Source of the DNA: a virus
Length of the DNA: 64,000 bases
IMG/VR virus record: IMGVR_UViG_3300042868_010462
Location: 83,875-147,874 of that record
Strand: one strand, 5' to 3'
The notes below the pieces were generated by a model that made no database searches, had not been told where the DNA came from, and saw nothing but the letters and a program-made list of their open reading frames with translations. Made by a program: the position numbers and the translations under genes. Shown here in pieces: positions 1 through 64,000 of the stretch (the first letter of the stretch is position 1; every line of letters begins with the position of its first letter).

Positions 1-136
1 TAACCCAAGTATTCAACATCCTTATCTTCAAAGTAGGGTGGTAATCCCATATACTCATCCAAGAGTTGTTTGACCTTTTCAACTGTCGTTGCAGTTAGTA
101 CTGGGATTTTATCTTCCCTATCTACTATAAGATATA

Positions 137-517
137 TTAGTGCCATTGTTGTAAACTTTTATTTATATTAATTTTTGTCAATTTTTTTTTTCTTTTTTTT
201 TTATTTTTTTCTTTTCCTTTTTTTTCTTTTATTTTTTTTTCTTTTGTTTTTACGACTTCCACCAAATCCATTTCTGGGTCAGATAATTCTTGATAACCAA
301 ACATTGAAAAGTCAGAAATATAAGACCACCACTTTCCATCAAAAACATATCTTTCATGGTCTATTTTTGGTTTTTTATTGTCAATGCTTTTACCAAAATA
401 AATTCCATCCCATCCATCTCTTTTCCCTTCTATTGGTGGATTACCCTTGATAATTTTTACTAATCTACCATCTCTACTCTTGTAAGTTTTACCTACTTCT
501 AAAATTATATTTTCCAT
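137..517 (-). CDS. hypothetical protein with Lys-rich C-terminus
   Basis: ORF 137..685 trimmed to MENIILEVGKTY start, because the longer version overlaps the tRNA-like element. Confidence 0.6.
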   Translation of the reverse strand: MENIILEVGKTYKSRDGRLVKIIKGNPPIEGKRDGWDGIYFGKSIDNKKPKIDHERYVFDGKWWSYISDFSMFGYQELSDPEMDLVEVVKTKEKKIKEKKGKEKNKKKRKKKLTKININKSLQQWH

Positions 518-549
518 ATTTATAATTTTTATTTTTTTAAATAAGTTAG

Positions 550-630
550 TAGTCAGGACAGGATTCGAACTTGTGACGATAAACGCAGATGTGTACCTCA
601 TCTTGGCAGCTCCAATTCTGCCACCTGACT
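550..630 (-). pseudogene. degenerate tRNA-like element (anticodon position GTA)
   Basis: Acceptor stem AGTCAGG/CCTGACT, D-arm and GTTCGAATC T-loop present; anticodon loop AGGTACA is non-canonical and the T-stem has a mismatch. Confidence 0.6.
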
Positions 631-730
631 TTGTTTGTTTAAACTTTTCGGTTTTCCTATTCAAAACCTTAACGTCAGGCAACAATCTAAGTGTCAGCCA
701 CTACTTGTGAATTATTAGGTGTCACAACCA

Positions 731-961
731 TTAGAAATATTTTCTTGTAAGATATTCATCAGTTCCTAAACTTGGTGCGTTGTTATTTTCATCTAAATGA
801 AGAAACATAAATCCTTTGTAAGCGTTGGCTTCTAATAGAATCTTTTCAATCATTGTGATGATTCCAAGTTTTTCTTCCATCATAATGTTTGGATGGGCTA
901 ATTGTTCGTTAGCGAAGTTTTTAATCATCTCAACTTGGATTGTTTTTTTCTCTTTAGCCAT
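731..961 (-). CDS. hypothetical protein
   Basis: 76-aa ORF preceded by TATATTTG at 984-991. Confidence 0.7.
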   Translation of the reverse strand: MAKEKKTIQVEMIKNFANEQLAHPNIMMEEKLGIITMIEKILLEANAYKGFMFLHLDENNNAPSLGTDEYLTRKYF

Positions 962-1046
962 TGTGTTATTGTTTAAGTGTTCACAAATATAGAAATAGAT
1001 TTTTAATTACACAACCTTTGATGAATAATTTTGAGAAAAATATTTG

Positions 1047-1117
1047 AGCGGATAGTTGGTACTGCCCCAACTTATCTAGTTTGGAAGACTAGAACATTAC
1101 TTTTATGCTATGCCCGC
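1047..1117 (-). tRNA. tRNA-Gly(TCC), atypical T-loop
   Basis: Anticodon arm CTAGT-CTTCCAA-ACTAG; T-arm GTTGG-GGCAGTA-CCAAC. Confidence 0.8.
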
Positions 1118-1121
1118 TAAT

Positions 1122-1352
1122 TTACCTGAGATTCCAAATACCACCAGCAAAACACTTGAAGTCATTGTAACTTGTAACTCTTATAGGATTTTCTTCATAT
1201 TTCCACCTATTACAAGTTATATAGATTTCTCCTGTCCATTTATCCTTCTTGAGAAAGGTATAAATACCATTACGAGATTTGATATGGATTTTATCCCCAT
1301 TTTTGAGGTTCTTAAACTGAGACAATCTTATTTGTTCCATAAGTGATTCCAT
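1122..1352 (-). CDS. hypothetical protein
   Basis: 76-aa ORF between tRNAs, same strand. Confidence 0.6.
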   Translation of the reverse strand: MESLMEQIRLSQFKNLKNGDKIHIKSRNGIYTFLKKDKWTGEIYITCNRWKYEENPIRVTSYNDFKCFAGGIWNLR

Positions 1353-1369
1353 AGTATTTGAATAAAAAG

Positions 1370-1444
1370 TGGAGCCGGTATGAGGAATCGAACCCCATTA
1401 TCTTGATTACAAGTCAAGCACATCACCACTTATGCTTTACCGGC
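1370..1444 (-). tRNA. tRNA-Thr(TGT)
   Basis: Cloverleaf; CTTGA-CTTGTAA-TCAAG; encoded CCA. Confidence 0.92.
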
Positions 1445-1451
1445 ATTTATA

Positions 1452-1724
1452 TTATCTTCTTTTATAAACATAAGTTATTGTATCACCAATCTTATAAACA
1501 TCATTTCTCTTGGTTATAACAAACTCGTCACAATCAGTTGAATAATGATATCTTTTCCCATATTCAATGGTGGATGGTGATTCTGTAACATAAAATGTAT
1601 CTATTACACATCTTTTAACAATATCCCCATCTTCAATTTCATTATAGTTTGTTCTATTTAGAATTGAAGCTAATAAAACAAATGAAACAAAAAATAAAAA
1701 CAAACAAGGAATTAAATATTTCAT
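1452..1724 (-). CDS. hypothetical protein with N-terminal hydrophobic segment
   Basis: ORF track. Confidence 0.6.
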   Translation of the reverse strand: MKYLIPCLFLFFVSFVLLASILNRTNYNEIEDGDIVKRCVIDTFYVTESPSTIEYGKRYHYSTDCDEFVITKRNDVYKIGDTITYVYKRR

Positions 1725-1726
1725 CT

Positions 1727-1975
1727 TTAAACTTTTAACAAATAAATTAATAATGAACCCAAAGTATAACCAATACTGGAAGCCAAGGCCATCTTGATTC
1801 TTTCATTCCAATTCTTTGATTCAACCATATAACCAACAAATGGTAATCCCAAAAATGGCCCGATACAAGCCCAAAAAATCATCATAAAATCTCTATCAGC
1901 AACCGTTGCAATATACATAGTTGCGGCCAACTCAATAACAAATGATGCGATACCAATTATAATATATTTTTTCAT
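1727..1975 (-). CDS. small membrane protein
   Basis: Three hydrophobic segments. Confidence 0.65.
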   Translation of the reverse strand: MKKYIIIGIASFVIELAATMYIATVADRDFMMIFWACIGPFLGLPFVGYMVESKNWNERIKMALASSIGYTLGSLLIYLLKV

Positions 1976-2568
1976 AAATGTTTAATTACCCAATCCGCAA
2001 ACTTCTTTTGTCCTGATAAACTTACATGAACCCCATCACCAGCATCTTTGAATGTTACAGATGTATCCTTTGGAATTATAAGACAATTTTTCAAACCTGT
2101 CTTTGGGTCAACCATCAATTTTTGAAATTCAACATACCTTGCTCTACATCTATCAGTGGTCTCAGTACCATATACAGTTCTAACCATAACTTTGATGGGG
2201 TCATATCCAACAATAACAATCGGTTTAATCCCCCTCCTATTACAAGAATCAACCATCATCTGTATATTATTAACGGCACCCTGTAAGTTCACATAAGAAA
2301 AAGCATCATTACAACCCCCATAAATAAACACACTGGTAAACATTGAATCTCTCTTCAAATGGTCGTTAAGTGTTAATCTCATCCAATCCGTTCTCTTTCC
2401 ACCACTTGATTTATTTAAACTCTGATAACCGAATTCCTTGGCTACCATATCTTGCCAACCACCAGTATAACAAGTCAAACTATCACCGATGAATAATACC
2501 CTCAAAGGTGGGGTTGAAAAGGAAGTTAATAAAATAACACATAACAATAATAAACTAATTTTCTTCAT
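1972..2568 (-). CDS. SGNH/GDSL hydrolase with signal peptide
   Basis: FIGDSLT block I, GGCND block III, DGVH block V. Confidence 0.88.
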   Translation of the reverse strand: MKKISLLLLCVILLTSFSTPPLRVLFIGDSLTCYTGGWQDMVAKEFGYQSLNKSSGGKRTDWMRLTLNDHLKRDSMFTSVFIYGGCNDAFSYVNLQGAVNNIQMMVDSCNRRGIKPIVIVGYDPIKVMVRTVYGTETTDRCRARYVEFQKLMVDPKTGLKNCLIIPKDTSVTFKDAGDGVHVSLSGQKKFADWVIKHL

Positions 2569-2581
2569 AAAACAATTTTTT

Positions 2582-2659
2582 TGGTGGAGACAGTGAGAAT
2601 CAAACTCACCTCACAGATATTGCAAATATCCATCGCCAAGTCTTGGTACATGTGCCCCC
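2582..2659 (-). tRNA. tRNA-Ala(TGC)
   Basis: G3:U70 pair, TTTGCAA loop, CCA. Confidence 0.88.
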
Positions 2660-2667
2660 ATTTTTAT

Positions 2668-3189
2668 TTATAACCCAATTTCCTCCAAAGGTAAAACCTC
2701 AAAGAAATATTTACAACCAACATCTGTTATATATTCAAAAACATCCTTATAACAATCTTTATTGAAAAAATTACTTAAGACATAATAGTACTCAACTTGG
2801 ATACCGATTGGACTAAACAATTTTTTATATTGTCTTTTTTTGAAATTACAAGTTTGTAATTTCTCATCAACAGAACCGGCACCATTTTGGTATTTCTTTT
2901 CAATTATGTAGATGGTATTCCCCACTAATATTGCAGCATCAGGTAAAAGTTTTTTACTGATAATCGTATTGTGGTCAATATTATATCTACTTAACAATTT
3001 TTTGTACAGACCATATTTCTCAAAATATTCACCGACAATTATACCATTTTTTACAATTTGGTCTTGATTATCCATCACATAATCACTTTGTTCCACTAAC
3101 AATTTTTTTAGGTGTGTTGTAGCTTCAAAATGTAATCCGTTAACATTTGTGTTTGCACCCCCACCACTTTTGTTTGGCGTTCTATTCAT
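2668..3189 (-). CDS. PD-(D/E)XK nuclease-like protein
   Basis: LLPD...IIEKKYQ...GSVDEKLQ motif. Confidence 0.65.
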   Translation of the reverse strand: MNRTPNKSGGGANTNVNGLHFEATTHLKKLLVEQSDYVMDNQDQIVKNGIIVGEYFEKYGLYKKLLSRYNIDHNTIISKKLLPDAAILVGNTIYIIEKKYQNGAGSVDEKLQTCNFKKRQYKKLFSPIGIQVEYYYVLSNFFNKDCYKDVFEYITDVGCKYFFEVLPLEEIGL

Positions 3190-3205
3190 AGTTTTTCTTT
3201 TTTTG

Positions 3206-3290
3206 TGGTGGGAATGGAGGGATTCGAACCCCCTCAGCTAATACAAATGATTTACAGTCATCCCCGACTCTCCAGCTTCGGCGCACTCCC
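3206..3290 (-). tRNA. tRNA-Tyr(GTA)
   Basis: CTGTAAA loop, long variable arm, CCA. Confidence 0.92.
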
Positions 3291-3301
3291 ATTATAAATT
3301 G

Positions 3302-3376
3302 ATGCAGGAACGGGAGTCGAACCCGTATGGTACGGCTTATGAGACCGAGCTGGAACCACTTCCAGTCCATCCTGCA
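3302..3376 (-). tRNA. tRNA-Met(CAT)
   Basis: CTCATAA loop, GGTTCGACTCC T-arm. Confidence 0.85.
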
Positions 3377-3385
3377 TTGTGTTTG

Positions 3386-3457
3386 ACGCAAAGAAAGGAA
3401 TCGAACCTTTTACCTTTGGGTTATGAGCCCAATGTGCAACCACTACACTTCTTTGCA
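3386..3457 (-). tRNA. tRNA-Met(CAT), initiator-like
   Basis: TTGGG-CTCATAA-CCCAA anticodon stem with 3 G-C pairs. Confidence 0.85.
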
Positions 3458-3465
3458 TATATTTG

Positions 3466-3537
3466 TAGCCCGTAGGGGAGTCGAACCCCTCTTGCAAGAA
3501 TGAAAATCTTGAGTCCTAGCCGATAGACGAACGGGCC
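3466..3537 (-). tRNA. tRNA-Glu(TTC)
   Basis: Cloverleaf, TTTTCAT loop. Confidence 0.92.
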
Positions 3538-3548
3538 ATATTTGTTTG

Positions 3549-3622
3549 CGAGCTATAGGGGATTCGAACCCCTGGTCTTCAGCGTGACAAGCTGAAATGT
3601 TAAACCCCTACACCAATAGCTC
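3549..3622 (-). tRNA. tRNA-Asp(GTC)
   Basis: Cloverleaf, TTGTCAC loop. Confidence 0.92.
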
Positions 3623-3644
3623 TTTTGTATTAATTCTTCCCTCT

Positions 3645-3668
3645 ATGTCAATGAACTTTACAAAGTTA
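3645..3668 (-). promoter_or_regulatory. Bacteroidota-type -7 promoter (TAACTTTG) followed by boxA-like GTTCATTGACAT
   Basis: Directly upstream of tRNA-Asp; identical 12-mer at 9480-9491. Confidence 0.65.
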
Positions 3669-3675
3669 AACAATC

Positions 3676-4155
3676 TTATCCAATTTTCCAAGCACCATAG
3701 ATAACTTTTTTTCTCTGTAGTGCATCTTCTGTGTTTCCAATTACAACTCCATCTTTGATTGTGAAAGCATGACCCTTGATTGTAACAATGTAAGTTCCTT
3801 TTGAATACTTTTCCAAGAACTTAGCTGTTGTCATATTTCTCAAAACATTTCTTCCTTTCACCTCAACCCAATATGCCATTTGAATATCTTCTCTAATTGG
3901 TGTAACACCTTTACGATTGAACTTTATCTGTTTTGACGCAAGTGTATTCATAGTTAAACCAAAGAGTGCAGTCCCTTGTCTATTTTTTCTACCAAAAACC
4001 TCTGCCACTTTTTTGTGAGCATAGTCGTAAGTAACTCCAAACGCTGAAGCAAAGGCTCTGACGACACAATCGTCTTTCTCACTTTGAGCTAACTTCGATT
4101 CTGCAATCCCTTTGATGGCGACTGATGATGATATGTATGGTGTTTTCGTTTTCAT
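3676..4155 (-). CDS. hypothetical protein (DCVVRA...H motif, possibly papain-like fold)
   Basis: 159-aa ORF; TAACTTTG at 4160-4167, only 4 nt before ATG. Confidence 0.7.
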   Translation of the reverse strand: MKTKTPYISSSVAIKGIAESKLAQSEKDDCVVRAFASAFGVTYDYAHKKVAEVFGRKNRQGTALFGLTMNTLASKQIKFNRKGVTPIREDIQMAYWVEVKGRNVLRNMTTAKFLEKYSKGTYIVTIKGHAFTIKDGVVIGNTEDALQRKKVIYGAWKIG

Positions 4156-4199
4156 ATTACAAAGTTACAAAACCATTTTTAATTTCCAAACTTTGTGAT

Positions 4200-4235
4200 A
4201 AAAAAAAATCCATCTTTTTTTACGAAGATGGATTT
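4200..4235 (-). terminator. intrinsic terminator of putative attenuator 2
   Basis: AAATCCATCTT/AAGATGGATTT stem plus T-run. Confidence 0.8.
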
Positions 4236-4262
4236 GACATTATTAACACTCAAAACTTAAGT

Positions 4263-4334
4263 TCATACCATCTCCATCCGAGGATTTCTACCCTCAGCTC
4301 CAGTCGTTAAGTCCATATAGAGATTGCGTTTCAT
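4263..4334 (-). CDS. putative leader peptide MKRNLYMDLTTGAEGRNPRMEMV
   Basis: 23-aa ORF just upstream of the terminator; its 3' end is complementary to the terminator arm. Confidence 0.7.
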   Translation of the reverse strand: MKRNLYMDLTTGAEGRNPRMEMV

Positions 4335-4393
4335 TGAATTTCTTACTATTTTTTTATTAAATATAATGATATAACGGAAAAGTGTCAAGTATG

Positions 4394-4705
4394 TTACAAA
4401 AAAGATGAAATAATTTGTGCTACTTTATATCCTGTGAAGGCTCCCAATGCCGCAGAACCTGGTAAAACAAAGAACTTACCGAATAAACTTTCATATTTTG
4501 ACCTATTAACGATGTATGAAATTAGGATATAATAAAGAAAGAAGTTAATCAGTACAGCAATATCGATTTCCTTGGCCATAAAGACAACAATCGAGTTTCC
4601 AAAGAACCCCCAACTGAAGTTTATTAATGTCTCCCTGATTAATTCCCAAACTGATGTATTGGCATCAGCAACCTTAATTTCCCTTGTAAATAAATTATTT
4701 TTCAT
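4394..4705 (-). CDS. membrane protein
   Basis: Hydrophobic ORF. Confidence 0.65.
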   Translation of the reverse strand: MKNNLFTREIKVADANTSVWELIRETLINFSWGFFGNSIVVFMAKEIDIAVLINFFLYYILISYIVNRSKYESLFGKFFVLPGSAALGAFTGYKVAQIISSFL

Positions 4706-5211
4706 CCTATAAAATCGTCAAATCCGTTGTTACTTAAAAAATCGTTATCTTCATCTATTTCTCTTATCTCGAACTCAAAACTTGATACATTACAAACTAC
4801 ATCTTTAGTGAATGTTTCGTGTATATAATCAAAGTCATCTGGAGATATTTGAACTTGTTCATCTTTAAATAATTTGAAAAGTTCCTTTGTATTTCTGTAA
4901 AGATTTGGGTATTGATAAGTTTTCAAAATACCATCCATTTCGAATACTTCAAATCTTTTGTAAAAATTATCGTTGTACATTAGAATATGTTCCTGAGCCC
5001 ACTCATTAACAACTTGAAGAATGAATGTCTTTAAACCCTGCATACAAGCTACCCTATAGTCCTCATATTGTTGTTCAACAGTTAAACTACCAATCTCAAC
5101 ATCATCAACCTCTTCTTCATATTTGGCAATTGTATCCAAGGCCAACATCTGTAATTCATCCCAATTTGTTTGATGTATTTTATAAAAGTTTACAACTACC
5201 ATTTCTTTCAT
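4702..5211 (-). CDS. hypothetical acidic protein
   Basis: ORF track, overlapping stop/start. Confidence 0.7.
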   Translation of the reverse strand: MKEMVVVNFYKIHQTNWDELQMLALDTIAKYEEEVDDVEIGSLTVEQQYEDYRVACMQGLKTFILQVVNEWAQEHILMYNDNFYKRFEVFEMDGILKTYQYPNLYRNTKELFKLFKDEQVQISPDDFDYIHETFTKDVVCNVSSFEFEIREIDEDNDFLSNNGFDDFIG

Positions 5212-5231
5212 TATTAAAGTGTTATTTAATT

Positions 5232-5873
5232 TTATTCCTTCGAATCTGTATCGTAAAACATTAAGTCAGAGTCTTCGGTTGCCCATTTATTATGTCCTTC
5301 ACAATTATAATAATCTAAATTAACTAGATAATCAGGTTTCTCAGGAAAATCTTTTGTGACAAAAGAAGGTTCATTCCATCTTATTCTATTGTTGGGTTGT
5401 AAGGCAATTTGTCCATTATCTAATAAGATGATGTGATGACACTTGTGTTCCATAGGGTCTTCTGACAATGTTAAATCAGTATTCATATCACTTGAACCCC
5501 AGTTAATTGTGCCAAAATAATTTCCATCATACCATTTCTTATCTTTCATAAAAACTGAAACCCGCATCCCATATACAAAACTAAGTTGAATGAGGGAAAA
5601 GTTATATGAAAAACAATTCCATAATTGCAGAAAATGAAAAGACAAATCAGGATTTGGTGTCTCAGGTTTTGTCAATAGTGCATGAGATGGTAATTTGTCT
5701 CTCATTACACCATTGTTCAATAAAACCTGAAACAAAACCGCCTGGTTTGGCATACACCGAATCGAAGTAACAATTCCTTCTGTAAACTCACCAAATCCTT
5801 TTTGGTGCTGATACATATATTCATTTCGAACATAAACTTTAAGTGGGAAAAAATTACTTTCGATATAAGCCAT
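5232..5873 (-). CDS. hypothetical phage protein
   Basis: 213-aa ORF in operon. Confidence 0.75.
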   Translation of the reverse strand: MAYIESNFFPLKVYVRNEYMYQHQKGFGEFTEGIVTSIRCMPNQAVLFQVLLNNGVMRDKLPSHALLTKPETPNPDLSFHFLQLWNCFSYNFSLIQLSFVYGMRVSVFMKDKKWYDGNYFGTINWGSSDMNTDLTLSEDPMEHKCHHIILLDNGQIALQPNNRIRWNEPSFVTKDFPEKPDYLVNLDYYNCEGHNKWATEDSDLMFYDTDSKE

Positions 5874-5875
5874 AA

Positions 5876-6196
5876 TTAACTTGTTGGTATGTCATTTGAG
5901 CCATACTCTCTTATTAAATAGTCGGTAAAATCTTCTACACTTTCAACATTGAACTCAACTTCTTCGTGCCAGATTTTTTTATCAACATCATCATATAACC
6001 ACCAGCCAACTAAGTCCTGAATCCATCCGAATTGTTCGTCTTGTTTTTTTCTGAGGAGGGTCGGAATACTTTTTTCAAGTTGAGGAGTGGTGTTGTTAAG
6101 CTCAAGTAAATCAACTCCCAAACCATAGAGCCTATGTATCTTTTCATCGTATTCTTTAATTTTTAACAAAGTTTCGATTATGTATTCTCGTACCAT
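5876..6196 (-). CDS. hypothetical protein
   Basis: ORF track. Confidence 0.65.
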   Translation of the reverse strand: MVREYIIETLLKIKEYDEKIHRLYGLGVDLLELNNTTPQLEKSIPTLLRKKQDEQFGWIQDLVGWWLYDDVDKKIWHEEVEFNVESVEDFTDYLIREYGSNDIPTS

Positions 6197-6422
6197 TATA
6201 AGTATTATTTAAGTTGTTTGAAATATTTTGGAATTATTATCATACTACTGATGTAAAATGCAATAAACATTACACCATAAACTAATCCCTCGTTGAAATA
6301 GATACCCAAAACATATTTACTAATCAATAGCTGGGGTATCATAATCAAAAAGAAAACTAAAAAAGAAAAGAACACAGTTACAAATGTTTTCATCTCATTT
6401 TATTTTGTGGTTAAATAATTTG

Positions 6423-6495
6423 CAGGTCCCCAAGGATTCGAACCCTGACCGGATAGGTTGGAGCTATCAATGCTAAGCCATTACACTAGAGACCC
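6423..6495 (-). tRNA. tRNA-Trp(CCA)
   Basis: GATAG-CTCCAAC-CTATC; TATCTTTG promoter at 6515-6522. Confidence 0.92.
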
Positions 6496-6530
6496 ATATA
6501 TTTGCTTACTATTACAAAGATAAGAAAAAA

Positions 6531-7265
6531 TTAAAACTTTTTATATTTTTTATCCCAATTTTCAATCCTTTTTAAAAGTTCTTCCATTGTTATTGACGAA
6601 TTATCCTTTTTTATTGAATTATCTGAGAATAATAATAGATTACAATTCGCAGGATGGGATATAATCTTTGGGTTAATCTTATTTCGAAAACCATCCATCA
6701 CAGAATACATATGGTCTTTACTTACCCCTTTCAAATTATTCCGTTTGTTTGTTGGTGAATACCATCCATATTGTTCAACTAAAGATAAATCAAATTCATC
6801 TTTAAAATCTTGGATGTCAAACTTAAAAAAACAAGATGGTCTATAATACTCGTAATATGTTAATTTACAATCATTACATATTATTTTCAACTTTTCAGTT
6901 ACCTCATTAATTGAACAAATCTTACAAATCTTTTTAGTTTTAATCTTTTCCTTTCTGGGCTTGTTTTTTAAGGTCTCTGAAATCTTTTTTTTAGTTTCTT
7001 CAGTCAGTTTTCTATTTCTATTATTATACTGTATAGCACAAGAAGATGAACAAAAGGTATTAGGTTTACTAAAATATTTTTCAAATTCCTTTTTACAATT
7101 TTTACAAACTTGATTTTCCTTGTATATAACTTTTAAATTCAATCTACCCATTTTACAATTGATAGATTTGTAAGTCGTTCCCATAATTTCAGCAATATCA
7201 CCAGGTCTATAACCCTTCTCGACAAGTGAAACTAATTGTTTTATATTTTCATCATTCCATTTCAT
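6531..7265 (-). CDS. putative homing endonuclease (HTH, CxxC pairs, HNH-like C-terminus)
   Basis: SKDH...HPANC...N..K motif; NUMOD3-like TEETKKKISETLK; free-standing in the tRNA array. Confidence 0.65.
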   Translation of the reverse strand: MKWNDENIKQLVSLVEKGYRPGDIAEIMGTTYKSINCKMGRLNLKVIYKENQVCKNCKKEFEKYFSKPNTFCSSSCAIQYNNRNRKLTEETKKKISETLKNKPRKEKIKTKKICKICSINEVTEKLKIICNDCKLTYYEYYRPSCFFKFDIQDFKDEFDLSLVEQYGWYSPTNKRNNLKGVSKDHMYSVMDGFRNKINPKIISHPANCNLLLFSDNSIKKDNSSITMEELLKRIENWDKKYKKF

Positions 7266-7317
7266 ATATATAAATATCTAAGAAATGAGGAAAAGTAAAG
7301 AATCGAACTTTTTTTTG

Positions 7318-7391
7318 AGGTCGGGGAGGGAATCGAACCCCCCTAAAAATGATTTTGCAGGTCATTGCCTAAACCACTCGGCCACCCGACC
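7318..7391 (-). tRNA. tRNA-Cys(GCA)
   Basis: CTGCAAA loop, cloverleaf. Confidence 0.92.
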
Positions 7392-7543
7392 TTAATATTT
7401 CTTTTTTATCCCCCAACTTCACCCCACTCGTCAGTGGGGGAGTGGTTAGGTTGAGTCCGAACTTATACCTTGGGCTATTCGTTGGACAAAAAGACCACAG
7501 CAAGTGAGCAGTTCTAATGGGATGCTTCGTGGTACATTGAATG

Positions 7544-7618
7544 TGACCCTGGTGAGACTCGAACTCACGCTCCCTAAATTAAAAGTTTAGTGCTTTAAAC
7601 CAACTAAGCCACAGGGTC
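7544..7618 (-). tRNA. tRNA-Lys(TTT)
   Basis: CTAAA-CTTTTAA-TTTAG. Confidence 0.92.
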
Positions 7619-8176
7619 ATTAATCAAATTTTCTATTAGGATTCATTCCTCTCTTATAGTTCACACACAATCTATCTTTATCATCAAAGAAAGTATTGAC
7701 CATTGGTGTGCCCAATTTTATACCACAACCATCAGGTGCGAAACTACATAAACTTCTTGCACGACCATCCAAGTTTACATCTTCCAATAATCTCCACTCA
7801 ATTCCTGTCTCCACATCATAAACATAATCACCATCTCTCAATACATAAAGTTGGTTGTATCTGTTTCTCATTGATTCATAAAACTTCGCTGACATAGTGT
7901 TCATTAAAATTAAAACTTTCAACATAATTCGGTTGATTGAATGGTTAACTAATCCTGTCTAATTACATTCCCAAATCTACACAAAAGATTCATATATTTT
8001 ACTGTTTCCATCAAATAATTTTGATTTTTATCCATTAAAATAACAACCTCCATATCAATAATTGCTCTTACCTGAACCTCCTTGTTGTTGGGATTGTCAT
8101 CACCAAAATCAATAATTAAGTTGTCACCAACTTTAAACTCACCAATTTTTACCTTTTCCATAATAAATATTTTTTG

Positions 8177-8251
8177 TTGTTCCGGTGAGGCTCGAACTCA
8201 CGACTTCTACGGTATCAGCATAGTACTCTAAACCAACTGAGTTACGGAACA
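8177..8251 (-). tRNA. tRNA-Ile(GAT)
   Basis: CTGATAC loop. Confidence 0.9.
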
Positions 8252-8258
8252 ATGTTTG

Positions 8259-8332
8259 TGGTTCCATCAGGATTTGAACCTGAAACCCCTCCGTTATGAG
8301 CGGAAAGCTCTAACCACTTGAGCTATAGAACC
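8259..8332 (-). tRNA. tRNA(CAT), probably Ile2 (lysidine type)
   Basis: CTCATAA loop; body resembles Ile2 tRNAs; Met not excluded. Confidence 0.75.
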
Positions 8333-8346
8333 TTAAAAAAAATTTG

Positions 8347-8418
8347 TATGGGTGACCGGATTTGAACCGATGACCACTAATTCCCAAAATTAGCATTCTA
8401 CCTCTGAACTACACCCAT
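8347..8418 (-). tRNA. tRNA-Pro(TGG)
   Basis: CTAAT-TTTGGGA-ATTAG. Confidence 0.9.
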
Positions 8419-8588
8419 ATATTAAACAATTAAACCATATATAATTCCACATAGAAGAACAATTAGAAAAATAAGTCCTACTAAGAATAGGTCTGAGTTT
8501 CGTTTGAAGTGAGACAAAACTAAGAATAATATTCCAATTATCAAAAACAAAAGACCAATTAATAATAACATAATTTAATTTTTTTTTG

Positions 8589-8682
8589 CGGAGAACAGAG
8601 GTCTCGAACCCACACACCAGCTCATCACCGATGACATCTGATTTTCAAGACCAGGCCGATACCAATTTCGGTTGACTTTTCC
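8589..8682 (-). tRNA. tRNA-Ser(TGA)
   Basis: CTTGAAA loop, long variable arm, G73. Confidence 0.88.
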
Positions 8683-8690
8683 GTATTGTT

Positions 8691-8767
8691 TGGTGGTATG
8701 ATGGGACTCGAACCCACACATACATCATCCACAATGATGTCCCTCTACCAATTGGGGTACATACCAC
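8691..8767 (-). tRNA. tRNA-His(GTG)
   Basis: TTGTGGA loop. Confidence 0.9.
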
Positions 8768-8775
8768 ATATAGTT

Positions 8776-8851
8776 TGGTGGTGATGATTGGAATCGAACC
8801 AATATTAAACGATTTTCAGTCGTTCGCCTTGACCAACTTGGCAACATCACC
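8776..8851 (-). tRNA. tRNA-Phe(GAA)
   Basis: CTGAAAA loop, CCA. Confidence 0.92.
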
Positions 8852-8861
8852 ATAAAGTTTT

Positions 8862-8925
8862 GAGTAAGTATCCACCACGTTTAAGGCTGGCTGTGGACAG
8901 TGCTACCTACGACCTTTCCTTACTC
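8862..8925 (-). ncRNA. candidate small structured RNA
   Basis: GAGTAAG/CTTACTC closing stem, right after the TAACTTTG promoter (8931-8938) and before tRNA-Phe. Confidence 0.45.
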
Positions 8926-9390
8926 TTCTACAAAGTTACCATTTTTTTTTAATTTCCAAATATCTTTGTAAGTTTTTTTTAAAGTGGTCAAAATCCACCA
9001 CTTTAAGTTATTACTACACAATCCATAAAATGGTAAAAACCAATTAATGTAAAACTTGAACAATAAATTATTTTAAAAAAAATTTTGAATTTTACTTGGA
9101 TGTATGGTATTTGTTTTGTTTCTTTGTTAAACATTATTTCACTACTAAAAATTTAAAATTATGAACACACAATTGAGCACAACTTCAAAAATTATTGTTG
9201 GAATTATTTCTGTTGTATTATTATACAACGCTACTTACCTACTAGGAATTGTTGTAGGTTTTTTACAAGGTATTTTGGGTTAAAATTATTCTTTTAAAAG
9301 TAGAATTCGGATTTTATTTAAAAGTTCGAATTCTACTTTTATTATCTCTATTTCATTATACCAGGTAATAAAATCCCTCACTTTAGAATG

Positions 9391-9463
9391 TTCCCCCTGA
9401 TGGAATCGAACCACCATCCTCAGAATCAAAATCTGATGTAATCAACCATTATACCAAGAGGGA
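9391..9463 (-). tRNA. tRNA-Gln(TTG)
   Basis: TCAGA-TTTTGAT-TCTGA. Confidence 0.92.
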
Positions 9464-9479
9464 GTATTATTTTACCACG

Positions 9480-9491
9480 ATGTCAATGAAC
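9480..9491 (-). promoter_or_regulatory. boxA-like GTTCATTGACAT
   Basis: Exact copy of 3645-3656; lies between the terminator and the first tRNA. Confidence 0.55.
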
Positions 9492-9523
9492 AAAAAAAAC
9501 CCTGAACTTTATGGTTCAGGGTT
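9492..9523 (-). terminator. intrinsic terminator of putative attenuator 1
   Basis: AACCCTGAAC/GTTCAGGGTT stem plus T-run. Confidence 0.85.
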
Positions 9524-9547
9524 CTACTATCAAAAAATTATTAACAA

Positions 9548-9655
9548 TTATAATTCTATAGAATTTCCCCAACCATTACAAACACTCGGCTTTGACCAAC
9601 AATTGCTAAATTGTGGCTGAACCGATATGTTAATATGTTTGAAGAAATTTTTCAT
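9548..9655 (-). CDS. putative leader peptide MKNFFKHINISVQPQFSNCWSKPSVCNGWGNSIEL
   Basis: 35-aa ORF upstream of the terminator; its 3' end is complementary to the terminator arm. Confidence 0.72.
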   Translation of the reverse strand: MKNFFKHINISVQPQFSNCWSKPSVCNGWGNSIEL

Positions 9656-9703
9656 TTTTTTAGTTTGTTTATAAGTATTGCGAAATTAATAAAAAGTTTG
9701 GCT

Positions 9704-10014
9704 CAGAATGATTTTTTTCCAAAGTTGCAATTTTGTTTAGTTTGCTGAACTCATTCTTTATAACCTAAATTGACAGGATAGTGTTTGGTCAAATTTACAA
9801 GTTTTGATGTTTAAAGATTGCTGAATCTATCCCTCGTTCTATATAACGTAAATATAATTAAAAAGTTTCAAAAAGAAAAGAAAATTGGAAAAATTGGTTT
9901 CAGTATGGGTTTTTTGTTGAAGTTTATTTCCGTGCGATTGGAAAAATGAGTCAACAACTCAGCCTTGTGTTCGAATGATTCAATATTTGTATCTTAGTTT
10001 GCTGGAATCATACT
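9704..10014 (-). repeat. three stem-closed CAGCAA...CTG elements (candidate ncRNAs)
   Basis: Units at 9704-9757, 9774-9833 and 9901-10014 with different but complementary closing stems. Confidence 0.7.
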
Positions 10015-10039
10015 TTATAAACCAATTTTTCCTTTTCTC

Positions 10040-11437
10040 TTAGATTTCGATGATTGAGTATCTCTCTGAATTGATTGTCTCATTCATAATAGATACTGGT
10101 GTCATCTGTTTTCCACCCAATACTGACTTTACAATACTTGGTGAAAGACCTGAGATTAATGCAGTCCCCGATTCATCACATCTAACAGGAAAGTTTTTAT
10201 TCCTTGATTGAATATTCCAAAATATGATTTGTGGTAATGAATAGCCACTTTCATCATACATTCTTCTTATCATCTGAATCGCACTTTCAGAGTGACGTGA
10301 AGCTTGGTTAAATTCCATATCAGACATAATCAATATCTTAGAAGGCATATCTTCAGGTGATACACTATGTTTGATAGCTTGATTAAGAATAAGTTCGAAT
10401 ACTTTTTCTAAGTTAGTACTCATACCCCAATCCGCAACTAACATTTGGTCGTAGCGTTCTTTAAGTGTCCCCGAAACCTTTTCAAGTTGGGGCTTTTCAG
10501 AGAAAGTAATGAAAGAATCTTTGAAAACTCCTTCATTTCTTTCTGAGATATATAAACCTAAAGAAACTGCTACATCCAAACAACTAATACTACCAGAAAC
10601 TATTGAACTCATTGAACCTGACACATCAACTACAGGTAAAATTCTTTCAGTTGTACCTTCCATAAAGTTTGGTAAAGCTTTCCATTGCTCGTTTGCCAAT
10701 TCCCAACTACCTTGTTTCATTGTTTGAACAATGTTATAAGGATATATAGCACCAGCATTCACTTTGGTTTCACCTTTCTTTAGTTTTTCTAAATACTCAG
10801 TGAATCCAGTTGTGTCGTGTTTAGCAAAAGCCTTTGTGTATCTACCCATAGCCAAAGATGGAGTTTTTGAGTACTCAATCTCAGTCCATTGGTTTGCACA
10901 CATCTTTTGTTCGACAGTGTTGGAAACTCCTACCAATAATTTACGGAGGTTTTTAGGGGTGGTATTCAATGCTTTTCTAATTGCGTTGAAAATAACACCC
11001 TTTCTTGGTATCCACTTTGCACATAGTCCATTTTCTACAATAAGACCACTTACAAACATTCTGGTCGCCTCAGCTTCCAACTCGGTACCAAAAAGAACTG
11101 AAAGGTCATCCCATCTACCAAAGTATGGTATTGCTTGGATGTTCTTTTGAACAACATTTGGATGATTCTCCACAAGATACTTGATGATATCTCGGAAGAT
11201 TTGTCTTTCACCTGCTCCACCTCTTACATCTCTAACCCAAAATAGGATTTTCAATGCTGACAACGGATTCTCATTGAAAGCTTTTGAGAATGTTGAGATA
11301 AGTCTTTCCTTATCTTGTTTTCTCATAGCACCAATAGTAAAGAATAGGTTTACACATTCGTTCAAAGTTGAAGAATTAGTTACCATTCCATTTTCCGTGT
11401 AAGTGTCCTCTGATTGTAAGGCATCAATGAAGTTCAT
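10040..11437 (-). CDS. DUF2828-type TROVE/Ro60-like protein with C-terminal vWA domain
   Basis: TENG, RDVRGGAGER, GRWDDL, AKWIPR; vWA MIDAS VDVSGSM; SDMEF; IIFWN. Confidence 0.85.
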   Translation of the reverse strand: MNFIDALQSEDTYTENGMVTNSSTLNECVNLFFTIGAMRKQDKERLISTFSKAFNENPLSALKILFWVRDVRGGAGERQIFRDIIKYLVENHPNVVQKNIQAIPYFGRWDDLSVLFGTELEAEATRMFVSGLIVENGLCAKWIPRKGVIFNAIRKALNTTPKNLRKLLVGVSNTVEQKMCANQWTEIEYSKTPSLAMGRYTKAFAKHDTTGFTEYLEKLKKGETKVNAGAIYPYNIVQTMKQGSWELANEQWKALPNFMEGTTERILPVVDVSGSMSSIVSGSISCLDVAVSLGLYISERNEGVFKDSFITFSEKPQLEKVSGTLKERYDQMLVADWGMSTNLEKVFELILNQAIKHSVSPEDMPSKILIMSDMEFNQASRHSESAIQMIRRMYDESGYSLPQIIFWNIQSRNKNFPVRCDESGTALISGLSPSIVKSVLGGKQMTPVSIMNETINSERYSIIEI

Positions 11438-11676
11438 ATCGTTTCGTTTAATTGTGTTTTAAAACTTAAGTAATCGTTTTTGATTTGTCAAGGACTTTTA
11501 AATCTTTTTTACTTCGTATTTGTAACCTGAGTCGGAATTAGTTTCGAAAAGATTCTTCATATTTTCAGCCTCCTCAATAGTTTCAAATTCTAATACTTCA
11601 CATTGTGTATCAACTAATACAACAGGTAAAGTCGTATTGTGGTCTGTTTTGATGTGTTTTACAATAATATACATAA

Positions 11677-11949
11677 TTAAAATCGTTTTGCAATATTCTC
11701 AATTATATCAATTTCCTCATCTGTTAGAGTTAACCGATTACTTCTAATTTTTTCTATGGTTTCGTACCATAAGGTGTCATTAAGTGATAAATTTTGTGTT
11801 TGGGTATAAGTAGTAAGTGTTTTTGGTAAACTACCATCTTCAACCAAATAACGAATTAGTTTTTCGATTTCTCTACCTGAACATGAGTCAACAAATTCTT
11901 CAACATCAATATCTACTTCAGCTTCTACATCTTGATAAAAGGTTGGCAT
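11677..11949 (-). CDS. hypothetical protein
   Basis: ORF track. Confidence 0.65.
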   Translation of the reverse strand: MPTFYQDVEAEVDIDVEEFVDSCSGREIEKLIRYLVEDGSLPKTLTTYTQTQNLSLNDTLWYETIEKIRSNRLTLTDEEIDIIENIAKRF

Positions 11950-11953
11950 AATT

Positions 11954-12331
11954 TTAATTTTTTAAATCTTGTATTTGAATTAATTTTTCTGTCACTTGTT
12001 CAGGTGTGAGGTAACCTATGACATCATCAGTTATTGGTGTAGTATAGGTTAATTCACCATTTTTGTCAAGTACAGCCATTTCATATAAACCCATCTTTCC
12101 ACCATAGGACATTGGATGGGAAACCACTGAAGCACCATAACCATTTTCGAACATAGTTACACTTCTTACACCACTCATAGGATGGGGTGTGAATTGGATA
12201 TCTTCAAATTTTTTGTACTTCAAGTCAAGTTCATCAATTAATCGTTGATAGGATAAACCTGTTACTTTGGATGTTTCTACTATACCATTTTCAGTATAGA
12301 ATTGTTTCATTTTTTCTTTTGGATTACTCAT
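11954..12331 (-). CDS. hypothetical phage protein
   Basis: FENGYGASVV...GLYEMAVL motif. Confidence 0.7.
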   Translation of the reverse strand: MSNPKEKMKQFYTENGIVETSKVTGLSYQRLIDELDLKYKKFEDIQFTPHPMSGVRSVTMFENGYGASVVSHPMSYGGKMGLYEMAVLDKNGELTYTTPITDDVIGYLTPEQVTEKLIQIQDLKN

Positions 12332-12965
12332 ATATGTTCAAAGTGTTTTTACATTTTTTACAAAAAAGACCAGTATCATAATCATCATTATTTATAGCCA
12401 TTACACAAGATAAATCGTCACAATGTTTCAAACCAAGAATGTGACCTAACTCGTGTACCATAGTTTCTTTTATAAACCCATTACCCACTCTTACCGATAT
12501 ATTAAAACCTGTGGAATATCCTCTAACATAATCTCTTATATTACTATCAAACAATCTTTTATCTGTCAAGAAAACAACTGAGGTATATTCTGAATATGTT
12601 TGTAATAACTTTTGATTATCCATAATTTCAGTCAAATTACCAAAATCATCTGTAATCATAAATTCACTGATTGATTCTATTTGTGAGTGATATTCAAAAT
12701 CAACTTTAATACCTTGGGAACTAAAAATATTGATAACCTCATTTATTGTATCTTGTAACTCATCAATATTTACATCACCCAAACAAATTATCTTGAATGA
12801 CCGATTTATTTTAATATTATCGAATACCCTTACATTATGTGATGAAGAATCAAATTGTGTAGGATTTGGTTGTTCGGTAACATCCTTAGCTAAATTATCA
12901 AAGTTAACATCCTTCAAAATGTAGATGAAAAATACAACAACAGCAAGATTCAATAATGTTTTCAT
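12324..12965 (-). CDS. archaemetzincin-like (M54) Zn metalloprotease
   Basis: HELGHILGLKHC..CVM...FCKKC. Confidence 0.8.
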   Translation of the reverse strand: MKTLLNLAVVVFFIYILKDVNFDNLAKDVTEQPNPTQFDSSSHNVRVFDNIKINRSFKIICLGDVNIDELQDTINEVINIFSSQGIKVDFEYHSQIESISEFMITDDFGNLTEIMDNQKLLQTYSEYTSVVFLTDKRLFDSNIRDYVRGYSTGFNISVRVGNGFIKETMVHELGHILGLKHCDDLSCVMAINNDDYDTGLFCKKCKNTLNIYE

Positions 12966-13067
12966 ATGATTTATTTCTTTTGATTATACAAATGTAGTAA
13001 AAGTTTTTGATAACTAGTTATTCTTTCAAAAAAAAATATTTATAATTGAAAGAAAAAAAATATTCAT

Positions 13068-13559
13068 ATGGAAAAGGTACTAGTATTGAATGCGGATTTT
13101 ACACCTATTAATGTAACTAGTGTTTATAAAGGATTTACTTTAGTAAGTAAAGGAAAAGCTGAAGTGTTAAAAGCGAGTGACAAACCCTTATTATCAGGTA
13201 TGGGTGAATTTATACGTCCATTAATTATCAGATTATTAAACTTTGTCAAGTTCAGAGTTCATAAATTGAAAATCAATAGACATAGATTATATAAACGTGA
13301 TGGTCACGAATGTACTTATTGTGGAAGTAAAAGAAACCTTACAATAGACCATATTATACCAAAATCTAAAGGTGGACAAAATACTTGGATGAACTTAGTA
13401 ACTTGTTGTTCATCTTGTAATAGATTGAAGGGTGATAGAACACCAGACGAGGCAAATATGAAAATGAATATTAAACCTTATGAACCAACTATATTTTCAG
13501 ATATAATCAATTCATCAGTTGGGGATATTTGGGAAGAATTCAAAACAACATTCTATTAA
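13068..13559 (+). CDS. HNH endonuclease
   Basis: RD..CTYCG...TIDHIIPKSKGG...NLVTCC..CN..K. Confidence 0.9.
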   Translation: MEKVLVLNADFTPINVTSVYKGFTLVSKGKAEVLKASDKPLLSGMGEFIRPLIIRLLNFVKFRVHKLKINRHRLYKRDGHECTYCGSKRNLTIDHIIPKSKGGQNTWMNLVTCCSSCNRLKGDRTPDEANMKMNIKPYEPTIFSDIINSSVGDIWEEFKTTFY

Positions 13560-13662
13560 ACACAAAAGGACGTGTAAACGTCCTTTTGGTAGATGTTGGA
13601 TACCTCCCTTTCTTTAGTCGAGTTTATCCCATGTGAGTCCTACCTCACAGGTTTCTTTAAAA

Positions 13663-15378
13663 TTATTTTTTTCCAAAAATACTTGATAAAACATTTCCAC
13701 CTTTACCTTCTAGGTATGGACAAACAATTTTATCACCAATAAAGTTCTTAATTGATTGGAATATTTCACTTTCTTCACCTAATTCGAATAGAGTGTTTTC
13801 GATAAAACTTCCAACCATAGTTTTTCCACCAATACTTTTTGTCGCTTCAGCCGCAATAGTTTCCATTACACTTTTTGTGATTAAACCTGAAACAAATCTA
13901 CAATCACTTAATTTAGGGAAGTCAGCTGGTGTTAGGTTTGTAATTGTTTTTAAAATTAAAGTACCCAAAGTTCCTTTAGGGTCGATACCCATTGTTTTTA
14001 GGATACCACCTGCTATAGTTTCAATAACGGTTGACATTAAACCTCCACCTGCAGCACCCTTTAGACCTGATAAAAAGTCACCACCTTTTCCACTTGTAAA
14101 AAAATTAGTGAGGTTTGATAATAAACCCATCTGTTCACTGATTATCATTTCATCAAACCCCTCGTTTCTCAATCTTACCATTTCACCCAATAAACAATCA
14201 GCTAATAGTTCAATATCCTTTCTATTCTTTACCTCAATACTTTCGAAAATGAATTCAATTCTTTTTCTTACTTCTCTTCCTTCAGTAATAAACTTCTTTG
14301 TTTTTTGAATTTTCAATCTTGTTAAACTTTCTGATACTAGTGTAGAAAGTTCATCATTCTTTGATTCTTTAAGGCTATAATTTAATATATTACCTTGTCC
14401 ACCTCTAATTTTTATTCGTTGCATATATTGTATTTTATCTTTAAGACCAGGAAAATTTATTGCAGTTGAACAATTTCTTACAATTGGTTTTATTTTGTCA
14501 ATAGTGTTTTGGTTAATTGGAATTTCTTTTTGAATCAATTCGTAATAGGACAAAATTAGGTTTCTACAATCTTTTTTGTTAGCCCCTTTACCTAGTTTTT
14601 CTACCAATGATAAGGTTTTACTATAAATCTGTTTAGGGGAAAAATCAGACATAGGCTTACAAAGTTTAGTACCTTTTTCAAAGTAATCAGGATACTTAAT
14701 GTCGATGTCGATAATGTCGTCAGGTCCCTTTTCAGGTTCAGGTACTGAACAAATCTCGTACCCCGAAAACTCAGGAAGTGCTAAAATTCTTATTTGTTCA
14801 TCTTCCATTTTTTTAATTCCAACCCCCTTCTTTTTAGTTTTCCACATATAGAATGGTCTATTAGAACTAACTAAATCATCCATATATTGTTGTAATCCTT
14901 TTACAACATTATAATACATACCACCAGGTTTTAAGTCTGGGTCTTTCGCAACATCAGTTATATCATAATTTAATATGCCATTACCTTGTACACTTGCAAA
15001 TTGTTTCCAACCTAAACTATTTTCTAAAGCTGATAACAATTCTTGTTGAACTTTTGATGTCTCAGGATTTGTTCGTTCTAACAAAGCATAACAACTCCAT
15101 TTTGAAGTTCTAGCTACTTTACCTGTTTTATCATTTGTTGTACGATATTCTAAAGTGTAATCTGGTTTGTAATAAACAAACTTGTTGTTCGCGTTTTCAG
15201 GTTTTTTACTCAAAGCCGAAATAACTAATTCATTTGTTTCTGGATGTTGAGTAATTACATATCCTTCAGGGAAACAATTCGCCGCGGCAGCTGCTCTCAA
15301 AACTGGGTTTTCTATAGCTTTGAACTTTTCTAAAGGTTCATCTTGTTTATATTGTTCGAAAATTTTATACTTATTCAT
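13663..15378 (-). CDS. large hypothetical protein, Gly-rich hydrophobic C-terminal region
   Basis: 571-aa ORF; TATTTATA upstream. Confidence 0.8.
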   Translation of the reverse strand: MNKYKIFEQYKQDEPLEKFKAIENPVLRAAAAANCFPEGYVITQHPETNELVISALSKKPENANNKFVYYKPDYTLEYRTTNDKTGKVARTSKWSCYALLERTNPETSKVQQELLSALENSLGWKQFASVQGNGILNYDITDVAKDPDLKPGGMYYNVVKGLQQYMDDLVSSNRPFYMWKTKKKGVGIKKMEDEQIRILALPEFSGYEICSVPEPEKGPDDIIDIDIKYPDYFEKGTKLCKPMSDFSPKQIYSKTLSLVEKLGKGANKKDCRNLILSYYELIQKEIPINQNTIDKIKPIVRNCSTAINFPGLKDKIQYMQRIKIRGGQGNILNYSLKESKNDELSTLVSESLTRLKIQKTKKFITEGREVRKRIEFIFESIEVKNRKDIELLADCLLGEMVRLRNEGFDEMIISEQMGLLSNLTNFFTSGKGGDFLSGLKGAAGGGLMSTVIETIAGGILKTMGIDPKGTLGTLILKTITNLTPADFPKLSDCRFVSGLITKSVMETIAAEATKSIGGKTMVGSFIENTLFELGEESEIFQSIKNFIGDKIVCPYLEGKGGNVLSSIFGKK

Positions 15379-15399
15379 ATCCTAATTTAACTATAAATA

Positions 15400-16938
15400 T
15401 TATATGTCTTTTGCAAATCCTGCTGTAGGTAATGCAGAACCTTCAGGTGCAGCACCACAATCTTTCATAATTTTATCATATACTGATGTTGTAAGGATTT
15501 CACCATAACCCTTTTCCACCATTTTTTCTTTTAATGTTGGTGTAAACTTACCATCAATTGTGACTTCCAAACAACTTTGGACTCTCTTTATTTTATCATT
15601 AATACAACCAACTTCAAATGGGAAATCATCACATTTATTATACATAATTTGTTTTTTCAGTCCATCAGGTCCTAACAGAGCACCAAATAAACCTAATGAT
15701 TTTTTTTCAGATTCACCAGATTTAACTTTTCCATCTGGTGTACAAGAATATGATGAAACCTCCTCAGTTTTGGGGTCAATTTTTTTACCATTATCAAACC
15801 ACACAAAACCACCACCTTCATAAACTATAGTACCATCACTTGTTTTCTTTTGTTTTACATTCTTAGACAACGCAACACAAGGATATTTTTTCCAACTTTC
15901 AGGCACGTCTTTAAGTAATTCAGTAGCTGACTTAGATTTTTCAGATTTCTTAGTTTCTTTATTAGCGGCCTTTTGTCCCGCTGAAATATCTGAACTTATT
16001 TTAGTAAGACCATTATACGCATATTTTGCCATATCACCTAACCATTTTATACCTAACTTACTTGAAAAGTAAGCTACACTTTCACCAATATAAGTTGCTA
16101 ATTTTCCAATACCTTTAGAAATTGTTTGGATTACTTTTCCAAATGTGCCCTTCCCGGCCAACGTTCCTAATCCATAAAAGTTAGTCAAACCTTTTGTATA
16201 TGCTCCTAAACCTTTAGCTAAAGCTGGTGCCAATAATGATACAATATCAACTATGATATCTGAAATACTCCATTTTTTTCCAGACATCATTTTATAGATA
16301 TCATAAATTAATAACGCTCCAAAAATTATTACGTTAGGGATTGTTCCTATTACAGGGATGAATGATACACCAGTCAAAACAGCTACCCCCAAAAATGAGG
16401 TTGCGATTGTTCTTAAACCTTCCATAAAACAATCAATATATCCACTACCTTTAGCACAAGTAAATGCTTTTGAAATCGTAGATTTTATATTATCCCAACC
16501 CCATTGTAACCAAGTTCTTTCTAATATTAGTGAGTCAATCAACCTTTCAGCATATAAAGTATTTAAACCTTTCCAACTATTTTCAAAAACTTTTCTTAAA
16601 TCAGTTCTATCTGAACTTTCATTGATAAACAAAAGATTTTTTCCATATTTATTTTCCCACTCATTAATCACAGAAATTTGATTTTTGATACTCCCAATAT
16701 TCATTGATTCATATAGGAACTTTCTTGCGGAATAAATATAATCATTCTCATTTATCAATCCCATATCAAATTTAACTTGGAGATTTTCCTTTAAAATATC
16801 GAGACCTAATTTTAGATTCTGAGAGTTATATTCGAGGATATTTTCATTTTCATCTAATGAAATTTTTACAATACCTTTATCAGTGAAAAAATATTGTAAA
16901 TCATATGTTATACTTTGTATTTTTAATTCCGTATTCAT
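15400..16938 (-). CDS. hypothetical protein with hydrophobic hairpin and PG-binding-like C-terminus
   Basis: 512 aa; IKRVQSCLEVTIDGKF resembles PG_binding_1. Confidence 0.75.
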   Translation of the reverse strand: MNTELKIQSITYDLQYFFTDKGIVKISLDENENILEYNSQNLKLGLDILKENLQVKFDMGLINENDYIYSARKFLYESMNIGSIKNQISVINEWENKYGKNLLFINESSDRTDLRKVFENSWKGLNTLYAERLIDSLILERTWLQWGWDNIKSTISKAFTCAKGSGYIDCFMEGLRTIATSFLGVAVLTGVSFIPVIGTIPNVIIFGALLIYDIYKMMSGKKWSISDIIVDIVSLLAPALAKGLGAYTKGLTNFYGLGTLAGKGTFGKVIQTISKGIGKLATYIGESVAYFSSKLGIKWLGDMAKYAYNGLTKISSDISAGQKAANKETKKSEKSKSATELLKDVPESWKKYPCVALSKNVKQKKTSDGTIVYEGGGFVWFDNGKKIDPKTEEVSSYSCTPDGKVKSGESEKKSLGLFGALLGPDGLKKQIMYNKCDDFPFEVGCINDKIKRVQSCLEVTIDGKFTPTLKEKMVEKGYGEILTTSVYDKIMKDCGAAPEGSALPTAGFAKDI

Positions 16939-16941
16939 TGT

Positions 16942-17187
16942 CTAAAGTAGTGTATTTGCTTTACCTCTCGTTATTTTATAGACATCTCTCCATTTAGTTA
17001 AACCAATGGGATTTGCTAAACCCCTTGTTGCGCCTGATTCCCACTTAGTAACGGTTGGGTATTTTGTACCTCCACCAGTACCACCTCCACCTGCTGGTGC
17101 GTCTTGTTCATCAATTTCACCATCATTTTTTTTGGTTGTGTATCTTTTCATCAAAGAAATAAGAGTATCTATTTCGTATTGTCCCAT
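16942..17187 (-). CDS. hypothetical protein
   Basis: WESGATRG.ANP repeat-like C-terminus. Confidence 0.65.
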   Translation of the reverse strand: MGQYEIDTLISLMKRYTTKKNDGEIDEQDAPAGGGGTGGGTKYPTVTKWESGATRGLANPIGLTKWRDVYKITRGKANTLL

Positions 17188-17495
17188 TAAAAAATTTCAG
17201 GTTTAGGTAATTTATCTATAAATAGAACGAAATATTCATTTAGGAATGAAAGGATTTCATTTTCATCAACAAATAAGTCATCATCCTCAAAATCTTCATA
17301 ATATTCATCATTATCTTCTTCAAATAATTCATCAGGTATATCATTATGAAATTTATAACCAAAATCAGAAATGTCGATAAATGGTATTTTTGTCTCTCTA
17401 CACATTTCTTCAGAATCAGTGTTAGTTCTAAAAGTAACTTCTAATACTTCTTCCAAATTATTCAGATGAAATGTTATTACTTCTACAATTTCCAT
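17187..17495 (-). CDS. acidic hypothetical protein
   Basis: ORF track. Confidence 0.7.
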   Translation of the reverse strand: MEIVEVITFHLNNLEEVLEVTFRTNTDSEEMCRETKIPFIDISDFGYKFHNDIPDELFEEDNDEYYEDFEDDDLFVDENEILSFLNEYFVLFIDKLPKPEIF

Positions 17496-17496
17496 T

Positions 17497-18033
17497 TTAG
17501 TAATTTTTAAATTTTTTAAACATTTCTAATGTTTTGTTGACTTGCTCTTGTAATGGTTCAACCATCTCCTCATCTAAATTTTCGTCAAAACCCAATACTG
17601 AAATTTTACTGAATGATGGTTCATCATCTTCATCATCAAAATGTAATTCATATGTAACCTCGTCATCTTCATCATCAAATGTTCCGTGTTCCATATCAGA
17701 ACTACTATCACCAATCATATCTCTACCATCAAAACCAACATATTCTGACTCAAATTCATCATCAGGGCCACCAAAATCAAATGAAATATCAGGTAAGTAT
17801 TTTGCACCTGTCATTGCATCAGATTCGTTGATATTCATATTTGTATATGTTTTGACAACACCCTTGTTACTTACAGTAAGACCTTGTTTGTCATTTGCAA
17901 AATCTTGGACATATAATGGTTGTTGATTTATTTGTTGTCCATATGTGGTCACGAAACCATCATAAACCTTTCTGTGTTGGTCTAAAATATCATTTCGTTC
18001 TGCTTGGTTCATTTTGAAAAAATAAGCGTTCAT
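17497..18033 (-). CDS. acidic hypothetical protein
   Basis: ORF track. Confidence 0.7.
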   Translation of the reverse strand: MNAYFFKMNQAERNDILDQHRKVYDGFVTTYGQQINQQPLYVQDFANDKQGLTVSNKGVVKTYTNMNINESDAMTGAKYLPDISFDFGGPDDEFESEYVGFDGRDMIGDSSSDMEHGTFDDEDDEVTYELHFDDEDDEPSFSKISVLGFDENLDEEMVEPLQEQVNKTLEMFKKFKNY

Positions 18034-18036
18034 ATT

Positions 18037-19503
18037 TTAAATTTTATTAAGTTGATTTTGTATTTCCTGAGAATTAGGAATATTTTTTGTTTTTAGTAAT
18101 TCAGCTATTTTTTTCGCTGTCAATCTATCCATTTTACCAATTGAGGTTGTTAATCCATTATCTGTTTGGAATTTTTTTAATTGTTCTTGTGTTTCAGCAC
18201 CAAATTTTCCATCCGCACCAAATCTAGCTAACTTATATCCTAACAATTGTAACCCATCTTGGAATGTTTTTACATTCCCTTGAATAGTGTAAGCACCAGT
18301 ATCACCTTCAAATTCAGCAACCTCTTCACCCATAAATGCTAATGATTCTGCAGATGTTTGGTCAGGGTTAGCATCAGGTATACTATTTAGTATATCATAA
18401 TTTATATCACTACCATCACTATTTAACAAATCAGCAGTTCTTTTGACAAAAAATGGAACTGCAACAGAATACCCTCTTCTACTCCAAGGTGCTCCAATGG
18501 CATCTTTCGTAAATTTCTCGATAGACATTTCTGCGGGTATTTTTTCACCATTTTTTGAAATATAAGTAACAAGTACTTTAGAATCGGTGACATTATCAAT
18601 CATTATTTTGTCCGTTTTGAAGGCAGCACCTTTTAAACGATAAGTTTTACCAGGAACAAACCCCAACTTCCTCAAAAAAAGAGGACCACTTTTTATTTTT
18701 GGTAATTTTTTAAAGAAGTTTTGCAACCTAACTTTAAGTTGTTTACTTAATGTTAGTTGTCCTAGTTCTTTTGCTGTTGTTTTCAACAAACCAGGTTTTT
18801 TAACAACATCATCGGCAGTGGCTTTAACTCCAGGTGTTTTTGTACCTTTAGCTTTTGCCAAAACACCATCAAAAATAGTTTTTACTCTATCGTAAAATTT
18901 TTGAATATACTTGGATATATTATCTCCATGTTTACCTAAAATATTTCTAGCTAACTTTGATTGTAATGCTTTTTGAAGTAAATTTTTTATACCACCAAGA
19001 ATTGTTCCTAAATTTTTTCCAATAATTTCTAACGCGCCCAAAACAGCCTTTGAAGCAAATCCTCTACCTGTTTTTATTGCATTTTTTAAAACTGGGGCAA
19101 CAGCTTGTAGTGGACCGGGTAATATTACAAAAGCAAAAGTTATTGCTGCCATAGTGTATAGTGAATCTCTCTCCTCAGCAGGTTTAAATTGAGCTTCTAT
19201 AATGTAACTGAGGGCATTCAAAGCATCTACGATAGCTCCTGAACCGGGAATTACGAAGTCCATTCCAGCAGACAATAAATCAGCCCCTGTATGAAGAATA
19301 TCACTGATACTCCAACCTTCCATAATTGGAACTTCTTCACCTGTTTGACAAGAATATATTTTGTTTTCATACATAATATATTTTCCATCAGGTGTGTACT
19401 TACACTCTAACAATTTTTGTAAAGGTCTTACCTCATCCTTTACGATACCATATAAATTTAAAATATGACTTCTATCTGATTCAGAAATTATAAACTTTTG
19501 CAT
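18037..19503 (-). CDS. protein with hydrophobic hairpin and C-terminal peptidoglycan-binding domain
   Basis: VKTFQDGLQLLGY...GADGKFGAETQEQLKKFQ. Confidence 0.8.
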   Translation of the reverse strand: MQKFIISESDRSHILNLYGIVKDEVRPLQKLLECKYTPDGKYIMYENKIYSCQTGEEVPIMEGWSISDILHTGADLLSAGMDFVIPGSGAIVDALNALSYIIEAQFKPAEERDSLYTMAAITFAFVILPGPLQAVAPVLKNAIKTGRGFASKAVLGALEIIGKNLGTILGGIKNLLQKALQSKLARNILGKHGDNISKYIQKFYDRVKTIFDGVLAKAKGTKTPGVKATADDVVKKPGLLKTTAKELGQLTLSKQLKVRLQNFFKKLPKIKSGPLFLRKLGFVPGKTYRLKGAAFKTDKIMIDNVTDSKVLVTYISKNGEKIPAEMSIEKFTKDAIGAPWSRRGYSVAVPFFVKRTADLLNSDGSDINYDILNSIPDANPDQTSAESLAFMGEEVAEFEGDTGAYTIQGNVKTFQDGLQLLGYKLARFGADGKFGAETQEQLKKFQTDNGLTTSIGKMDRLTAKKIAELLKTKNIPNSQEIQNQLNKI

Positions 19504-19544
19504 ATTGTTTTTTTTTAATAAATACTATAAACTATTTTGTTTAA

Positions 19545-19841
19545 TCAAATGTTATCCAATAATTGTTTTTTTGTTATGGTATAACTTTCTTCTATTTTTT
19601 TCTTTTTCTTTTTTTTGTTAAAATCTTTTTCATACATCCACTTATCAGCATCTTCTAATAAATTATAAGTTCTGCCATTATCCCATTTGACATTATATTG
19701 TTTGTGTCCAAACACAACTACATATGGATTATTAAACTTATCTATAGGAACAACAACACCTCCTTCGTAAGTCATATTTGGTTCACCTTCCATAGTTAGT
19801 AGAATAACTCTATCACCAACCTTTAATTCTGGATTAATCAT
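19545..19841 (-). CDS. hypothetical protein
   Basis: ORF track. Confidence 0.65.
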   Translation of the reverse strand: MINPELKVGDRVILLTMEGEPNMTYEGGVVVPIDKFNNPYVVVFGHKQYNVKWDNGRTYNLLEDADKWMYEKDFNKKKKKKKIEESYTITKKQLLDNI

Positions 19842-19884
19842 AATTTTAGTTTTGTATATAAATATTTATACAATATTTATTATT

Positions 19885-20508
19885 ATGAAAATTATAATCA
19901 CCGAACAACAAAAAAGAATAATTATCACTGAAAGTACTGGTGAGGAACTTGGTAATTTAATCAAACAAAATACTGAAAGGGTAAAAAAAATTGTAAATGA
20001 AGCTCAAGACCAAATTGGTATGAACTTACAATTTTTATTAACTTGGGGTGCTGGTATTGGTGGTTTTATGGGTCCTGTTGAAGATTTCGTAAGAGGAAAA
20101 TATCCTGAGATTGATGAGAACGAGTTAGTTTTAATTTTGATTGGTATAATTGCAACATATTTTATAGACAACAAAAAAATTGTTACAAAAATCTATACAA
20201 AAATACAAGAGGATGGTTTGAGTGGGATTTTTGATAGAATATTGAAAAAAACTGATACATTCACAAATACATTTATCAATTTTATTGATAGCTTGGGTTT
20301 AACTTTCCACAAAATAACAAATATGTTAAGCTATACTTTTATTATCCCAATATTACCTATGATATATCAAATGGTTGAAGATGGAAGTACTGAAAATGTG
20401 GATTTGAAACAATTAGCTATCAGAATTATTAGTTTTACAGGTTTAACACTTTCAGGTATCATCTTCAAAGAATTATTATCCAAATTAGTTAAAAGATTCA
20501 AATCATAA
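19885..20508 (+). CDS. membrane protein with MKIIITEQQ leader
   Basis: Start adjusted to the shared leader motif. Confidence 0.75.
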   Translation: MKIIITEQQKRIIITESTGEELGNLIKQNTERVKKIVNEAQDQIGMNLQFLLTWGAGIGGFMGPVEDFVRGKYPEIDENELVLILIGIIATYFIDNKKIVTKIYTKIQEDGLSGIFDRILKKTDTFTNTFINFIDSLGLTFHKITNMLSYTFIIPILPMIYQMVEDGSTENVDLKQLAIRIISFTGLTLSGIIFKELLSKLVKRFKS

Positions 20509-20560
20509 TATTTGAGTTTTCAAGATTTATATTTTATCCTTAAATCAAAAAGGATAAATT

Positions 20561-21586
20561 ATGCAAAAATTCGACTTTAAGGACATTACACTAGTTCCTG
20601 AAACAATTTCCACAATATCATCAAGAAGTGAAATTAATATTTTCACACCAGAGGGGTCTCTCCCAATCATAGTTAGTCCAATGGACACTGTAGTTAACAA
20701 AGAAAATTACGAAATATTCCTAGATGAAAACCTTGAGGTATGTTTACCTAGAGGTGAAAGGCCATACTACGACAATACATTTTGGTCAATTTCTTTATCA
20801 GACTTTGAATTAATGATACATAAACATAAAACTTATGGTACTATGGTTCATCAAAAAAGGATATTGGTTGATATTGCAAATGGTCATATGTCAAAACTAT
20901 ATGACTTGTGTAAGTATTTCACTGAAAATATGAAAAGTACAAACCAATTAATGATTGGAAATATTGCAAATCCTAATACATACGAGTTATTTGCCGAACT
21001 TGGTGTCGATTATATTAGAGTTGGTATTGGTGGTGGTTCAGGATGTTTAACTTCAGCAAATACTGGTGTGCATTATCCAATGGCTTCTTTAATATCAGAG
21101 TGTTATAACATCAAAAAGAAAAGAGGTTATACAACAAATATTGTTGCTGATGGTGGATTTAGAAACTATGATGATATTATCAAAGCATTAGCCCTTGGTG
21201 CCGATTATGTGATGTTAGGTGGAGTATTAAACAAAACATTGGAATCTTGTTCTCCTGTTTATTTAGGTAAACTCATTCCATTAAATGAAAATACCTCCAA
21301 ATATGTTTGGAATAATTTCAAATTCCTTAGAAAGTTTATGTATAAGAAATTTAGAGGAATGAGTACAAAAGAAGTACAAAGAAAGTGGGGTAAAAATAAG
21401 TTGATTACATCTGAGGGTATTACGAAATACAATAAGGTAGAATATACATTAGATAAATGGATTGAAAATCTTGTAGACTATCTAAAATCAGCAATGTCTT
21501 ATACTAATTCAAAAACACTTGAGGAGCTCAAAGAAACCGAATATGTGTTTATAACAGAAAATGCTTTGAAAAGATTTAATAAGTAA
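20561..21586 (+). CDS. IMP dehydrogenase / GMP reductase family enzyme
   Basis: SPMDTV, DIANGH, RVGIGGGSGCLT, ADGG, KALALGADYVMLG, FRGMS. Confidence 0.9.
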   Translation: MQKFDFKDITLVPETISTISSRSEINIFTPEGSLPIIVSPMDTVVNKENYEIFLDENLEVCLPRGERPYYDNTFWSISLSDFELMIHKHKTYGTMVHQKRILVDIANGHMSKLYDLCKYFTENMKSTNQLMIGNIANPNTYELFAELGVDYIRVGIGGGSGCLTSANTGVHYPMASLISECYNIKKKRGYTTNIVADGGFRNYDDIIKALALGADYVMLGGVLNKTLESCSPVYLGKLIPLNENTSKYVWNNFKFLRKFMYKKFRGMSTKEVQRKWGKNKLITSEGITKYNKVEYTLDKWIENLVDYLKSAMSYTNSKTLEELKETEYVFITENALKRFNK

Positions 21587-21588
21587 TA

Positions 21589-21864
21589 TCAAACAAAGGT
21601 AATCAGGACTTTTAATTCTTGATTACCTTTTATTACTCTATGATATACACCTTCAGGTATATAATACTTTTCACCAATAACTAATTTTTTAGGGAATTCG
21701 TTGTCCATTTGTAAAAACCAATCATCCCCATCCAATATTTCAACTAATCTATTTTCCCTATCACGATGCCATTTTAATTCCTCATCGTCAACATCAGGTG
21801 AAAATGTTCTTAATCGTTTATTACCAATTATTTCTTGTTCGAAAGGTAGTTTTTCCATTACCAA
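21589..21864 (-). CDS. cupin-like protein
   Basis: WHRD..R...IPEGVYHRV. Confidence 0.7.
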   Translation of the reverse strand: MVMEKLPFEQEIIGNKRLRTFSPDVDDEELKWHRDRENRLVEILDGDDWFLQMDNEFPKKLVIGEKYYIPEGVYHRVIKGNQELKVLITFV

Positions 21865-22484
21865 CTAGCACTTGACTTTAAACCCAATTTTTTTGCGTGT
21901 CGACCAACATTACAACTCCAATAACCAGCAGTTGTTCTATCTTTCTTTTGGTCACACTTATGTCTTGCTCTAAATGATTTTGCTGCTTTTGGATTTCTAT
22001 TTCTCACCTTTAGGTTGGGGTCACCAAATGTTACTTTCTTGATTGTTCCTTTTGGTGTTTTAACATATACCGCAAACTTTTTAGGTCCTCCTGGTGTTCT
22101 AAATGGTGAATTAAGTTTAACATTTTTTCCGTGATGTTTTGCTTCAAACAATAATTCTTCAACTTCCTCTTCATACATTGGAGCATCTAACCATACCTCA
22201 TCCCCATTTTCTAATAAAACTTTTTTACCTAAATCTGACTCAACCAACCAAGTGTCCTCTTCATTCAATTCTATTTTACCATCATAATATAAGTTTCTTA
22301 CCTCATTAATTAACTTAAAATATTTCTCAGAGTATATTCTAAAAATATTTTCATTCAATGGAATCTTATTTTCCAAATGATATTTTAAATCCTCAGAAAT
22401 CATACAATGTTCAGTCAATTTCATTACCGGATTTAGTGATTCTCTTAGAACTTTCTTTATTAAGTTATCTAACTTGGTACTCAT
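21858..22484 (-). CDS. hypothetical phage protein with basic C-terminal domain
   Basis: KKFAVYV...FGDP...SFRARHKC...YWSC. Confidence 0.75.
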   Translation of the reverse strand: MSTKLDNLIKKVLRESLNPVMKLTEHCMISEDLKYHLENKIPLNENIFRIYSEKYFKLINEVRNLYYDGKIELNEEDTWLVESDLGKKVLLENGDEVWLDAPMYEEEVEELLFEAKHHGKNVKLNSPFRTPGGPKKFAVYVKTPKGTIKKVTFGDPNLKVRNRNPKAAKSFRARHKCDQKKDRTTAGYWSCNVGRHAKKLGLKSSASW

Positions 22485-22829
22485 ATATTTTGTTTTTAAA
22501 ATAAATATCCTTATATTAGTAATGATATTTTATAATCACAATTAATAAATGACTATGTTACTAATTTTATTTTTAATCGTTCATACCTTTATAAGAATAT
22601 ACATTTTTGCTAAAGTATTTTATCTAATGTGTATGACTTATTATTATCCCGAAACATATCCTATTTCATTATTAACTTGGTGGATTTATTTTTTAATTTT
22701 TGATATATGGATTGACCATTTATTGAATAACAAAAAAATAGAAAAAGTAATAGAAAAAAAAGATGAGTCCATCGATTGAGGGATTTTTTTATTTTGTTAA
22801 TCTTGTTATATTTATAAAGAAAAAAGTTT

Positions 22830-23357
22830 ATGAAAGGTTACAATATAAAAGAATCTAATATACGTAAAGTTATCCGACAAAAATTAATGGAACAAATGGA
22901 AACGTCTGAACCAAAGGAAGAAAAAAAAGTTAGATGTGTTCCTGAAAATATTATGCCATTGGAGGAAATTGTAGGAAATGCTGGAGAGTATGTAACATAC
23001 GCACCTGGTGTTACAAAAAGAAAAATGGGAGTTAATTCTATGGTAGATACTTTAGGTATTTTGAATAATTTAAGATTATTCAAAGACATCAAAGATGGTG
23101 GTTCTCACTTAGCTTACGATATGATGCACCATTTAAATAAGTTCAGAAACAAAAATTATTACGATGAAACAACAGGTGGTTGTAATAAAGCTATGGACAA
23201 AATTATTGAATTATACAAAGAAAACGAACACGGAACTGAACTTGTTAAAGATATTGAGAGAGTTTTAAATCTTCAAACTAAAGATGATGAATTAACTCCA
23301 TCACCAAGAGCGAAAGAATACCTGAAAAGAGCTTTGGCTTTAGTTAAAGGTGAATAA
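22830..23357 (+). CDS. hypothetical protein
   Basis: TATTTATA at 22809-22816. Confidence 0.75.
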   Translation: MKGYNIKESNIRKVIRQKLMEQMETSEPKEEKKVRCVPENIMPLEEIVGNAGEYVTYAPGVTKRKMGVNSMVDTLGILNNLRLFKDIKDGGSHLAYDMMHHLNKFRNKNYYDETTGGCNKAMDKIIELYKENEHGTELVKDIERVLNLQTKDDELTPSPRAKEYLKRALALVKGE

Positions 23358-23468
23358 TCTAACCTCTTAGGAGGACTATTAGGACCGTTTGCTGTTACGG
23401 CAACAAAAAAAGAGGACATCGCTACGTCCTCTTTTTCTTTTATATCCTATTTATTAAGAAAATTTACT

Positions 23469-23765
23469 ATGAAAAACAAACTATTTTTCGGATGGGAAAA
23501 TATTAAATGGTTAATTAGAGAAGTTACTAATATGTATTCATCTAAAGAATCATTTTTTTCCAAAAAAAGGATTGAGTCCGGAATCGCTTTCATCATTGCA
23601 CAATGGGGAATGATTTTCTTTTTATTAGAAAAACATTCAGTTCTAACAATGACTGATTTGATTATGTGGGCAGGTGTTGAGTTTGCAATCTCAGGTTATA
23701 TTATTCACCAAATCCAAAAAGAAAAGAAAACTGAAGAACAAAAAGAAGAAACCCCCAACGAATAG
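23469..23765 (+). CDS. small 2-TM membrane protein (holin-like)
   Basis: Two hydrophobic helices, charged tail. Confidence 0.55.
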   Translation: MKNKLFFGWENIKWLIREVTNMYSSKESFFSKKRIESGIAFIIAQWGMIFFLLEKHSVLTMTDLIMWAGVEFAISGYIIHQIQKEKKTEEQKEETPNE

Positions 23766-23781
23766 TCAGGGGTTTTTTGTT

Positions 23782-25647
23782 TTACTTTACTTCTTCAAAC
23801 TCTACATCTGAACCTGTAAAACCATCAGTGTTTTCAGTTTGTTCACTCACATTACTATAAAGTTCTTGGGTAATTTTTTGCATAATTGAATTAACATTAT
23901 CTAACGCAGGGTCAATTTTTTCAATTTCACCAGTGTTTTTAGCCTCTTTTAATTCCTCCAAACCTTTTTTAACTTCTTCTTTGTGTTCATCAGAGATTTT
24001 TTCATCCAAATCCTTCAAAGTTTTCTCAATATTAAAGATTGTACTATCAGCCTCATTGATTTTTTCAGCTTTTTCTTTAGCTAATTTATCACTTTCAGCA
24101 TTTTCCTCAGCTTCTCTCTTCATTCTGTCGATTTCTTCTTGTGAAAGTCCAGATGATGACTCAATTCTAATCGTTTGTTGTTTGTTTGTTCCCTTGTCTA
24201 AGGCCGAAACATTGATAATACCATTTGCATCGATGTCAAAAGTAACTTCGATTTGAGGAATACCTCTCATTGATGGTGGAATACCATCTAAATGGAATCT
24301 ACCAATAGTTCTGTTGTCTTTTGCCATTGGTCTTTCACCTTGTATTACGTGAATTTCAACAGAAGGTTGATTATCTACCGCAGTTGAGAAGATTTGTGAC
24401 TTTTTGGTTGGAATTGTTGTATTTGCTTCGATTAATCTTGTCATTACACCACCCATTGTCTCAATTCCTAATGAAAGTGGGGTAACATCCAATAAAAGAA
24501 CATCTTTTACATCACCAGCTAATACACCACCTTGAATCGCAGCACCCAAAGCAACAACTTCGTCAGGATTTACACCTTTTGACGCTTCTTTTCCGAAAAA
24601 CTTCTTAACTGCTTCTTGAATTGCAGGGATTCTAGTAGAACCACCAACCAAAATAACCTCATCAATGTCATTAATTGTCAATCCAGCGTTTTTAAGAGCT
24701 GATTTACAAGGTGCAATCGTTCTTTCAACCAATTTATCAATAATTTGTTCAAACTTTGCTCTTGTAAGTGTTTTTACAAGGTGTTTTGGTTGATTATCAA
24801 TTACCATAAAGTAAGGTAAGTTAATTTCAGTACTTTGAGATGAAGATAATTCAATTTTTGCCTTCTCAGCTGCCTCTCTTAACCTTTGGATTGCCATAGA
24901 ATCATCATTCCAAGCACCATTGTTCTCATTTTTGAACTCGTTTTTTAACCAATCAGAAATAGCATTGTCAAAGTCATCACCACCTAAGTGTGTATCACCA
25001 TCGGTTGATAATACTTCAAATACACCACCACCTAATTCTAGTACAGATACATCGTGTGTACCCCCACCACAGTCAAAAACAACGATTTTAGAGTCCTTGT
25101 TTTTCTTATCAAGACCATAAGCAAGAGCAGCTGCAGTTGGTTCATTGATAATTCTCTTAACTTTCAGACCCGCAATCTCACCAGCTTCTTTTGTTGCTTG
25201 TCTTTGAGCATCATTGAAGTAAGCAGGAACTGTGATAACGGCTTCAGTTACTTCTTGACCCAAATAATCTTCAGCAGTTTGTTTCATTTTCTGTAACACC
25301 ATTGCTGAGATTTCTTGAGGTGAGAATTGTTTATCATCAATCTCTACTCTTGGGGTGTTGTTTTTCCCTTTTACGACCTTATAAGGAACTCTCTTAACCT
25401 CTGACTTGGTTTCGTCATAATTTGAGCCCATAAAGCGTTTGATTGAATAAATTGTTTTGTCAGGATTGGTTACAGCTTGTCTTTTTGCTGGGTCTCCAAT
25501 CTTTCTTTCACCATTGTCAACAAATCCAATGATTGAAGGGGTTGTTCTTTTACCTTCATTGTTTGTTATTACAATTGGTTCTCCATTTTCCATTACGGCT
25601 ACACACGAGTTTGTAGTCCCTAAATCGATTCCAATAATTTTACTCAT
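23782..25647 (-). CDS. dnaK: molecular chaperone DnaK (Hsp70)
   Basis: [47 protein letters not shown]. Confidence 0.98.
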
Positions 25648-25852
25648 ATTTTGTTCGTTTTTGTTTGAATTATATTGTTTATTTTTTATGTAGTCAATTC
25701 TACTCACAAACATTTGTTATAAAAAATTAATCCAAACCTTTTTAACCTGACAAATTGTCAGTTTTAATGACAAAACATAATTTTTTTTATTATTTTTATA
25801 AAAAAATTGATTTTTCTAAAATCTTATCGTATTTATTCCTAAAAGAAAAAAA

Positions 25853-25923
25853 ATGGACATCAATCTAAACAACATATACAATTTTTAATTCATAACCCCC
25901 TTATTATTAGGGGGCTTTTTTTT
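25853..25923 (+). promoter_or_regulatory. Asn-rich leader peptide (MDINLNNIYNF) plus terminator: putative attenuator
   Basis: ORF 25853-25888; CCCCCT/AGGGGG hairpin 25896-25914 followed by T-run. Confidence 0.65.
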
Positions 25924-25953
25924 ATAAACCAATAAACAAAATTAATAACAAAA

Positions 25954-26787
25954 ATGAAAAACACACAAATCTACAACGAGTTAGTACAAAAGATGAGAAA
26001 CTTTTTCCAAGCCAAAGGTTTCTTGGAGGTTCCAACACAATCTAGACTTTCAATCCTTGCCGCTTGTGAAAATCCACATAGCATCACAAAATTTGAATAT
26101 TCAGGTGAAATTTGGCCTTTACCACAAACAGGTCAAATGTGGTTGGAATATGAATTACTTCTAAATCCTGAATTTCCTGGTGTATATTGTATCTCCACAT
26201 CATACAGACAAGAAGCAAACCCAATCCCTGGTCGTCACGACTTAATCTTCCCTATGTTCGAAGTTGAAACAAAAGGAACTAAAGAAGATATGGTTAAACT
26301 TCAAGCGGAAATGTTAGAATATTTGGGATTTGATATTCCAATAGTTGTAGATTATAATGAACTTTGTGAAAAATACGGAACTGAAATCCTTGAAGCTGAA
26401 CACGAAACAAAAATGTGGAATGAAATCGGTGATTCTATCTCACTTCAAAACTTCCCATTGAGAACAAATCCTTTTTGGAATATGCAAAAGGGTGAAGGTG
26501 ACAAATTCCAAAAGGTTGATGTTATCCTTTTCGGTCAAGAAACAATCGGTTCTGCTGAAAGAAGTTGTGATAAAGAAAGTATGAAAGAAATGTTCTACAC
26601 AATCGAAGGTGGGAACTACTCAGCAAAACTTTTTGAATTATTTGGTAAGGAAAGAGTAGAAAAAGAATTGGAACATTTCTTATCTTTGGATTTCTTCCCA
26701 AGATTTGGATGGGGTTGTGGCCTTACAAGATTGGCAAGAGCTTATGAATTGAATCTTACAAAAAAACTTACTGAAGCAATCATTTAA
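25954..26787 (+). CDS. class IIb aaRS catalytic-core paralog lacking anticodon-binding domain (candidate asparagine synthetase)
   Basis: Motif 1 FFQAKGFLEVPT, motif 2 YRQE...RH...F.MFE.E, motif 3 GWGCGLTRL; 277 aa only. Confidence 0.8.
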   Translation: MKNTQIYNELVQKMRNFFQAKGFLEVPTQSRLSILAACENPHSITKFEYSGEIWPLPQTGQMWLEYELLLNPEFPGVYCISTSYRQEANPIPGRHDLIFPMFEVETKGTKEDMVKLQAEMLEYLGFDIPIVVDYNELCEKYGTEILEAEHETKMWNEIGDSISLQNFPLRTNPFWNMQKGEGDKFQKVDVILFGQETIGSAERSCDKESMKEMFYTIEGGNYSAKLFELFGKERVEKELEHFLSLDFFPRFGWGCGLTRLARAYELNLTKKLTEAII

Positions 26788-26987
26788 TTATGGCGAAAAA
26801 ACTAAACCCTGAACCTCAAATGACACAAGATACCAAATCAGAAGTTGTTATAGACCACGGAGATATCATCCAAATATGGAAATATGACAAAAAATTGGGT
26901 AGAAATGCCTATGAAGTGGAAAATGTTTATAAAGGGGAAGCTAAGTTTAGTAAATTAAAAAAGGGGTCGAAATAGACCCCCTTTTTT

Positions 26988-27665
26988 TTATTCTTTTTCC
27001 TCTTTTCCTGAGTATTTAACCCCCATTATTGTACCGATTATACTAAATGCGTTAGTTAATAATATACCTAACATATTTGACCAAGTAGAACCAATCATTT
27101 GTGTATCTTTGTTTATTACTAAAGCCAAAATATACATAAATGTGGTTATAATACCGATAGATATAATAACACCTAATGCAATTCTCACGATGTTACCAAT
27201 TAATTCGGTTTGTTTTTTCTTTTGTAGAACATCCAAATCATTAACCGCTGCAGTTTTGGCTTCTTCTGCTTGGATTCTTGCTAATTCTGACTTGGCCATC
27301 TCTTGTTGAAGTTCCACACTCATTCTTTGGTTGTCTTGTTGCCAAGCAAGTAACTCTCTATTTTGAACTTCGAAAGTCATTTTTGCCTCCTCAACCTCTT
27401 TCAAAGAAACTTGGAGTTCATCCATTATTCTTTGATTTTCAGTATTGAGTTCAATTAGTTCTTTGTTCTTTTCCTGAACTTGTTTTGTTATTTCTAACCT
27501 TTTTTTTCTTGTTTCTTTATCTTTATCCTTACAATTCTCAACATATTTAGCAAAATCAGGGTCATCTGAAGAGTCAATAATCTTCAAAATATTACCTTCT
27601 AAACCAATATTTTTCTTTTCGAGTAATTCTATTAACTCTTGTTTTGTTTCCTTATTAAATTTCAT
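26988..27665 (-). CDS. coiled-coil protein with two C-terminal TM helices
   Basis: Coupled to the response regulator gene. Confidence 0.75.
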   Translation of the reverse strand: MKFNKETKQELIELLEKKNIGLEGNILKIIDSSDDPDFAKYVENCKDKDKETRKKRLEITKQVQEKNKELIELNTENQRIMDELQVSLKEVEEAKMTFEVQNRELLAWQQDNQRMSVELQQEMAKSELARIQAEEAKTAAVNDLDVLQKKKQTELIGNIVRIALGVIISIGIITTFMYILALVINKDTQMIGSTWSNMLGILLTNAFSIIGTIMGVKYSGKEEKE

Positions 27666-28099
27666 TATTTATACACCTTAAATGAGGCAGTTCTTTTTTT
27701 ATAGCCTTCATAATCTTTTTTGAATTCTTCTAATCTAGGTTCGATATCATCAGATTTTATAATCCAAAATTGTGCGCCAGCTTGAACAGCTTTAGCTTGT
27801 TCTTCAGGTTCATTAGATGAGGATATAATCCCTATAACCACATTATTACCATACTCAAAGTTAATCTTTCTAATCAATTCTATACCATCAAAGGAAGAAC
27901 CAATTATATTTAAATCAACAAATACACACTCAGGTCTATCTGAATAATCACCACCCAACCATTTTTGAAAAAGTTTAGCGGCTTCATCAGAACTATTCAA
28001 TGATTTTAGTGATAAACTAATATCTAATAAAGAACAAGCGTCTTCAAAAACTAAATGGAACAAGTCCTCATCATCTACCAACATTAACGAATCAATCAT
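27665..28099 (-). CDS. single-domain response regulator
   Basis: LVDDED, VFVDLNI, ISSS, GAQFWIIK. Confidence 0.9.
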   Translation of the reverse strand: MIDSLMLVDDEDLFHLVFEDACSLLDISLSLKSLNSSDEAAKLFQKWLGGDYSDRPECVFVDLNIIGSSFDGIELIRKINFEYGNNVVIGIISSSNEPEEQAKAVQAGAQFWIIKSDDIEPRLEEFKKDYEGYKKRTASFKVYK

Positions 28100-28113
28100 T
28101 TTTTGTTTTTTTT

Positions 28114-30237
28114 TTATTTTATGTTTATTTTCATTTTAGTACCAATATCATTTTTTTCACATGTAATTTCAAATCCGTGTTCTTCTAAAATTGCAACACA
28201 AATATTTAACCCTAATCCTGTACCACTCTCTTTTTGTCCTTCTTTTCTTGTATATGGTTTTGATAAATGGTCGAAATCTTGTTGAGTGATTCCTCTACCA
28301 TTATCTTGTATTATTAACAAATCCCCCTCCATAAATATTTTAACAAATTTCGTATCAGAATCGTTATATTTCAAACCATTTCTTATCAGATTATCAATTG
28401 ATGTACAAAACAATGACTCATTCACATCTTTAGTTATTAATTCCTCGATATGAACCTGACTTTTGTATGAGGTTGTTGTTAAGTAACTTTCTAAAATACT
28501 TTTTAGATTACATTCTGTTTTATTTAATACAACATCTTTTTTTACTAAGTTTGTAAATTCATAAACACCTTTATAAACTTTTTGAGCATGGCTCAACCCA
28601 TCTTTAATCATTTTAAATGGTGCTGTTATTTTTAACTCCTCTATTTGTTCAATAGTTAATCTTCGTTCTAATGAACTAACTCCCCTAGGTATGTATGTGT
28701 TAATACCTGAGTGCATATCGTGTCTTAGAATCTTTGCTGCGTGTTCTAAATAAGTGTTCTTTTTCTCAATTTCTATTGATTGTGTAATTCTATCAGTTAT
28801 ATCTGTTGCAATTTTCATTACTCTTTGTACTTTACCATCTATATCAAATACAGGATTATATGAAGCTTGAATCCAAACTTTGTTTTTATCTTTAGTAAAC
28901 CTTAAAAACTCATCAGTAACATATTCTCCACTTTTTAACAATTTCCAAAACTCTTTATATTCAGGAGATTTTGAATATTCCTTTGAAACAAAAATCTTAT
29001 GATGTTTACCTTTTAATTCTTTTTCTTCATAACCCATTTTTTCACAGAATAAACTATTAGCAAACATAATTTTACCATCCAAATCAAACTCAATAACCAT
29101 ATTCGATGTATTAATAGCATTCATCCTATTTTTTATATCAATTTCTTTTTTCTTGACTTCTGTTACATCATATCTGATTGACATATACCCCAAAAACTTA
29201 CCATTTTCATCAAAATCACCTTTTATATATGAATCAACCCAATATAAGTTACCATTTTTATCCCTATTTGTAACAATCTCATTCCAAATCTTTTTCTCAA
29301 CGACAACATCTTTGTACATATTAGCCCAAAACTCCTTGGGATGTTTACCCGAATTAACAATACTATGGTCTTTTCCTCTTACTTCATCTAAAGACCATCC
29401 AGATACTTCCTCAAACTTTTTATTTACATATGTTATTCTACCTTTATTGTCCGCTTTAGAAACCAAAACAGATGTATCAACAAACTTTTCGAACTCTTGT
29501 AAATTACCTCTCAAAATATTACTTTCTTTAACCGAATAAGCAAAAGAATATAGTGATGATAACATTTGAGCAAAGTTAACTTCTAATCCAATCCATTCCC
29601 TTAATGTTTTACTCTCAATACACACAACACCAATTACATCGCCTCTGTACATAATTGGAACATCCAACATAGATTTAATACCAAGGGGTTTCAAATACCC
29701 TTCAACAAAACAATATGTTGCGGTATGAGTTTCAGCATTGTTTGCAATAATAATCGGATTGATTTCTAAGTGTTCAAAATAGGCGATAAAATCTTTTTTA
29801 TACATTTCCGCCCCACTATACCATTCATCTTCTTTTTTAATATAAAGTTGTTGACAGATAATTGAGGTTTTATCTGAATTATATAACCAAATTGAACATC
29901 TATCAGCATCAATTGATTCTGTTACTTCCTTTGTTAAAGTTTTTGCCCCATCCTTTACATTTCCTTGATAAAATAATGAATTGTGTGATTGTGATATAAG
30001 AACTTTGTTAAGTTTTTTGGAGTATTGTGTTAATTTTATATTATGTTTTAATTTATTAGTATATTCTTTTACCAAGATTGAAAAGAATGGTAAAAAAACA
30101 ATAAAACAAGATAATTCAATTATTTTGATTAATTGTAGTGCGTCATTTATAAAAAATAATGAAATCATCTTCATTATAAAGAAAATTGACATAATTAAAA
30201 CTGAAAAGTAAATAGAAATTTTAACCTTGATTGACAT
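28114..30237 (-). CDS. membrane sensor histidine kinase (GAF-PAS-PAS-kinase)
   Basis: GAF SMLDVPI; two PAS/PAC; H-box LRHDM; N-box NLIRNGLKY; DNGRG; GTGLGL. Confidence 0.92.
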   Translation of the reverse strand: MSIKVKISIYFSVLIMSIFFIMKMISLFFINDALQLIKIIELSCFIVFLPFFSILVKEYTNKLKHNIKLTQYSKKLNKVLISQSHNSLFYQGNVKDGAKTLTKEVTESIDADRCSIWLYNSDKTSIICQQLYIKKEDEWYSGAEMYKKDFIAYFEHLEINPIIIANNAETHTATYCFVEGYLKPLGIKSMLDVPIMYRGDVIGVVCIESKTLREWIGLEVNFAQMLSSLYSFAYSVKESNILRGNLQEFEKFVDTSVLVSKADNKGRITYVNKKFEEVSGWSLDEVRGKDHSIVNSGKHPKEFWANMYKDVVVEKKIWNEIVTNRDKNGNLYWVDSYIKGDFDENGKFLGYMSIRYDVTEVKKKEIDIKNRMNAINTSNMVIEFDLDGKIMFANSLFCEKMGYEEKELKGKHHKIFVSKEYSKSPEYKEFWKLLKSGEYVTDEFLRFTKDKNKVWIQASYNPVFDIDGKVQRVMKIATDITDRITQSIEIEKKNTYLEHAAKILRHDMHSGINTYIPRGVSSLERRLTIEQIEELKITAPFKMIKDGLSHAQKVYKGVYEFTNLVKKDVVLNKTECNLKSILESYLTTTSYKSQVHIEELITKDVNESLFCTSIDNLIRNGLKYNDSDTKFVKIFMEGDLLIIQDNGRGITQQDFDHLSKPYTRKEGQKESGTGLGLNICVAILEEHGFEITCEKNDIGTKMKINIK

Positions 30238-30311
30238 AATTGATAACTTTTTTTTATATAAATACTAACTGAACCTAGTTAATTGGTATTTATAAAAAAA
30301 ACTATAAAACT

Positions 30312-31115
30312 ATGTTAAAAATCGGTTCACAAGGAGAATTAGTTAAACAACTCCAAACAAAATTAGGCGTTACTGCCGATGGTGCATTCGGTCCTGGTAC
30401 TGACAAAGCACTTAAAGAATGGCAAACTAAAAATGGTTTAGTTGCTGATGGTATTGCAGGTCCTGCAACACTTGAGAAAATGGGGGTATCTCTTCCAAAA
30501 GTCGAAAAAGAGACATTAAAATTGGACAAACTTAAAGGACAAATTCCTGATTCAGTAATCAATGAAATTAATGCCAATGGTGAAAAGTTCGGTATTATCA
30601 CGAATTTGAGATTGACACACTTTTTAGCACAATGTTCAACAGAATCAGGTAACTTCAAAGCTGTTAATGAGAATCTTAATTACTCAAAGGATGGTTTGAT
30701 GAAAATTTTTCCAAAGTATTTTCCTGGTAACTTAGCTGAATCTTACGCTTATAAACCTGAGAAAATTGCATCTCGTGTTTATGGAAGTAGATTGGGTAAT
30801 GGTGATGAAACAACTAAAGAAGGTTGGAAATATCGTGGAGCAGGTTTTATACAGTTGACAGGAAAAGACAACTTCAAAAAATTTGGTGAGTTTTTAGGTG
30901 AAGATTTAGTAACAAATCCAGACTTAGTTGCAACGAAATACCCTTTAACTTCCGCAGCATTCTTTTTCAATAGTAACAATCTTTGGTCTGTTTGCGACCG
31001 TGGTACTGGTGAAGATGTTGTAACAGAAGTAAGTAGAAGAGTAAATGGTGGATTCAATGGTTTAGACCACAGAAAACACGAGTTCAAAAGATTCGAAAAA
31101 TTACTTTTAGCTTAA
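30312..31115 (+). CDS. endolysin: PG-binding domain plus GH19
   Basis: ADGAFGPGT; HFLAQC..ES; YRGAGFIQLTGKDN; VNGGFNGL. Confidence 0.9.
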   Translation: MLKIGSQGELVKQLQTKLGVTADGAFGPGTDKALKEWQTKNGLVADGIAGPATLEKMGVSLPKVEKETLKLDKLKGQIPDSVINEINANGEKFGIITNLRLTHFLAQCSTESGNFKAVNENLNYSKDGLMKIFPKYFPGNLAESYAYKPEKIASRVYGSRLGNGDETTKEGWKYRGAGFIQLTGKDNFKKFGEFLGEDLVTNPDLVATKYPLTSAAFFFNSNNLWSVCDRGTGEDVVTEVSRRVNGGFNGLDHRKHEFKRFEKLLLA

Positions 31116-31151
31116 AAAAATTAAACCCCACTTTTTAGGTGGGGTTTTTTA

Positions 31152-31832
31152 TTATAAGAACTCAATTTCGTTTGTCTCAGGATTCCATTCGATTGTAAGT
31201 GGTTTGTGATGGTAATTATAACTTTCATTTAATACTGCGGCATTAATGTAGTGAGTGTCACCATCAAATGTGTAACCATATCCTGTGTGAATGTGTCCAC
31301 ACACATGAATCTTTGGTTTAATTTCTTTGATTCTATCAGTCAATAATTCACAACCAAGATTTTCAGGTCTACCAATTACTTTATCAACATAACCATAAGC
31401 AGGTCCGTGAGTAATTAATATGTCTGTATTATTTGGAATGTTACCCCACTTTTCTTTTAACTCATAACCATTCCTTGGAAGATTGAATGCCCAATTATAA
31501 AACTCAGGTTGCCAAGGACTACCATAAACACTTACAAGTTTTTCACCCACCAATACTTCATTATCTTCTATATATGTTATGTCACTATAGAAGTCCAAGA
31601 TTTCTTTTACTTTCTCAGTATTGATTTGGAATCCCCAATCGTGGTTACCCGCAATGAATACTTTGTGAGTGTAATTGTCCAAACTATTGTACCATTTACA
31701 GAACTCACGAATTTCGTGTTCATAACCCATAGAAGATATATCACCAGCATGGATTAACAAATCACCACCAGGTAAATCATCAGTAACAAACTTGTGTTTG
31801 TTGTGTGTGTCAGATATAAATGTTATTTTCAT
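31152..31832 (-). CDS. calcineurin-like metallophosphoesterase
   Basis: SDTH, HAGD, AGNHD, THGP, GHIH. Confidence 0.92.
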   Translation of the reverse strand: MKITFISDTHNKHKFVTDDLPGGDLLIHAGDISSMGYEHEIREFCKWYNSLDNYTHKVFIAGNHDWGFQINTEKVKEILDFYSDITYIEDNEVLVGEKLVSVYGSPWQPEFYNWAFNLPRNGYELKEKWGNIPNNTDILITHGPAYGYVDKVIGRPENLGCELLTDRIKEIKPKIHVCGHIHTGYGYTFDGDTHYINAAVLNESYNYHHKPLTIEWNPETNEIEFL

Positions 31833-31895
31833 AATTGTTGTATTGTCTTTATTTTAATACAAATATAAAGATATTTATGAATAAAAAATACAAAA

Positions 31896-32876
31896 ATGAA
31901 AACAATTATTAGATTAACAGAAAATGATTTATACAAAATTGTTAAGAGAGTAATCTCAGAACAAGTAAGTGATGAAAACAAAGCAGGAAATTACCTTAAA
32001 AATAGTGTCCCATATTCTTTCAAAGGTCTATTTCCAATAAGACCAGATGTACAAAGTGCAACAATAACCTTCGATAGAACCCTTGGTAACATACCATCAC
32101 CTCAAATTACCAAACAACCTATCAATGTTGCAGGTATTGAAAATGGTGTTCATTTTTTTATTAAAGATGAATCAGAAAGTCTGAAGTCTTATTTGAACTC
32201 CGTTTTGACTATGAACCTAAATAGTCTTGCAGGAAAACTAACAATAAATGGACAACCTTTAGACCAAGGGAGACCAGTTGACGAACCAAATGTAGGACCT
32301 ACTTTTTACACAATTAGTAATGAGTTTAATAAATTGATTGGTGACCTTTCTTCAGGATTAGGTTTGTCAGGAAATCTGAACCCAAACAACGTTATGACAT
32401 TTGTTAATTCAGTACCATCTATGACTAGAGATGAATTAAATAATATTATGAGAGCTGTAGAAAGTTTCAGAAAAGCATTCGGAAACTTCAAGACTGAGTT
32501 TGAAAAAAAGGGTGTTCAAGGACTTGATTTAGGTAAATTTTCTAACGTTGAAAAATATGGTCAAGCTTACTTTGGTGATAAAATGCAAGTGTATCTAACA
32601 TTACAAGTTGATGATACAGGTGATGACCAATTGGATTCTAAATATGAAACATTCCGTGATATGATTGGACAACAATATTTGGAATTTGTAAAAAATGGAA
32701 TAAAACAGAATAACATTTTTATACCTTCTTTAGAATCATTGTTTAAGGCGAGTCCAAGAATTAAAAACGAAATTGATAAAGGCGGTATTGGGGGAATGAA
32801 CAAACTAAATCCTAAAATAAGTAAACTTGTTGTTGTGGTTTATTCACCAAATCCTGGAGGTGTAGAACTTGCTTAA
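31896..32876 (+). CDS. hypothetical protein with MKTIIRLTENDL leader
   Basis: ORF track. Confidence 0.75.
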   Translation: MKTIIRLTENDLYKIVKRVISEQVSDENKAGNYLKNSVPYSFKGLFPIRPDVQSATITFDRTLGNIPSPQITKQPINVAGIENGVHFFIKDESESLKSYLNSVLTMNLNSLAGKLTINGQPLDQGRPVDEPNVGPTFYTISNEFNKLIGDLSSGLGLSGNLNPNNVMTFVNSVPSMTRDELNNIMRAVESFRKAFGNFKTEFEKKGVQGLDLGKFSNVEKYGQAYFGDKMQVYLTLQVDDTGDDQLDSKYETFRDMIGQQYLEFVKNGIKQNNIFIPSLESLFKASPRIKNEIDKGGIGGMNKLNPKISKLVVVVYSPNPGGVELA

Positions 32877-32909
32877 AATATAAAAACACTACTTACGTAG
32901 TGTTTTTTT

Positions 32910-33632
32910 TTACCATTCCTTGTCTTGGAAGTCTGTGTAGTAAACCTTATTAGTGTAGTTAAATGAAAACTTTTCATTCTTGATTAGAGTTTTACAATAG
33001 TCTTTGTTTGGAAGTGATTTAGATAAGTAACTCATAAATGTTCTATCAATCCAAGCGGCTAATACATCATCCTTGTCATTACTATTGATATTCATCTTTT
33101 CTTCTGAGGATAGTGAATTGAACCAAGTCATAGCTAATGTGTAACTTTTATCAGTTATTCTATCAAAGTGAACTTCAACAGACTCAACTAATCTACCATT
33201 GTAAATCAACTCCACTCTAAAATCATACTTTGTTTTGTACTCAACAATACTATCAACGTAGAAAATAGAAAAAGGAATGTAATTCAAAGAATAATTTACC
33301 TTTTGATTCAAGTCAATTTTTAATCTTGTGGTATTGAAAGAAATGAAACTAGGTTTTGAATGATTGTCAATTGAAAAAACAGAATTAACCTCAGTTACAT
33401 ATTTTTGGGCATCAACAAACATAATATCATCACCATCGAAGTAATGTTTGTTTTTATTAACATCATTACCTTCAGCAATGTACAATTTGTTAGTTCTTAT
33501 GATACCATTAGTAACATCAGAAATTGTGTCAATTGATTTAGATGGTAATGTTAAATCACCTACCATCATTGTAACTTGACAAAAAATAGATGTGGAAACC
33601 AAAAATGAAAGGAATAAAATACTTGTTCTCAT
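32910..33632 (-). CDS. hypothetical secreted protein
   Basis: Signal peptide ending in Q, Bacteroidota style. Confidence 0.7.
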   Translation of the reverse strand: MRTSILFLSFLVSTSIFCQVTMMVGDLTLPSKSIDTISDVTNGIIRTNKLYIAEGNDVNKNKHYFDGDDIMFVDAQKYVTEVNSVFSIDNHSKPSFISFNTTRLKIDLNQKVNYSLNYIPFSIFYVDSIVEYKTKYDFRVELIYNGRLVESVEVHFDRITDKSYTLAMTWFNSLSSEEKMNINSNDKDDVLAAWIDRTFMSYLSKSLPNKDYCKTLIKNEKFSFNYTNKVYYTDFQDKEW

Positions 33633-33710
33633 AATCTCATCGTTTTTTTTTACAAGATAAACATATTTATTATAAAATAATAGAAAATAAAAAAAATTAA
33701 AAAATAAATT

Positions 33711-34088
33711 ATGAGAAGAACTGTAAGATTAACTGAAAGTGATTTAGTTAAATTAGTAAAAAGAGTAATCAGTGAACAAGCAACAAGTTGTATGGAACCA
33801 TTACAATCTCATTTAGAGGGTATGATGAACTTAGGTCCTAATTTCAAAGAAGGCCAAAAGAAACCATATAGAGATTTGCTTATTCAAAATTGTAGTGCTC
33901 TTGAAAGTTACATAAAAAGTAACCCTAATGTACAATTTGGTACAGAAACATTAAAAGCAAATAAGACAGCATTTGCATGTGTAACTTCTGTTAATTTTGG
34001 CAACAAAGAAGAGGATAAAGATATGGCTGTTGCTTTAGCTAAAGTTGGGGCTTTTGTAAATTGTGTAAAAGGTTCTGGTGGTAAATAA
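33711..34088 (+). CDS. hypothetical protein with MRRTVRLTESDL leader
   Basis: ORF track. Confidence 0.75.
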   Translation: MRRTVRLTESDLVKLVKRVISEQATSCMEPLQSHLEGMMNLGPNFKEGQKKPYRDLLIQNCSALESYIKSNPNVQFGTETLKANKTAFACVTSVNFGNKEEDKDMAVALAKVGAFVNCVKGSGGK

Positions 34089-34146
34089 AAAAAAAGGATA
34101 ATTATTATAAAAAAAACGAACTTAAACTAAGTTCGTTTTTTTTTAT

Positions 34147-34635
34147 TTAATCGAAGTGTGTTACTAAATAATCATTCTTTTGACTATAATATATAGACAC
34201 AAAAAACATCTTTTTTTCTGATGAGTTCTTTGATTTATATTCTATTACGATTCTTTCACCTTTATCCGATAAAAAATGTCTTGAGCTATGATAAGGAGTT
34301 CCCTCTTCATACAAAAAGGTTAAAAATAAAAATTTTTTTTCGATATCAGAATTACTATTAAGCACCAATAGATTTTCATATTCATAAAAAGTAATTAAAT
34401 TATTTTGTTCCTCAATTATTCTATCATCATCGAGTGTACGTATTTGTTTTATGTTAGAATCCAAAGTGTCTATTCTACTATCAATTAAATCAGTTTTATT
34501 AAAATAAAAACCAATTTCTTTGAGTCCTTCTAATTCTAATGAATCCCATGTTGGTTCAGAATTAGGTATTCTTGATTGAGAATTAATATTTTGGGATGTA
34601 AAAACGAACAAGAAAAATAAAATTAAATTTTTCAT
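34147..34635 (-). CDS. hypothetical secreted protein
   Basis: Signal peptide. Confidence 0.65.
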   Translation of the reverse strand: MKNLILFFLFVFTSQNINSQSRIPNSEPTWDSLELEGLKEIGFYFNKTDLIDSRIDTLDSNIKQIRTLDDDRIIEEQNNLITFYEYENLLVLNSNSDIEKKFLFLTFLYEEGTPYHSSRHFLSDKGERIVIEYKSKNSSEKKMFFVSIYYSQKNDYLVTHFD

Positions 34636-34698
34636 ACTTACTAATATTATATGTTTATAAATAAATTATATATACTCAAAAAAAAAGTTTTAGAAAAT

Positions 34699-35256
34699 TT
34701 AATCCCACCAACCTCTCATACCAGAACCATCAAATTGGTCATCCCAATCTTTTTCCTTGTCGAACTTATCGTAGTCTTGTCCCTTCAATATTTCCCACAA
34801 TTCATTCCATTCTTCATTTTCAAGCTCAGTAACCCTATTGAAATATTTGTTGTTGAATTCTTTTTCTTCATCAGAATCATAGTCAACTAGTTCAAAATAA
34901 TCAGGTTTATCCTCACAAGGAACAAATTCGATTTTACTGGTATTGTAACCTCTACCCAATTCTTTTTCAACGATGTCAAAGTATCTGTCCTCACGGATAT
35001 TCTTTAGGATTTCAACAACTCTGTTCATTTTATCAACTTTCTTGAATCGTGGTTTTTCTACCTCATTTCCTTTCACCTTGAGGTTTTTAGCCATATGTTC
35101 AGTAGATATCTCAATGAACCTCAAAGTCCCATTATAATCCCACCAGTGATGATTCCATAGGGCTTTTCTAAATCTCCAAATGTTTTTTAAAAAGTTAGGT
35201 AAATCTTTGAATAGGAATATTCGCAATTCATCATACCAAGTATATCCGTAAGCCAT
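34699..35256 (-). CDS. hypothetical phage protein
   Basis: ORF ending GWWD. Confidence 0.75.
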   Translation of the reverse strand: MAYGYTWYDELRIFLFKDLPNFLKNIWRFRKALWNHHWWDYNGTLRFIEISTEHMAKNLKVKGNEVEKPRFKKVDKMNRVVEILKNIREDRYFDIVEKELGRGYNTSKIEFVPCEDKPDYFELVDYDSDEEKEFNNKYFNRVTELENEEWNELWEILKGQDYDKFDKEKDWDDQFDGSGMRGWWD

Positions 35257-36254
35257 AAATTTTTGTTTTGATTAAAATAAGAAAAATTGTGAAATGTTTG
35301 AAAGAAAGTTCCCTTTCTTTTTTCGTGTTTTAGAAAGTTTACCTTTTTTTTCTTTTTCGAAATTGGAACTAAGTTGCCCCATCTGTTTGTCAGTTAATTC
35401 TTTGTTCCATTTTTTGACATACAACTCGAACAATCTTTCAGTTGTTCTCACTTGTTCTTCGTTCTGACAAGAATCAAGAACTTTCATAACCCAAGTGTAT
35501 TGATTTAGTAACTCGTGCTTTGTCATTTCGATTTATTTTATTGGGTGAACAAATATTTCTCAGACAAAGATAAGTTTTATAATCTAATCCTCAAAATATT
35601 TTACATATTTTTTTATTGTTTGTCTTCTTTTTTTGTCGTCCACATCCGCAAATACATCAACAAGTAAATTATCAATTTTATCAATCAACTTTTTAAAGTT
35701 ACCTCTTACAGGAACTGACTTGTCATCAACTAAAATCCTATATTTACCAAAGTATTCCTGAAATTCTGTTGGAACTTCATTGACTGGAAAATTTCTCCTC
35801 AAATAAACTAAAACTTTATCGTCAGCTTCTGTGTATTTGGCAAGTATATCCTCTTTTTCTTCTTCTGTAAGTACTATTCTTTTCATATTTATATAAATAT
35901 TGATGATTATAACAAATTTACTTATTTTAATCAAATGAAGAAAGGATTATGGATTTTATTGAATAAAGTTTTCAAAAAGGATTTAGAGCTTCTTTATGGT
36001 ATAGGTAGTGATGTAGAAATAACTAACATTATATTCAGTACAAATAATAAAATTCACGTGATTAGTTGTAAGTTAAAAATCGGAGATGTTAAGTTGTATG
36101 AAGACATAGGTGAAACAGGTTTAAATTATCTATTTGAAGAATCTTGGAAGTATTTGGGATTTTATGATAAAAATTTTATGCTACAAATATCTTTTGATTT
36201 GACATTTTAAATTAATGTGATTATTATTCATTCAATAAAACATTACAATTTAAA

Positions 36255-36680
36255 ATGAAAAAAATTCAAGTAGGTGACACCGTTATAGTCAATTATACAG
36301 GAAGATTGGAAGATGGGACAATCTTTGATTCTTCACTTAATGAGGGACGTGAACCATTAACATCAACATTAGGTCAAGGTCAACTCATTTCAGGTTTTGA
36401 GGATGGTTTAATTGATATGGTAGTTGGTGAGACAAAAACAATCGAAATTGAACCTGAGAATGCCTATGGCAATTATCAATCAGAAATGATTACAATAGTA
36501 TCCAAGAGTCAAGTACCTGAAACAATACAAGTTGGTGAAACCCTCCAAGGAAACACACCTAATGGACCGATTATTGTAAAAGTAATTGAAGTGACTGATG
36601 ATTCAGTAACTTTGGATGCTAACCATCCTCTTGCAGGAAAAAAATTAATCTTTGATTTGGAAGTTATGGGTATTTCTTAG
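36255..36680 (+). CDS. slyD: FKBP-type peptidyl-prolyl isomerase (SlyD-like)
   Basis: YTGRLEDGTIFDSS, PENAYG, DANHPLAGKKL.F. Confidence 0.92.
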   Translation: MKKIQVGDTVIVNYTGRLEDGTIFDSSLNEGREPLTSTLGQGQLISGFEDGLIDMVVGETKTIEIEPENAYGNYQSEMITIVSKSQVPETIQVGETLQGNTPNGPIIVKVIEVTDDSVTLDANHPLAGKKLIFDLEVMGIS

Positions 36681-36694
36681 GAAATACCTTTTTT

Positions 36695-37081
36695 TTATTC
36701 ATACATATACTTTTCATCATTTGGGAACTCTTTCTCAAACAACTTTATTAATCTTGCTGAATATGCGTTAGCCTCATCCTCATTAATTCCACCAATGTCA
36801 GGTCCTCTTTCTCTTCCCAAAATTGTCATTTGATATTCATGAATCCATTCATGAGCTAATGTTCTCAATATATCTCGATTCATCCTACCTGATGTTAATA
36901 CTTTCAAGGTATGATTGGTGTTCCTAGACCCAGTAGTCATTACACCTTCCCTTTCACCAAGTAATTCAATAGTCAAGTCGTATTTTAAAGGGTAATTCTT
37001 TTGAATGAATTTAATAAACTCCAAATACAACTTATGTGTGGTCTTTTTTTTATCGTCTTTAAATACAATTTTGACTTTCAT
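36695..37081 (-). CDS. small zincin-like protein
   Basis: LRTLAHEWIHEYQ...EDEAN. Confidence 0.7.
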   Translation of the reverse strand: MKVKIVFKDDKKKTTHKLYLEFIKFIQKNYPLKYDLTIELLGEREGVMTTGSRNTNHTLKVLTSGRMNRDILRTLAHEWIHEYQMTILGRERGPDIGGINEDEANAYSARLIKLFEKEFPNDEKYMYE

Positions 37082-37149
37082 ATCTATAAATATCATTTAT
37101 TATAATTAAAATAAACAATGAATTATTGATATTTATTTAAAAAAGTGTT

Positions 37150-38445
37150 GTGAAAAAAATTGTCATTTCTGAAGAAGAAAAAAAACATATAAAAGGTCTA
37201 TACAAAATTAATGAACAAGGAAAATCTCCTTTAGACATTATTTTTAGTACAGCATTAGATAAATTAGAAAAATTTAGAAGAGGTGAAATTGACCCTGAAG
37301 ATATGACAACATCTGATTCAACATCCGATAGTAGTGAATATGATTCTTCATTAGTATCAAGTTTCGAACCTGGAGAATTTTTTGTACATCCAAATGCTGA
37401 ATCTTTTAAAATTACTTACGGACCATCAGCAATAAAATTAAATTCACCCTCTGAATTGTTACTTAAAAGTATTTTTGCTCAAGCAAATACATCAAATTTG
37501 AAAGTTACAAGTACTTTAAGAACGTATGAAGACCAAGCGAGAGTTAATAAACAAAATAGTAGGTCAAATATAGCATCTTGGTATGGACAAGATGTGGTAA
37601 ATGTTTGGGATAAATATATGTCAGGTGAATTAACACAAAAACAATATGCTGATTTTTTAGAAGATAGAGATAAAAAAAGAGGTAAAGTTTTAAGTAACCA
37701 TATACCTGGATTTGCTATCGATGTTGCACCATATAGTGAACAATTTGCAAGTGCCGCAGAAAAATTAATGAAAACCCCAAACTCTGGGATAAGAAAGGTT
37801 CTAAGAGAAAAGAATAATAACGCTGTTCACATAGAATTCAATTTTCCTGTGACAGATAAAGGTGGTATTGGCACGATTCCAAAAATGCCATCAAAAAAAG
37901 AAGAAAAAAGATTTGATAAACAAATGTCTAAGGGGGGTATCATTGTTGATAAAAATAATAATACATCAAATTATGCAATTGTTTTCGGTGGTTCACCAAG
38001 TAGTTCATATGGTGCTCAGTTTATGTTTGATAAAGGTTCAAAAATACTTTCAGACAAAAATGTAGTTTATAGTAATTTTGAAAATTCATTGGACAATGTT
38101 TTGAATCAGATTAAATTACAAGACCCTAAGGCTAAAATAACTTCAGTAAGTGGATTTTCAGCTGGTGGTAAAAATGCTTGGGAGGCAGCAACTAAAGGTT
38201 ATAAGGTGGGTTTAATTGACCCAGTTGTACCTGATTTTGCAACTCAATTTGTTGGTTCTAATTTTAATGGTGAATTACCCTCAAACATCAAAATGATATC
38301 AAGACAAGAAAATTGGTCGGGGCAATTTAGAAAACATGGTGAAAGATTAAAAAACTTAGAGTCGACTCAACCTGAGGTACGAAGAAATGTTAAACATGCC
38401 GATATGCCAAGTCAATTTTTTAGTGACTTTAAAAACTTTGTGTAA
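37150..38445 (+). CDS. leader-bearing protein: peptidase M15-like region plus alpha/beta-hydrolase-like region
   Basis: TSTLRT..DQ, SNH..GFAIDV, HIE; GFSAGG. Confidence 0.65.
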   Translation: MKKIVISEEEKKHIKGLYKINEQGKSPLDIIFSTALDKLEKFRRGEIDPEDMTTSDSTSDSSEYDSSLVSSFEPGEFFVHPNAESFKITYGPSAIKLNSPSELLLKSIFAQANTSNLKVTSTLRTYEDQARVNKQNSRSNIASWYGQDVVNVWDKYMSGELTQKQYADFLEDRDKKRGKVLSNHIPGFAIDVAPYSEQFASAAEKLMKTPNSGIRKVLREKNNNAVHIEFNFPVTDKGGIGTIPKMPSKKEEKRFDKQMSKGGIIVDKNNNTSNYAIVFGGSPSSSYGAQFMFDKGSKILSDKNVVYSNFENSLDNVLNQIKLQDPKAKITSVSGFSAGGKNAWEAATKGYKVGLIDPVVPDFATQFVGSNFNGELPSNIKMISRQENWSGQFRKHGERLKNLESTQPEVRRNVKHADMPSQFFSDFKNFV

Positions 38446-38457
38446 AAATATTAAATT

Positions 38458-39294
38458 ATGTCAAGAAGAATGATAATCTCAGAAAATGAGAAAAATAGAA
38501 TCAAAAGTTTGTATAAAATAATTGAACAAGAAATAAATCCTTTAGATATTATTTTTAAAACCGCAATGAAAAAACTAGATGATTATAGAAGTGGTAAAAT
38601 TTCACCTGATGCCGATAATAAAGATACCGAATCAGATACTGAAATCGATGATAAAACTACTCCGTATAAATCAAGTGGTAAAGGCGATTTTTATGACATA
38701 ACAAAAAAGGTTATTGAAAATTTTGAAGGCGGTTATTGGAATCCTGAATGTGCTGGTTATCCAGGTTCAAAACATCCTCGTAAAACAGGAATGTATAGTA
38801 GGTCAGGTGAAACAATGTTCGGATTGGATAGAGAAGCAGGTAAGATTGAAGATATATCCTCAGATGGAAAAAAATTCTTTCAGTTGATTGATGACCAAAA
38901 AGAAAAGATGGGTATGGATAATTTTTGTAAAAAATGGACTTGGAATTATAGGGGTGGTGAAATTAAAAATCAATTACTTGATTTAGCAGTAAAAACTATG
39001 AAAAGTTTGTTTGATAAAAATTCAAAAAATTATTTATCTGAAAAAGCAAGAAATATTGTAAATAATAGTAATCCATTATTATTACACTTCTCATACGCCA
39101 CGTGGAATGGTCCTGGTTTCTTCAAAGATTTTGCAAAAAGTATTAATAAAGGTGTTGATGAAGGCAAATCAGAGAAGGAATTAGTCAAAATCGCTAAAAA
39201 CGATAGAGACAGAAGATTAGGTGGTGGTGCATGGGCTAAAGCAAACGAAAAGGTAAAAGCTCTCATTGATAAAGAAGCCTCAGGTATAGTATAA
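38458..39294 (+). CDS. leader-bearing putative lysozyme-like protein
   Basis: FEGGY.N...GET.FG resembles GH108; N-terminus paralogous to 37150. Confidence 0.55.
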   Translation: MSRRMIISENEKNRIKSLYKIIEQEINPLDIIFKTAMKKLDDYRSGKISPDADNKDTESDTEIDDKTTPYKSSGKGDFYDITKKVIENFEGGYWNPECAGYPGSKHPRKTGMYSRSGETMFGLDREAGKIEDISSDGKKFFQLIDDQKEKMGMDNFCKKWTWNYRGGEIKNQLLDLAVKTMKSLFDKNSKNYLSEKARNIVNNSNPLLLHFSYATWNGPGFFKDFAKSINKGVDEGKSEKELVKIAKNDRDRRLGGGAWAKANEKVKALIDKEASGIV

Positions 39295-39749
39295 AATTAT
39301 TCTTTTCGACAATAAGGTACTTTACCTGAAGGGTCTTGTAGTACAACTCCGAATTCTGTTTTAATTTCAGTAGGATTAGGTGGATTTTTAACACTCGAAC
39401 ATAACGATAAGTTCTCATATGTTTTTTTATCCAACTTTTTAGTGGTTGTTGTTGTTACAACACCTTGTTCCATTAATCTATTTTTTTCAATTAAAACATT
39501 TCTTTCTTGTATGAGTTTTGTTTTTCTGTATGACATATTGTTTTTAAATATAAATATATATCTAACTCAATAATCTTTTAACCTGTTCCATAATTTGTAC
39601 TTGTCTTCGTTCCAAATCATTAATTCTTTGTTTTTGTTGATTAGACAACTCCAAACTTTCACCTTTTATTCTATTTATTTCATTAAATAATTTGGTATGT
39701 TCATTTAGTAAACTACCATAAATTTGAGCTTTTTGTTCTTCAGTCATTT

Positions 39750-40250
39750 TTGTATTTTATGTTTTTTATCAAAAAATATGAGTTTTATATAAAACTTAGT
39801 GTTATTATACTATCAATAATACAACCATTTATTCTTTTGTCAATATGTGGTGAATTATGGTCTTTATCAAGTTATTGGAGAACACCACTTCAACCAATGT
39901 TCATAATAATAAACGCAGCCACAAGTTACTTCTTCTTTAGTACAGACAAATGGTTGGTACCTTCGATTCTGTTATTACTTCTGACTGCGTTTTCTTTAGA
40001 CCTATACCCAACAACACATAATATTATTGCAGGTCTTTTCTTTCTCTCTTGTTCCTATCCTCTTATGACATTAAAAAGATTCCAATTTTTTGGTATTCTT
40101 TATTATATGTCAATATTTGTATTGTTGTATTCAGGTATGTTGTGGTTCGAGATTTATTGTGTTTTAATACTGGGGTCATACCATCTTACAATACTTTTAT
40201 ATAAACATCATTTAGATAAATTAAGAGAAGAATCACATAACAAATCATAA
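39750..40250 (+). CDS. polytopic membrane protein
   Basis: Multiple hydrophobic segments. Confidence 0.65.
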   Translation: MYFMFFIKKYEFYIKLSVIILSIIQPFILLSICGELWSLSSYWRTPLQPMFIIINAATSYFFFSTDKWLVPSILLLLLTAFSLDLYPTTHNIIAGLFFLSCSYPLMTLKRFQFFGILYYMSIFVLLYSGMLWFEIYCVLILGSYHLTILLYKHHLDKLREESHNKS

Positions 40251-40840
40251 CTTTGATTAATTTGATGTTTAATAATCAATTCATCATAACGCCATAACTC
40301 GTATTTTTCTATAACCATACCAATGTGTTTCCAATATTCACCAAATCCATAACCTTTACAATGATTTGTCCAATATTTCCAATTTTTACCAACAGCGTGT
40401 TTGTAATATTTCTTAAGAAATAAAGCATGGTCTTCAAATGATTCAGAGAAACTTTCATACTTTCTCCATTTTGTTCCACCCAAAGATACATAATAATCAC
40501 CATCGTACAATTCTTTATAATACTTCATACCGAATAGATTATTTGCATTCTTTGCAATTGGTGAATACCCACCCCCACTTTCAGCTATCGCTTGTGCTAA
40601 TTGAACACTTGTAGGTATACCATGTTCTAAGTGATAGTACATTGCAATTTCGTGGTAATTATCACAAAATTTACTATACGGGTGTTTTCGATTTATTTTC
40701 ACCTTGTTTGATAATTGTATTGCTACAACATCATTGTGAACTTTCTTTTCAACCTCCGAAGAAACTGAAATTTTTTGTGGACTATTAGAATCCAAGGAAA
40801 CCAACAAGAACCACAAAATGATTGCAATTATCTTTTTCAT
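40208..40840 (-). CDS. GH73 glucosaminidase (FlgJ-like)
   Basis: AQAIAESGGG...ANNLFGMK...WRKY. Confidence 0.85.
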   Translation of the reverse strand: MKKIIAIILWFLLVSLDSNSPQKISVSSEVEKKVHNDVVAIQLSNKVKINRKHPYSKFCDNYHEIAMYYHLEHGIPTSVQLAQAIAESGGGYSPIAKNANNLFGMKYYKELYDGDYYVSLGGTKWRKYESFSESFEDHALFLKKYYKHAVGKNWKYWTNHCKGYGFGEYWKHIGMVIEKYELWRYDELIIKHQINQSYDLLCDSSLNLSK

Positions 40841-40926
40841 TTTGTTTTTTGTTTTTGTAAAACCACAATTCGTTTTACCCCATTACATTATAAATATAAT
40901 AGTTAAGTAAGTAAAGCCACAAAGTG

Positions 40927-41385
40927 TTAAACTGGATAAACTGCGTTGATTTGGAGTTGGTAAGTTTTTTCAAACCAAGCTTTCAACATTTTTTCGAAAA
41001 GTTCTTTACCAAAAGCACCTGAAACATTCTTAAGTTCCCAAGCATGATATTCTAAATTGTAATCGTCTGAATTGTCTACTGGTAATACTTTAAACACATA
41101 TTCATCGTCTTCCCAATCTATTTCAGGGTCAACATAATAAACATATGCTTGGTATATATCATAAGTCTTAAAATCTTCATACTCCCTCTGAACTTCAATT
41201 AGATTTTCATACTTCTCCATCATAGAATCAAACAAGTTTTTTAATCTTTCTTCCTTGTTTTCATTAACAAACTTTAACTTATTTGTAATTCTAAATTCAT
41301 TTTTATTAAGTTGATGATGAAGTTCCCAGTTATGAATTGAGTTATTGTATTCTTCCAATAATATTTTTTTAATTATCTTTTTCAT
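40927..41385 (-). CDS. hypothetical protein with MKKIIKKILLEE leader
   Basis: ORF track. Confidence 0.7.
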   Translation of the reverse strand: MKKIIKKILLEEYNNSIHNWELHHQLNKNEFRITNKLKFVNENKEERLKNLFDSMMEKYENLIEVQREYEDFKTYDIYQAYVYYVDPEIDWEDDEYVFKVLPVDNSDDYNLEYHAWELKNVSGAFGKELFEKMLKAWFEKTYQLQINAVYPV

Positions 41386-41388
41386 CTA

Positions 41389-42075
41389 TTAGGATATAAA
41401 TAAATTGTATTCTTGTTCTCTTCTATTTGCTAATCCCTCTGTTGTACCAATATAAAAAGTTTTCACAAGTTCAGCAGCTTTTTTTGTATTACCTTTTTTT
41501 AGTTCTTGTATAAATCTAGATTTTCTCATACTTGTACATCCAGCATTGAATGTCATTGAAACCATAGCATCAAATTGTCCTTGAGTTAATTTATAAGTTT
41601 TTAAATCATTTTTTTTCCATTCATCCATTATTCGTCTGATACAACCAATAGCATCGCCAGAATCTTGAACCAAAAAATCTTCAGCTTGTTTTTTGGTTAT
41701 TTTCATACCAACCCTAACACCATCGGTATGACCATATCCAATCGTTGGTATTCCCCTTGAGTCAAGATATCCTACCAACTTAGGTTGTTTTACCCCACCA
41801 ATTCTATTTGCTGCGTCACCCTCCCATTCTCTAACTATTTTTTTGTAATCATTTGTTATATTCATAACAGAACCATCCATCAATTGTTTCCCACTAATTT
41901 TCTGTGGTTCAGGATTGGCAATACCTTTTGGTTTTACCTTTTTTGTTGTTTCTATTTTTTTCTGAGAAGGTCTTTGAATCCCCACCATTTTATATGGGTC
42001 AGTTATATTTCCAATCGTTTTATTTACTTGTTGTAAAATATTATCGTATTGTTGTTCAGTAATTATAATTTTCAT
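41389..42075 (-). CDS. GH24 lysozyme with MKIIITEQQ leader
   Basis: EG...YLDSRGIPTIGYGH, QFDAMVSMTFNAG, GLANRREQE. Confidence 0.9.
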   Translation of the reverse strand: MKIIITEQQYDNILQQVNKTIGNITDPYKMVGIQRPSQKKIETTKKVKPKGIANPEPQKISGKQLMDGSVMNITNDYKKIVREWEGDAANRIGGVKQPKLVGYLDSRGIPTIGYGHTDGVRVGMKITKKQAEDFLVQDSGDAIGCIRRIMDEWKKNDLKTYKLTQGQFDAMVSMTFNAGCTSMRKSRFIQELKKGNTKKAAELVKTFYIGTTEGLANRREQEYNLFIS

Positions 42076-42160
42076 AAATGAATTTTACAATAAATATCAC
42101 AAATAAAAATCCCCACCTTATTGATGGGGATGTGTCTGATAAATAGTTTAAAATTTATAA

Positions 42161-43072
42161 TTATAAAAGTATTGATTTTCCGTTGAATCTTCTTGCTTCA
42201 AAAAGTATATCTAATGTTGTCTCACCTTCGAAACTGAAATACCTTTCAAACATTTCACTCATTAAACCACCCAAGAATCCAGTAACATTACCTGCAGCCT
42301 TAGAAATACCACTACCAATATCACTTGCGGTTTTCGAAATTTGTGAACCAACATTTTGGGCTGTTTTTTTTGCTGTCTGATAAGCACCTGAAGCTAAAGA
42401 TTTAGCTTGTTCCCAAGTTTTACCAACCTGTGCTTGAACTGTTGACCATTGTTGTTTAAGATAATCTCCGACCAAATTAGCAATTGTACCTATTTTAGAT
42501 GCTCCACTTAATACTGCAGCATAAATCTTGGAACCAAATTGTTTTGCTTGACCAATAATCCATTTACCTAAGGTTACTGATGAATCTTTAAGGTTAGAAA
42601 GTTGTTGTCCTACATATTGAGCACCCTTATCAATTAATATACCACCAGCTTTTAAAGTATCTACTGATTTCTTACCTAATTCAGTTGCCCCCCCAATAAC
42701 TAATTTACCTGTTGATGATAATAATTTTAATAAAGCATCGGATGTGGCTTTAGCTATTCTATAAACACCTTTACCAATCAACCAAATAACTGCAGCACCA
42801 TATATTACAATTGTAAAGGTAATGTTACCCAAAGTCACAATAGTTTGTTTACCAGCTTTCATTACTTGTTGTGCTCCACTAGATATAGCTTGACCGGCTA
42901 CCTGAGCACCTTGTTTTACCGCAGTTACCGCCTGACCTACAGCTTGTTTTGTTGCTTGAGCGGCCTTTTGACCTTGTTGTTGTCCTGCTTGATAAGATGT
43001 TGTTTGTTCGTCTATTATTTTTTTTATTAATCTTGTCAAATCAGATTCAGTTAGAGTTATAATCCTTTTCAT
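42161..43072 (-). CDS. Gln/Ala/Gly-rich helical protein with TM segment and RLTESDL-type leader
   Basis: Amphipathic low-complexity repeats. Confidence 0.75.
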   Translation of the reverse strand: MKRIITLTESDLTRLIKKIIDEQTTSYQAGQQQGQKAAQATKQAVGQAVTAVKQGAQVAGQAISSGAQQVMKAGKQTIVTLGNITFTIVIYGAAVIWLIGKGVYRIAKATSDALLKLLSSTGKLVIGGATELGKKSVDTLKAGGILIDKGAQYVGQQLSNLKDSSVTLGKWIIGQAKQFGSKIYAAVLSGASKIGTIANLVGDYLKQQWSTVQAQVGKTWEQAKSLASGAYQTAKKTAQNVGSQISKTASDIGSGISKAAGNVTGFLGGLMSEMFERYFSFEGETTLDILFEARRFNGKSILL

Positions 43073-43136
43073 TTTTATACTTTTTATAATTTTATTATTG
43101 TCTATAAATATATCATAAAAATAAAAAAATTACCCA

Positions 43137-43529
43137 TTATAAATTCAATATACCATCCTTGACTATTGTTTCATTTGGTAACCAAATCTTTATCTCAAAA
43201 TTTTCAACCAGTTCCAATTCACCAATTTTTATTTTATCCTTTAGGTTTGGTAAAGTTATAATCAATGTTTGATTATTAATCTGACTTTCAAAATTATATC
43301 GACCATTTTTTGCCAAAACATCCAAAATTTCATACCTAAGATTTGTTTTAACCATCAATTCCACCCTAACATATGTCTTGTCCCAAGTTAAAACAGATTT
43401 TTTACACTCCAAAGGGAATACAACCTCATTCACATTTACATTAAAAGACCTAATTAATGTTTTCTCGGATTGTCCAAAAGAGATATAACTACCAAGTAAA
43501 AAAACTAACAACAGAATTAAATTTTTCAT
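43137..43529 (-). CDS. hypothetical secreted protein
   Basis: Signal peptide; TATATTTG upstream. Confidence 0.7.
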   Translation of the reverse strand: MKNLILLLVFLLGSYISFGQSEKTLIRSFNVNVNEVVFPLECKKSVLTWDKTYVRVELMVKTNLRYEILDVLAKNGRYNFESQINNQTLIITLPNLKDKIKIGELELVENFEIKIWLPNETIVKDGILNL

Positions 43530-43655
43530 AATAAGATTTTTTTTAATCGTTTATAGTTCAAATATAACTATAAATATCAAAAAAACAAATAAAATTCTGT
43601 GGATTACTTCAAAAATTGTAATTAAAAACCCACTCTTACTCAGGTGGGGTTTAAT

Positions 43656-45158
43656 TTACCTATAATAAAATTTATTTTGTATGAATTGTTCAATTATATC
43701 CCAATTATCTGAGTAATAATCTTCGTTGGAAATATACGATGGCTCAAACTCATAATCATAATCTCTACCATCGTGAAATTCTTGCATACTTCCTGTCAAT
43801 TCAAACATTTCACCATTATCTAATTCCTTTGTGAATGTGACATCATCACCATCAAATTCAACATTACCATAAAACTTTTGTTCAAAATGAACTTGGATTG
43901 GGAAACTCTTACTGAAAATATTTTTTAATTCATTATGTAATTGAACTTTGATAGCATTTTCTCTTTTGAAACTTTCCTCACCAGGAAGAATAATCTCAAG
44001 CATCTTGCCTGTGAAGTAAACATCAACAATTTCATTCTTAAATGATTTCTTGACATATCTTATTACAGCATCTTCAAATTGACTTTCAGTTATTATAATT
44101 TTCATTCCCCACAATTTTTAATAAATGTATTTGTAATTAATTCACCATAATTTTTGATAAGATAATGTTCCATTTGATAAAATATATTTTCAAACTCCAT
44201 ATCTTCTTCATCAATATTATAATGAGAAGTAAAATTAAAATTATTATAACAAAACTCATTAATTGCCTCAGTTACGACAATAAGAAATTGACTTGGGGTT
44301 TCATAAAGGTCACACATACCAATTTTCTTATCGAAGTCATAAACTTTATGAAATTTATTTTCCATATAGAAATCAATTAAATCAGTAATTCTTTTATCCT
44401 CCAACTCGAAACCAAATCTATCAATAAATTGATTTGTATCCATACCCATCATTCTGGCCGTATTATAGATACCATCTTCCATAACCTTTTTGGATATGGT
44501 TTGTTTTAATTTCTCCAACTTACTTTCCGAAATAATAATTCTCATATACAATATATATTAACAATTTCCAACATAAGAACCGATGTGAAAATTAATACCT
44601 GAAAATATTGTTTTCAATTCCTCTTTTATTTCTTTTTTTAATCTAACAACATCAATCCAAAAATCATCAGTATTATTTTCATCCCTCCAATCTTGAGATA
44701 TTATAGCCATTATCCAAAACACATCATCCTCATCATAACCATCAACCTCAAAACGACATATCTTACCTGAATATCTATTTAATAATTTATCCAAATACTT
44801 TTGTAATACTCTATCAAATTGATTCTCGTTAATTCTAATCTTCATATATTATATCGTTGAAAAATAATTTTATATTTGGGAAATGTGTACCAATTAAATA
44901 TTGAATTGTTGCTCTAATATTATCAAAATCCTCTCTATTACCACTAACATAAAAATTAAGATAAACATTTAATCCTGTATATGGCACAATTCTATCAATC
45001 TCAATTCTCTTAACAGATTCCAACTCCTCCAATTCATCCATCTCACCCAATCCCCAATCCTGAGATTCTTCTCTCAAATTATCCAATTCACCATCAATCA
45101 AATTTTGAATGTGTTTTTTGAATTTCTCCAATTGTTTATCCGTGATTTCTACTTTCAT
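43656..45158 (-). other. operon of four small leader-bearing hypothetical proteins
   Basis: ORFs 43656-44105, 44102-44545, 44558-44845, 44835-45158 (starts MKIIITESQ, MRIIISESK, MKIRINENQ, MKVEITDKQ). Confidence 0.7.
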
Positions 45159-45397
45159 AATATATAAATATCTTAAATAAAAAACCCAACTTTTATTGTT
45201 GGGTTGTTAAACATTTTTTCAAAACCTCTTTATTCTCATTCATTCTTTTCAAGGTTTTCTTAAATGATTTTTTACTTTGTCTTTTGTTTCTTGGAACTCT
45301 TTTATTCTTTGCCATAATTTTTTAATATAAATATACTTCTATAAAAAAAAGGTTAGGGACTCAATACGAGTGAAACAAGGAAATCATCAGATAATAT

Positions 45398-46048
45398 TTA
45401 ATTATTTTGGTGTTTAAAAGAAAAAGGTCTTTTTATTATTTGACAACACTTTTTACACAACCATTTTTTTTCTTTATCTATTTGTTTGATAGTCCCTTTA
45501 GCATCATTCATCAAACATTCATTATCAAAATCACAATGTTCTAAACCTAAATTATGACCTATTTCATGTAAACATACTTTTTCAACCCTTTCTTTTATAA
45601 TTTCTTTAGATACATTTTTTTTCATTCTGAATGTTGATACAACACAAGTGTTTCCAGGTCTATATCCCAAACCAAGAATACCCCATTCATCAATCATACC
45701 CTTTTTCATTGTAATATCAATTTCAGTAATAATTAATAGATTTTGATTTGAGTCAAATTTTTTTAATATTGTACTTGCACAATATCTTTTTTTACTTTTG
45801 GAAAGTAAATCATCAGTTAATTCAACACGTGGTTTTATTTCACACTTATAATTGTAAAAGGACTCAACTGAATTTTTGATGATGTTTAAATATTCTGGTG
45901 AAACATCACCTAAAGGTAGGATATTAATTTTTGGTTTAATATCTGTTTTTTTAATATTTTTAGATATCTTTTCATTTGTTGGTTTACACGATAATAGAAA
46001 TATTGATGTCACCAAAATTGTTGTAAGTATTATAATTGTATTTTTCAT
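45398..46048 (-). CDS. archaemetzincin-like metalloprotease, probable lipoprotein
   Basis: LLSC lipobox; HEIGHNLGLEHC..CLM...LCKKC. Confidence 0.85.
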   Translation of the reverse strand: MKNTIIILTTILVTSIFLLSCKPTNEKISKNIKKTDIKPKINILPLGDVSPEYLNIIKNSVESFYNYKCEIKPRVELTDDLLSKSKKRYCASTILKKFDSNQNLLIITEIDITMKKGMIDEWGILGLGYRPGNTCVVSTFRMKKNVSKEIIKERVEKVCLHEIGHNLGLEHCDFDNECLMNDAKGTIKQIDKEKKWLCKKCCQIIKRPFSFKHQNN

Positions 46049-46100
46049 AATACAAAGATAATAAACAAAGACCTAACTACAAAAGATTTTCTTATTGTAA

Positions 46101-47171
46101 TTACACAAAATTACTAGTACCTTGAGCCCCAAGTGATTGAGGAGATGGGCATACCTCACTATTTAACATTTTATCGAAATAATTTTTAGAATTATCAACC
46201 AAATAGTTCTCATTGGATTCTGATAATACAAAAACTTTAGCTTTATCCCAATATTTTTGTAAAATATTCAAAAATTCTGTTGTTAAATTTATGCAACCAT
46301 ATGATAAATCTAAATTTAAACCACCAGTGGATACCGCATTTATAAATTCCTTTTTTGCCTCAGGGTTTTTAACATCTCCCAAAAACTTTTTTGCCTTTTG
46401 TAATACTAATGTTCGTGGTTGTTCTAGGTAATAACCATGAATTGCTTGTGTGTATTGTTTGTTATTTTGAACCAAATGTTTTATATTATTTATCTTTCCC
46501 GCATACGATGCGTCACTCGTAATCGTACCCATATCATAAACACCAGGAGAGGTAAACCTCTTGTTATTTCTATCTATCCAATCATACACATAATCATGAT
46601 TGTATTTTCTATTCTGACTTGTTTGGTCAACATATCCCTTACCATTAATCCATTTAAAACCCGCTTTGATAGCTGACTCATCCCAAGATAACATAGCATT
46701 TGCTATATCCGTAGGGTTAGTGGGTTGTTTGTTTTTTCCTGAAATAATTACATCTTTCGCAATAAAATTACCATTCGGGTCAAACAGATATATCAATTGA
46801 TTTAAAGTGTCAACTACAATCAAATTATAAGTTCTCATCAATGGTCTAATACAATTCAAAGCAATTTCACAAGAAATTCTATCATTCTTTATTGTTTTAT
46901 AATACATTTCAGCTCTTTTATTTATTAAATTATTAATATAATTCCAAATAGTTGTATCAACTGTAATCGATGGTAAATTAAGTTGTTTTTTGTAAAAATC
47001 GTAAATATTTTCAATATCAACAATTTGTTTAGAGTCCTTATTAATATAAGGACAAAATTGTTTTTGTCTCTCTGATGATTTTTTAATTTCAGGTTTTGAT
47101 TCTTGTTCACTCAAAATACCATACAATAATTTGATTAAAACCTTTTCCTCCTCCGTAATTCTAACTTTCAT
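46101..47171 (-). CDS. L,D-transpeptidase (YkuD)-like protein with leader
   Basis: VVD...IYLF...ISGK; AIHG...SYGCINL. Confidence 0.7.
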   Translation of the reverse strand: MKVRITEEEKVLIKLLYGILSEQESKPEIKKSSERQKQFCPYINKDSKQIVDIENIYDFYKKQLNLPSITVDTTIWNYINNLINKRAEMYYKTIKNDRISCEIALNCIRPLMRTYNLIVVDTLNQLIYLFDPNGNFIAKDVIISGKNKQPTNPTDIANAMLSWDESAIKAGFKWINGKGYVDQTSQNRKYNHDYVYDWIDRNNKRFTSPGVYDMGTITSDASYAGKINNIKHLVQNNKQYTQAIHGYYLEQPRTLVLQKAKKFLGDVKNPEAKKEFINAVSTGGLNLDLSYGCINLTTEFLNILQKYWDKAKVFVLSESNENYLVDNSKNYFDKMLNSEVCPSPQSLGAQGTSNFV

Positions 47172-47241
47172 AAATTTTTATTTATAAATATATCAGTCAA
47201 ATAATAATCCCCACCTATGTAAGAGTGGGGATTATTAAATT

Positions 47242-47859
47242 TTAAACCAACCTTCTAATTATTTCTCGTATCTTGGCTTCAGATATATTTGTACCTCCAC
47301 CATCCAACTTATCAGTAAAACCTTTCAACTTATCAAATGCTGGATGAGAAGATATTGGTTCTTTTTTTGCATCCTTCATAACATCCCAAGTTGATGGCTT
47401 AATCTTCATATGGTTTTTAACCAAATATTTTATTTCATCAACATCAGTTCCTTCATAAGATTCAACCCAATCTCTAAATTGTTCAACATATTTTTCTGAT
47501 TTATCTTCATGTCCATATGCGGTAGGTTCTCCTGTCTTAGGATTAATTCCATAGGTATCCATTTTACCCAAATCATGAAATAATGCGGTCATTATCATAT
47601 TGGGGTCATCAGGATAATGATGATACGCCCTCTTGATTACAACCAAAATATGTTTTAATGAATTACCCTCAGGATGCCATTTTGGATTCTGTTTTGCATC
47701 CCATTGTTTGAATAATAATTCTTTTAATTCTTGGGGTAAATCATCATATAATTCTCTATACGATTTTGGAAATTCTTTTTTGTTTTCTTCCATTTCATTT
47801 ATTGTTTGTTTAACCAAACTTAATAAATCTCTTTCAGTTAGTCTAATTATTTTTTTCAT
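47242..47859 (-). CDS. HD-domain protein with RLTE leader
   Basis: QNPKWHPEG...H...ALFHDLGK...GH...HM, as in the HD domain of CCA-adding enzymes. Confidence 0.85.
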   Translation of the reverse strand: MKKIIRLTERDLLSLVKQTINEMEENKKEFPKSYRELYDDLPQELKELLFKQWDAKQNPKWHPEGNSLKHILVVIKRAYHHYPDDPNMIMTALFHDLGKMDTYGINPKTGEPTAYGHEDKSEKYVEQFRDWVESYEGTDVDEIKYLVKNHMKIKPSTWDVMKDAKKEPISSHPAFDKLKGFTDKLDGGGTNISEAKIREIIRRLV

Positions 47860-47862
47860 ATT

Positions 47863-48911
47863 TTAGTTTTTATTTATAAAGTCATTATATACATTCTCAT
47901 CAAAGAAAAATCTACCCCCCAATTCCACAGAATTAACACCATAGTCATATCTATAATCATTATCAAGATATGCCTTGATTAAATCACCACCATCCACAGT
48001 TATGGTTACCAATGGAGAACCCTTTTTTTCATATGAAACATCATCATCCACCCTTTCCTCATTTCCCTCACCAATATATTCAAAGTCATCATTCATAAAA
48101 CCCAATAACATATCAACCTCTTGCTTTAATCTTTCAGGATTTATATAATCACCATAGTTAGAAAAGAAATCATCAATTTCATCCTTAAATTGTTCATAGG
48201 TAGGATATTCACTTGATTCATCATCATTTGTCATTTCAAATTCATCATCACCATCCATTTCCATTAATGGTTTTACATTTCCCAAACTTGATTTCAATAA
48301 TTTATTGAATTTTTGTGTTTCAACAATCAAGGAATTATTATATTGTTCCAAGATTCTATTTTTTTCTTCACCAGATAAATCGTTTAATAAATGTTTCATA
48401 ATTTTTTATTTATAAATATATTTTATTTCAAAAAAGGGGTTGGGGATTGAATACGACCGAAGGGAGAAAAATTATATTATAATAACCCCATTATCGATTT
48501 AATCTCCATCTTCAATTTATCAAAATCAGGCATCTTAAAATAACCCTGCCATACCAATGTCTTCCCATTCTCCATATTCATTGTCGTACCCACTCCATTA
48601 ATTAATTTCTTTGACAGTTCAACATTAGATGTGGGACTAGTAACAAACAAACGATATGTACTCTCATCATCAACAATCTTAGGTCCAACCTTCAACTCTA
48701 ATTCCCCACCATTCTTACCCTTATAATATAATTGATTGTTGACAAAAACCATCCCCAATTCCTTACCAATCTTTTCCATATCAATCTTACCTTGAAAGGT
48801 GGGAACACCAGGAGGAGCTTGGTCAATATACAAATCAACATTCTGCTCAGAAATTATTCTATTTACCAATTTAATTAATTCACCCTCTGTTAATCTTATA
48901 ATTCTTTTCAT
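47863..48911 (-). other. two leader-bearing hypothetical proteins
   Basis: ORFs 47863-48399 and 48477-48911, each with TATTTATA upstream. Confidence 0.7.
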
Positions 48912-49019
48912 AAATCAATTTTAATATAAATATACAAAATTAAAAAGGGGCTGGGGATTTGAATACGAGTGAAACGAGAAAATATAAAACCCCACTCTAT
49001 AATGAATGGGGAAACTAAT

Positions 49020-49562
49020 TTACCTAATAATAAGATTAGGATTTATCTTTATGTTTTCAAATATAGTGTCAAAATTATAAATGATGATATTTCTACTTTC
49101 ATAATCAGTAATATCCTTTATGTAATAACCAGTAGTTGCCGACAAACTATTATGTTCCATCTTGGTTACTGTCACCGTAACATTGTACTTATATAAAAAA
49201 TCAGTAAACTCCTCAATCGTCATATCAGGGTTTTGTTGAAGATATTCCAATAACAACACAACAATAACAACCCTATTAACAACATGCTCCTTAACTATCT
49301 TAAACTCATCCTTTTTAAGTTCACTAATCATCCCATTCTTTTTCATTTCCTTTATCACTTTCTCCAATTCAATTACACCAACAGATTTTAATCCAGTATC
49401 AAAAAAAGAAACATCAAATATCTGACTCCTTAATGAACTAACCAAAGCATCGTATAATATAATATCATTATTCCTAGCTTCAATACAATCTTTTAAACAT
49501 CCTTTGATAAGAATATAACAAGCTTTAATTCTTACTTGCTGACTTGGACTTAATTTTTTCAT
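49020..49562 (-). CDS. hypothetical protein
   Basis: ORF; TATCTTTG upstream. Confidence 0.65.
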   Translation of the reverse strand: MKKLSPSQQVRIKACYILIKGCLKDCIEARNNDIILYDALVSSLRSQIFDVSFFDTGLKSVGVIELEKVIKEMKKNGMISELKKDEFKIVKEHVVNRVVIVVLLLEYLQQNPDMTIEEFTDFLYKYNVTVTVTKMEHNSLSATTGYYIKDITDYESRNIIIYNFDTIFENIKINPNLIIR

Positions 49563-49727
49563 TTTAGTATTTTTTTTTGTTAGTAATCTCAACAAAGATA
49601 TTACTATTTCACAATTTCTAAAATTTTTCCAAAAATATTTTTTTTACAATTTCACTTATATTTGTACACATCAGATTTTTTCCCAAAAAATGGGTTGGGG
49701 ATTTGAATACGAGTGATAACGAGAAAA

Positions 49728-50477
49728 TTATAATTCCGCAATTTGTTGCTCAATTAATTCTTTATATAACGGATGTTCTTTATACTCTTTCAATAGGCTA
49801 AAATAAAAATTAATCTTTTCATCTATCCTTTGTCCCGCAGGTTGTGATGTATCCCATAACTCCAAATTCTCAATTCTATTGTCAGTCCTTATCCCATTTA
49901 TATGATGTATGTTTTGGTGGGGTAATAATTTGATTCCGTAGTGTTGTTCATATATAACCCTATGTTCTCGCATCCCTCTGAATTCACCATGTCTATATTC
50001 AAGATATCCCTTCCCATTAACTATTGGTTCACCCCCCTTCCAATTATAATGATTAGACCCCGACATTCTTTCACTAACAATATCTTTAACCAAACATCCA
50101 CAAGACCTTGTTGGATTTTGTTTTTTTGTCAAATCCTTTCTGAAAACATCCACCTCATTACCACAATCACATTGACATTTCCATTTAACACCATAGTTCT
50201 TTACCGACTCAACAAATTCAGTAACAACTAATCTACCTACCCTCATACCTATTATATTGTCAATTCCTTTTTCCTTTTTTACATAGGTTTTTTTGTGACG
50301 TTCTTTTCGCTTGAGCAATATTGATTCTTTGTTTTTTTCATATTCATTTTTCTTTCTAATACTAGTACAAGGTTTACAATAACTAGCCTTACCATATGTC
50401 CCCTTTTTGTCATTGAAAAAATCATCCAGTACCTTCCCAATTTTACAAGAACTACACACTTTTTTTACTCCACACAT
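49728..50477 (-). CDS. HNH homing endonuclease
   Basis: CSSC/CKPC; WKCQCDCG..SCGC; EHRVI...IHHINGIRTDNRIENL. Confidence 0.88.
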   Translation of the reverse strand: MCGVKKVCSSCKIGKVLDDFFNDKKGTYGKASYCKPCTSIRKKNEYEKNKESILLKRKERHKKTYVKKEKGIDNIIGMRVGRLVVTEFVESVKNYGVKWKCQCDCGNEVDVFRKDLTKKQNPTRSCGCLVKDIVSERMSGSNHYNWKGGEPIVNGKGYLEYRHGEFRGMREHRVIYEQHYGIKLLPHQNIHHINGIRTDNRIENLELWDTSQPAGQRIDEKINFYFSLLKEYKEHPLYKELIEQQIAEL

Positions 50478-50539
50478 ATTATTCGATTTTTTTAAAGATA
50501 GGAGTAATTTTCCAATTTCCCAAAATTTTTTTTTCAATA

Positions 50540-53000
50540 TAGGGACATTTTTCCAATTTTCAGAATTTTTTCCATAAATATTTTTTCACCCATATACTTT
50601 GTTTAGGGGATTGTCCCCCCTTTTTACGAAAAATACGACAAATATAGGGAGGGGGGATACGGAGGAGGGGGGTATATACCCATACCACCCCCCATATAGG
50701 CCACCAACCCCACCCATACCATTTCAAACAATCAAATAAAATAGATAGCCCCTCCTATGTCAAATGAAACCCTATGACAATATGACATAGGTAATGCTCT
50801 CGTATATGATGGGGATATGAACATAGTTATCCACTGACAAGATGACAATGTGGATAACAATAATAAAATAAAGATGGGGGAATGTTTGGTAATGCCGGCA
50901 CCATATATTACCTTTGTTGTTCACACTTAAATCAAGAACCAATATGAAGAAGACATTATTATTAATGTTGGTTGGGGGTTCATTGTATTCTCAGGGAATA
51001 GATTGTTCGAGTATGTTCAACCCCACCAATAAGACCATTCAATTAATTGACTCACTTAATATGAGTGAGATGACCTATCGTGTACAGGTTGTATCATCAT
51101 CCTATGTAGACAGGAATAAGTTTGGTAAGTATTTGAGGACGCATAGATGTGAGGTGGACTATTGTTTATTACCGAGTGGTAGGGAAGTATATAGATATAC
51201 CATATCCCCAACCATTGTTAATAGTTATACTGAGGCATTGAAGTTGATGGAGGTATTGAATAGGACTTATGATAATCCGTTTGTGGTAATGTATCGCAAG
51301 GGGAAAAGAATTAATTAGAAATGTTTTGTAGTGTGGGGATGGTTTATTATCTTTGTTGTATCACAAACACCACCACTATGATTGAAAACATTGTAAAGAA
51401 ACTTATGAAGGGAAAGACATTTACTTGTCAGGGATATGGATTGACCATTACTTACAAGGTGAATGTTAATGTGAAGATTGATAGTAGACATTGGAAGGGA
51501 GAGTATAAGTATATTGATTTGAACATCAAGGTGATTGAATGTGTTAGAAGTGGTTATGGTCGTAATATTACCTTATTTAAGAATGGTAGGGGTAATAGGA
51601 GTGACTATAGAGATGTACAGGATATTGTTAGACAAGATATGAATAAGTGGGTGTCCCCAATCTTCTCTACACATTTTTATAGAAACTATTACACATTAAT
51701 TACGCATCTTACTGAGATTAGAATAAACCGTTATACATATAGTTAATATGATTTACTTAATAGTAATACCGACCATCCTCGTTTTAATATGGTGGTTTAT
51801 CTTTTATCTTGGGGAGAAAGTTTCCAAGAGATATCCCACCTCTTTGTTTGCCAAGTTTTGGAATAACTACATTTGTATGGGTATTCCTGATAACGAGGAT
51901 ATGTAATCTTTTAGTTTGGCAAGAGAATCAGTTCTTATCTCCATTTGGAGCTTGGTTAAATCCCCCTCGTTGAGTGGGGATTTTTCATTTATATAATCTA
52001 TGATTTCGAACATATATACTTGTGTCAGCAGATAGACAGGTTCAGTTTGGTATTTGGACCTTTGTTCCCATTCTTTATAATTACATCCCCCTACTATTGT
52101 CATTGTATCTTCTTGTATTGTGTATATAACATGATACTCCTTGTCTACTTGTTCTATTATGGTGGGGATATTGGATAGATAATTGTTCATAACTTTGTTT
52201 ATAAAATGTACCTGACGCTATGTCAGTGGATAAGTTTATGTGTTAAAATTGTTAAAAAATTTGAAAATGTCATTATGTCAGGTGGAGGGGACAATCCCTT
52301 TGAAGGGTTTTATGGTAATTAATTCCCACCTTTTCCCACAACTTACCACTGATAAATACATTCCAGCGTATTAAAAACCCACTTTTTTGTGTCTGGCGGT
52401 ATCTGTAGAGGTATTTTTTTTACTATATACATTTCCCAGATAAAAATGTTAGTTATATATTTGAGTCGGGTGGGACATGTAATGTCTTAGGAATAGTATT
52501 AATATATGTTATAAAATGAATACTTCAACCCCCATCTTTGATGGAATTAATCGTATCTTTAAGTATCAAATCGTATCATATTTTGATGGATTACCATAAC
52601 AATCCTTTCATAAACCCCTTATATAATTTACCAATATATTTCCTGGAATGATATGGAATATCTATTATGAAATACCATAGTAAATTACTATCTTAGAGGA
52701 CATTTCCCCACTTACCATATGTAGAGTCGAAGACATATAGAAAAGTGTTGTATGGGGGAATTGTGTGGGTTATATAATGGATTACCATAATGGTGGGGAT
52801 TATATGTAAATGAATATAGTATTGGTAAAATATGGTCTTTTAGATGGGGGATTATATGTGAATGAATATAATGTAGTATTAATATATGAACGAGGGGAAT
52901 GACATTCATAACGGAGTGGTTTGACCCCGACCGTAGGGATGGGGGAAAAATGAATGGAAATGGAGGTGAGTGAGTATATTAATATTACATTATGGTATTT
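50540..53000. other. candidate replication origin / divergence region
   Basis: Gene-strand and G/C skew switch, long non-coding tracts, DnaA-box-like 9-mers. Confidence 0.5.
50944..51746 (+). other. two hypothetical genes each with a TAnnTTTG promoter
   Basis: ORFs 50944-51318 and 51378-51746; promoters 50909-50916 and 51348-51355. Confidence 0.65.
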
Positions 53001-53022
53001 ATGTAGATAATATAATTTGAAT

Positions 53023-53475
53023 ATGAAACTAATAATAACTGAAGAACAATATAGATTACTGATTGAGAATGAAGATGGTAAGAATCTTATTGATTTAACA
53101 TCATTTGAGAATTTGAAACCATCAGCTTTGGATGATATGTTTTTACATATTAATAAAAAGAAGGGTGGGAAGTATGATGGATATTATATTGATGGGGATT
53201 TGGATTTATATGAAAGAGAGGCCGATGTTACCACTTTGGATTATTTGGTTAAGGTTGGTGGTAATCTTTATTTGGCAAATACAAAAATAGAATCTTTACC
53301 AAGATTGACTGAGGTTGGTGGTTTTTTGAATATAACAAAAACCAAAATAAAATCATTACCAAAGTTATCATCGGTTGGGGGTTATTTGGCTTTACTTTTT
53401 ACTCCCCTCTCTAAGAAGATTAGTAAAGAAGAATTGGAGAAACAAATAAATGTTGGAAGAGAAATATATCTATGA
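53023..53475 (+). CDS. LRR-like repeat protein with MKLIITEEQ leader
   Basis: L..VGG.L.L..T.I.SLP repeats. Confidence 0.8.
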   Translation: MKLIITEEQYRLLIENEDGKNLIDLTSFENLKPSALDDMFLHINKKKGGKYDGYYIDGDLDLYEREADVTTLDYLVKVGGNLYLANTKIESLPRLTEVGGFLNITKTKIKSLPKLSSVGGYLALLFTPLSKKISKEELEKQINVGREIYL

Positions 53476-54065
53476 AACTAATAATAACTGAAGAACAATA
53501 TAGATTAATCATTGAGAATGAAAATGGTGGTAAGTTATTTACTATACCAACTGAATTAATAAAGGATGAAGAAGGTATTGATAAACTATTCACATTATAT
53601 CATAAAACTAAATCTAAAAAAGGTTGGGTTGGTATAAAGATTTTGGGTGACTTGAACTTGAGAATAATGAACTTTGACGATACTTTTCACTTATTTAGTT
53701 TATTACCTGAAATTGTTTATGTTAAGGGAAATATTTTATTACCTGAATATGATTTTGATTTCGATTTTAATAAATTGGAATATGTTGGTGGTAGTTTTAG
53801 AGGTCATTTGACAGGTGAAGTGTTATTACCAAAATTAAAAAAGGTTATGGGGTTTTTATCGTTATCTGTTAGTAATCTTACATCATTACCCGAACTAGAA
53901 TATGTTGGAGGTGGTTTGAATTTGAGGCAAACACAGATAAGTGAATTACCAAAATTAAAATATGTTGGTGAGGCAATGAGCTTGATGGGGACACCCTTTG
54001 CTAAGAAAACAAATAGAGAGGAACTAAGAAATAAAATACAAGTAGGAGGAAATATATTATTATGA
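53472..54065 (+). CDS. LRR-like repeat protein (paralog)
   Basis: Same leader and repeat. Confidence 0.8.
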   Translation: MKLIITEEQYRLIIENENGGKLFTIPTELIKDEEGIDKLFTLYHKTKSKKGWVGIKILGDLNLRIMNFDDTFHLFSLLPEIVYVKGNILLPEYDFDFDFNKLEYVGGSFRGHLTGEVLLPKLKKVMGFLSLSVSNLTSLPELEYVGGGLNLRQTQISELPKLKYVGEAMSLMGTPFAKKTNREELRNKIQVGGNILL

Positions 54066-54712
54066 AACTAATAATAACTGAAGAACAATTAAGATTGATT
54101 ATTGAAAGTGAGGGTGATGGTAAATTATTTAATGTGCCTAATGCTTTTTTACAAACAATAGGTGGTGTAACTAAGACCTTAAATCTTTATAACAAATTAA
54201 AAGATGTTAAAGGATTTGATGGAATTAAGGTTATTGGTAAATTGGATTATTATGAGATTGACGCTGATGATAATGATGACTTGGATAATTTCACCAATGA
54301 GGTTGTTTATATTGATGGAACTTTAATTTTGGCTGAAGAAAATCCTGATAATAATTTCGGTAAATTGAAAGTTATTGATGGTAATTTGAGAGGTTCTGAG
54401 GTTGATAATATTTCATTCCCCAATTTGGAATATGTAACTGGTGATGTTAGTTTGGAAGATAGTGGTATTAGTGAATTACCGAAACTGAAAGAGGTTGATG
54501 GTTGTTTATATTTACAAAGAACAGGTATTCATTCATTACCAGAATTGAAATCTGTTGGATTACATTTGAATCTTTATAACACAATTATTAAGGATTTACC
54601 TAAGTTAGAAATTGTTCAGGGTGTATTGACATTGAGACATACACCTTTAGCTGATAAAAAAAATGAAGAGAAACTAAGAAAAATACAAGTAGGAGGACAT
54701 CTTAATTTATGA
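54062..54712 (+). CDS. LRR-like repeat protein (paralog)
   Basis: Same leader and repeat. Confidence 0.8.
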   Translation: MKLIITEEQLRLIIESEGDGKLFNVPNAFLQTIGGVTKTLNLYNKLKDVKGFDGIKVIGKLDYYEIDADDNDDLDNFTNEVVYIDGTLILAEENPDNNFGKLKVIDGNLRGSEVDNISFPNLEYVTGDVSLEDSGISELPKLKEVDGCLYLQRTGIHSLPELKSVGLHLNLYNTIIKDLPKLEIVQGVLTLRHTPLADKKNEEKLRKIQVGGHLNL

Positions 54713-55281
54713 AAATAATAATAACAGAAGAACAATATAGATTATTGATTGAGGGTGAGGGTAGATTACTTCCTGTACCTGAAGATATGTGGAATCAAGA
54801 TGGTGGTATTACAAAGATTTATAGTTTATTTGACAAGACCAAGGACACTAAGAATTGGGTTGGTATAAAGGTAATTGGTGATTTGAGTTTAACATATGAG
54901 GATGACGAACATCTTAAAGATTTCTGTGAATACTTAGTTGAGGTTACAGGTGATTTTGAAATGTCAAACAGAAAAAGATTTGAATTTCCTTTATTAATTA
55001 AAGTTGATGGTGATGTTAATATTGCGAACTCGGATATTGATTTTCCAAAATTGAGATATGTTGGGGGTGATTTTAGAGGAAGAGGAAGTGATACTGAGGA
55101 ACTACCTGAATTGGAATATGTTGGTGGGTCATTATCATTAAGAGAAACTTTTATTCAGGATTTGCCAAAATTGAAATATGTTGGTGATGTATTGAATATT
55201 ATGGATTCATCCCTCTCTAAGAAAACTACTGAGAAAGAATTAAGAAGTAAAATAAATGTTGAAGGAAACATATGGTTATGA
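54709..55281 (+). CDS. LRR-like repeat protein (paralog)
   Basis: Same leader and repeat. Confidence 0.8.
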   Translation: MKIIITEEQYRLLIEGEGRLLPVPEDMWNQDGGITKIYSLFDKTKDTKNWVGIKVIGDLSLTYEDDEHLKDFCEYLVEVTGDFEMSNRKRFEFPLLIKVDGDVNIANSDIDFPKLRYVGGDFRGRGSDTEELPELEYVGGSLSLRETFIQDLPKLKYVGDVLNIMDSSLSKKTTEKELRSKINVEGNIWL

Positions 55282-56004
55282 AGTTAATAATTACAGAATC
55301 TCAATATAAGGAACTTAATAAGATTGATGATATCTATGATGGTTTAGACCCATATTATCGTAGGAGGATTGATTATATTGATATAAAGGACGATATTGAT
55401 ATGAGGATTGGATTTAGGCAAGTTTTTCCTTCTCAAAGGGAAGCTTTGCACGGGCGTATGAATGTTCTTAAGAAAAGTCCTCGTGGTATTGATGGACATA
55501 TCGATGATATAATTCATAATGTTGTTTGGAGTACAATACCTGATGAGTGGGGTGGAAGTGAAGATGAAAGATTATTTGATTATGTTAATGAAATGACAGA
55601 TAGAGTTAAAAAGAAATATCGTGGTTATATAATGGGTAAATTACTTAAAATGCTTGAAGATGAGGATAATAATTAATGAATCTCAATATGACGAACTAAA
55701 TAAGATTGATGATGTCTATGATGGATTGAAACCTTATTTTAGGAGGAGAATTAAATATATTAATATTCCTGAGGCAATTGATAGGGTAATTAAAAATATT
55801 GACAGATTTTATGATAAGACCGCGACATTTCATTATTTAGTTACAAGGGTTATTAGTAATGTCGTATGGGAAACTATACCTGATGAAATGGGTGCAAATA
55901 CTAATATGGAATTATTTGAATATCACGATACAATGGCCGCCAACATAATGGACAAGTATGGTGAATACATTAAAAGATTGGTTAGAAAAAGAATGGATAA
56001 ATGA
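55278..56004 (+). other. tandem paralog pair of leader-bearing proteins
   Basis: 55278-55676 and 55660-56004 share ELNKIDD.YDGL.PY.RRRI and NVVW.TIPDE. Confidence 0.75.
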
Positions 56005-56576
56005 AGGTAATAATAACTGAAGAACAATTTGATAAGTTCACAACTAAGATTAGACAACTAATTGACAACCAAGGTTTTATTGAGGCGAGTGAAATGATGG
56101 GTATCAATAAATTGAAGCTTGCTGAAATGAGTAATCTTCCTATAAAAGGTGATATCAGAGATTCAAGATTTACTGATGATAATGAAATTGTTGCAAGTGA
56201 TTTGTTGTCTGATTTGGTAAAGAAAGATGACAAATATAAAACTTGTAATCTTGAATATTTTATTGATGGAGTATTATTGTGGGAATGTAGATTTAAGGAT
56301 GAGGAAAATTATTATTATGTTGGTGTTGATGCAACACCATATTGGGCGGGTTATGAGAAAACACAAGTATCTATAACAAATATTCATATAGCACCAATTG
56401 ATTCACCTGAGGACAAAGAAGAATATGTAATAAACATATATGATGAAGAGTTTGATTGTCCTAAATCATTTGAAAATGTGAGTGAATTTGTTGATTGGTT
56501 TGAGAATGAATATAAACCAAAAACATATAATTACATTAAAACTTTACTTGATAGATTTAAAAAAGAACAATTATGA
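56001..56576 (+). CDS. leader-bearing hypothetical protein (paralog of 57346)
   Basis: Shared NKLKLAE.S.LPIKGD, ATPYW.G, FDCPKSFEN. Confidence 0.8.
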   Translation: MKVIITEEQFDKFTTKIRQLIDNQGFIEASEMMGINKLKLAEMSNLPIKGDIRDSRFTDDNEIVASDLLSDLVKKDDKYKTCNLEYFIDGVLLWECRFKDEENYYYVGVDATPYWAGYEKTQVSITNIHIAPIDSPEDKEEYVINIYDEEFDCPKSFENVSEFVDWFENEYKPKTYNYIKTLLDRFKKEQL

Positions 56577-57346
56577 AAATAATAATAACTGAAGAACAAC
56601 ATAGATTGATTAAAGAATCAAAAGGAAAATTGGCCAAGATTAGTTTGAAATCTTTACCTGGTGATTCTAATGAAGAGAGATATCTTAACTTTATGAAACT
56701 ATATAAGAAGGCCAAGGAAGCTAAAGGTTTCACTGGTATTCATATCATTGATGATTTGAACTTGAGCACGGCATTTATTAAATCATTGGGTGAGATTAAG
56801 AAAATTGATGGTGATTTATATTTAAGATTTTCATTTGTTGAAGACCTTGGTGATTTGGAATATGTTGGTGGTAATGTGTATTTGAAAGGGTCTGACCATT
56901 TAAAATCTCTTGGTAATCTTAGAGAAGTTGGTGGTGAATTGTCTATTGAAGATTGTGTTGAATTGGAAGATTTGGGTCAATTGGAAACTGTTAAAACCAT
57001 TAAAGGATTGGAGACCACAAAGGTTACAAGTTTGGGTAATCTTAAAGAAATTGGTTATCTTTGGGGAGGTAATGATGTAGATATTACCGAAAATATTAAA
57101 TCATTGGGTGAGTTGAGAAAGGTTGAAAAGTATCTTGATTTAAGTAAAAGTAAAATTGAAACTTTGGGTAACTTGGAATATGTTGGTGATTGGTTAGATT
57201 TAACCGATTCTCGAGTAGAAGATTTGGGTAATTTGAAGTTTGTTGGTTCTAGTATGAGTATATGGAGAACTCCATTATCTAATAAATATGACCCCAATGA
57301 AATCGAAGAAATGGTTGATATTCAAGGGGTATTAAATTACGACTAA
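56573..57346 (+). CDS. LRR-like repeat protein
   Basis: LG.LEYVGG.L.L repeats; MKIIITEEQ leader. Confidence 0.8.
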   Translation: MKIIITEEQHRLIKESKGKLAKISLKSLPGDSNEERYLNFMKLYKKAKEAKGFTGIHIIDDLNLSTAFIKSLGEIKKIDGDLYLRFSFVEDLGDLEYVGGNVYLKGSDHLKSLGNLREVGGELSIEDCVELEDLGQLETVKTIKGLETTKVTSLGNLKEIGYLWGGNDVDITENIKSLGELRKVEKYLDLSKSKIETLGNLEYVGDWLDLTDSRVEDLGNLKFVGSSMSIWRTPLSNKYDPNEIEEMVDIQGVLNYD

Positions 57347-57912
57347 TGAAAATAGTAATTACAGAAAATCAAATGGATAAGTTTGCCCAAAAATTAAGAA
57401 TGGGTATTGAAAAACATGGGTTCACTGATACTGCCAGAATGACAGGTATGAATAAGTTGAAATTAGCTGAACTTAGTGGATTACCAATCAAAGGAGATAC
57501 ATTCCATAGTGAAAACGAAATTGTTGTTGGTGATTTACTTAGAGATTTGGTTAATCAAAATAGAGAATACAAAACTTGTGAATTACATTATTCTGGATTA
57601 GAGGGTATAGTTGAATGGAATTGTAGGTTTAAGGATGATGAAAACTATTATAGATTAACTATTGCTGCTACACCATATTGGGATGGTAATAATACACCTA
57701 TTGATATGTTTAATGTTGAAGTAACTCCAATTTACTCACCTGAGGATAAAAAAGAGTTTGAAACTATTAATGATTATTTACACGAATTCGATTGTCCTAA
57801 ATCATTTGAAAATGCTAATGAATTGATGGATTGGTTTAGGGAAATCTATATTCCAAAAACATATGATATTATTGTAAAAAGTTTAGAGGATTTTAAGGAG
57901 AGGGAATTGTAA
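57346..57912 (+). CDS. leader-bearing hypothetical protein (paralog of 56001)
   Basis: See 56001. Confidence 0.8.
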   Translation: MKIVITENQMDKFAQKLRMGIEKHGFTDTARMTGMNKLKLAELSGLPIKGDTFHSENEIVVGDLLRDLVNQNREYKTCELHYSGLEGIVEWNCRFKDDENYYRLTIAATPYWDGNNTPIDMFNVEVTPIYSPEDKKEFETINDYLHEFDCPKSFENANELMDWFREIYIPKTYDIIVKSLEDFKEREL

Positions 57913-58404
57913 CTATCTCAAATTATGATTTATATCTAAATCTATTTTCATTGGTGTAAATGGTACAACAATATCATAAATAATATCATCTATTTCACTT
58001 TGTATTTCCCACCAAAAATCTTTTTCCCACAAATCAGAGTCCCATAAGTCATATGTTTCACCATCAATTAAAATTAGTGTAACTTCACCCTTTAATATTT
58101 TTACATATACAGCCCAAGTATCATTCATTCCCCAATCAATATCTGTAATCATAAAATTAAAATCATATCCACCAGTTTTAATTTCAAAATCTTTTATTGA
58201 GAACTCTTTATCAATGAAGAAATCTTTGGCCAAATCAATTGGTGTGGTGTCAAGTGTTTTGGCAACATTATTAACACCAAATAATTTGATAGATTCGATT
58301 AATCCTTTTTTTTCAATTAGATTAATCATTTTATCTTTGGGTGATATTGATTCATTTACCCCCATCATTTCTTGTATTCTATTTAATTGTTCTTGTAGGT
58401 TCAT
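57913..58404 (-). CDS. hypothetical protein with MNLQEQLNRIQEMMG leader
   Basis: ORF track. Confidence 0.75.
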   Translation of the reverse strand: MNLQEQLNRIQEMMGVNESISPKDKMINLIEKKGLIESIKLFGVNNVAKTLDTTPIDLAKDFFIDKEFSIKDFEIKTGGYDFNFMITDIDWGMNDTWAVYVKILKGEVTLILIDGETYDLWDSDLWEKDFWWEIQSEIDDIIYDIVVPFTPMKIDLDINHNLR

Positions 58405-58778
58405 TTTACAATTGCAGGTATTTTATCAACATTTAACAAATTTAATAGGTTTGCTCTATGATTTCCATCTTTTAAATGATAAGTATCATCAGGTAATTTA
58501 ATTAATAATACTGGGTCAGATTTAACATATTTGTATATTGATTCAATAATTTCTGGCATTTCTCTTAATTTGAGTATCAAATCTTTAAATGAATTAAAAT
58601 TGGGTAAGTCAAAATTTTCTTCATTTGATATATGCTTTAATAAACTAACCATTGATTCAGGAGTAAATCCTTGTGTCCCTACTGAACCATTTGGTCTTCT
58701 GAGTTCATCAGTTGGAATTAATTTATAATCAATCCCCATCATTTCTTGTATTCTATTTAATTGTTCTTGTAAGTTCAT
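58401..58778 (-). CDS. ParB/Srx-like domain protein with MNLQEQLNRIQEMMG leader
   Basis: PVLL...YHLKDGNHRA. Confidence 0.7.
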   Translation of the reverse strand: MNLQEQLNRIQEMMGIDYKLIPTDELRRPNGSVGTQGFTPESMVSLLKHISNEENFDLPNFNSFKDLILKLREMPEIIESIYKYVKSDPVLLIKLPDDTYHLKDGNHRANLLNLLNVDKIPAIVK

Positions 58779-58779
58779 A

Positions 58780-59727
58780 TTACCATTGTCTATTATGTAT
58801 GTTGATTGAGTCAATAACATCTATTTTAACATTACCATATTTTTTCAATTCGTGTTTCAGCTCATATATAAATTGATTTTCGTCAATATATCTAAGATAT
58901 GAGTATTTTATTACAATTTGAATTGTGTTGTCACTCGTAATATCTACAACTTTTGCTTCTACTAATGCTTCTAAAAAATCACAAGTATCTATGGATATGT
59001 TCCTATCATCTATACTATCTAATTCACAGTCCTTTTTCATACCATCTATAGATTTATCAATTAGTTTTTGGAATGCTAATAGTTTTCTGTTTGAATCTTC
59101 TTTTAATGATTTCACGCCTTCGCCATCATCTGACCACATTTCTTTCTTTCCAAGTATTTCTATTGATTTGAAATCTTTACAAGCAATATTAATCAATCCT
59201 TCTTCGTGTGTTACAAAACCATTAAAACCTTTTGACTCTATGAAATCTAAAAACTTATCTGTTTCCAAGATTGCCCAAGAATCATTGAACTTGGTTAAAA
59301 AATAATATAATAATCCCACCATATCATCTTCATCTCCACCAGCATCAATATAATATTCCATTACTTCATTTATGCTATCCACACCAGTTTTTTCCCATTC
59401 ATTTAGAAAGTAACTTAGGTTGTCTTCAAACAATTCTAATACTTCATCTTTATAATCTTCCAAGGTATATTTTATACCATAATCATTAATATGTTTGAAG
59501 GTGTTGAATATTTTGTTGGGGTCAAATTGTAATTTAACTTTATATGTATATTTCCTGTCGATAAATGTGTTTGGTTCATTACTGAAGAAAAGATAGTTAG
59601 TTCTCTTGTCTTTATTGATTTGGGTGTTAAATGAATTGATATCATAATCTGAGTTGTGATAAAAAATACCACCACCTGATTCAGTTTGTTCCCTCAATAT
59701 TCTTCTTATTGTTTGTTTTAGGTTCAT
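58780..59727 (-). CDS. leader-bearing protein, possible ADP-ribosyltransferase-like N-domain
   Basis: FYH.S...F...LFFS...Y.YKVKL; GFNG...E. Confidence 0.5.
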   Translation of the reverse strand: MNLKQTIRRILREQTESGGGIFYHNSDYDINSFNTQINKDKRTNYLFFSNEPNTFIDRKYTYKVKLQFDPNKIFNTFKHINDYGIKYTLEDYKDEVLELFEDNLSYFLNEWEKTGVDSINEVMEYYIDAGGDEDDMVGLLYYFLTKFNDSWAILETDKFLDFIESKGFNGFVTHEEGLINIACKDFKSIEILGKKEMWSDDGEGVKSLKEDSNRKLLAFQKLIDKSIDGMKKDCELDSIDDRNISIDTCDFLEALVEAKVVDITSDNTIQIVIKYSYLRYIDENQFIYELKHELKKYGNVKIDVIDSINIHNRQW

Positions 59728-60417
59728 TTCTTTGTCTTTTTTGATTCATAATACCAAGAAGTATCGTTATAAGAATCTAAGGTAGAAACACCCATAGATA
59801 TACCACCTTTGAAAAAATCTTGTACTAAATCTCTAATTGTTTTTTGTATTTCTCTTCTTTTATTATGGACTTCATCAGCTTCATTCTCAGTAAAAGGTCT
59901 TTTGAATAAAACTGAAATCCTACAAACTTTTCCATAATCAGTGTCATAAATATCAACAACAACACCATAATAATTGTCGTTTTTGATTGTTTCAGGTAAA
60001 TCTGTTTCCACTTGTTTTGATATATACCTTTCCATTTTGGTTCTTTCACCAATATCAGTATATTCTTCCCTCAATATTCTTTTTATGGTTTGTTGTATAT
60101 TATTCATTACAGGTTCTTACATATTTTGATTTCATAACTATTGTTTGGTTGGTAAAATCGTAAACCAAATCCCAAGCTTCGTTCATTATTGAATCGTGTT
60201 TTTCTTTGGCATAAAACGATACTTTACCTCTATGAACGATGAATGTAAATGTTACTTCATAACTTTCTCCATCAACAGATTGTACAACCTCAACACCACA
60301 TAAAATATCTTTATTATGTTTAACTAATAGTTTATTTAACAGATTTTCAAGGATTGGTGATAAATCCTTTTGAGTTTCTTCCCTCAATATTCTTCTTATG
60401 GTTTGTTCTAATTTCAT
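59724..60417 (-). other. two small proteins with QTI.RILREE leader
   Basis: ORFs 59724-60107 and 60100-60417. Confidence 0.7.
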
Positions 60418-61817
60418 TTCTTTGTCTTTTTAACGCAATTAGGATATCTTTTACCAAACATTGTTTTCATTCCTTTTTGAGTATAATCAGGCCAACATTT
60501 TTCTGTTAATTCACCCTCTCTGATTTCCCCTTGTTTTCCCATATGACTGAATACTTTTCTAATATTTTTAGGAAGTGAATTGATTGGTATTATCTTTGCT
60601 TTGATTGTTTCTAACCCTTTTCTTATTGCTTTTTGTGCTCTGTGGTGACCATCTATGATTGATATAAATGAACCATCGTCTTCAACAAATATTAGTATTG
60701 GATATTGTAAATCGGCCTTATCTATTTTTTTTATTTCATCTTCATCACCATCCCATGATAATAGTTTTGACTTTAACTTTTCTACTGGTATCTTTTTAAT
60801 TGGAATATCTTTAGTCGCGTCTAATAAATCAATAAGAGTAATTCTATCACCTTCATCATTTTCCCAAAATGTATCGTGTAAACCTTCTTTTTGTAATCTT
60901 ATTGTCTTTTGTTTTGATTTTTCTTTTTGTGTTTCGATATAATCATAAGCTCTTTTCAATCTTTTCTTTGTCTCAGGGTCTTTGGCATTTTGATAAGCAG
61001 CTCTCACCCTTTGATGAATAAGATTAATGATTTGAGATTGTCTTTTGTGAGGTTTTGATTTGAAACTTTCTTTGTTCAAGGTATCAACAATATCCTCTTT
61101 GGTTCTAAACTTAACTGAAACTGTATCTTTTGGATTTTCGTCAGTATATAACCTTCTACTAGAACCTTCAGGTTTTTTACCAGTACCAACTTTGGGGTCA
61201 GCTTCATCAATTTCTTCTCTATTATAGGGTCTAAATCGATTGGGGTTAGCTTTGATTGCTGACTTTGGAAATCTTAGACCTGCACCTTGTTGTCTTGCAT
61301 TTTTCAAGGTTCTTGCATACTCAGACATTTCTTCATCCAATTTTTCTGTATTTGTTCTGTATTGTTTATACAAGTTTTTGAAGAAACTATTGTTTTTTAA
61401 CAAATCTCCAAATTTCAAATACAATAATTTTGGTGTATCAGGTATTATCCATTCTGTTGTTTCAAAATTAACTAATTTGGAATGGAAATCATCAATTGTA
61501 ACATCAATAATAAATTCAATAACATTATCCATTGGATTATTTTTCAATCTAGGATAAAATGTACCAGGTCTTTCTCTCATCCAAGACATTGTGTCAAATA
61601 ACGAATTTTCGAATTCTTCATCAGTAAAAATTGTTTCGAAAGGATTATATTTTTCTAATAATTCTTTTTCTGTCATATGTAACATATTAGACAATCTATT
61701 GATATCATTACCAAACATTTTTAATGTGGTAACTAATCCATACTTGTCCAAAGTTTTTTGAACTTTTTCTGCATGGGATTCTTTGAGTATTCTTTTTATT
61801 ATATTTCTTATCTCCAT
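60414..61817 (-). CDS. multi-module protein with ParB-like domain
   Basis: ADLQYPILI...IIDGHHRAQKA; RRLYTDENPKDTV module; KCWPDY..KGMK...PNCVK tail. Confidence 0.75.
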   Translation of the reverse strand: MEIRNIIKRILKESHAEKVQKTLDKYGLVTTLKMFGNDINRLSNMLHMTEKELLEKYNPFETIFTDEEFENSLFDTMSWMRERPGTFYPRLKNNPMDNVIEFIIDVTIDDFHSKLVNFETTEWIIPDTPKLLYLKFGDLLKNNSFFKNLYKQYRTNTEKLDEEMSEYARTLKNARQQGAGLRFPKSAIKANPNRFRPYNREEIDEADPKVGTGKKPEGSSRRLYTDENPKDTVSVKFRTKEDIVDTLNKESFKSKPHKRQSQIINLIHQRVRAAYQNAKDPETKKRLKRAYDYIETQKEKSKQKTIRLQKEGLHDTFWENDEGDRITLIDLLDATKDIPIKKIPVEKLKSKLLSWDGDEDEIKKIDKADLQYPILIFVEDDGSFISIIDGHHRAQKAIRKGLETIKAKIIPINSLPKNIRKVFSHMGKQGEIREGELTEKCWPDYTQKGMKTMFGKRYPNCVKKTKK

Positions 61818-63721
61818 TTTGCTTGTGGTAATAATTTCTTTCCGTGTTTAATCAATTCTTTTTTCACATATTCTTTTTCCTCAATTGAACTGAATAATTC
61901 TTCTCTTTCATCCGCCCATTCATCGATAATATCATCCATTTTCATTTTCCTTGTTTTTGCCTGAGTATAAAAACCTTGTAAATAAGCATCCTTTTCTTTT
62001 GGTGTTAATACTTCTTCGGCAAATGTATCGGTGGGTATTTCTTCGACCTTTTTATATGGATTCTCAGATTGATATAAATGTTCTATTTCGTGTCTTAATA
62101 CATCTTTTAACTCAGCAAACAATTTATTGAGATTCTCCATCTTGAAATTCGTATCAATATAAATCTGTAAATTAACAACATCTATGCTATCTTCATCGTC
62201 CCACTTTTGTTCAGCATGAATATCATATGGTGTGCGTATATCTTCAGTTATAGCTGTAAGCCTCACAGTAAAAGTAGTTGTTGAATACTGTTCTTCCTCC
62301 TCTTCGTCATCATATTCTTCATCATCCATAAAATCTTCATAGTCGAATTCTTCTTGGAAATATTCTTCCTCCCATTCAAGTTCTGTTGATTCTTCATCCC
62401 TGATGAAATCCATTAACTCTCTTTTTATATCTCTCCAAATCTGTAATATGGTTTGACTATATCTTCCTTCAGTCAAAACATCCTTGGATATTCCCATCAT
62501 TTCGTGTATTCTATTTATTTGTTCGTTCAAATTTGAATTCTTCAAATTTTTGGATGTCCTAACAAATTCATAAACATCATCACAAATTTTAATATTTTTT
62601 AAATTTTTGATTGGATAGAGGTCTCTTTTATTTTCAAAGGTTGTGAAATATTCAATATAATTTTCAACATCATAATATGAAATACAACCTAATTCCATTC
62701 TTTTCAATAACCAACTCAATTTTTCATAATTTGGATACAATTTTACCATTTTTTCAAACAATCCGTAATCCACTATTGAGGGAGCATAAATACTTTCTAA
62801 TTCATCTATTTTTGCTTGTGTTATGTTTTCAGTCCAAGCCAATCTTTCCTCCTCTTCTTTTTTTCTTTCCTCCTCTTCTTTTTTTCTTTTTTCCAATTCT
62901 TTTTCCTCTTCTTTTTTCGATAACTTTTCAAGAAAATTATTTTGAGCTTTTGGTGCTAAATCTCTTGCTATTTTCATTAGTTGTTCACAAGTATCTGAAA
63001 ATTCATCGAATTTATTATTTTTGTTTTTACACTCTGAGTCATAAAAGGGGCTAATTTGTATGGGAGTTTCAGGATTATTTTTTTGATGGAAAACAACAAG
63101 ATAATCTTTATTTATGTAGTCTACAAATTTTCGTTTATTTGTTAATGTACAAAATCTAACATAATTATTCCTATTACGATTTTCACAATCCCCCAATATA
63201 TTCTTGTATGCTTTGTACATAGGTTCATACATGTATTCGTACTCAAGATTATAGTCAAGATGAGGAATTACAAAAACTTGATATCCACTATGGACACCCA
63301 TATATTCAATAAAATTTTCATTTAGTTTTTTGATATCAGAAAAATTTATAAAATGTTCATCTTCAAATGAAATTTTATCAATTAATTCATTTGATATTGA
63401 AATAAAATTTTTGACATCTGAACAAGTTTTTATCTGACCTAAATCTTTTATTGGAAAATTTTTTTTATGTTTATCGAAAATTTTGAAATATTCCACAAAA
63501 TCAGGTATTTTATTATACGAAATACAATTTGATTCTAATTTTTTCAAAATCCATATGAATTGTTGGTATTCCTTGAATGTATTTTTCAATTCGTCAAATT
63601 TTTCTGACGTAACTATTTTTTTTTCATCGACATATTTGTACCGAACCTCATTAGGATTATATACTTCAGTAAGAAGTCCCATCATTTCGTGTATTCTATT
63701 TATTTGTTCTTGTAGTTTCAT
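61808..63721 (-). CDS. multi-module protein with internal duplication, second internal leader and zincin motif
   Basis: EQINRIHEMMG twice; duplicated W.LK..E..CISY domain; LRHEIEHLYQ...EKDAY. Confidence 0.8.
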   Translation of the reverse strand: MKLQEQINRIHEMMGLLTEVYNPNEVRYKYVDEKKIVTSEKFDELKNTFKEYQQFIWILKKLESNCISYNKIPDFVEYFKIFDKHKKNFPIKDLGQIKTCSDVKNFISISNELIDKISFEDEHFINFSDIKKLNENFIEYMGVHSGYQVFVIPHLDYNLEYEYMYEPMYKAYKNILGDCENRNRNNYVRFCTLTNKRKFVDYINKDYLVVFHQKNNPETPIQISPFYDSECKNKNNKFDEFSDTCEQLMKIARDLAPKAQNNFLEKLSKKEEEKELEKRKKEEEERKKEEEERLAWTENITQAKIDELESIYAPSIVDYGLFEKMVKLYPNYEKLSWLLKRMELGCISYYDVENYIEYFTTFENKRDLYPIKNLKNIKICDDVYEFVRTSKNLKNSNLNEQINRIHEMMGISKDVLTEGRYSQTILQIWRDIKRELMDFIRDEESTELEWEEEYFQEEFDYEDFMDDEEYDDEEEEEQYSTTTFTVRLTAITEDIRTPYDIHAEQKWDDEDSIDVVNLQIYIDTNFKMENLNKLFAELKDVLRHEIEHLYQSENPYKKVEEIPTDTFAEEVLTPKEKDAYLQGFYTQAKTRKMKMDDIIDEWADEREELFSSIEEKEYVKKELIKHGKKLLPQAKWR

Positions 63722-63724
63722 ATA

Positions 63725-64000
63725 TTACTTTAATGTTGATTCCAAATATTTTAAGTCCTTAATTTGTTGTTCTTCATCTCTGTTGAAAACTTCGAATGGG
63801 AAACTTTTAAGTCCTAAGTTGTATGCTGCTAATAATCTGTGTCTTCCATCACTTATACCAATTTTTGGTACATCATAATATTGTTTTTGACTATTCTTAT
63901 CATACTCAAAACTTTCAACATATAACATTGTTGGTTGGTATGCTTCGACATTTGGATTTTTCAGATATTCCATTGCCTTTTCTAATCTATCACCAATTCT
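63725..64000 (-). CDS. ParB-like domain protein (probably partial)
   Basis: ISDGRHRLLAA. Confidence 0.6.
   Translation of the reverse strand, partial: RIGDRLEKAMEYLKNPNVEAYQPTMLYVESFEYDKNSQKQYYDVPKIGISDGRHRLLAAYNLGLKSFPFEVFNRDEEQQIKDLKYLESTLK

Follow-up and report, generated by a model that had tools for sequence, protein, structure and literature searches.

An Asn-enriched leader frame and an intrinsic terminator precede the gene of a predicted pyrimidine-linked, AsnRS-like enzyme in lake-water jumbo phages

A phage gene for a truncated aminoacyl-tRNA synthetase (aaRS), preceded by a minute reading frame rich in asparagine (Asn) codons and by a transcription terminator, raises two questions, namely which reaction the enzyme catalyses and what its leader senses. 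The locus lies in a 64,000-nt stretch of a viral record (hereafter the window), for which an initial annotation had proposed a phage asparagine synthetase that is induced by Asn-tRNA shortage, an interpretation that as a whole was partly supported by our analysis. The enzyme gene and the downstream end of its transcription unit comprise the following features:

25954..26787, + strand: gene of a stand-alone class IIb aaRS catalytic core, AsnRS-like, 277 aa (from Pfam, motifs and the predicted fold)
26790..26975, + strand: 61-aa ORF co-transcribed with the enzyme gene, with no family match
26963..26989, + strand: terminator closing the transcription unit (from the terminator scan)

The 277-aa protein matched Pfam tRNA-synt_2 (PF00152) over profile positions 22-289 of 308 (E 1.2e-15; 57.8 bits vs. 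a cut-off of 25) and carried the class IIb motifs Y-R-x-E, G-R-H, E-T-I-G-S-A-E-R and G-x-G-L-T-R-L, while Pfam found no anticodon-binding domain in it; the truncated AsnRS-like class IIb core described in the initial annotation was thus confirmed. The AF2 model (pLDDT 97) matched AsnRS in Foldseek with E-values of 1e-17 to 1e-18 and 3rl6/3reu with a TM score of 0.70-0.72, and the closest matches in both fold and profile were AsnRS and archaeal-type AspRS. The pocket motifs are also AsnRS-like. Placement relative to AsnRS, AspRS, AS-AR and EpmA rests on these profile and fold scores. An asparagine synthetase would be in keeping with the AsnRS-like core, which is also that of archaeal asparagine synthetase A, and with weak matches to this synthetase, at E 4e-4 with the protein and, at the profile level, E 7e-7 for 3p8t; however, the protein scored far under the family cut-offs, with 19.6 bits vs. 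389 (NF005055) and 15.2 vs. 322 (NF005053). There was no match at all to AsnA, and nothing relevant was found in the literature on phage asparagine synthetase. EpmA (TIGR00462) was likewise rejected at 18.1 bits vs. a cut-off of 286.9 (profile E 2e-4), as was AsnRS itself (TIGR00457/NF003037), where only the catalytic part was matched, at 36.1 bits vs. 414 and 28.1 vs. 342.6. The 61-aa ORF was considered as a substrate or partner protein and set aside, being conserved in the closest clade only.

In its architecture the protein resembles AS-AR (PDB 3P8T) and AsnA, which are stand-alone AsnRS/AspRS-derived class II cores of ~280-330 aa without an anticodon domain, and like them it is presumably adenylate-forming and tRNA-independent. 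It differs from them in that the sequence similarity is only remote, in its PyrD/E/F context and in the occurrence of its family in genomes without AsnRS. EpmA/PoxA/GenX (the EF-P lysine ligase) is a stand-alone class IIb core as well, although EpmA is derived from LysRS whereas the pocket motifs here are AsnRS-like.

The genomic context of the family points to pyrimidine synthesis. The family is large, with at least 8000 proteins (identity is 73% or more for the best 120) and at least 587 IMG/VR loci, and it includes two fusion proteins, one joining PyrD to the core (P0125) and one joining the core to PyrF (P0154, which was not found in viral contigs). The window protein is 50% identical to the core of the PyrD fusion and 57% identical, over its full length, to a protein (L084) that adjoins PyrF and PyrD-PyrE. 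In a co-occurrence survey of 151 genomes of one bacterial phylum, the core was present in 21. DHO_dh was detected in 19 genomes, 16 of which also carry the core, mostly at a distance of at most 3 kb, and a strong match to OMP decarboxylase in 14, the core being present in 13 of these. None of the 16 genomes with an Amidohydro_1 (dihydroorotase-type) match has the core, and ATCase was absent from all 151. A PyrD/E/F block is next to the core at 14 of 18 loci, and no other neighbour is conserved. The bacterial genomes that carry the core are reduced ones. In the five of them that were checked, CPSase (CarB) was absent and no AsnRS reached its cut-off, and without AsnRS tRNA charging there does not require free Asn. 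Homologues of 50-57% identity that are fused to or clustered with PyrD, PyrE or PyrF, in genomes without AsnRS, therefore argue against the asparagine synthetase of the initial annotation.

PyrC, CPSase and ATCase offer a further parallel, in that the family holds the pathway position directly upstream of PyrD in genomes devoid of these three enzymes, yet a class II adenylate-forming core is unrelated in fold and chemistry to dihydroorotase (PyrC), a zinc amidohydrolase. We predict that the 277-aa core forms adenylates and has a link to pyrimidine synthesis, where, judging from comparative genomics, it probably supplies dihydroorotate. Four complete phage relatives lack PyrD and PyrF, so that the phage enzyme would depend on host enzymes. 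Literature searches on aaRS-like enzymes with dihydroorotate, on pyrimidine synthesis in Dependentiae and on missing dihydroorotase retrieved nothing relevant.

Upstream of the enzyme gene, the following features were resolved:

25747..25761, no strand assigned: perfect palindrome CTGACA-AAT-TGTCAG, then TTTT, between dnaK and the leader promoter
25807..25837, + strand: promoter-like site (TTG, a 20-nt spacer, then TATTTATT)
25853..25888, + strand: leader mini-ORF (11 codons and a stop), equivalent frames occurring in relatives
25896..25923, + strand: intrinsic terminator (attenuator) with the stem C25896-C25900/G25910-G25914 plus A-U pairs, and a T8 tract at 25916-25923

The mini-ORF, which is presumably translated, runs from the ATG at 25853 to the TAA at 25886-25888 and reads M-D-I-N-L-N-N-I-Y-N-F, with Asn codons at 25862, 25868, 25871 and 25880. 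Its stop is separated from the terminator stem by 7 nt (25889-25895), the terminator has a folding energy of -11.3 kcal/mol, and the gap from the terminator to the enzyme gene is 30 nt in the window. Within 1.9 kb, three terminator-like sites including 25896-25923 were found vs. 1.0 expected. A TATTTAT[AT] motif lies ~10-20 nt upstream of the ATG in many real genes of the window and is also kept ahead of the leader ATG in relatives, where its spacing to the ATG equals that at real gene starts. The leader mRNA has a very short 5' end without a Shine-Dalgarno-like sequence. One metatranscriptome contig covers 25837-26003, which is a weak hint only, as assembled contigs are blind to transcript ends, strand and level.

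Four Asn among 11 codons exceeds chance, since at least four Asn in residues 2-11 occurred in none of 436 real phage proteins, in which Asn accounts for 6.0% of all residues and for 6.6% of the first 14. Conservation of the leader, which the initial annotation had named as a check on its reading, was borne out: a hairpin with a T-tract stands 10-50 nt upstream of the gene in 78 of 79 related phage loci, and 69 of these 78 have an equivalent mini-frame. In the related loci there is no second promoter motif between terminator and gene, nor room for one. Phage clades at a greater distance have the gene but lack this leader. The stem sequences differ among loci (CCCCC/GGGGG, CCTCC/GGAGG, CCCTTC/GAAGGG, CCTGACA/TGTCAGG), and in other clades (loci L046, L047, L058 and L066) the attenuator stem is nearly the same as the palindrome at 25747..25761, of which there is one copy in the 148-kb record and one in the complete relative G001; this palindrome is possibly an operator or a relic hairpin. 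The mini-frame is kept open up to the hairpin beyond chance, as the chance of a shuffled leader terminating in the interval -14..+15 relative to the stem was 0.06-0.44 for each of eight conservatively independent leaders (product 2.8e-7).

The enrichment in the leader frame is specific to Asn. Across 44 unique leaders, AAY codons numbered 141/31/30 by frame (35/9/9 in 11 group representatives), i.e., an approximately four-fold enrichment in the mini-ORF frame alone, and in Markov simulations of the 11 representatives (mean 19.4, sd 4.1) the observed 35 was reached in 0 of 2000 runs. In eight representative leaders, 29 Asn were observed vs. 13.6 expected (z 4.6, 0 of 2000 shuffles), and no other residue was enriched. 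An effect of queuosine, in which all NAY codons would be enriched, was rejected, as the excess is of Asn alone and Tyr, His and Asp are not enriched. The leaders range from 8 to 26 codons in length and their base content across relatives is 50% A, 27% U and 8% G. Peptide motifs such as N-L-x-N and L-R-N-x-Y-x-N recur in several clades, and a few clades have Asn-poor leaders, including two 9-codon frames without any Asn.

Folding of the leader together with the 5' arm of the terminator confirmed the absence of a visible antiterminator helix that the initial annotation had reported. In the window this segment folds at -0.5 kcal/mol with the arm unpaired, and across leaders it averaged -1.6 kcal/mol vs. 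-12.6 for the terminators. In 32 of 48 leaders, including that of the window, no base of the 5' arm is paired, and in the rest the arm is partly paired in weak folds; no mutually exclusive helix overlapping it was found. No conserved polymerase pause site or pause hairpin that could synchronise ribosome and polymerase was found in the leaders, and a U-rich tract upstream of the hairpin is not conserved, a U-run being present in some clades only. An Rfam scan of 25600-26100 with E up to 10 retrieved no family at threshold (best Phe_leader, 21.8 bits vs. 55, E 0.3) and neither a T-box nor a riboswitch.

The lack of both an antiterminator and a conserved pause hairpin would suit a terminator that acts as a constitutive leak valve, or as the site of action of an antitermination protein, from phage or host, that times expression, with the mini-ORF being incidental. 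The short, A-rich and unstructured leader could hold a protein-binding site. A CGAAA element is conserved in several leaders, and of 62 unique upstream regions 38 have [GA]CCC downstream of the T-tract. The Asn-poor leaders of some clades would be no surprise. An open frame from ATG to hairpin in independent clades and an AAY excess confined to that frame would, however, be unexpected if the mini-ORF were not read, and these observations count against an incidental frame. We therefore consider this explanation unlikely.

Counted from its A site, a ribosome covers roughly 12-13 nt of the downstream mRNA. The stop codon begins at a median of 1 nt upstream of the stem (range -14..+15) and within 13 nt of it in 47 of 48 leaders, whereas the last Asn codon lies at a median of 16 nt upstream, the same distance as in the window. 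Induction by Asn-tRNA scarcity, as initially proposed, would have the ribosome stall on the Asn codons and occlude the hairpin itself. This would make use of the in-frame, Asn-specific enrichment, and in the 21 of 47 leaders whose last Asn codon is at most 13 nt from the stem a stalled ribosome might reach that far; in the window, and at the median, the last Asn codon is out of reach while the stop codon is not. The absence of tRNA-Asn, which the initial annotation had noted, holds for the window and for the whole 148-kb record, but this record covers about one half of a genome, and tRNAs for Ser, Gly, Ala and Val are missing from it as well. As the complete relative carries a tRNA-Asn(GTT), a missing tRNA-Asn was rejected as a feature of the clade. 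An asparagine synthetase induced by Asn-tRNA shortage thus appears improbable to us.

With the stop codon within reach of the ribosome and the last Asn codon beyond it, slow Asn decoding should favour termination rather than induction. The reading that we tentatively favour, with somewhat less than even confidence, is a translation-coupled attenuator of the pyrE/pyrBI type set in Asn codons, controlling an AsnRS-derived adenylate-forming enzyme that would feed dihydroorotate into pyrimidine synthesis. Transcription would begin at the TATTTATT promoter, and the sole route to the gene would lead through the mini-ORF and the terminator. A ribosome at the end of the mini-ORF would cover the 5' arm of the hairpin at the moment when the 3' arm and the U-tract are being transcribed, so that no hairpin forms and the polymerase reads on. 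A late ribosome, delayed by slow Asn decoding or by generally poor translation, would let the hairpin form and transcription stop. The enzyme would accordingly be made when Asn-tRNA is plentiful. From the pyrE/pyrBI-like geometry we infer read-through when the ribosome finishes, a sign opposite to that of the initial annotation. Points against this reading are the great shortness of the leaders and their lack of a conserved pause site, Asn-poor leaders or frames crossing the hairpin (L028, L060 and L068) in a few clades, the 21 of 47 leaders with a last Asn codon close to the stem, the distant clades that lack the leader, and the dependence of the enzyme on host PyrD and PyrF.

In E. coli, both rph-pyrE and pyrL-pyrBI have a leader terminator without an antiterminator and a frame that either ends ~10 nt before the hairpin or crosses it, and read-through requires a ribosome closely trailing the polymerase. 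The phage leaders share with these systems a frame ending within ribosome reach of the hairpin, the lack of an antiterminator and a pyrimidine-linked gene. At two related loci (L054 and L059) it is an ordinary upstream gene that stops 16 nt short of the hairpin, an arrangement resembling that of rph in E. coli. The phage leaders differ from the E. coli leaders in their Asn-enriched mini-ORF, in the lack of a conserved U-rich pause tract and in the very short 5' end without a Shine-Dalgarno-like sequence. Because of the first two differences, the input here is probably the speed of the ribosome on Asn codons and not UTP-dependent pausing of the polymerase. A true nucleotide sensor of the pyrBI/pyrE type, in which polymerase speed (set by UTP or ATP level) and not Asn-tRNA governs the coupling, would share this geometry, would fit the link of the enzyme family to pyrimidine synthesis and could draw on the U5 run that stands directly ahead of the hairpin in the window and some relatives. 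We rate its chances as low, given that the leaders are richer in A than in U, that the U-rich tract is not conserved and that the frame-specific Asn enrichment would be left unexplained.

A short frame rich in one amino acid, followed by an intrinsic terminator and a metabolic gene, is also the arrangement of trpL, hisL, pheL, thrL and leuL. The phage leaders depart from attenuators of the trpL/hisL type in having no antiterminator or pause (1:2) helix, in reaching no Rfam threshold, and in a predicted sign of control that is inverted, with scarcity silencing the gene. The literature searched yielded no Asn-codon leader, and we know of none. The nascent leader peptide might alternatively sense a small molecule, either free Asn or a pathway metabolite, and arrest the ribosome at the stop codon or close to it, as TnaC does, so masking the hairpin. 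The recurrent peptide motifs and the stop codon at the foot of the hairpin would be consistent with such an arrest; the motifs, however, consist mainly of the Asn codons themselves, the residues adjoining the stop vary widely and so does leader length, which makes this explanation highly improbable.

If the translation-coupled attenuator and the pyrimidine link are taken together, a bolder version can be formulated, which we put forward as a long shot. The 277-aa core would be a one-enzyme bypass of CPSase, ATCase and dihydroorotase, making dihydroorotate from an Asp-family compound at the expense of ATP, with the Asn-codon leader acting as a substrate gate. The candidate substrates would be L-asparagine and CO2, with closure of the ureido ring via an adenylated N-carboxy intermediate, or N-carbamoyl-aspartate via a beta-acyl-adenylate. 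The latter would not obviously fit an AsnRS-like pocket, in which acidic residues bind a free amino group. Under such a bypass the phage would channel Asn or Asp into nucleotides only while the supply of Asn for translation is sufficient, and the three first steps of pyrimidine synthesis that it would circumvent are the feedback-regulated ones.

The leader system is conserved across hundreds of lake-water jumbo-phage contigs, and the gene behind it is among the commonest unexplained "tRNA-synthetase-like" genes of these phages. If the favoured mechanism is true, the leader would be a case of attenuation through amino-acid codons in which no antiterminator takes part and the logic is inverted. 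For the family as a whole, the prediction is that it is the missing enzyme feeding PyrD in genomes without CPSase, ATCase and dihydroorotase, and if this holds, a textbook pathway would gain a new reaction, and the phage repertoire a new type of auxiliary metabolic gene.

The window, the right-hand 64 kb of an IMG/VR record of 147,874 bases that is estimated to be ~50% complete (relatives reach 294–322 kb, with terminal repeats), has a G+C content of 30.6%, and its DNA is found in runs from lake-water and freshwater metagenomes. Many of its genes carry TATTTAT[AT] ~10–20 nt 5' of the ATG, often right behind the terminator of the preceding gene. The following features surround the gene for the class IIb AsnRS-like catalytic protein, which together with its homologues is hereafter called the core.

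Features of the core locus (window positions)
25853-25888, plus strand: leader mini-frame, 36 bases, M-D-I-N-L-N-N-I-Y-N-F-stop
25896-25914, plus strand: terminator stem, five G-C pairs plus A-U pairs, 7 bases past the mini-frame stop
25916-25923, plus strand: terminator T-tract, T8; hairpin −11.3 kcal/mol
25954-26787, plus strand: core gene, 277 aa, beginning thirty bases past the T-tract
26790-26975, plus strand: 61-aa ORF, starting 2 nt past the core gene, with a terminator common to both

The initial annotation had described an Asn-rich mini-frame with its stop 7 bases before a hairpin, followed by a truncated AsnRS-like gene; sequence reading and folding agree on the former, and the Pfam tRNA-synt_2 match of the core, confined to its catalytic part, bears out the latter. 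Since the upstream neighbour of the leader, dnaK, lies on the opposite strand, nothing on the plus strand calls for a terminator at this position, and no promoter motif was found in the window between terminator and core gene, all core-gene transcripts must cross both mini-frame and terminator. A metatranscriptome contig (run X17) spans 25837-26003 with 2 mismatches, from just past the promoter motif, over the mini-frame and terminator, into the core gene; being an assembled contig, in which transcript ends, strand and level are not visible and which cannot prove a transcript, it is a weak hint of read-through. The 61-aa ORF is conserved only in the closest clade (loci L002–L022, 67–87% identity), and a search for a family match to it returned none.

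The attenuated core gene is flanked on one side by dnaK, which encodes a full-length phage DnaK (23782-25713, minus strand), and on the other by a 707-aa and then a 144-aa ORF (27665-30237, minus strand), which from their sequences look like a membrane sensor histidine kinase and a response regulator. Between dnaK and the leader promoter lies a perfect palindrome, CTGACA-AAT-TGTCAG, with TTTT (25747-25761), which occurs once in the 148-kb record. In other clades (L046, L047, L058, L066, L073) a near-identical palindrome, TCCTGACA-ATT-GTCAGGA, serves as the attenuator stem, and the copy in the window is possibly an operator or what remains of an earlier attenuator.

A search of a large protein collection gave at least 8000 core homologues, with 73–100% identity among the best 120, and at least 587 core loci occur in IMG/VR. 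The 200–300 bases before the gene were compared in 79 loci whose core proteins are 70–100% identical, and in 78 of these a G+C-rich hairpin and T-tract stand 10–50 nt before the core gene, with stems that vary by clade (CCCCC/GGGGG, CCTCC/GGAGG, CCCTTC/GAAGGG, CCTGACA/TGTCAGG and others); the attenuator hairpin is conserved in structure, not in sequence. In 69 loci a frame of 8–26 codons, with its stop near the hairpin, opens at an ATG that lies 8–32 nt from where a TATTTAT-like motif begins, a conservation that the initial annotation had proposed to check. The leader frame continues through the hairpin in L028, L060 and L068, while in L054 and L059 an ordinary upstream protein gene, ending 16 nt before the hairpin, replaces the mini-frame, which is the arrangement of E. 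coli rph-pyrE. The device is absent from more distant phage clades: from L102–L107 (54% identity), where the core gene abuts the preceding gene, and from L115, L117, L119, L120 and L124 (~65% identity to the query protein P0121), where it is replaced, ~40 nt before the gene, by a hairpin, then A10, then TTTCT abutting the ATG. This last element, from a clade with contigs of up to 465 kb, contains no terminator on either strand and no frame, and may act in translation. Right behind the attenuator T-tract, GCCC or ACCC follows in 38 of 62 unique upstream regions, with ATAAACC instead in the window clade; no pairing partner or function for GCCC/ACCC was found.

Two tests show that the leader frame matters. 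When the bases between ATG and hairpin were shuffled in 8 leaders whose peptides share less than 50% similarity, only 6–44% of shuffles per leader placed the first in-frame stop at −14 to +15 of the stem, giving a joint chance of 2.8 × 10−7 as the product over the 8 leaders. AAY triplets, in turn, occur 141 times in the leader frame of 44 unique leaders versus 31 and 30 times in the other frames (35 versus 9 and 9 in 11 group representatives), and AAR triplets are without frame preference (24, 14 and 26). Under a stop-free first-order Markov model trained on the leaders (50% A), 19.4 ± 4.1 Asn are expected versus 35 observed, a number reached in 0 of 2000 runs; for 8 conservative representatives the figures are 29 of 115 codons versus 13.6 expected (z 4.6, 0 of 2000), with all other residues (Lys, Ile, Tyr, His, Asp and the rest) at or under expectation. 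Asn accounts for 6.0% of residues in the phage proteins and for 6.6% when only the first 14 are counted, and of 436 real proteins not one contains four or more Asn between residues 2 and 11. Because of this excess, the lack of enrichment of other residues and the low protein background, the leader enrichment is specific to Asn and goes beyond base composition; the AAT:AAC ratio of the leaders (98:43) is near that of the genes (693:217). The leader is thus a genuine element, conserved and specific to Asn, although Asn enrichment is not universal: Asn is absent from two 9-codon leaders (one L077-type, one in L112, L113 and L116) and scarce in the clade with a frame that reads through the hairpin.

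The absence of an antiterminator, already remarked upon in the initial annotation, was confirmed by folding the transcript between its start site and the last base of the hairpin's 5' arm, which yielded none (mean −1.6 kcal/mol); the 5' arm is usually unpaired in these folds, and the terminators themselves fold at a mean of −12.6 kcal/mol. The conserved feature of the leader is the position of its stop codon. Counted from the first base of the stop to the first base of the stem, the median is 1 nt upstream (range −14 to +15), and 47 of 48 distinct leaders have this base no more than 13 nt from the stem. For the last Asn codon the median is 16 nt before the stem in the leaders compared; the window has its stop at −10 and its last Asn codon at −16. 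Toeprinting and footprinting place the edge of the ribosome ~12–13 nt past the first base of the A-site codon, so a ribosome at the stop would mask part or all of the 5' arm, whereas one stalled at most Asn codons would not. By this geometry, a ribosome that keeps pace with the polymerase to the end of the mini-frame would allow read-through into the core gene, and slow decoding of the Asn codons would favour termination. Asn-codon sensing, as initially proposed, stands, but the sign of control is probably the opposite of induction by Asn-tRNA shortage; this assignment of sign is less secure for the ~45% of leaders in which the last Asn codon comes close to the stem. Timing is a weak point, as the leaders are short and no conserved polymerase pause site was found in them; five loci (L030, L031, L037, L071, L075) have an extra hairpin inside the leader frame, upstream of the terminator (−5.6 to −12.1 kcal/mol), which may be a polymerase pause that synchronises transcription with translation. 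The layout is that of the E. coli pyrE attenuator, where the upstream frame ends shortly before the hairpin (the rph end is ~10 nt from it) and where the early translation stop caused by the rph-1 frameshift lowers pyrE expression, and that of E. coli pyrBI, where the leader frame traverses the terminator.

The initial annotation took the enzyme for an asparagine synthetase, which it is probably not. An AlphaFold2 model of the 277-aa core (58-sequence alignment, pLDDT 97) has AsnRS as its top Foldseek matches (T. thermophilus, P. horikoshii and human, E ~1e-17 to 1e-18), AspRS next and archaeal asparagine synthetase A at rank 37–44. Against PDB sequences, the family profile ranks AsnRS (4e-15) and archaeal AspRS (2e-13) before asparagine synthetase A (7e-7) and EpmA (2e-4), with no match to AsnA, and the core misses all curated NCBIfam models by tenfold or more in bits. 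Class II motifs are intact and the side-chain arginine of G-S-A-E-R is retained. At two positions that we take to discriminate AspRS from AsnRS, the core reads Leu-Glu (Q-T-G-Q-M-W-L-E) versus Lys-Gln in AspRS, and Glu (F-E-V-E) versus Asp, so that both have the AsnRS form. On the strength of the fold and profile ranking, the missed models and these positions, the core forms a family of its own, made up of stand-alone AsnRS-like proteins, with 651 clusters at 50% identity (E up to 0.001).

Genomic context links this family to pyrimidine synthesis. Two distant members are fusions, of dihydroorotate dehydrogenase with the core (P0125, in which the core part is 50% identical to the window protein) and of the core with OMP decarboxylase (P0154), and the family occurs in small bacterial genomes of 0.8–1.7 Mb (MAGs titled Candidatus Babeliaceae and Patescibacteria). 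In L084, whose protein is 57% identical to the window core over the full length with one single-residue gap, the core adjoins OMP decarboxylase, a PyrD-PyrE fusion and a second phosphoribosyltransferase; in L086 it adjoins the latter two, with an MFS transporter upstream and an OMP decarboxylase match elsewhere on the chromosome. Among 151 genomes sampled from the phylum of one of these genomes, the core occurs in 21, DHO_dh (E up to 1e-8) in 19 (16 with the core, mostly within 3 kb) and a strong OMP decarboxylase (E up to 1e-44) in 14 (13 with the core, mostly adjacent), while the ATCase N-domain occurs in none and Amidohydro_1 in 16, never with the core or DHO_dh. A block of two or three PyrD/PyrE/PyrF genes adjoins the core in 14 of 18 loci, in which no other neighbour is consistently found, and carbamoyl-phosphate synthetase is absent from the five core-bearing genomes checked. 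The last three steps to UMP are present in these organisms, with the core accompanying them, and the first three are missing. No AsnRS above the cut-off was found in the same five (G007, G009, G102, G122 and G130), only AspRS and LysRS, so they presumably obtain Asn-tRNA indirectly, and an asparagine synthetase that feeds tRNA charging would have little purpose there; a strong AsnB-type asparagine synthase is present in just one of the five (G009, E 4e-95). L082, on a 108 kb contig of a MAG titled Candidatus Neomarinimicrobiota, has a core without pyr neighbours (it lies beside an Erv1/Alr sulfhydryl oxidase, RNase HII, an exonuclease and a patatin-like gene) in a genome with ATCase, amidohydrolases and PyrD; this contig is possibly of viral origin or a binning error.

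From this context we infer that the core family supplies the substrate of PyrD. One candidate reaction is an ATP-driven ring closure of N-carbamoyl-aspartate via a beta-acyl-adenylate, which would be AsnA chemistry with an internal nitrogen nucleophile and would draw on imported or host-made carbamoyl-aspartate; the other is the formation of a ureido ring from asparagine and CO2. As PyrD and PyrF are absent from the complete phage relatives examined, the phage enzyme would drive the host pathway. Our literature search, incomplete in coverage, found no report of this core family, of an Asn-codon attenuator or of an aaRS-like pyrimidine enzyme.

The initial interpretation is partly supported. 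If the enzyme uses the Asp/Asn pool for nucleotides, synthesis only during brisk Asn decoding would be sensible, while an Asn-making enzyme would need the reverse control; this agreement between switch sign and pyrimidine role, both of them inferred, is suggestive only. The results suggest a system that couples attenuation by translation to an enzyme from an uncharacterised family, itself strongly linked to pyrimidine synthesis.
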